Source: Candidatus Omnitrophota bacterium (lineage in GTDB: Bacteria > Ratteibacteria > UBA8468 > MWAK01). Taken from it: a stretch of DNA of 13,519 nt. Positions 1-13,519 of this stretch are shown here, one piece after another; the first letter of the stretch is position 1; each line of letters opens with the position of its first letter. The stretch covers positions 1 through 13,519 of the forward strand of contig JAZDPL010000008.1 in the NCBI GenBank assembly GCA_043797665.1, given 5' to 3'. A program made the translations under genes and the position numbers. Below the pieces are notes generated by a model. It worked only from the letters and a program-made list of their open reading frames with translations. It ran no database searches and had not been told where the DNA came from.

Positions 1-50
1 ATCAAGCCCCTACAGTTATTTATCACGCAAACCTAAAAGTTTGCCCTACA
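1..50 (-). repeat. Two tandem GTAG-type REP-like palindromic units (first truncated by the window edge)
   Basis: Minus strand reads TGTAG-G-GCAAAC-ttttag-GTTTGC (50..27; 6-bp stem, 6-nt loop) and TGTAG-GGGCTTGAT.. (14..1). GTAG followed by a hairpin is the layout of RAYT-associated REP elements. Confidence 0.5.
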
Positions 51-59
51 TTACCATCA

Positions 60-995
60 GTGAAAACCTTAACGGATTTGGGTGAGTTCGGCTTAATTAC
101 CCTCCTGACCAAAAGTTTTAATCCTACCAAAGACGTCATGGTTTCGGTCGGCGACGACTGTGCGGTCCTGAAATATTCGGCGAAGGAGTATCTCCTCTGG
201 ACCACCGACCTTCTCTTAGAAGGCGTCCATTTTACCAAATCCGCCCCGGCCTACCGCATCGGCTGGAAAGCATTGGCGGTCAGCCTCTCCGATATCGCGG
301 CTATGGCTGGCAAGCCCAGGTATGCCCTGGTCTTTGTGGGTTTACCGGCAAAGAGTCCGTTTTCTTATGCGAAGGAGATTTACCGCGGAATCGCCGACTT
401 AGCCCAAAGGTATGGTGTTCAGGTGGTTGGTGGCGACACCAACGCCTATGAGAAGGTAGTGATCGGCACCACGGTTTTAGGTGTGGTGAAGAAGAAGCAC
501 CTAACCCTGCGCAGCGGAAGCCGGCCGGGAAACTTAATCTGCGTCTCCGGTCATTTGGGCAGAGGTAAAGAAACCCACCTCTCATTTTTGCCCAAAGTAA
601 AAGAAGCCGGAGAAATAAAACGGCGCTTTTCCGCAACCGCGATGATTGATATTTCCGACGGCCTGTTAAGTGATTTTACCCGGATTGCGGAACAGAGTAA
701 GGTTGGCGGCAGAATTTTTTTAGCGGAGATTCCTGCGATAAAAGGTATTTCCAAAGAGGAGGCGCTGACCAGCGGCGAGGAGTTCCAACTCCTTTTCACG
801 GTAAGACCAGATCAAGAAAAAGCGGTAAAAAAAGCCGGCTTTTTTATCGTCGGAGAAGTTACCAGAAAGTCTTCCGGCATCAGAGTTCTTTGTCCTGACG
901 GCCGTCCCTACCGACCTTCCACCTCCGGCTTCAATCATTTTCCGATCTCGATTACCCGCCAGGGAGCCTGGTCCAGCGGCACTTCGCCTAAGTAG
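60..995 (+). CDS. thiL: Thiamine-monophosphate kinase
   Basis: GTG start. Motifs GEFGLI, GDDCA, TTDLLLEGVHF, SLSDIAAMAGKP, VVGGDT, IDISDGL, GEEFQLLFT and C-terminal GFNHF match ThiL. Confidence 0.95.
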   Translation: MKTLTDLGEFGLITLLTKSFNPTKDVMVSVGDDCAVLKYSAKEYLLWTTDLLLEGVHFTKSAPAYRIGWKALAVSLSDIAAMAGKPRYALVFVGLPAKSPFSYAKEIYRGIADLAQRYGVQVVGGDTNAYEKVVIGTTVLGVVKKKHLTLRSGSRPGNLICVSGHLGRGKETHLSFLPKVKEAGEIKRRFSATAMIDISDGLLSDFTRIAEQSKVGGRIFLAEIPAIKGISKEEALTSGEEFQLLFTVRPDQEKAVKKAGFFIVGEVTRKSSGIRVLCPDGRPYRPSTSGFNHFPISITRQGAWSSGTSPK

Positions 996-2335
996 GTCTG
1001 CGCATTGGCTAAAACCAGAGAAGGATTTCCCAAAACTTCTAACGGGACCGTAAGGAATATATTTTTTGAATCGCGCTTTACCAATACCGTATTCAAGGGA
1101 AGCCGCTTGGTCTGGTCAAAGATCCGATGTTCCACTGCACCGAACGCCACGTGCAATTTTGGCATATCCGGGAAAGGTTTGTCCTTCCGGTATCCGAACA
1201 GATAAACCGACAGGCCCACCGTCCCTACGACCGGCCGGGAAAGTTTAAGGGAAACAACCAGGTTTTTCCCCTGCAGAGAAACCATCTGTTCTTCGATGCC
1301 GAGGAAAACCGCACGTTCTTCGTCGGTCAATTCTTCAGGCGGCTCAGGGACTTCTTCTTTCTTCCTGGAAGACAGAAAAAAGTTGTAAGTTTCCGGTTTT
1401 AAAGAAATAGCCGGGAAGTCTCCGAACAGTTCATTGGAACCGATGAAAGAGAGCAGGTATGACCTGCTGGTGTTATACTGGGTATGATACTTTTTTACCG
1501 CGGAATATTTTTTGGTAATTTCCCCGGGGTTCAGGTTATAGGTCTGCCAGGCAATCCCCTGGTTCAGGTTGGCCGGGGGAACCAGTTTCCTTTCGGGTTG
1601 ATATCCCTTAGGGTTGGGCCATCTTTTGTAGTGGACAAGGTAAGGGTAAAGAATTGGTTTTATCTGGTTTTCTATATCCCAGAGTCCCAGCCGGGTAAAA
1701 AGATAGAGCGCCTTGTGGTCAGGGCTGTGGTCAGCCGGGTGGGGAAGGAAGACCCTGGTTGGCTTGAACTCAAGAATGATTTCCTTTAAATCACGCAGTA
1801 TTTCTTCGCCCTTATAAGGTGCGCCGGGCCGAAAGGCGTTGGCGTAAGGAACCGCCTTCACCCGGGTGAGCATGCTTTTTGCCGGCGGTTGGTCCTTCCA
1901 GTGAGAATACCAGATATGTATGGTACGAAAGTCCGGGTAGCCTAAAAAGGTTATTTCTTCCGGAGGAATACCTAACATTTTGTCAACCGCCATGGCTTCA
2001 TCGTGCCGTACCAGACCCATTTTTCGTGCCGCCCGGGGTAGGATTACCGGGTGCTTCCGGTAAAGAAAGAAAGACCACTGAGCATTGTCTCCGTAAGTGA
2101 AGAAGACGATGCGGACCGGGATTTTACGTTTCACCGCCTCCTGGATAACCCCGCCGCATCCCAGGACCTCATCGTCAGGGTGCGGTGCCAGAATGAGTAT
2201 GCGGTCTTCCGAACCCAGCGCCAAAGGGGTAGAGAGTGTGGGTTGGCCAATATGTTTTGTAAAGTTAAATCCAAACCAGGCAGCCAAACCTAACAGACAA
2301 ACGCCAAAAATTATAAACCAAACCCTTTTTTTCAT
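935..2335 (-). CDS. Membrane-anchored PIG-L/LmbE family deacetylase with an extra C-terminal domain
   Basis: ILAPHPDDEVLGCGG metal-binding motif, RHDEA, FLGYPD and HPADHSPDH motifs. N-terminal KKR plus hydrophobic helix. Start set at ATG 2335 (AGGTG RBS upstream) rather than TTG 2356. Confidence 0.9.
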   Translation of the reverse strand: MKKRVWFIIFGVCLLGLAAWFGFNFTKHIGQPTLSTPLALGSEDRILILAPHPDDEVLGCGGVIQEAVKRKIPVRIVFFTYGDNAQWSFFLYRKHPVILPRAARKMGLVRHDEAMAVDKMLGIPPEEITFLGYPDFRTIHIWYSHWKDQPPAKSMLTRVKAVPYANAFRPGAPYKGEEILRDLKEIILEFKPTRVFLPHPADHSPDHKALYLFTRLGLWDIENQIKPILYPYLVHYKRWPNPKGYQPERKLVPPANLNQGIAWQTYNLNPGEITKKYSAVKKYHTQYNTSRSYLLSFIGSNELFGDFPAISLKPETYNFFLSSRKKEEVPEPPEELTDEERAVFLGIEEQMVSLQGKNLVVSLKLSRPVVGTVGLSVYLFGYRKDKPFPDMPKLHVAFGAVEHRIFDQTKRLPLNTVLVKRDSKNIFLTVPLEVLGNPSLVLANAQTYLGEVPLDQAPWRVIEIGK

Positions 2336-2474
2336 GCTTTGACACCTGCGTTTCAAGCGGATTATTTTCCGCGTGTTCTAAAATATCCCGGGGTTAATTT
2401 CAGATACCTGCGAAACATTCTGGAAAGATGGGACTGGTAAGCAATTGCAGATAAAAACAGAGCAACGGCGAACA

Positions 2475-2503
2475 TTTACTTTGTTCCAGATCCGGTATAT
2501 TAT
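2475..2503 (+). promoter_or_regulatory. Possible sigma70 promoter for the FG-GAP/oxidoreductase pair
   Basis: TTTACT (2475-2480), 17-bp spacer, TATTAT (2498-2503); lies in an AT-rich patch, so a chance match is possible. Confidence 0.4.
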
Positions 2504-2587
2504 ATAGTATAGTCAGAGAAAAGACAATGATACCTAATATAGCAAAAATTCAACAAATTCGGCGACGAATTACCAGAGGAGAATGAG

Positions 2588-3670
2588 ATGCCTTTAAGGT
2601 TTAAGAAACAGTTGGTTGCGGATGAACGGTATGAGTCCGCAGGGGTATTTGATGTTAATAACGACGGGATTCTTGATATTGTCTCCGGTGCGTGGTGGTA
2701 TGAGGGGACTGACTTCAGAAAGAAACACCGCGTAGGCGACTTAATGCCGTACGGCGCATACTTTGATGATTTTTCTACTATTCCGCTTGATGTCAATGGC
2801 GACGGCCGGACAGATTTCATCACCGGAGGCTGGTGGGGTAAAACGCTTCGCTGGAGAGAGAATCCGGGCGATCCGGATAGGGAATGGCCGGAACATACTA
2901 TTGCGGAGACAGGCAATATTGAAACGACCCGCGCCTGGGACGTTGACAGGGATGGTCAGCTGGAAATTGTTCCGAATGTCCCTGGTGGACCGCTGGTTAT
3001 CTACAAACTCATTACGGACAACAGCGGCAGGACCAGAGGAGAATTTCAAGCATCCAAAATTTTCGACGGACTCCAGGGGCATGGTCTGGGTTTCGGCGAT
3101 ATCTCCGGAAAGGGCCGGGGTGATTTTGTACTTGCCGGTGGTTGGCTGGAGGCACCTGAAAATCCCTATGAAGGGAAATGGATTTTTCATGAAGATTTTA
3201 ACCTGGGCAGCGCCAGTATCCCGATTCTGGTGGCAGACGTGAATGGTGATGGGCTGAATGATATTATTGTCGGTCAGTCCCACGGCTATGGTCTGTCATG
3301 GTACGAGCAGCAACGTACTGCCACCGGTCTACGAAGATGGTTTGAACATCCGATCGACCCTTTTAATTCTCAATACCATGACATGCACTGGGTGGATATT
3401 GATAACGACGGCGAGTGTGAAATTGTAACCGGGAAGCGCTACCGGGCCCACGACGATAATGACCCTGGCGCCTTTGACGATTACGGTATTTACTACTTCA
3501 AGTGGAACGGCAGGTCCTTCAGCAAACAGGTGATTATCTATGGCCCCCCCCGGGAAAGTACCGGAATCGGTATTTTTTCAACCGTGGCCGACCTTAACGG
3601 TGATGGCCGTCTTGACCTGGTTGCCCCCGGCAAGGATGGCCTGTATGTCTTTTGGAATCAAGGTATCTGA
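2588..3670 (+). CDS. FG-GAP/VCBS repeat beta-propeller protein, no signal peptide
   Basis: Seven DxNxDGxxD-type repeats (DVNNDGILD, DVNGDGRTD, DVDRDGQLE, DISGKGRGD, DVNGDGLND, DIDNDGECE, DLNGDGRLD); GAGGAG RBS. Confidence 0.9.
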   Translation: MPLRFKKQLVADERYESAGVFDVNNDGILDIVSGAWWYEGTDFRKKHRVGDLMPYGAYFDDFSTIPLDVNGDGRTDFITGGWWGKTLRWRENPGDPDREWPEHTIAETGNIETTRAWDVDRDGQLEIVPNVPGGPLVIYKLITDNSGRTRGEFQASKIFDGLQGHGLGFGDISGKGRGDFVLAGGWLEAPENPYEGKWIFHEDFNLGSASIPILVADVNGDGLNDIIVGQSHGYGLSWYEQQRTATGLRRWFEHPIDPFNSQYHDMHWVDIDNDGECEIVTGKRYRAHDDNDPGAFDDYGIYYFKWNGRSFSKQVIIYGPPRESTGIGIFSTVADLNGDGRLDLVAPGKDGLYVFWNQGI

Positions 3671-3685
3671 GAAAGGAGTTGAACG

Positions 3686-4741
3686 ATGCCGAAGAACAAA
3701 GTCAGAATTGGGTTTGTCGGCGTAGGTAGTATGGGACAATGTGCCCACCTTAAGAACTATGTGACCATCCCCGATTGCCAGGTGGTGGCGATAGCAGAAT
3801 TGCGCCGGGATACTGCGAAGAAAGTTGCTGCTCGCTATGCCATTCCAAGGATATATACAGACCATCGGGAAATGCTCTCAAGAGAACAGCTTGACGGCAT
3901 TGTCGCCTCACAACCCTTCAATCGTCACGGGATTCTAATTCCCGCTCTGATGAAGGCCGGGGTGCCCGTCTTTGTGGAAAAACCTCTGGCCGGGTCTGTA
4001 CCGGTTGGCGGGAAGATTGCGGAAGCAGTAAAGGCCGGCGGTACGTTTCTGATGGTAGGCTACCACAAGCGCAGCGACCCGGCTACTATGTATGCCAAGG
4101 AGGCGATCGATAGACTTAAACTCTCCGGTGAACTCGGAAAACTCAAATACATCCGAATCTTGATGCCGGCTGGTGATTACATCGCAAATGGTTTTGTGGA
4201 TTTGGTCAAGGGAAACGATGCCCAACCTAATCTAAAAACCGATCCGTTACCTCCGGATATGAGCGAGAAGACATACCGAGAGTACCTATCTTTCGTCAAC
4301 TATTACATCCACCAGGTAAATCTTATGCGGCATCTATTAGGGGAACCATACTCGGTAAGGTACGCGGACCAATCCGGGGTGTTACTTGTTGGCGAGAGCA
4401 CAAGCGGTATTCCTTGTCTCATAGAAATGTCTCCCTACGAAACAACAATTGATTGGCAGGAAACGGCCCTGGTCTGTTTTGAGCATGGTTGGATAAAATT
4501 GTCTCTGCCCGCACCTTTGGCGATTAACCGGGCCGGTCGTGTCGAGGTTTTTAAGGACCCGGGTAAGAGTGCCACACCACAGATAATTGTTCCACAACTT
4601 CCCTGGATTTCTGCGATGCGCCAGCAGGCTATCAACTTCATCCGCGCCATTAAGAGAGAGATTCCGCCTATGACGACTGCCGAAGAAGCCCTTCTTGACC
4701 TGCAGGTGGCCAAAGACTACCTTTCCTTGCGACAATTATAG
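3686..4741 (+). CDS. Gfo/Idh/MocA family NAD(P)-dependent oxidoreductase
   Basis: RIGFVGVGSMG Rossmann motif, VFVEKPLA, LMVGYHKR, NYYIH catalytic-region His; AAGGAG RBS; 15 bp after the FG-GAP gene. Confidence 0.93.
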   Translation: MPKNKVRIGFVGVGSMGQCAHLKNYVTIPDCQVVAIAELRRDTAKKVAARYAIPRIYTDHREMLSREQLDGIVASQPFNRHGILIPALMKAGVPVFVEKPLAGSVPVGGKIAEAVKAGGTFLMVGYHKRSDPATMYAKEAIDRLKLSGELGKLKYIRILMPAGDYIANGFVDLVKGNDAQPNLKTDPLPPDMSEKTYREYLSFVNYYIHQVNLMRHLLGEPYSVRYADQSGVLLVGESTSGIPCLIEMSPYETTIDWQETALVCFEHGWIKLSLPAPLAINRAGRVEVFKDPGKSATPQIIVPQLPWISAMRQQAINFIRAIKREIPPMTTAEEALLDLQVAKDYLSLRQL

Positions 4742-4764
4742 CTCATCGTGCGTAAGCACAATTA

Positions 4765-4793
4765 TTGACTACCGGAGGGAATAGTGGTATACT
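4765..4793 (+). promoter_or_regulatory. sigma70 promoter with extended -10
   Basis: TTGACT (4765-4770), 17 bp, TATACT (4788-4793) preceded by TGn; AAGGAGG RBS follows before ATG 4826. Confidence 0.75.
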
Positions 4794-4825
4794 TTCTAAG
4801 GACTTAAGGATACCAAAGGAGGCAT

Positions 4826-5509
4826 ATGGGGACACAGAGTTTTTGGGGGATGGGAAGGGATCTGCTTCAGAGGGTCTGGTACGGAACGTCTACGGTGCTT
4901 GTGGTGGTGCTGGTCTTTTTCATCGGGTGGCTGATAGCCAAACTGGTAACCCCTTTGCTCGTAAAGCTTTTTAAGAAGATAAAACTTGACAATCTGGCGG
5001 AAGGTTGCGGTTTAAAAAACCTTCTGGAGAACGGGAATATTACCAAGCCGGTTTCGGAACTGCTCGGGCTGGCGGTCTACTGGATAATGATGCTGGTCGT
5101 GGTGTTCATCGCTCTGTCTATGGGTAACGTTGCCATTCCCCAGGACATCATCGGCCAACTCCTGGCGTTCATACCCAAGTTCGTGGTGGGGGTAATACTC
5201 TTTGTCCTCTCCATGTTTTTGGGTAAGTTTTTCCGGGGGGTGATTCAGACCTCGGCGGCTAATGCCAAGATAGGCAACCCGGGACTTTTAGCCAAACTGA
5301 CCGAAGCCGGAATCGTGGTCTTCGGTACGGTCTTAGCCTTACAGATCATCGGGATTGCGGCCGCCTTTATCAGCAGCGTCTTCAACATCATCCTGGCGGC
5401 TTTCTGTTTTGGAGCGGCGTTGTCTTTTGCCCTGGGTTCAAAAGACTTGGTAAGGGAGTGGTTGGAGAACTTAATTAAATCAAACAAACCCGAAAAGAAA
5501 GAAGAGTAA
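4826..5509 (+). CDS. TM_helix repeat membrane protein (MscS/CmpX-related, no cytoplasmic MscS domain)
   Basis: Two copies of the TM_helix-type segment (VLVFFIGWLIAKLV; FIPKFVVGVILFVLSMFLGKF) and C-terminal ALSFALGSKDLV; multiple hydrophobic helices. Confidence 0.8.
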   Translation: MGTQSFWGMGRDLLQRVWYGTSTVLVVVLVFFIGWLIAKLVTPLLVKLFKKIKLDNLAEGCGLKNLLENGNITKPVSELLGLAVYWIMMLVVVFIALSMGNVAIPQDIIGQLLAFIPKFVVGVILFVLSMFLGKFFRGVIQTSAANAKIGNPGLLAKLTEAGIVVFGTVLALQIIGIAAAFISSVFNIILAAFCFGAALSFALGSKDLVREWLENLIKSNKPEKKEE

Positions 5510-5513
5510 GGGT

Positions 5514-5765
5514 TTATTTATAAACTTCTCCGCGATGCCCAATCGCGCGAACCCAGATTGTTTTACTGCCAAAATCTGGCGTGTAAATAATACGTAAAGG
5601 TGGTATTTTAATACGATACGAACCCTGAAATTCCCCTTCCATTTTTTCACCTAAAAATGGGTTGGTTGCCAAAAGAATGAGCGATTTCGCCGCTTTCTTT
5701 TGAGATATTTTATCAGATTTTTTTAGAAATTTTTCGGCCTGGTTTGAGAGTTTTACGCGAAACAT
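5514..5765 (-). CDS. Type II TA toxin, RelE/ParE superfamily
   Basis: 83 aa, basic; MFRVKLSNQAEKFLKK..NPFLGEKMEG..SYRIKIPPLRIIY..RAIGHRGEVYK fits RelE. Start set at ATG 5765; directly downstream of the antitoxin. Confidence 0.9.
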   Translation of the reverse strand: MFRVKLSNQAEKFLKKSDKISQKKAAKSLILLATNPFLGEKMEGEFQGSYRIKIPPLRIIYTPDFGSKTIWVRAIGHRGEVYK

Positions 5766-6072
5766 ATTTTTTGTTTTTTTCCGCAACCAAGAGATTTTTT
5801 AAATTTAACTCTTCAATAATTTCATCTAAATCACAATACCGACCGGCCTTAATATCTTCATCCCCTTCTCGAATAGATTTCATCAACTCCGGATCGGAAA
5901 GAGTCTCCAATGTCGCTATCCAGCCGTCAAACTCCTCTTTGCTCATAATTACCGCCTCCGGAACCCCTTTTACGGTGATATTAATTGGAAAAGGGCTTCT
6001 TTTGACTTTTTCCAAAAGGCCGAAAAAGTTATTTCTTGCTTCCGTAGCATTAATATAGTTTTGTGAAGCCAT
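5713..6072 (-). CDS. Type II TA antitoxin, Phd/YefM family
   Basis: INATEARNNFFGLLEKV..PINITVKGVPEAVIMSKEEF..ATLETLSDPELMKSIREG is a typical Phd/YefM profile; AGGAGG RBS at 6082-6077; overlaps the toxin by 53 nt. Confidence 0.93.
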   Translation of the reverse strand: MASQNYINATEARNNFFGLLEKVKRSPFPINITVKGVPEAVIMSKEEFDGWIATLETLSDPELMKSIREGDEDIKAGRYCDLDEIIEELNLKNLLVAEKNKKYVSRKTLKPGRKISKKI

Positions 6073-6081
6073 AAAACCTCC

Positions 6082-6120
6082 TGTACATAATAGTGTACAT
6101 TAAAAAAAAGACGGTGTCAA
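6082..6120 (-). promoter_or_regulatory. TA promoter with twin TGTACA operator
   Basis: Minus strand TTGACA (6120-6115), 17 bp, TACACT (6097-6092). TGTACA palindromes at 6082-6087 and 6094-6099, 12 bp centre to centre, one overlapping the -10. Confidence 0.85.
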
Positions 6121-6159
6121 GCCCCTTCCCATTCAAGGGAACCCGTGTTTGCCTTCCGA

Positions 6160-6423
6160 CTGAAATTCCGACATAAGGATGAAGCAGTAACTCATTCCCC
6201 TTTTCCTAAAAAGGGGTGGCAACGAAGTTGACGGGGTATTTAATGCTACCTTATAACCCAAATCATTTTTAAAATCATTGGGTTTGAAGTATTGCATTTT
6301 AAAGATATAGATATAAAAAAATCCCTGGATAACATTGTAGATCAAATTGAATCTTGGGTTAAGGAATTCCCCTTTACAAAAGGGGAATTAAATACTTGTT
6401 TAATCCTTATGTCGGAATTTCAG
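6160..6423. mobile_element. MITE-like non-autonomous element, 264 bp
   Basis: Perfect 21-bp inverted repeats CTGAAATTCCGACATAAGGAT (6160-6180) and ATCCTTATGTCGGAATTTCAG (6403-6423). Flanking 8-bp direct repeat with one mismatch: CCTTCCGA (6152-6159) / CCTTTCGA (6424-6431). No transposase inside. Confidence 0.75.
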
Positions 6424-6439
6424 CCTTTCGACGGACAAC

Positions 6440-6469
6440 TTGACAGATAAAAGGCCGTTGTGTTAAATT
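6440..6469 (+). promoter_or_regulatory. sigma70 promoter of the arsenic operon
   Basis: TTGACA (6440-6445), 18 bp, TAAATT (6464-6469) preceded by TGn. Confidence 0.65.
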
Positions 6470-6471
6470 AG

Positions 6472-6491
6472 TTATGAACGTTTGTTCATAA
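6472..6491. promoter_or_regulatory. Palindromic operator candidate
   Basis: TTATGAAC-gttt-GTTCATAA, a perfect 8-4-8 inverted repeat between the -10 box and the GAGGGGG RBS of the DUF134 gene, covering the expected +1. Confidence 0.75.
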
Positions 6492-6503
6492 TGAGGGGGT
6501 CTC

Positions 6504-6812
6504 ATGAGGCCTAAGAAAATCAGGTGGATTAAATGCGCTCCCGGAGAAAGGTGTTTCCGGCCGCGTTGTAAACCGCTTAAGGAACTACGGGGCGTATATC
6601 TGACGCTGGACGAATTTGAGGCGATAAGGCTGGCCGACCTGGAAGAGATAAAACAGGAAGAAGCGGCAAAGCGGATGAGAATCTCCCGGCCGACTTTTTC
6701 ACGCATTGTAAATTCAGCCCGCAAGAAAATAGCCGATGGCCTGGTTAATATCAAGGCGATACGAATTGAGGGGGGCTGCTGTAAGATTATACCGAAAAGG
6801 TATCGGGTATGA
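6504..6812 (+). CDS. DUF134 family HTH protein, Cys-rich variant; probable operon regulator
   Basis: MRPKKIRWI..FRP..LTLDEFEAIRLADLEEIKQEEAAKRMRISRPTFSRIVNSARKKIADGLVNIKAIRIEGG matches DUF134. Cys at positions 11, 17, 22, 92, 93. Confidence 0.9.
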   Translation: MRPKKIRWIKCAPGERCFRPRCKPLKELRGVYLTLDEFEAIRLADLEEIKQEEAAKRMRISRPTFSRIVNSARKKIADGLVNIKAIRIEGGCCKIIPKRYRV

Positions 6813-7762
6813 TAAGAATATTTAGTGATTGGGTTGTTTATAAAGTACTCTCAATTTCGCCTGATACACTTCTGGGGAATGCAGTAAACTTTTTTTTGTA
6901 TGATACGATAAAGATATTTTTGCTTTTGTTGGTGATTATATTTGTTATTTCATTTGTCAGGACTTTCTTTCCGCCGGAACGAACCAGGAATATCTTAAGC
7001 CATAAACAGAAATATACGGGGAATATCGTTGCCGCGTTACTTGGAATCGTAACACCTTTTTGTTCCTGCAGTGCCGTACCGTTATTTTTAGGGTTTGTCG
7101 AAGCTGGAATTCCCCTGGGAGTGACGTTTTCTTTTCTGGTTTCTTCTCCCATGATTAATGAAGTGGCTCTGGTAATGCTCTGGGGGATGTTTGGATGGAA
7201 GATAGCGCTTGTTTATATCGTAAGCGGATTTTTCATTGCTGTTGTGTCAGGAATTATTATCGGCACGCTGAAAGTTGAAAATCTTCTGGAAGATTTTCTC
7301 TCGAAGGAAAGAACGTGTTGTCCAAATAAGTTATTGGGACCATCCGTAGAGGAAAGATTAGGCTACGCCAAGAATTACACCGGTGATATCATAAAAAGAA
7401 TCTGGCTGTTTGTATTGTTTGGTATTGGTATAGGTGCGTGGATACACGGCTATGTTCCGAGTGATTTACTCGTCAGGTATGCCGGCAAGGATAATTGGTT
7501 TGCTGTACCTATTGCAACCTTGATAGGTATTCCTCTTTATTCAAATGCCGCCGGAGTAATACCCTTAGTAAGCGTTTTAACCGAGAAAGGTGTGGGCATG
7601 GGTACGGCCTTAGCGTTTATGATGGCTGTGACCGGGCTTTCCTTACCAGAGTTTTTACTACTTAAAAAAATCATGAAACCCAGGCTGATTTTGATTTTTG
7701 CCGGTGTTGTGGGTATCGGAATAATTTTTATAGGATACTTATTTAATCTTATTATACGTTAG
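6809..7762 (+). CDS. arsP: ArsP-family (DUF318) permease, probable methylarsenite efflux
   Basis: TPFCSCSAVPLFLG, GIPLGVTFSFLVSSPMINE, GIPLYSNAAG and ALAFMMAVTGLSLPE motifs; ATGA overlap with DUF134; ars context. Substrate is inferred. Confidence 0.88.
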   Translation: MIRIFSDWVVYKVLSISPDTLLGNAVNFFLYDTIKIFLLLLVIIFVISFVRTFFPPERTRNILSHKQKYTGNIVAALLGIVTPFCSCSAVPLFLGFVEAGIPLGVTFSFLVSSPMINEVALVMLWGMFGWKIALVYIVSGFFIAVVSGIIIGTLKVENLLEDFLSKERTCCPNKLLGPSVEERLGYAKNYTGDIIKRIWLFVLFGIGIGAWIHGYVPSDLLVRYAGKDNWFAVPIATLIGIPLYSNAAGVIPLVSVLTEKGVGMGTALAFMMAVTGLSLPEFLLLKKIMKPRLILIFAGVVGIGIIFIGYLFNLIIR

Positions 7763-7767
7763 ATATT

Positions 7768-8034
7768 ATGAAAATAGAGATTCTCGGGATGGGTTGTCCC
7801 AAATGCAAAGCACTGGCTGCCAATGTGGAAGAGGCAGTCAAAGAATTGGGTGTAGAAGCAGAAATCGTGAAGGTGACCGAAATCAGCCAGATTATGAATT
7901 ATGGGGTGATGATGACGCCGGCCCTGGTGGTTGACGGCGAGGTCAAAAGCGCCGGGAAAGTTCTGATTAAAGAAGAGGTCAAAAAGATATTGCAAAAAAC
8001 GGAGGTGACCAATGGCGGAGAAGGGAAAGGGTAA
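7768..8034 (+). CDS. Small redox-active disulfide protein (MTH895-type thioredoxin family)
   Basis: MKIEILGMGCPKC..YGVMMTPALVVDGEVKSAGKV; this family commonly follows arsP. Confidence 0.92.
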   Translation: MKIEILGMGCPKCKALAANVEEAVKELGVEAEIVKVTEISQIMNYGVMMTPALVVDGEVKSAGKVLIKEEVKKILQKTEVTNGGEGKG

Positions 8035-8476
8035 ATCGTCCAATCGGTTGGGTAGAAGACTTATATTTTTAATCGCCGGGATGGTCCTTGCGGTTATCGT
8101 GGCAACCATAACGGTGTCGGATTCAGACCGGAAATCAGAAAGTGCGGCACAGCCAAAATTACCCCGGCTGGTTGACCTGGGTGCCGGTAAATGCATACCC
8201 TGCAAAATGATGGCGCCAATTCTGGCGGAATTGAAAAATGAATATGCCGGCGCATTAGATGTGGAAGTCATTGATATCTATGAAGATCAGTCAGCCGCCC
8301 GAAAATATAAAATCAGGCTGATTCCGACCCAGATTTTCCTGGATAGAGAAGGCAAAGAAATTTACCGGCATGAGGGTTTTATGTCCAAGGAAGATATTCT
8401 GGAACAGTGGAAGAAATCAGGATTTGACCTGGTAAAAAATAAAAAATCGGAACAAAAAAACAGGGTTGAAAAATGA
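8012..8476 (+). CDS. Membrane-anchored thioredoxin
   Basis: Basic N-terminus plus one hydrophobic helix, then LVDLGAGKCIPCKMM (CxxC) and IPTQIFLD (cis-Pro loop); GGAGGTG RBS. Confidence 0.9.
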   Translation: MAEKGKGKSSNRLGRRLIFLIAGMVLAVIVATITVSDSDRKSESAAQPKLPRLVDLGAGKCIPCKMMAPILAELKNEYAGALDVEVIDIYEDQSAARKYKIRLIPTQIFLDREGKEIYRHEGFMSKEDILEQWKKSGFDLVKNKKSEQKNRVEK

Positions 8477-9174
8477 TACAAAATCTTTTTCTTGCTTTGA
8501 CACACGCGGTTGAAGGTACACCCGTCCTGGCGCTTTCCGCCTCTTTTGTCTGGGGTATCCTGAGCATTATCTTAAGCCCCTGCCATTTAGCCAGTATTCC
8601 TCTGATTGTGGGATTCATCGGCGAACAGGGGACTATTTCCACCGGAAGGGCATTCCGGTTAGCAACACTCTTTTCCATTGGGATTCTTATAACCATTGCT
8701 CTCATCGGAATTATCACTGCTCTTCTGGGAAGAATGGCCGGCGATATAGGACCCTGGGGTAATTACCTGGTAGCGGGTGTTTTCTTCCTTGTGGGGCTAC
8801 ACCTTCTGGAAATTATTACCCTGCCAATGATGCAAGGGGCAAATCAGCCTACCCTGAAAAGGAAAGGGTTACTGGCTTCTTTTATCCTGGGGCTGGTTTT
8901 TGGGATTGCTCTCGGACCCTGCACTTTTGCCTACATGGCTCCGATGCTGGCGGTAACTTTCCGGATCGCGGCAGACCGGTTTTTATACGGGGTAGTTCTG
9001 CTTTTAGCATACGGAATCGGCCATTGTTCCGTCATCATTTTTGCCGGTACGTTTACCGAAGCGGTGGAACATTACCTGCACTGGAACGAAAAGTCAAAAG
9101 GGATTTCCGTGTTGAAAAAAGTCTGCGGGATTCTGGTCATTCTGGGCGGCGCGTATATGCTCTGGATTGCTTAA
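8473..9174 (+). CDS. ccdA: CcdA/DsbD-type transmembrane electron transporter
   Basis: Two PC motifs (LSPCHL, LGPCTF), about six TM helices, LLAYGIG; ATGA overlap with the anchored thioredoxin. Confidence 0.88.
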   Translation: MIQNLFLALTHAVEGTPVLALSASFVWGILSIILSPCHLASIPLIVGFIGEQGTISTGRAFRLATLFSIGILITIALIGIITALLGRMAGDIGPWGNYLVAGVFFLVGLHLLEIITLPMMQGANQPTLKRKGLLASFILGLVFGIALGPCTFAYMAPMLAVTFRIAADRFLYGVVLLLAYGIGHCSVIIFAGTFTEAVEHYLHWNEKSKGISVLKKVCGILVILGGAYMLWIA

Positions 9175-9214
9175 AACACGGATAAAAGGGGGCTTTCCAT
9201 TAAAGTAAGAATAT

Positions 9215-9379
9215 ATGGATACGAAAAAGATTATCAGTCTTGACGAAAACGATTTGCTCAGAGTTGAGCAGATCATCCTTGATCGCGACAAAGAAGAAGC
9301 GTTTGCTTTTGTTAAAGAAGTGATTAAAAGACAGATTGACAGGGGAAATGCCTCGAAGATGCGAAGAGAAAATATCTGA
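9215..9379 (+). CDS. Small hypothetical protein, 54 aa (absent from the ORF track)
   Basis: ATG 9215 to TGA 9379: MDTKKIISLDENDLLRVEQIILDRDKEEAFAFVKEVIKRQIDRGNASKMRRENI. Fills the ccdA-arsM gap on the operon strand, amphipathic helical pattern; RBS weak. Confidence 0.7.
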   Translation: MDTKKIISLDENDLLRVEQIILDRDKEEAFAFVKEVIKRQIDRGNASKMRRENI

Positions 9380-9399
9380 TATTGAAGCAAGGGTTAGAA

Positions 9400-10257
9400 A
9401 TGGGAAGAAAAGCAGAAGAAATTAAGAAACTCGTAAGAGACGGTTACGCCAAAGTCGTAACACAAGGGACATCCTGTTGTTCCTCGAGTTCTTGCTGTAC
9501 AAGCGCAAACTTAGCCCAAGATATCAGTAAATCTGTTGGCTATAGCGATGAAGAAATGAGCGTGGTTCCTGAAGGTGCTAACTTAGGACTTGGCTGCGGC
9601 AATCCGGTGGCGATTGCATCCCTTAAAGAAGGTGAAGTCGTGTTGGACCTCGGCAGCGGCGGCGGGTTTGACGTATTTCTGGCTGCCCAAAAAGTCGGTC
9701 CCGCGGGTCGGGTCGTCGGGGTGGACATGACCCCGGAAATGGTCGGCAAGGCACGCCGCAATATACCGGCCTTCCGTAAACGAACGGGACTGGACAACGT
9801 GGAGTTCCGTCTCGGTGAAATAGAACATCTGCCCGTAGCCGACGCGAGCGTGGACATCGTCATTTCCAACTGCGTAATCAATCTTTCGCCGGACAAACCG
9901 CAGGTGTGGCGAGAAATCGTCCGGGTGCTGAAGCCCGGCGGGCGCGTGGCGGTTTCCGATCTGGCGCTTTTACGGCCTTTGCCGGAAGCAATCCGTGAAT
10001 CCGTTGCCGCGCTGGTCGGCTGCATTGCCGGTGCGGTTTTCGTGGACGACACGCGGAAAATGGCAACCGCCGCGGGGCTGGTAAACCTGGTTCTGACACC
10101 GAAGCCTGATTACGTGGAGAATATGGCCGACTGGAACGACCCGTCCTACCGGACAATCCGTAAGCATTTTCCCAAGGGACGGACAATGAGCGACTACATC
10201 GTAAGTTTGTACCTCGCGGCGCGAAGGCCGGGGGCCGGTGGAAAGGAGCTTAAATGA
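9400..10257 (+). CDS. arsM: Arsenite S-adenosylmethionine methyltransferase
   Basis: SCC..SCC N-terminus, LGLGCGNP, VLDLGSGGGFD (SAM motif), ISNCVINLSPDK, VLKPGGR, GCIAGA. Start set at ATG 9400 rather than TTG 9382. Confidence 0.95.
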   Translation: MGRKAEEIKKLVRDGYAKVVTQGTSCCSSSSCCTSANLAQDISKSVGYSDEEMSVVPEGANLGLGCGNPVAIASLKEGEVVLDLGSGGGFDVFLAAQKVGPAGRVVGVDMTPEMVGKARRNIPAFRKRTGLDNVEFRLGEIEHLPVADASVDIVISNCVINLSPDKPQVWREIVRVLKPGGRVAVSDLALLRPLPEAIRESVAALVGCIAGAVFVDDTRKMATAAGLVNLVLTPKPDYVENMADWNDPSYRTIRKHFPKGRTMSDYIVSLYLAARRPGAGGKELK

Positions 10258-10451
10258 ACGCATTGGTTGTAGTGGACGGCTATGCGGAAATCGGAGCAGG
10301 CAGCGACGGCGTTGTACTCGCCACCGGCCGTGAATGTCTGAAGGGATGCTGTGCGGGATGTGCGGTGCCCTGCGCCGTATTCAAAGCCATGCAGGTTGCG
10401 GCGGGCGTTGCACTGCCGAAGGACGTCACCATTCGGATTACCAAGGAGTGA
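10254..10451 (+). CDS. Small Cys-rich hypothetical protein, 65 aa
   Basis: AAGGAG RBS and ATGA overlap with the arsM stop; motif CLKGCCAGCAVPC. Confidence 0.7.
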   Translation: MNALVVVDGYAEIGAGSDGVVLATGRECLKGCCAGCAVPCAVFKAMQVAAGVALPKDVTIRITKE

Positions 10452-10571
10452 CGCGCGGCCATTGCCGTCGGGCGCATGGTTGAAAAGGGTTCGGTGTCCG
10501 CCATGCGAGATTTTGCAGAGAATATTTTGGATTCGTCGAGGCAGAATGCCTCGGCTAAGGAGGAATGACCG

Positions 10572-11375
10572 ATGAACTCACCGAATGAAGAACAGAAACA
10601 GAAGGACAACATGGAATCGCTGAAGCAACAGGCCTCGGTCTGTAGGCCTGAATGCGGCTGCCACGCCACCGGGGCGTCGGGTCGAATACGTTGGGTGCTG
10701 GGAGCAATCGTGCTGGTCGCCGCCGCGGCGATGGTGGCGCGGGCCCTGATAAAGAGTAACAGGGCATCAACCCAGCCGTCGGCGCCCGCTTTTGAGGCAC
10801 CCGCCGGGGTACAGATGCCTGCACCCGAAAGTGATTCAGCCGCACCTTCCGTGAAAATCGGGAGGACTTCAGAGGTAATGCCGGGGAAGAAAACCGGTTC
10901 CGCCACACCCTCCGTCCAAGTTCAGAAGCCCTCGGACTCGAAGGATAGGAAGGGGAATGCTTCCGCTGCACCACCAGTCACAAACACCAAGGAATCGGAA
11001 GCGGTTGTAGGGAAAAAAATCGGGGCGATTTCGGAGTTGAACACAGTAGCCGTCGATGTCGACGCCGTTTTCGTATTTTTGCCCGGCAAGAATACTGCCG
11101 GTAGCAGTCTTCCTACGGTCCAGATCAACGGCGCCATGCGGACGATTGAAGCGCAAGGACAGAAGATCGGTCTTTTCACGCTGAAGACGGACTCGCGCGA
11201 CTACGAGAACATTGCGGCACAAGTGTCTGTGCCCGCTGTTCTGGCGATGGTCAAAGGGCGCGGGATGAGCGCGGTTTCCGGCGATATTACGGAAACGAAA
11301 CTTGTACAGGGGTTCGTTGCGGCTTCGAGGGCCGGTGGCTGTGGGTCGGGTTGCGGACCATCCGGTTGCAATTAA
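10572..11375 (+). CDS. Single-pass membrane protein with Cys motifs at both termini and a possible thioredoxin-like domain
   Basis: AAGGAGG RBS (alternative start 10611). CRPECGC, RIRW plus hydrophobic helix, Pro/Ala/Ser/Lys linker, alpha/beta domain (DAVFVFLP..SVPAVLAMVKG), tail GGCGSGCGPSGCN. Confidence 0.8.
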   Translation: MNSPNEEQKQKDNMESLKQQASVCRPECGCHATGASGRIRWVLGAIVLVAAAAMVARALIKSNRASTQPSAPAFEAPAGVQMPAPESDSAAPSVKIGRTSEVMPGKKTGSATPSVQVQKPSDSKDRKGNASAAPPVTNTKESEAVVGKKIGAISELNTVAVDVDAVFVFLPGKNTAGSSLPTVQINGAMRTIEAQGQKIGLFTLKTDSRDYENIAAQVSVPAVLAMVKGRGMSAVSGDITETKLVQGFVAASRAGGCGSGCGPSGCN

Positions 11376-11387
11376 GGAGAAAACGAC

Positions 11388-12089
11388 GTGCTTAAGTCCA
11401 TAACAACCATACTTCAATCCGCCGGCACGGGAGCGGCGGCCTTGCCGTTGGCGTTCCTGTTGGGACTGGTGAGTGCGGTGGCGAGCGCTTGTTGCACCTT
11501 ACCGGCCATGGGCATGCTGGTGGCCTACTCGGGCACGCGACAGGACGTAACCCGGCGTTCAACACTTGCGTCAACGGTCTGGTTCCTGGTCGGAACCACA
11601 CTGTCGCTGATTATTCTCGGGTTTGTGGCCGGGTTTGTCGGCCAGACGGCGCAGGTGTTTCTTGGACGATATTGGAAGCTGTTCGCGGGGGCTGTAGCGG
11701 TACTCCTGGGGCTGGCAACGTTGAAACTGCTTCCCTTCAGGCTGCCGAACCGCACTCGGAAGGACGGCGAGCCTTCGGCTTCCGGAGGAAAGATAGGCGC
11801 CGCGCTGGGGGGACTGTTTCTTGGCGGCGGTGTAGCGGCCTGTTCCCTGCCGTGCAACCCGGGCATCTTTATCGTACTTGGCGCGGCGGTACTGCAAGGA
11901 CATATCCTGTGGGCTATGGCTTTGATGACTGCTTTTGCGATCGGTTTCAGCCTGCCGCTCAGCGCCATCCTGTTCGGTGTGTCTTTCGGCAAAGCGTCCA
12001 TCAAGGCACAGAAAGCGGACGCCGCGATCCGAACCATTGCCGGCATACTGCTTGTCGGAATAGGATTTTATTTCTTTGCGACGTTCTAA
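11388..12089 (+). CDS. Second CcdA-like membrane protein with atypical Cys motifs
   Basis: GTG start with AAGGAG RBS; about six TM helices. AFLLGLVSAVASACCTLP and ACSLPCNP sit at the CcdA Cys positions; AFAIGFSLP and AGILLVGIGFY are CcdA-like. Confidence 0.75.
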   Translation: MLKSITTILQSAGTGAAALPLAFLLGLVSAVASACCTLPAMGMLVAYSGTRQDVTRRSTLASTVWFLVGTTLSLIILGFVAGFVGQTAQVFLGRYWKLFAGAVAVLLGLATLKLLPFRLPNRTRKDGEPSASGGKIGAALGGLFLGGGVAACSLPCNPGIFIVLGAAVLQGHILWAMALMTAFAIGFSLPLSAILFGVSFGKASIKAQKADAAIRTIAGILLVGIGFYFFATF

Positions 12090-12155
12090 GCGAAAGGAAG
12101 AAATGACCGGTGGAATTATTAATTATTTAAGACAAAAGATTTGGGGGAGGTGGGA

Positions 12156-13331
12156 ATGGAACGTACGGCGAAAAAAGAAAGAGGGCTGTCCATATTTGAC
12201 AGGTATTTGACGGTTTTCGTATTTCTGTGTATCGGAATCGGCATCGTTTTGGGGAAGGCCGCGCCGGGTGCGGCAAAGTTCCTGGACGGTCTGGCAATCT
12301 ATGTGGGTGGAGCGCCGGTTGTTTCAATTCCGATTGCCGTCTGCTTGTTTTTTATGATGTATCCCATCATGGTAAAGATTGACTTTGCGGAAGTTTTGAA
12401 GGCTGGTAAAAGCATAAAACCGGTCGGACTGACTTTATTTGTCAACTGGGCAATTAAGCCGTTTACGATGTATGCCATCGCGCTCTTCTTTCTGGGATTT
12501 CTGTTCCGGAACCTGATTGGCGCCGAAGCCTTAGACTATGTAAAGATACCTTTCGGGCTGAATCTGCCGGTCGGAGCCACCCACGGCGCGGGTACCGTAG
12601 TACTGTACAACGGAGTAAAGATGTTAGCGGTGCCTTTGTGGCGGAGTTACCTGGCCGGCTGTATCCTTCTTGGTGTTGCGCCCTGCACCGCCATGGTACT
12701 GGTCTGGGGATACTTAGCGAAGGGAAACGACGGACACACCCTGGTGATGGTGGCAATCAATTCCCTGTCTATGCTTCTTTTGTATGGTCTGTTAGGAGGT
12801 TTTCTTCTCGGCGTGGGTCGGCTCCCGGTACCCTGGCAGGCTTTGGTTCTTTCCATCGGAATTTACGTGGCTTTGCCTCTGGTAGCGGGTTATTTCACCC
12901 GAAAAAGGCTGATAAAAGCAAAAGGTGAAGCCTGGTTTACGGAAAAGTTTCTCCACCGACTCACACCCGTTACGATTATTGCACTTTTAATAACCCTGAT
13001 TCTCTTGTTCTCTTTCAAAGGCGAGATAATTCTCTCAAACCCCTTGACGATTCTGTGGATTGCCATCCCCTTATTTATTCAGACCAACCTTATTTTCTGG
13101 TTGGGGTATTTCCTGGCTAAGGCGTTGAAACTGACCTACGCGGATGCCGCCCCTTCTGCCATGATTGGCGCCTCCAACCATTTTGAAGTGGCAATCGCCA
13201 CCGCCACGATGCTCTTCGGGCTTTCTTCCGGTGCGGCTTTAGCCACCGTGGTCGGAGTCCTGATTGAAGTTCCGGTGATGCTGATGCTGGTAAAAATCTG
13301 CCTGCGTACCCGGCACTGGTTCCCCGGATAG
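12156..13331 (+). CDS. acr3: Acr3 family arsenite efflux transporter
   Basis: [53 protein letters not shown] and [12 protein letters not shown] motifs; GGAGGTG RBS before ATG 12156. Confidence 0.96.
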
Positions 13332-13363
13332 GGTATAATATCCATTGAAGGGAGAATTGACTG

Positions 13364-13519
13364 ATGGCTGATAAGACCCAGTGGATGGAAAATTGTTATG
13401 CCCGGATTCTGGTGGATAACCACATCACCGAAGATGACCCGTCGTTTATGACCAAGTTTGATCCGGCTAAGTACGTGGCGATGATGAAGAATGCCGGGGT
13501 GGAAGCGGCGATGGTCTAC
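13364..13519 (+). CDS. 5' end of a probable glycoside hydrolase (GHL6/alpha-L-fucosidase-like TIM barrel), partial
   Basis: GGAG RBS; MADKTQWMENCYARILVDNHITEDDPSFMTKFDPAKYVAMMKNAGVEAAMVY, open to the window end. FDPxxY..K.AG is typical of GH29/GHL6 N-termini. Confidence 0.65.
   Translation, partial: MADKTQWMENCYARILVDNHITEDDPSFMTKFDPAKYVAMMKNAGVEAAMVY

Follow-up and report, generated by a model that had tools for sequence, protein, structure and literature searches.

What controls an ars operon that has no gene for an ArsR repressor at its head? This question is raised by the stretch of DNA analyzed here (the window, 13,519 bp), which represents the entire contig C69 of genome G000 (2.69 Mb, 86% complete) and whose ars operon starts with a gene for a protein of the DUF134/UPF0251 family. 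An earlier note on this DNA proposed that a DUF134 subfamily gained Cys ligands and that this member of it acts as an arsenic sensor in the place of ArsR.

The ars Operon and Its First Gene

The gene in question (6504–6812, plus strand) encodes a protein of 102 amino acids that matches the DUF134 profile PF02001 with a score of 92.3 bits (cut-off 27), over model positions 6–95 of 98, along with weak Sigma70_r4 matches in the Pfam profile search, and that we annotate as a predicted As(III)-responsive autorepressor. The score and the gene order bear out its placement at the head of the operon; position 6440, given earlier as its start, is the −35 box, and the open reading frame begins at 6504. 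The translation of 6504–6812 does carry the residues that had been pointed out (C11, C17, C22, and a C-terminal GGCC comprising C92 and C93), with no CxC and no Cys C-terminal of C93, and its recognition helix, part of a sigma-4-like helix-turn-helix (HTH), reads S61-R-P-T-F-S-R-I68. No ArsR/SmtB profile (HTH_5, HTH_20, NF033788) matches this protein at E ≤ 0.001 in Pfam or NCBIfam, and no MarR family is present among its Pfam and NCBIfam matches. All five Cys are retained in 117 of the 120 top homologs (query counted). The family as a whole is large (4,290 matches at E ≤ 0.001 among representatives clustered at 50% identity), and in the 150 best family representatives the Cys are mostly absent (C17 is found in 13, C22 in 5, C92 in 8, and C93 in 11).

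Behind the DUF134 gene, the same strand carries ten more, spaced −23 to +120 bp apart. These are an arsP-family permease gene (6809–7762; PF03773 ArsP_1, 275 bits), whose start overlaps the DUF134 stop in the ATGA at 6809–6812, suggesting translational coupling of the two; a gene for an MTH895/ArsE-family small thioredoxin (7768–8034; TIGR00412, 108.6 bits, cut-off 62); a gene for a thioredoxin-like protein (PF00085) with a stretch, read from its sequence, that is hydrophobic and N-terminal (8012–8476); a gene for a CcdA/DsbD transmembrane protein recognized by Pfam and NCBIfam profiles (8473–9174); a 54-amino-acid open reading frame encoding a hypothetical protein (9215–9379); arsM for arsenite methyltransferase (9382–10257; NF008823, 338 bits, cut-off 263), with the ATG at 9400 as the likelier start; a gene for a small Cys-rich DUF6951 protein (10254–10451, a profile match); a gene for a hypothetical protein with Cys-rich ends (10572–11375, read from the sequence), with one homolog in the ars operon of locus L017; a gene for a second CcdA/DsbD transmembrane protein (11388–12089, a profile match); and acr3 for the arsenite efflux permease (12141–13331; TIGR00832, 374 bits, cut-off 283). 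The window CcdA was considered as a true ArsG and rejected, scoring 53 bits with the NCBIfam profile against a cut-off of 200. The roles of ArsP, Acr3, and ArsEFG are drawn here from passages of two papers (PMC6205960; PMC9144182), and in the former ArsP is described as an exporter of MAs(III) and trivalent roxarsone, not of As(III).

Some further features of the window and of related loci deserve mention. The 54-amino-acid open reading frame, of no known family, recurs in DUF134-led ars operons, usually right before arsM. The window ArsM is closest (76%) to that of locus L369 from the same family. GC content rises from about 42% to 57–61% over positions 9500–12000, from arsM to the second CcdA gene, which marks the operon as a mosaic. 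Divergent from the operon, a pair of genes for a Phd/YefM antitoxin and a ParE-type toxin (5514–6072, minus strand) lies within a low-GC stretch (36–44%), at the left edge of the island. An MtrA-like corrinoid-protein homolog is encoded in three DUF134-led loci, in one of them (L120, 15525–16214) between arsG and acr3.

Homologous loci were sampled in two ways. A set of 160 close loci, 153 of them distinct, was taken from GTDB (80, mostly titled Omnitrophota) and from metagenomes (80). Where these have room downstream (143 loci), the next recognized gene is arsP in 130, acr3 in 6, arsM in 5, and a thioredoxin or a CcdA/ArsG-type gene in one each, i.e., arsP, acr3, or arsM stands next to DUF134 in 141 of the 143, and arsF, arsG, and ArsC-like genes recur farther downstream. 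As this set was chosen with a pattern that contains GGCC, conservation of the CC pair in it is partly built in, and the set informs on gene context, not on Cys specificity.

A Clade of Cys-Bearing DUF134 Proteins Tied to ars Genes

The second sample was an unbiased control, comprising the 151 genomes of the phylum of one Omnitrophota genome (G043), searched for DUF134, acr3, and ArsR; 78 of them gave the 123 DUF134 matches above the cut-off, and the surrounding DNA was read for each. In a tree built without the five Cys columns, 61 of these proteins and the window protein form a single clade (SH-aLRT 98). In a second tree, from which the helix columns were also removed, a free quick search missed the clade, while a tree constrained to contain it scored higher (p-AU 0.90), the group used for the constraint having been named after the first tree was seen. 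With the context labels assigned by neighbor genes alone, an ars gene lies within 1.4 kb of 58 of the 61 clade members and of none of the 62 other DUF134 genes. The Cys-bearing members thus form a clade tied to ars genes, the point that the earlier note had proposed to check with a DUF134 tree. The first gene after the clade DUF134 is arsP in 42 cases, acr3 in 12, arsC in 2, and arsM in 2. Among the 62 others, 30 are labeled as NifX-linked; a plasmid collection yielded 197 records, all of less than 60% identity, and of these the two annotated examples looked at are likewise linked to NifX. None of the records searched pointed to a cultivated organism with a member of the Cys clade, and a search of the ESM Atlas returned DUF134 clusters only.

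Within the clade, C11 is present in 59 of the 61 members, C17 in 58, C22 in 38, C92 in 57, and C93 in 58. As C22 is lost in 23 members (replaced by H, G, and others), and as C11 is also found in 15 of the 62 non-ars DUF134s, in all of which position 22 is Gly, only C17, C92, and C93 mark the ars clade specifically. Of the Cys named in the earlier note, C22 is dropped as a core ligand, and C11, being partly ancestral, is dropped as an ars-specific gain. No single Cys is invariant across the clade. At least three of C11, C17, C92, and C93 are kept, however, in 57 of 57 full-length ars-linked members. C92, C93, or both are lost in each of the three members outside ars context (L265, L216, and L279), and three ars-linked members (L262, L289, and L290) have only one Cys of the CC pair (counts 54/0/3/3). 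As kin are not independent, the comparison of CC loss with ars context amounts to only two independent pairs on the tree, and the tree-independent contrasts, numbering one or two per trait pair tested, are too few for significance, the association of the Cys with ars context being essentially that of one clade and a single evolutionary event. C22 is kept in 33 of 41 arsP-first members versus 3 of 12 acr3-first members, a comparison that includes one independent pair. The three members outside ars context precede open reading frames that read, by eye, as rhodanese and TauE (L265), CDF and TauE (L216), and TolC and RND (L279), and these proteins may possibly have been re-tuned to other signals.

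An Operator That Changes with the Recognition Helix

The predicted promoter of the operon consists of a −35 box, TTGACA (6440–6445, plus strand), the best plus-strand site in the promoter scan with 10 of 12 matches, and an extended −10 box, TG-n-TAAATT (6461–6469, plus strand), recognized by the same scan and from the sequence. Just 2 bp past the sigma-70 −10 box begins an 8-4-8 palindrome, TTATGAAC-GTTT-GTTCATAA (6472–6491, no strand assigned), the predicted DUF134 binding site, and it is followed by a Shine-Dalgarno-like GAGGGGG (6493–6499, plus strand). The palindrome, which had gone unnoticed in the earlier note, covers the predicted start site, and this location, downstream of the −10 box, is that of a repressor. 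It occurs once in the window, versus 0.01 occurrences expected, and is the only perfect site in G000.

This palindrome is conserved in homologous loci. With at most 2 mismatches, it is found within 90 bp upstream of the start in 158 of the 160 close loci, and of the other two, one has it at −193 and one has a symmetric variant with 4 mismatches. In 125 of the 159 homologous loci with an operator, a −35-like hexamer begins 30–32 bp ahead of it, the spacing being nearly fixed across the close loci. In the unbiased sample, the operator lies near the start in 59 of the 61 clade members; of the remaining two, one is cut by a contig end and the other has its box one gene upstream. One genome (G148) encodes two divergent DUF134 paralogs, each with a box of its own. 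The core of the operator, TGAACA-N2-TGTTCA, is similar to sites found before non-ars ArsR genes in Omnitrophota (L295, L318, and L320), and the SmtB/AzuR-type sites listed in PMC8790569 (Table 2) resemble it as well, while the CadC box of L. monocytogenes, as given in a passage of a preprint (bioRxiv 10.64898/2026.09.30.755606), is of the opposite orientation.

Most of the sampled DUF134 genes, ars-linked or not, are preceded by an 8-4-8 box whose inner four bases track residues 61–64 of the protein. Counting both arms, the helix SRPT is paired with GAAC in 56 of 62 cases, HRST with GCAC in 41 of 44, SRQT with TGGC or TAGC in 52 of 60, SQQT with GAGT in 27 of 32, and HQST with GCAT in 4 of 4. 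Position 8 of both arms is C in 88 loci whose protein has Arg62 and T in 19 whose protein has Gln62; three further loci have mixed arms, and the 13 of 123 loci that have no usable palindrome were left out. The Arg62/Gln62 change took place twice on the tree, in separate lineages and with the same outcome in the box, which is too few for a sign test. Arg-G and Gln-A are standard pairings in the major groove. GAAC arms also occur with an SRPT helix outside ars context, in the NifX-linked L182 and L205. That the arms change with the recognition helix is the strongest indirect indication of a direct binding of the palindrome by DUF134, and it weighs against a trans-acting ArsR as the protein that binds it. 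Boxes of other kinds were noted in passing in the non-ars DUF134 clades (L172–L294), of the types TTATTGGC and TTATTAGC before NifX-linked DUF134 genes and of the type TTATGAGT in the SQQT clade, in which no downstream gene is consistent.

Predicted Structure

A model built from 144 sequences (mean pLDDT 80.9) predicts a three-helix HTH core (35–46, 51–57, and 62–81, at pLDDT of 90–96) and short strands at 7–9, 17–18, 30–33, 85–88, and 93–95, of which the first and the last, at termini with pLDDT of 61–65, are predicted to meet. In an earlier model from a narrow alignment, the termini (1–23 and 82–102) were unusable, at pLDDT below 50. The best fold matches are sigma region 4 domains (1rp3_A, Z 6.9, rmsd 1.7 over 53 residues, approximately 13–84), in agreement with the sigma-region-4-like HTH that the earlier note had given for the family, the resemblance covering only the HTH core, a common arrangement. 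Foldseek returned nothing at E ≤ 0.001, and a sequence search for a solved DUF134 structure found none, with only a DeoR HTH matched.

In a mean-field analysis (Meff of about 207), the couplings W8-K94 and K10-D45-G90 rank within the top 45, and C17-G30, R19-L28, L28-A85, and G30-R87 are consistent with the predicted sheet, while the direct Cys-Cys couplings rank 263–4274 of 4278. The W8-K94 coupling would place C11 near C92 and C93. A putative trithiol site drawn from C11, C17, C92, and C93 is plausible.

DUF134 in the Place of ArsR

The earlier note found no ArsR/SmtB gene in the window, and our profile searches and tblastn not only agree but extend this finding to the 86%-complete G000. Of the NF033788 matches in this genome, three in number, none exceeds the cut-off, PF01022 matches three proteins of 266–377 amino acids, which read by eye as GntR/LacI-, wHTH-ATPase-, and DeoR-like, and five ArsRs of relatives find nothing in G000 by tblastn at E ≤ 0.01. 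None of the ArsR profile matches in the genome lies on C69.

In the 151 genomes of the control, the two regulators exclude each other at the head of acr3 operons. Within 8 kb upstream of the 73 acr3 matches (70 genomes), the same-strand regulator is DUF134 in 41 cases and ArsR in 11, both in none, and neither in 21 (Fisher p = 3.6e-5, a value overstated by kinship). One example is presented by loci L349 and L350, in which the same arsP-arsE-arsF-arsG-acr3 operon (with arsM also, in L349) is under ArsR and has other palindromes; the ArsR-led ars operons of Omnitrophota in general carry palindromes unlike the DUF134 operator. At E ≤ 1e-10, some ArsR match is found in 31 of the 59 genomes that encode a Cys-clade protein and none in the other 28. 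There are exceptions: L124 and L126 have ArsR-size genes farther downstream (at 1.7 and 5.2 kb, respectively), L290 has one beside it in divergent orientation, and in G144 and G068 acr3 has a divergent ArsR gene upstream, at 3.9 and 5.7 kb, respectively, the DUF134 of G144 retaining its own box. The loci with neither regulator were considered as the domain of a third regulator type, and this was rejected, as in the 19 of 21 that were fetched neither ArsR nor DUF134 is present at the head, most being lone acr3 genes, and two end at a contig edge inside an ars cluster. Among these loci, L338 (in G192) has a complete arsP-arsM-arsEFG-acr3 operon whose head lacks a regulator, and in L329 a gene that reads by eye as MerR-like precedes acr3. 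Most acr3-leading ArsRs of Omnitrophota (L344–L354) have an N-terminal CxC and a C-terminal CC, and several of their loci share an operator of the type ACTATATCTGC-N4-GCAGATATAGT.

As to the origin of the regulator in the window genome, of the 65 genomes compared from its phylum, G000 alone encodes a DUF134 protein. In the acr3 regions fetched from 12 relatives, ArsR is found beside the ars genes in five (four of the same family) and DUF134 in none, and in three members of the family arsP is preceded by a common operator of another kind. The import of the regulator is therefore likely. The window acr3 and CcdA are 97% and 93% identical to proteins of G001, of the same genus, whose contig stops short of the operon head. 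The best match of window positions 6461–7935 is to Omnitrophota loci (about 69% nucleotide identity), with arsP alone being non-discriminating (70% vs. 67%). As judged from these comparisons, the likeliest history would be that a head consisting of the operator and DUF134 was imported into a resident ArsR-type operon, displacing ArsR.

A Model and Its Alternatives

Taken as a whole, we favor, as reasonably probable, the reading that the Cys-bearing DUF134 is an As(III)-released autorepressor built on a sigma-4-like fold, which replaces ArsR at the operon head. In such a mechanism, a DUF134 dimer would bind both arms of the palindrome through helix 61–68, and the bound dimer would cover the start site and block RNA polymerase, repressing its own gene and the operon; this part we hold to be very probable. 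Then As(III) (MAs(III) or Sb(III) probably acting likewise) would bind three thiols among C11, C17, C92, and C93, causing a shift of the N- and C-terminal strands that would free the DNA, a step that is probable if the dimer binds as described. In 14 of the 61 members the gene next to DUF134 is acr3 or arsC, and these operons, which include minimal DUF134-acr3(-arsC) ones, favor inorganic As(III) as the ligand.

The same operons bear on two other readings of the Cys residues. DUF134 may repress through the palindrome while the signal for its Cys is thiol oxidation, persulfide, or a soft metal other than arsenic, the induction of the ars genes being indirect, as the operons do include thioredoxins and CcdA-type proteins, a vicinal CC is capable of forming a disulfide, other DUF134 genes precede NifB/NifX, MrpORP, and TauE genes, and two clade members outside ars context (L265 and L216) stand, by eye, before rhodanese/TauE or CDF/TauE genes. 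We consider this unlikely, as 58 of 61 members precede ars genes, 14 of them leading acr3 or arsC directly, as the ars-linked members always keep at least three thiols, and as C92/C93 were lost in the members that moved to sulfur or CDF genes. A sensor that is selective for MAs(III) and uses only the C92-C93 dithiol, like SpArsR, described in passages of PMC11868830 as having two Cys and responding to MAs(III) only, would fit the prominence of arsP, the gene for an MAs(III) exporter, as the first cargo gene (in 42 of the 61 clade members and in 130 of the 143 close loci with enough DNA downstream), and the excess of C22 in arsP-first members hints at tuned variants. However, the acr3- and arsC-first operons need induction by inorganic As(III), C11 and C17 are conserved as well as the CC, which is not intact in three ars-linked members, and the C22 trend rests on one independent pair, making this reading quite improbable.

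Two further readings concern the palindrome itself. One is that an ArsR/SmtB protein encoded elsewhere binds it, the DUF134 gene being accessory or a passenger. In its core, the SRPT-type box does resemble SmtB/AzuR sites, the gene for AzuR is far from its target (both as given in passages of PMC8790569), and G000 is 86% complete, with some ArsR encoded in 31 of the 59 genomes with the clade. However, the box changes with the DUF134 helix, in non-ars paralogs too, other clades having their own versions; ArsR-led ars operons, in Omnitrophota and in the family of the window genome, use different palindromes; ArsR-type palindromes in G000 amount to two matches with 2 mismatches on other contigs, neither a convincing site; and no ArsR was found in G000 or in 28 of the clade genomes. 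We thus regard such trans control as very improbable. The other, that DUF134 binds the box as an activator or a sigma-4 mimic, is suggested by sigma region 4 domains being its closest folds (Z 6.9), but this match is limited to the HTH core, and a box that overlaps the predicted start site of a near-consensus promoter, past its −10, is placed like that of a repressor, so this we find hardly credible.

Returning to the As(III)-released autorepressor, its wider form is one to which we lean, slightly on the probable side: the DUF134 family as a whole would consist of sigma-4-like autorepressors whose helix-operator code can be read, and one clade of it would be a third independent As(III)-sensing scaffold, after ArsR and MarR_ars, leading most regulated ars operons of Omnitrophota (41 vs. 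11 for ArsR), as an inter-phylum cassette of operator and regulator that displaces ArsR. If true, this would provide the first ligand and DNA target for the widespread DUF134 family, extend the small set of known As(III)-sensor folds by one, and mean that surveys using arsR as a marker miss most regulated ars operons of Omnitrophota, many with arsM. The 102-amino-acid protein and its 20-bp operator may also make an ArsR-independent biosensor part, and the helix-operator code predicts operators for the NifX- and Mrp-linked DUF134s.

In the main texts of open papers, our searches brought up none that connects DUF134 with arsenic or with an operator; regulon predictions may exist in supplements or subscription papers. 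In the passages seen on DUF134/UPF0251, mentions are incidental, with no ligand or target described, and the literature on arsenic and arsM in Omnitrophota and on ars operons lacking arsR gave no description of a DUF134 system.

Comparison with Known Systems

The ArsR/SmtB repressors (R773 ArsR, AfArsR, CgArsR, SpArsR, and ArArsR) share with DUF134 the first place in the ars operon, a palindrome over their own promoter, a size of about 100 amino acids, and Cys available for a trithiol site, and ArsR heads the same gene set in Omnitrophota and in the family of the window genome. The difference is in the fold, a winged helix in ArsR versus a sigma-4-like HTH with a small predicted beta-sheet in DUF134, which has no ArsR/SmtB profile match and a different operator. 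The As(III) sites of ArsRs, as passages of PMC11868830 describe, consist of three Cys and arose at differing places. The analogy with AfArsR drawn in the earlier note is a loose one: a C-terminal vicinal CC is common to both, but the AfArsR site is a CC-x5-C in the C-terminal helix (PMC11672702, section 3.2.2.3), whereas the DUF134 CC is at the end of a predicted strand. An AfArsR-type geometry is rejected for DUF134, as no Cys lies downstream of the pair, and a third ligand would need to be supplied by the N-terminal part. The other ArsR motif, a CxC in alpha-3, is absent from the protein as well.

The closest functional precedent is MarR_ars (AdMarR_ars, from Achromobacter As-55), likewise a subfamily with gained Cys in a non-ArsR family. 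In its description (bioRxiv 10.1101/2021.08.12.456183), three conserved Cys, a vicinal pair and a distant one, are reported, with repression of ars genes until As(III) or Sb(III) binds. It differs in being a MarR winged-helix protein with the CC near the N-terminus, in regulating arsV/arsP/arsN, and in having been shown experimentally.

The other DUF134/UPF0251 proteins (PF02001), encoded beside NifB/NifX, a P-loop ATPase, or MrpORP, have the same HTH and related 8-4-8 palindromes upstream of their own genes, but they are without C17, C92, and C93, have G22 in 62 of 62, precede ars genes in 0 of 62, and have other arms. Finally, the 12-2-12 operators of SmtB, CzrA, and AzuR (alpha-5 and alpha-3N types), as tabulated in PMC8790569 (Table 2), have the core TGAACA-N2-TGTTCA in common with the DUF134 box, but the latter is flanked by TTA...TAA, and in the sister DUF134 clades the cores (GCAC, GAGC, GCAT, TGGC, and GAGT) track the recognition helix.

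Follow-up and report, generated by a model that had tools for sequence, protein, structure and literature searches.

As(III) is bound by three thiols, ArsD acts as its cytoplasmic chaperone, and MerP, of the mercury relay discussed below, has the fold of an HMA domain. One system close to the gene pair that we describe here is ArsEFG (TIGR00412, NF040494 and NF040495), for which the primary paper is said to be that of Chen, Zhang and Rosen in 2019, and in which a CcdA-fold protein encoded in ars operons is preceded by an exported thioredoxin-like gene. The ArsG family is named an organoarsenical efflux permease by NCBIfam, and ArsG is listed among the organoarsenical efflux transporters in the accessible part of PMC9144182. 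A module comprising CcdA and thioredoxin together with redox-active disulfide protein 2 is described from ars operons (PMC2963123, accessible sections), and CcdA is placed in the LysE transporter superfamily with its PCxxP motif at the substrate pocket (PMC11965370, accessible sections). For mercury, a relay runs from MerP through MerT, with its vicinal pair C24/C25, to MerA (PMC5715351, in excerpt).

Here we describe two adjacent genes, which we call A and B, in a stretch of 13,519 nucleotides that was analysed as a whole (the window). A first-pass annotation of this DNA had proposed that the pair might be a MerP/MerT-like thiol relay for arsenic or a specialised reductant conduit. The pair is a variant of CcdA/ArsG-type membrane thiol systems, not a MerP/MerT homologue, and is a real, conserved and apparently undescribed ars module. 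We found no published description of it in a search that lay mostly among papers outside subscription; no description of the pair turned up among papers on hgcA neighbourhoods, with the proviso that their figures or supplements may show these genes unlabelled, and the available portions of PMC10190100 and PMC10896945 add nothing on it.

The arsenic operon of the window

Positions 6504-13331 of the window are an arsenic operon, with the following genes in order behind a promoter match:

6440-6469, sigma-70-like promoter match ahead of the DUF134 gene
6504-6812, + strand, Cys-bearing DUF134 HTH protein at the operon head (Pfam scan)
6809-7762, + strand, ArsP_1-family permease (Pfam scan)
7768-8034, + strand, ArsE/MTH895-type small thioredoxin (Pfam and NCBIfam scans)
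8012-8476, + strand, membrane-anchored CxxC thioredoxin (Pfam and NCBIfam scans)
8473-9174, + strand, canonical two-PC ccdA (Pfam and NCBIfam scans)
9215-9379, 54-aa ORF ahead of arsM, without a family match
9382-10257, + strand, arsM arsenite methyltransferase, the methylase adjoining the A-B pair (NF008823, 338 bits, cut-off 263)
10254-10451, + strand, remnant (65 aa) of a DUF6951-family gene whose homologues are about 110 aa
10572-11375, + strand, gene A, single-pass membrane protein of 267 aa
11388-12089, + strand, gene B, CcdA/DsbD-TM-type membrane protein of 233 aa
12141-13331, + strand, acr3 arsenite efflux permease (TIGR00832, 374 bits, cut-off 283)

The segment 7768-9174 (+ strand) is a redox module separate from the A-B pair, and no arsR was identified among the scanned genes of the operon. 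The 54-aa ORF has no homologue in the 80 genome loci with A (the best 80 of 96) that are considered below. About 45 codons have been deleted from the interior of the DUF6951 remnant, where the gap lies between two short direct repeats; homologues that are intact, Cys-rich and 110 aa long are present in 11 of the same best 80 loci. At the left, low-GC edge of the island, a Phd/YefM antitoxin and a ParE-family toxin are encoded as a pair on the minus strand (5514-6072).

The GC content is 0.55-0.65 over about 9620-12000 as against 0.39-0.51 in the flanking operon genes, and gene A has no match in 64 other genomes of the window's phylum; on the strength of this contrast and this absence, the A-B pair would be a horizontally acquired block. 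Moreover, GC3 in arsM is 0.38-0.42 in the first 240 bp and 0.65-0.72 thereafter, and this step near 9620 suggests that the block entered by recombination within arsM. The arsM gene (9382-10257) itself looks chimeric. No plasmid match was found, and neither ArsD nor HgcA has a match in the window's genome (86% complete).

Gene A carries a cysteine triad on either side of its membrane helix

The protein encoded by gene A contains exactly six Cys residues (C24, C28, C30, C257, C261 and C266), and its layout is the one that the first-pass annotation had read from it, namely a CxxxCxC motif, a single hydrophobic helix (residues ~41-57), a low-complexity linker, a CxxC-less domain (~145-254) and a Gly-rich C-terminus with three Cys. 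Homologues number 782 at 90% clustering and 538 at 50%. Gene A belongs to no Pfam or NCBIfam family, and the names 'MYXO-CTERM' and 'TauE/SafE' that homologues bear in the source are unsupported by family scans. In an alignment of 120 close homologues (query included), C24, C28 and C30 are conserved in 120, 119 and 120 sequences, respectively, and C257 and C261 in 118 and 117; at least three Cys lie within the last 16 residues in 112 of the 120, relative to which the linker of the window's A is ~40 residues longer than usual. A more divergent sample was drawn at 50% identity, comprising 151 sequences, of which 47 were missed by the anchor pattern and dropped and 104 were scored. In this set at least three Cys were found in 82 of the 85 N-termini scored and, with variable spacing, in 96 of the 102 tails scored, and CxxC occurred in none of the 104 domains.

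The CxxC-less domain is predicted to have a thioredoxin fold. In the AlphaFold2 model, pLDDT is mostly above 90 for residues 146-254, and Foldseek, VIA-align and Atlas agree on this fold. The best VIA-align match is to 9nce (Z 10.3, rmsd 3.0, 100 residues), and the 50 VIA-align rows listed are thioredoxin/PDI-type or thioredoxin-containing constructs, a few being titled by complex only. The CxxC active site of a redox-active thioredoxin is absent from the domain, P221, at what we take to be the expected thioredoxin cis-Pro position, is invariant, and the domain surface is conserved. The profile of A does not match that of the window's thioredoxin. We also considered, and rejected, the assignment of A to ArsF (NF040494): none of 34 members matched, the hhalign probability was 0.3%, and CxxC is kept in six examples of ArsF, in contrast to A.

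Long homologues bear on the orientation of A in the membrane. All 20 homologues of more than 305 aa among the 150 representatives listed were scanned for families, and 17 of them have an ArsD domain at the N-terminus, 16 above the Pfam cut-off and 12 with an intact CCxxGxC. Such ArsD::A fusions are also found in loci L057, L125 and L164, the last with the order arsA, arsD::A, B. A resembles ArsD (PF06953) in having a three-Cys site; it differs in giving no ArsD match, in being membrane-anchored and in having no Cys cluster in its folded domain. The charge flanking the helix (N side more positive in 72 of 120 homologues, equal in 37) hints at an N-in orientation. Stronger support for the N-in/C-out topology that had been expected for A comes from the ArsD::A fusions together with an A::B fusion described below, and we infer that the N-terminal triad is cytoplasmic and the C-terminal triad periplasmic.

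Gene B is a CcdA-type protein with an altered first motif

The sequence of B scores 45.6 bits on Pfam DsbD_TM (gathering threshold 27.1) and 42 on DsbD_2 (24.9), which makes it a member of the CcdA/DsbD-TM superfamily, albeit one only ~21% identical to the window's canonical CcdA. No relative by sequence was found in the PDB. The model of B has a pLDDT of 56.6, and its top Foldseek match is to CcdA (5VKV; TM 0.50, E 4.8e-3); VIA-align gives this low-confidence model Z 7.6 and an rmsd of 4.8 for 195 residues, on a par with unrelated folds. Basic residues are grouped in alternate loops (51-57, 113-135 and 202-215), consistent with six helices and both ends outside.

B has four Cys residues (C35, C36, C152 and C156), and its motifs read CCTLP in TM1 and (C/S/A/V)SLPCNP in TM4. 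In an alignment of 98 homologues, all 98 keep C35, C36 and C156, and the mean column identity is 78%. In the internal repeat of B, C36 stands opposite C156 and C35 opposite P155, and this alignment indicates that the PCxxP of TM1 has turned into CCTLP with C35 at the Pro position; hhalign and MAFFT alignments of B to canonical CcdA differ by one residue at this motif. A canonical CcdA has two PCxxP motifs with one Cys each, a pattern from which B departs, the PCNP of TM4 being kept in most homologues. The proposal that CCTLP and CSLPC had replaced both single PC motifs is thus borne out for the first motif, which alone is altered, and not for the second, which is retained (P155-C156). C152, the extra Cys in CSLPC, is shared by 112 of 120 close homologues and by 30 of 73 genomic homologues; among the rest of the 73, two have CC at 155-156 and 41 have no fourth Cys. 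For this reason we dropped the notion of a conserved four-Cys site.

B shares with the CcdA/DsbD transmembrane domain (PDB 5VKV; PF02683, PF13386) its family, its predicted fold, Cys at what would be both discontinuous helices, an anchored partner with a predicted thioredoxin fold, and an ars context. It differs in the CCTLP of TM1 and in having three invariant Cys, its partner differs in lacking CxxC, in having three Cys on both membrane sides and in fusing to ArsD or to B, and the A-B pair has no dedicated cytoplasmic thioredoxin. B is not an ArsG, scoring 36.1 bits on NF040495 (cut-off 200) where a true ArsG in L081 scores 278.7, and ArsG, unlike B, has single Cys in SPCP and FCP. Nor are the two proteins homologues of MerP and MerT, to which the first-pass annotation had likened them. 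B gave no Pfam match to MerT, MerE or MerF at E<=0.1 and 12.3 bits on the MerTP fusion model (cut-off 180), and has a predicted six-helix CcdA fold unlike MerT; A differs from MerP in its predicted thioredoxin fold, in having triads, not pairs, and in its location in ars, not mer, operons.

One sequence, P0393, is a complete in-frame fusion of A to B with all motifs present, which would place the tail of A on the same side of the membrane as the N-terminus of B. Two other candidates were not counted as fusions, P0224 because part of the domain of A and the tail are missing and P0394 because its B is joined to a sequence other than A.

A and B form one unit in ars operons

To examine the genomic setting of the pair we used 80 genome loci found with A (the best 80 of 96), mostly from metagenome-assembled genomes of Verrucomicrobiota, Kiritimatiellota, Lentisphaerota and Planctomycetota, and 80 metagenome loci found with B (the best 80 of 243). 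B was present in 78 of the best 80 A loci, with a gap between A and B of at most 37 bp in 65 of 73 full-length cases, and A lay directly upstream of B in all 62 of the best 80 B loci that had at least 400 bp of upstream DNA. An adjacent A was also found in all 19 B-positive genomes of a sample of 151, introduced below, in which two further genomes had A only. Co-presence, fixed order and one full fusion establish that A and B are one unit, in line with the co-occurrence anticipated for them. A core ars gene was found in 74 of the best 80 A loci (63 of 66 at >=8 kb); for the best 80 loci found with B the count was 57, and all 23 of those at >=8 kb had one. Homologues thus do not lie mainly outside metal(loid) loci, with the Cys motifs that had drawn attention to the pair conserved. 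By linkage to acr3, arsC, arsM, arsD and arsA, the pair is a component of ars operons.

These same loci served to build the neighbour models, each of which was named after a scan of a single representative; ArsD and CMD/AhpD had separate models, and hgcB was left out. By these models the best 80 of 96 A loci contain acr3 (62), arsC (56), arsM (39), CMD/AhpD-like genes (30), P1B ATPase genes (29), arsD (27), arsA (23) and hgcA (20); the arsM count upholds the linkage suggested in the first-pass annotation. At 140 A-B junctions, the gene directly preceding A is arsD in 8 and a CMD/AhpD-like CxxC gene in 40. These small CMD/AhpD-like proteins (L005:2850-3051, L019:9700-9898 and others) have Cys-rich tails and are sometimes fused to ArsD. 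The window and 33 of the best 80 A loci also encode a canonical CcdA-thioredoxin conduit, and a true ArsFG lies alongside the pair in three of the 80 (L019, L045 and L081).

Two ATPase genes stand close to the pair, at a distance of no more than 1.2 kb: arsA in 38 of 40 loci, and the gene for a CPC-type P1B ATPase in 43 of 46. They were never found together (0 of the best 80 A loci), and both are missing from 28 of the best 80 and from the window. The P1B ATPase that follows B is a candidate substitute for ArsA. It is encoded 3' of B at L008:7654-9552 and in 28 other A loci, sometimes after arsD, and has VACPCAFA in 41 of 43 sequences scored, with YN and FQEAGC in later helices. Proteins of 55-80 aa with CGPGCGCH or CCGSGGNCC (L048:6422-6589, L064:6048-6296 and L008:7469-7657) resemble the N-terminal motif of A; they are often encoded between B and the P1B ATPase, and the two that were scanned had no Pfam match. 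Gly-rich Cys tails of variable spacing also occur on AhpD-like, ArsM and FmdB-like proteins of these operons.

Association of the pair with arsM and hgcA

The class of the genome that carries locus L028 (Kiritimatiellae) was sampled with 151 genomes, 19 of them B-positive. All 19 contain acr3. HgcA is encoded in 10 of the 19 and in 7 of the 132 others, and arsM is present in 10 of the 19 and in 21 of the 132 others. Either methylase is found in 17 of the 19 B-positive genomes as against 23 of 75 other acr3-positive genomes, a comparison for which a Fisher test overstates significance, kin being non-independent. Among genomes with both acr3 and a canonical ccdA the corresponding figures are 14 of 15 and 18 of 39. 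ArsD, used as a control, was found in 6 of 19 and 16 of 75 (not significant). Because canonical ccdA also tracks the methylases in this sample (18 of 39 versus 5 of 36), island complexity accounts for part of the signal. Methylase genes often occur in genomes of the sample without the pair (21 of 31 with arsM, 7 of 17 with hgcA), 10 of the 17 hgcA-positive genomes carrying it. A second class adds little on this link, as only 2 of its 201 genomes had B (one being the centre genome), against 113 with arsM and 6 with hgcA.

Within loci, the distance from the pair is at most 1.2 kb for arsM in 47 of 63 cases and for hgcA in 20 of 26, with NVWCAAGK in 25 of 28 hgcA matches. Both genes occur together in 2 of the best 80 of 96 A loci where 9.8 would be expected (2 of 44 versus 7.8 at >=12 kb), and neither occurs in 23 of the best 80 (8 of 44 at >=12 kb). 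They can also occupy the same slot: arsR-arsC-arsM-A-B (L010, L021, L035 and L086) is matched by arsR-arsC-hgcA-A-B (L015, L022 and L119), and A-B-P1B-arsC-acr3-arsM (L009 and L030) by the same order with hgcA (L042, L078 and L101). On a quick tree of B the arsM and hgcA labels interleave, with 13 changes, two of them forced by starred branches. An MtrA-like cobamide protein is encoded beside acr3 or A-B in ars operons at L002, L003:5803-6495 and L039:6833-7531; that of L039 is above the cut-off of NF002126, and the protein is a third methyl-transfer-related neighbour.

The linkage of hgcAB to ars genes is itself established, and mercury methylation may not be the native role of HgcAB, according to the available text of PMC7438021, PMC11984097 and bioRxiv 10.1101/2022.10.17.512643. 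The last of these, in the portion available, reports that methylarsenicals were not detected in cultures of ND132, which argues against HgcAB being a simple arsenic methylase.

Discussion

The explanation that we favour, tentatively and at somewhat short of an even chance, is that A and B relay As(III) or methylarsenicals out of the cell by way of three thiol stations. In such a relay the cytoplasmic CxxxCxC of A would take As(III) or MAs(III) from ArsD or ArsM; C35, C36 and C156 of B, at the two discontinuous helices where CcdA has its redox pair, would bind the arsenical as a three-thiol site and give it alternate access across the membrane; and the redox-inactive thioredoxin domain of A, its proline at the cis-Pro position kept, would dock on the outer face of B and offer the tri-Cys tail to receive it. 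Movement outward is suggested by the resistance-operon context and by the NCBIfam name of the related ArsG family. Supporting an export relay are the triads, rather than pairs, at each station (the N-terminus of A, B and the tail of A), the ArsD::A fusions, the complete fusion P0393, the core ars context and the methylase link, as well as the membership of CcdA in the LysE transporter superfamily (PMC11965370, accessible sections). Some weight falls on the other side, since A is preceded by arsD far less often than by a redox-type CMD/AhpD-like CxxC partner, neither ArsD nor HgcA was matched in the window's genome and most methylase genomes lack the pair, the exporters Acr3 and ArsP are already present, and the model of B is poor, the three-Cys geometry being a prediction. 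The tail of A may, moreover, be a generic metal trap, given the similar tails on other operon proteins, and the ArsD fusions could arise from gene adjacency.

Much of the same evidence bears on a specialised reductant conduit, which we regard as somewhat unlikely. B would then be a CcdA-type electron shuttle with C36 and C156 as its redox pair, fed by AhpD-like or small thioredoxin proteins, possibly via the N-terminal Cys of A, and the periplasmic tail of A would be kept reduced to trap exported As(III) or to reduce periplasmic arsenicals. B is indeed a CcdA by family and predicted fold with Cys at both PCxxP positions, the combination of an anchored thioredoxin fold with a CcdA repeats both the 8012/8473 pair of the window and the ArsF/ArsG pairs of L019, L045 and L081, the CMD/AhpD-like CxxC gene so often stands before A, and a periplasmic Cys tail would presumably need a source of reductant. 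However, CxxC is lost from the thioredoxin domain of A where a conduit would need it, the first PCxxP of B is CCTLP, and the invariant C35 and the ArsD fusions would be superfluous for electron transfer; in addition, many of these operons, that of the window included, already have a canonical conduit. The loss of CxxC, the triads at three stations and the ArsD fusions lead us to favour the export relay.

Quite unlikely, in our estimate, is an importer of the MerP/MerT kind, in which the tail of A would capture As(III) or Hg(II), B would pass it inward and the cytoplasmic triad would feed ArsM or HgcAB. Its stations are laid out as in the sequence MerP, MerT C24/C25, cytoplasmic pair and MerA (PMC5715351, in excerpt), to which the pair is similar in the vicinal C35-C36 of the first TM helix of B, in Cys stations predicted in periplasm, membrane and cytoplasm, and in a detoxifying cytoplasmic enzyme nearby. 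The closeness of arsM and hgcA to the pair and their near-exclusive occurrence would fit as well, but uptake beside Acr3/ArsA efflux would be a futile cycle, many A loci encode neither methylase, and Mer homology is lacking. That the pair assists an ATP-driven pump or serves another soft metal, passing metal(loid) to, or taking it from, ArsA/ArsD or the P1B-ATPase encoded after it, seems to us improbable: the proximity of the pair to arsA or the CPC-type ATPase, and the mutual exclusion of these two, speak for it, against which the window and over a third of the best 80 A loci contain neither pump, and B-positive genomes show no enrichment of the ArsD/ArsA branch. As for passive sequestration or hitch-hiking, with A a mere thiol sponge and the pair without a transport or redox role, proteins encoded in these islands commonly bear Cys-rich Gly/Ser tails, and the pair is patchy, mobile and absent from the other genomes of the window's phylum that were searched. 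The column identity and invariant intramembrane Cys of B, the strict A-B linkage with one fusion, and the conserved surface of the domain of A make this explanation very improbable indeed.

On a further reading, which we consider unlikely, the pair would serve metal(loid) methyltransferases specifically, as their thiol shuttle across the membrane, its CcdA fold switched from electrons to As(III)/MAs(III) and, where hgcAB holds the slot of arsM, to Hg(II) or methylmercury.

The pair defines an unnamed two-gene ars module with precise candidate residues. If B carries arsenicals, not electrons, it would show the change of a CcdA electron shuttle into a metalloid transporter, and would help to make sense of ArsG and of those CcdA genes in ars operons that lack an explanation. 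Through the association with both ArsM and HgcAB, two questions become testable, namely by what route methylators carry substrate and product over the membrane and why arsenic operons contain hgcAB. Were the methylase-shuttle reading true, the transport step in mercury methylation by methylators of the PVC group would gain a named candidate in the pair, and the exchange of arsM and hgcAB in one slot would point towards HgcAB having a native role related to arsenic.
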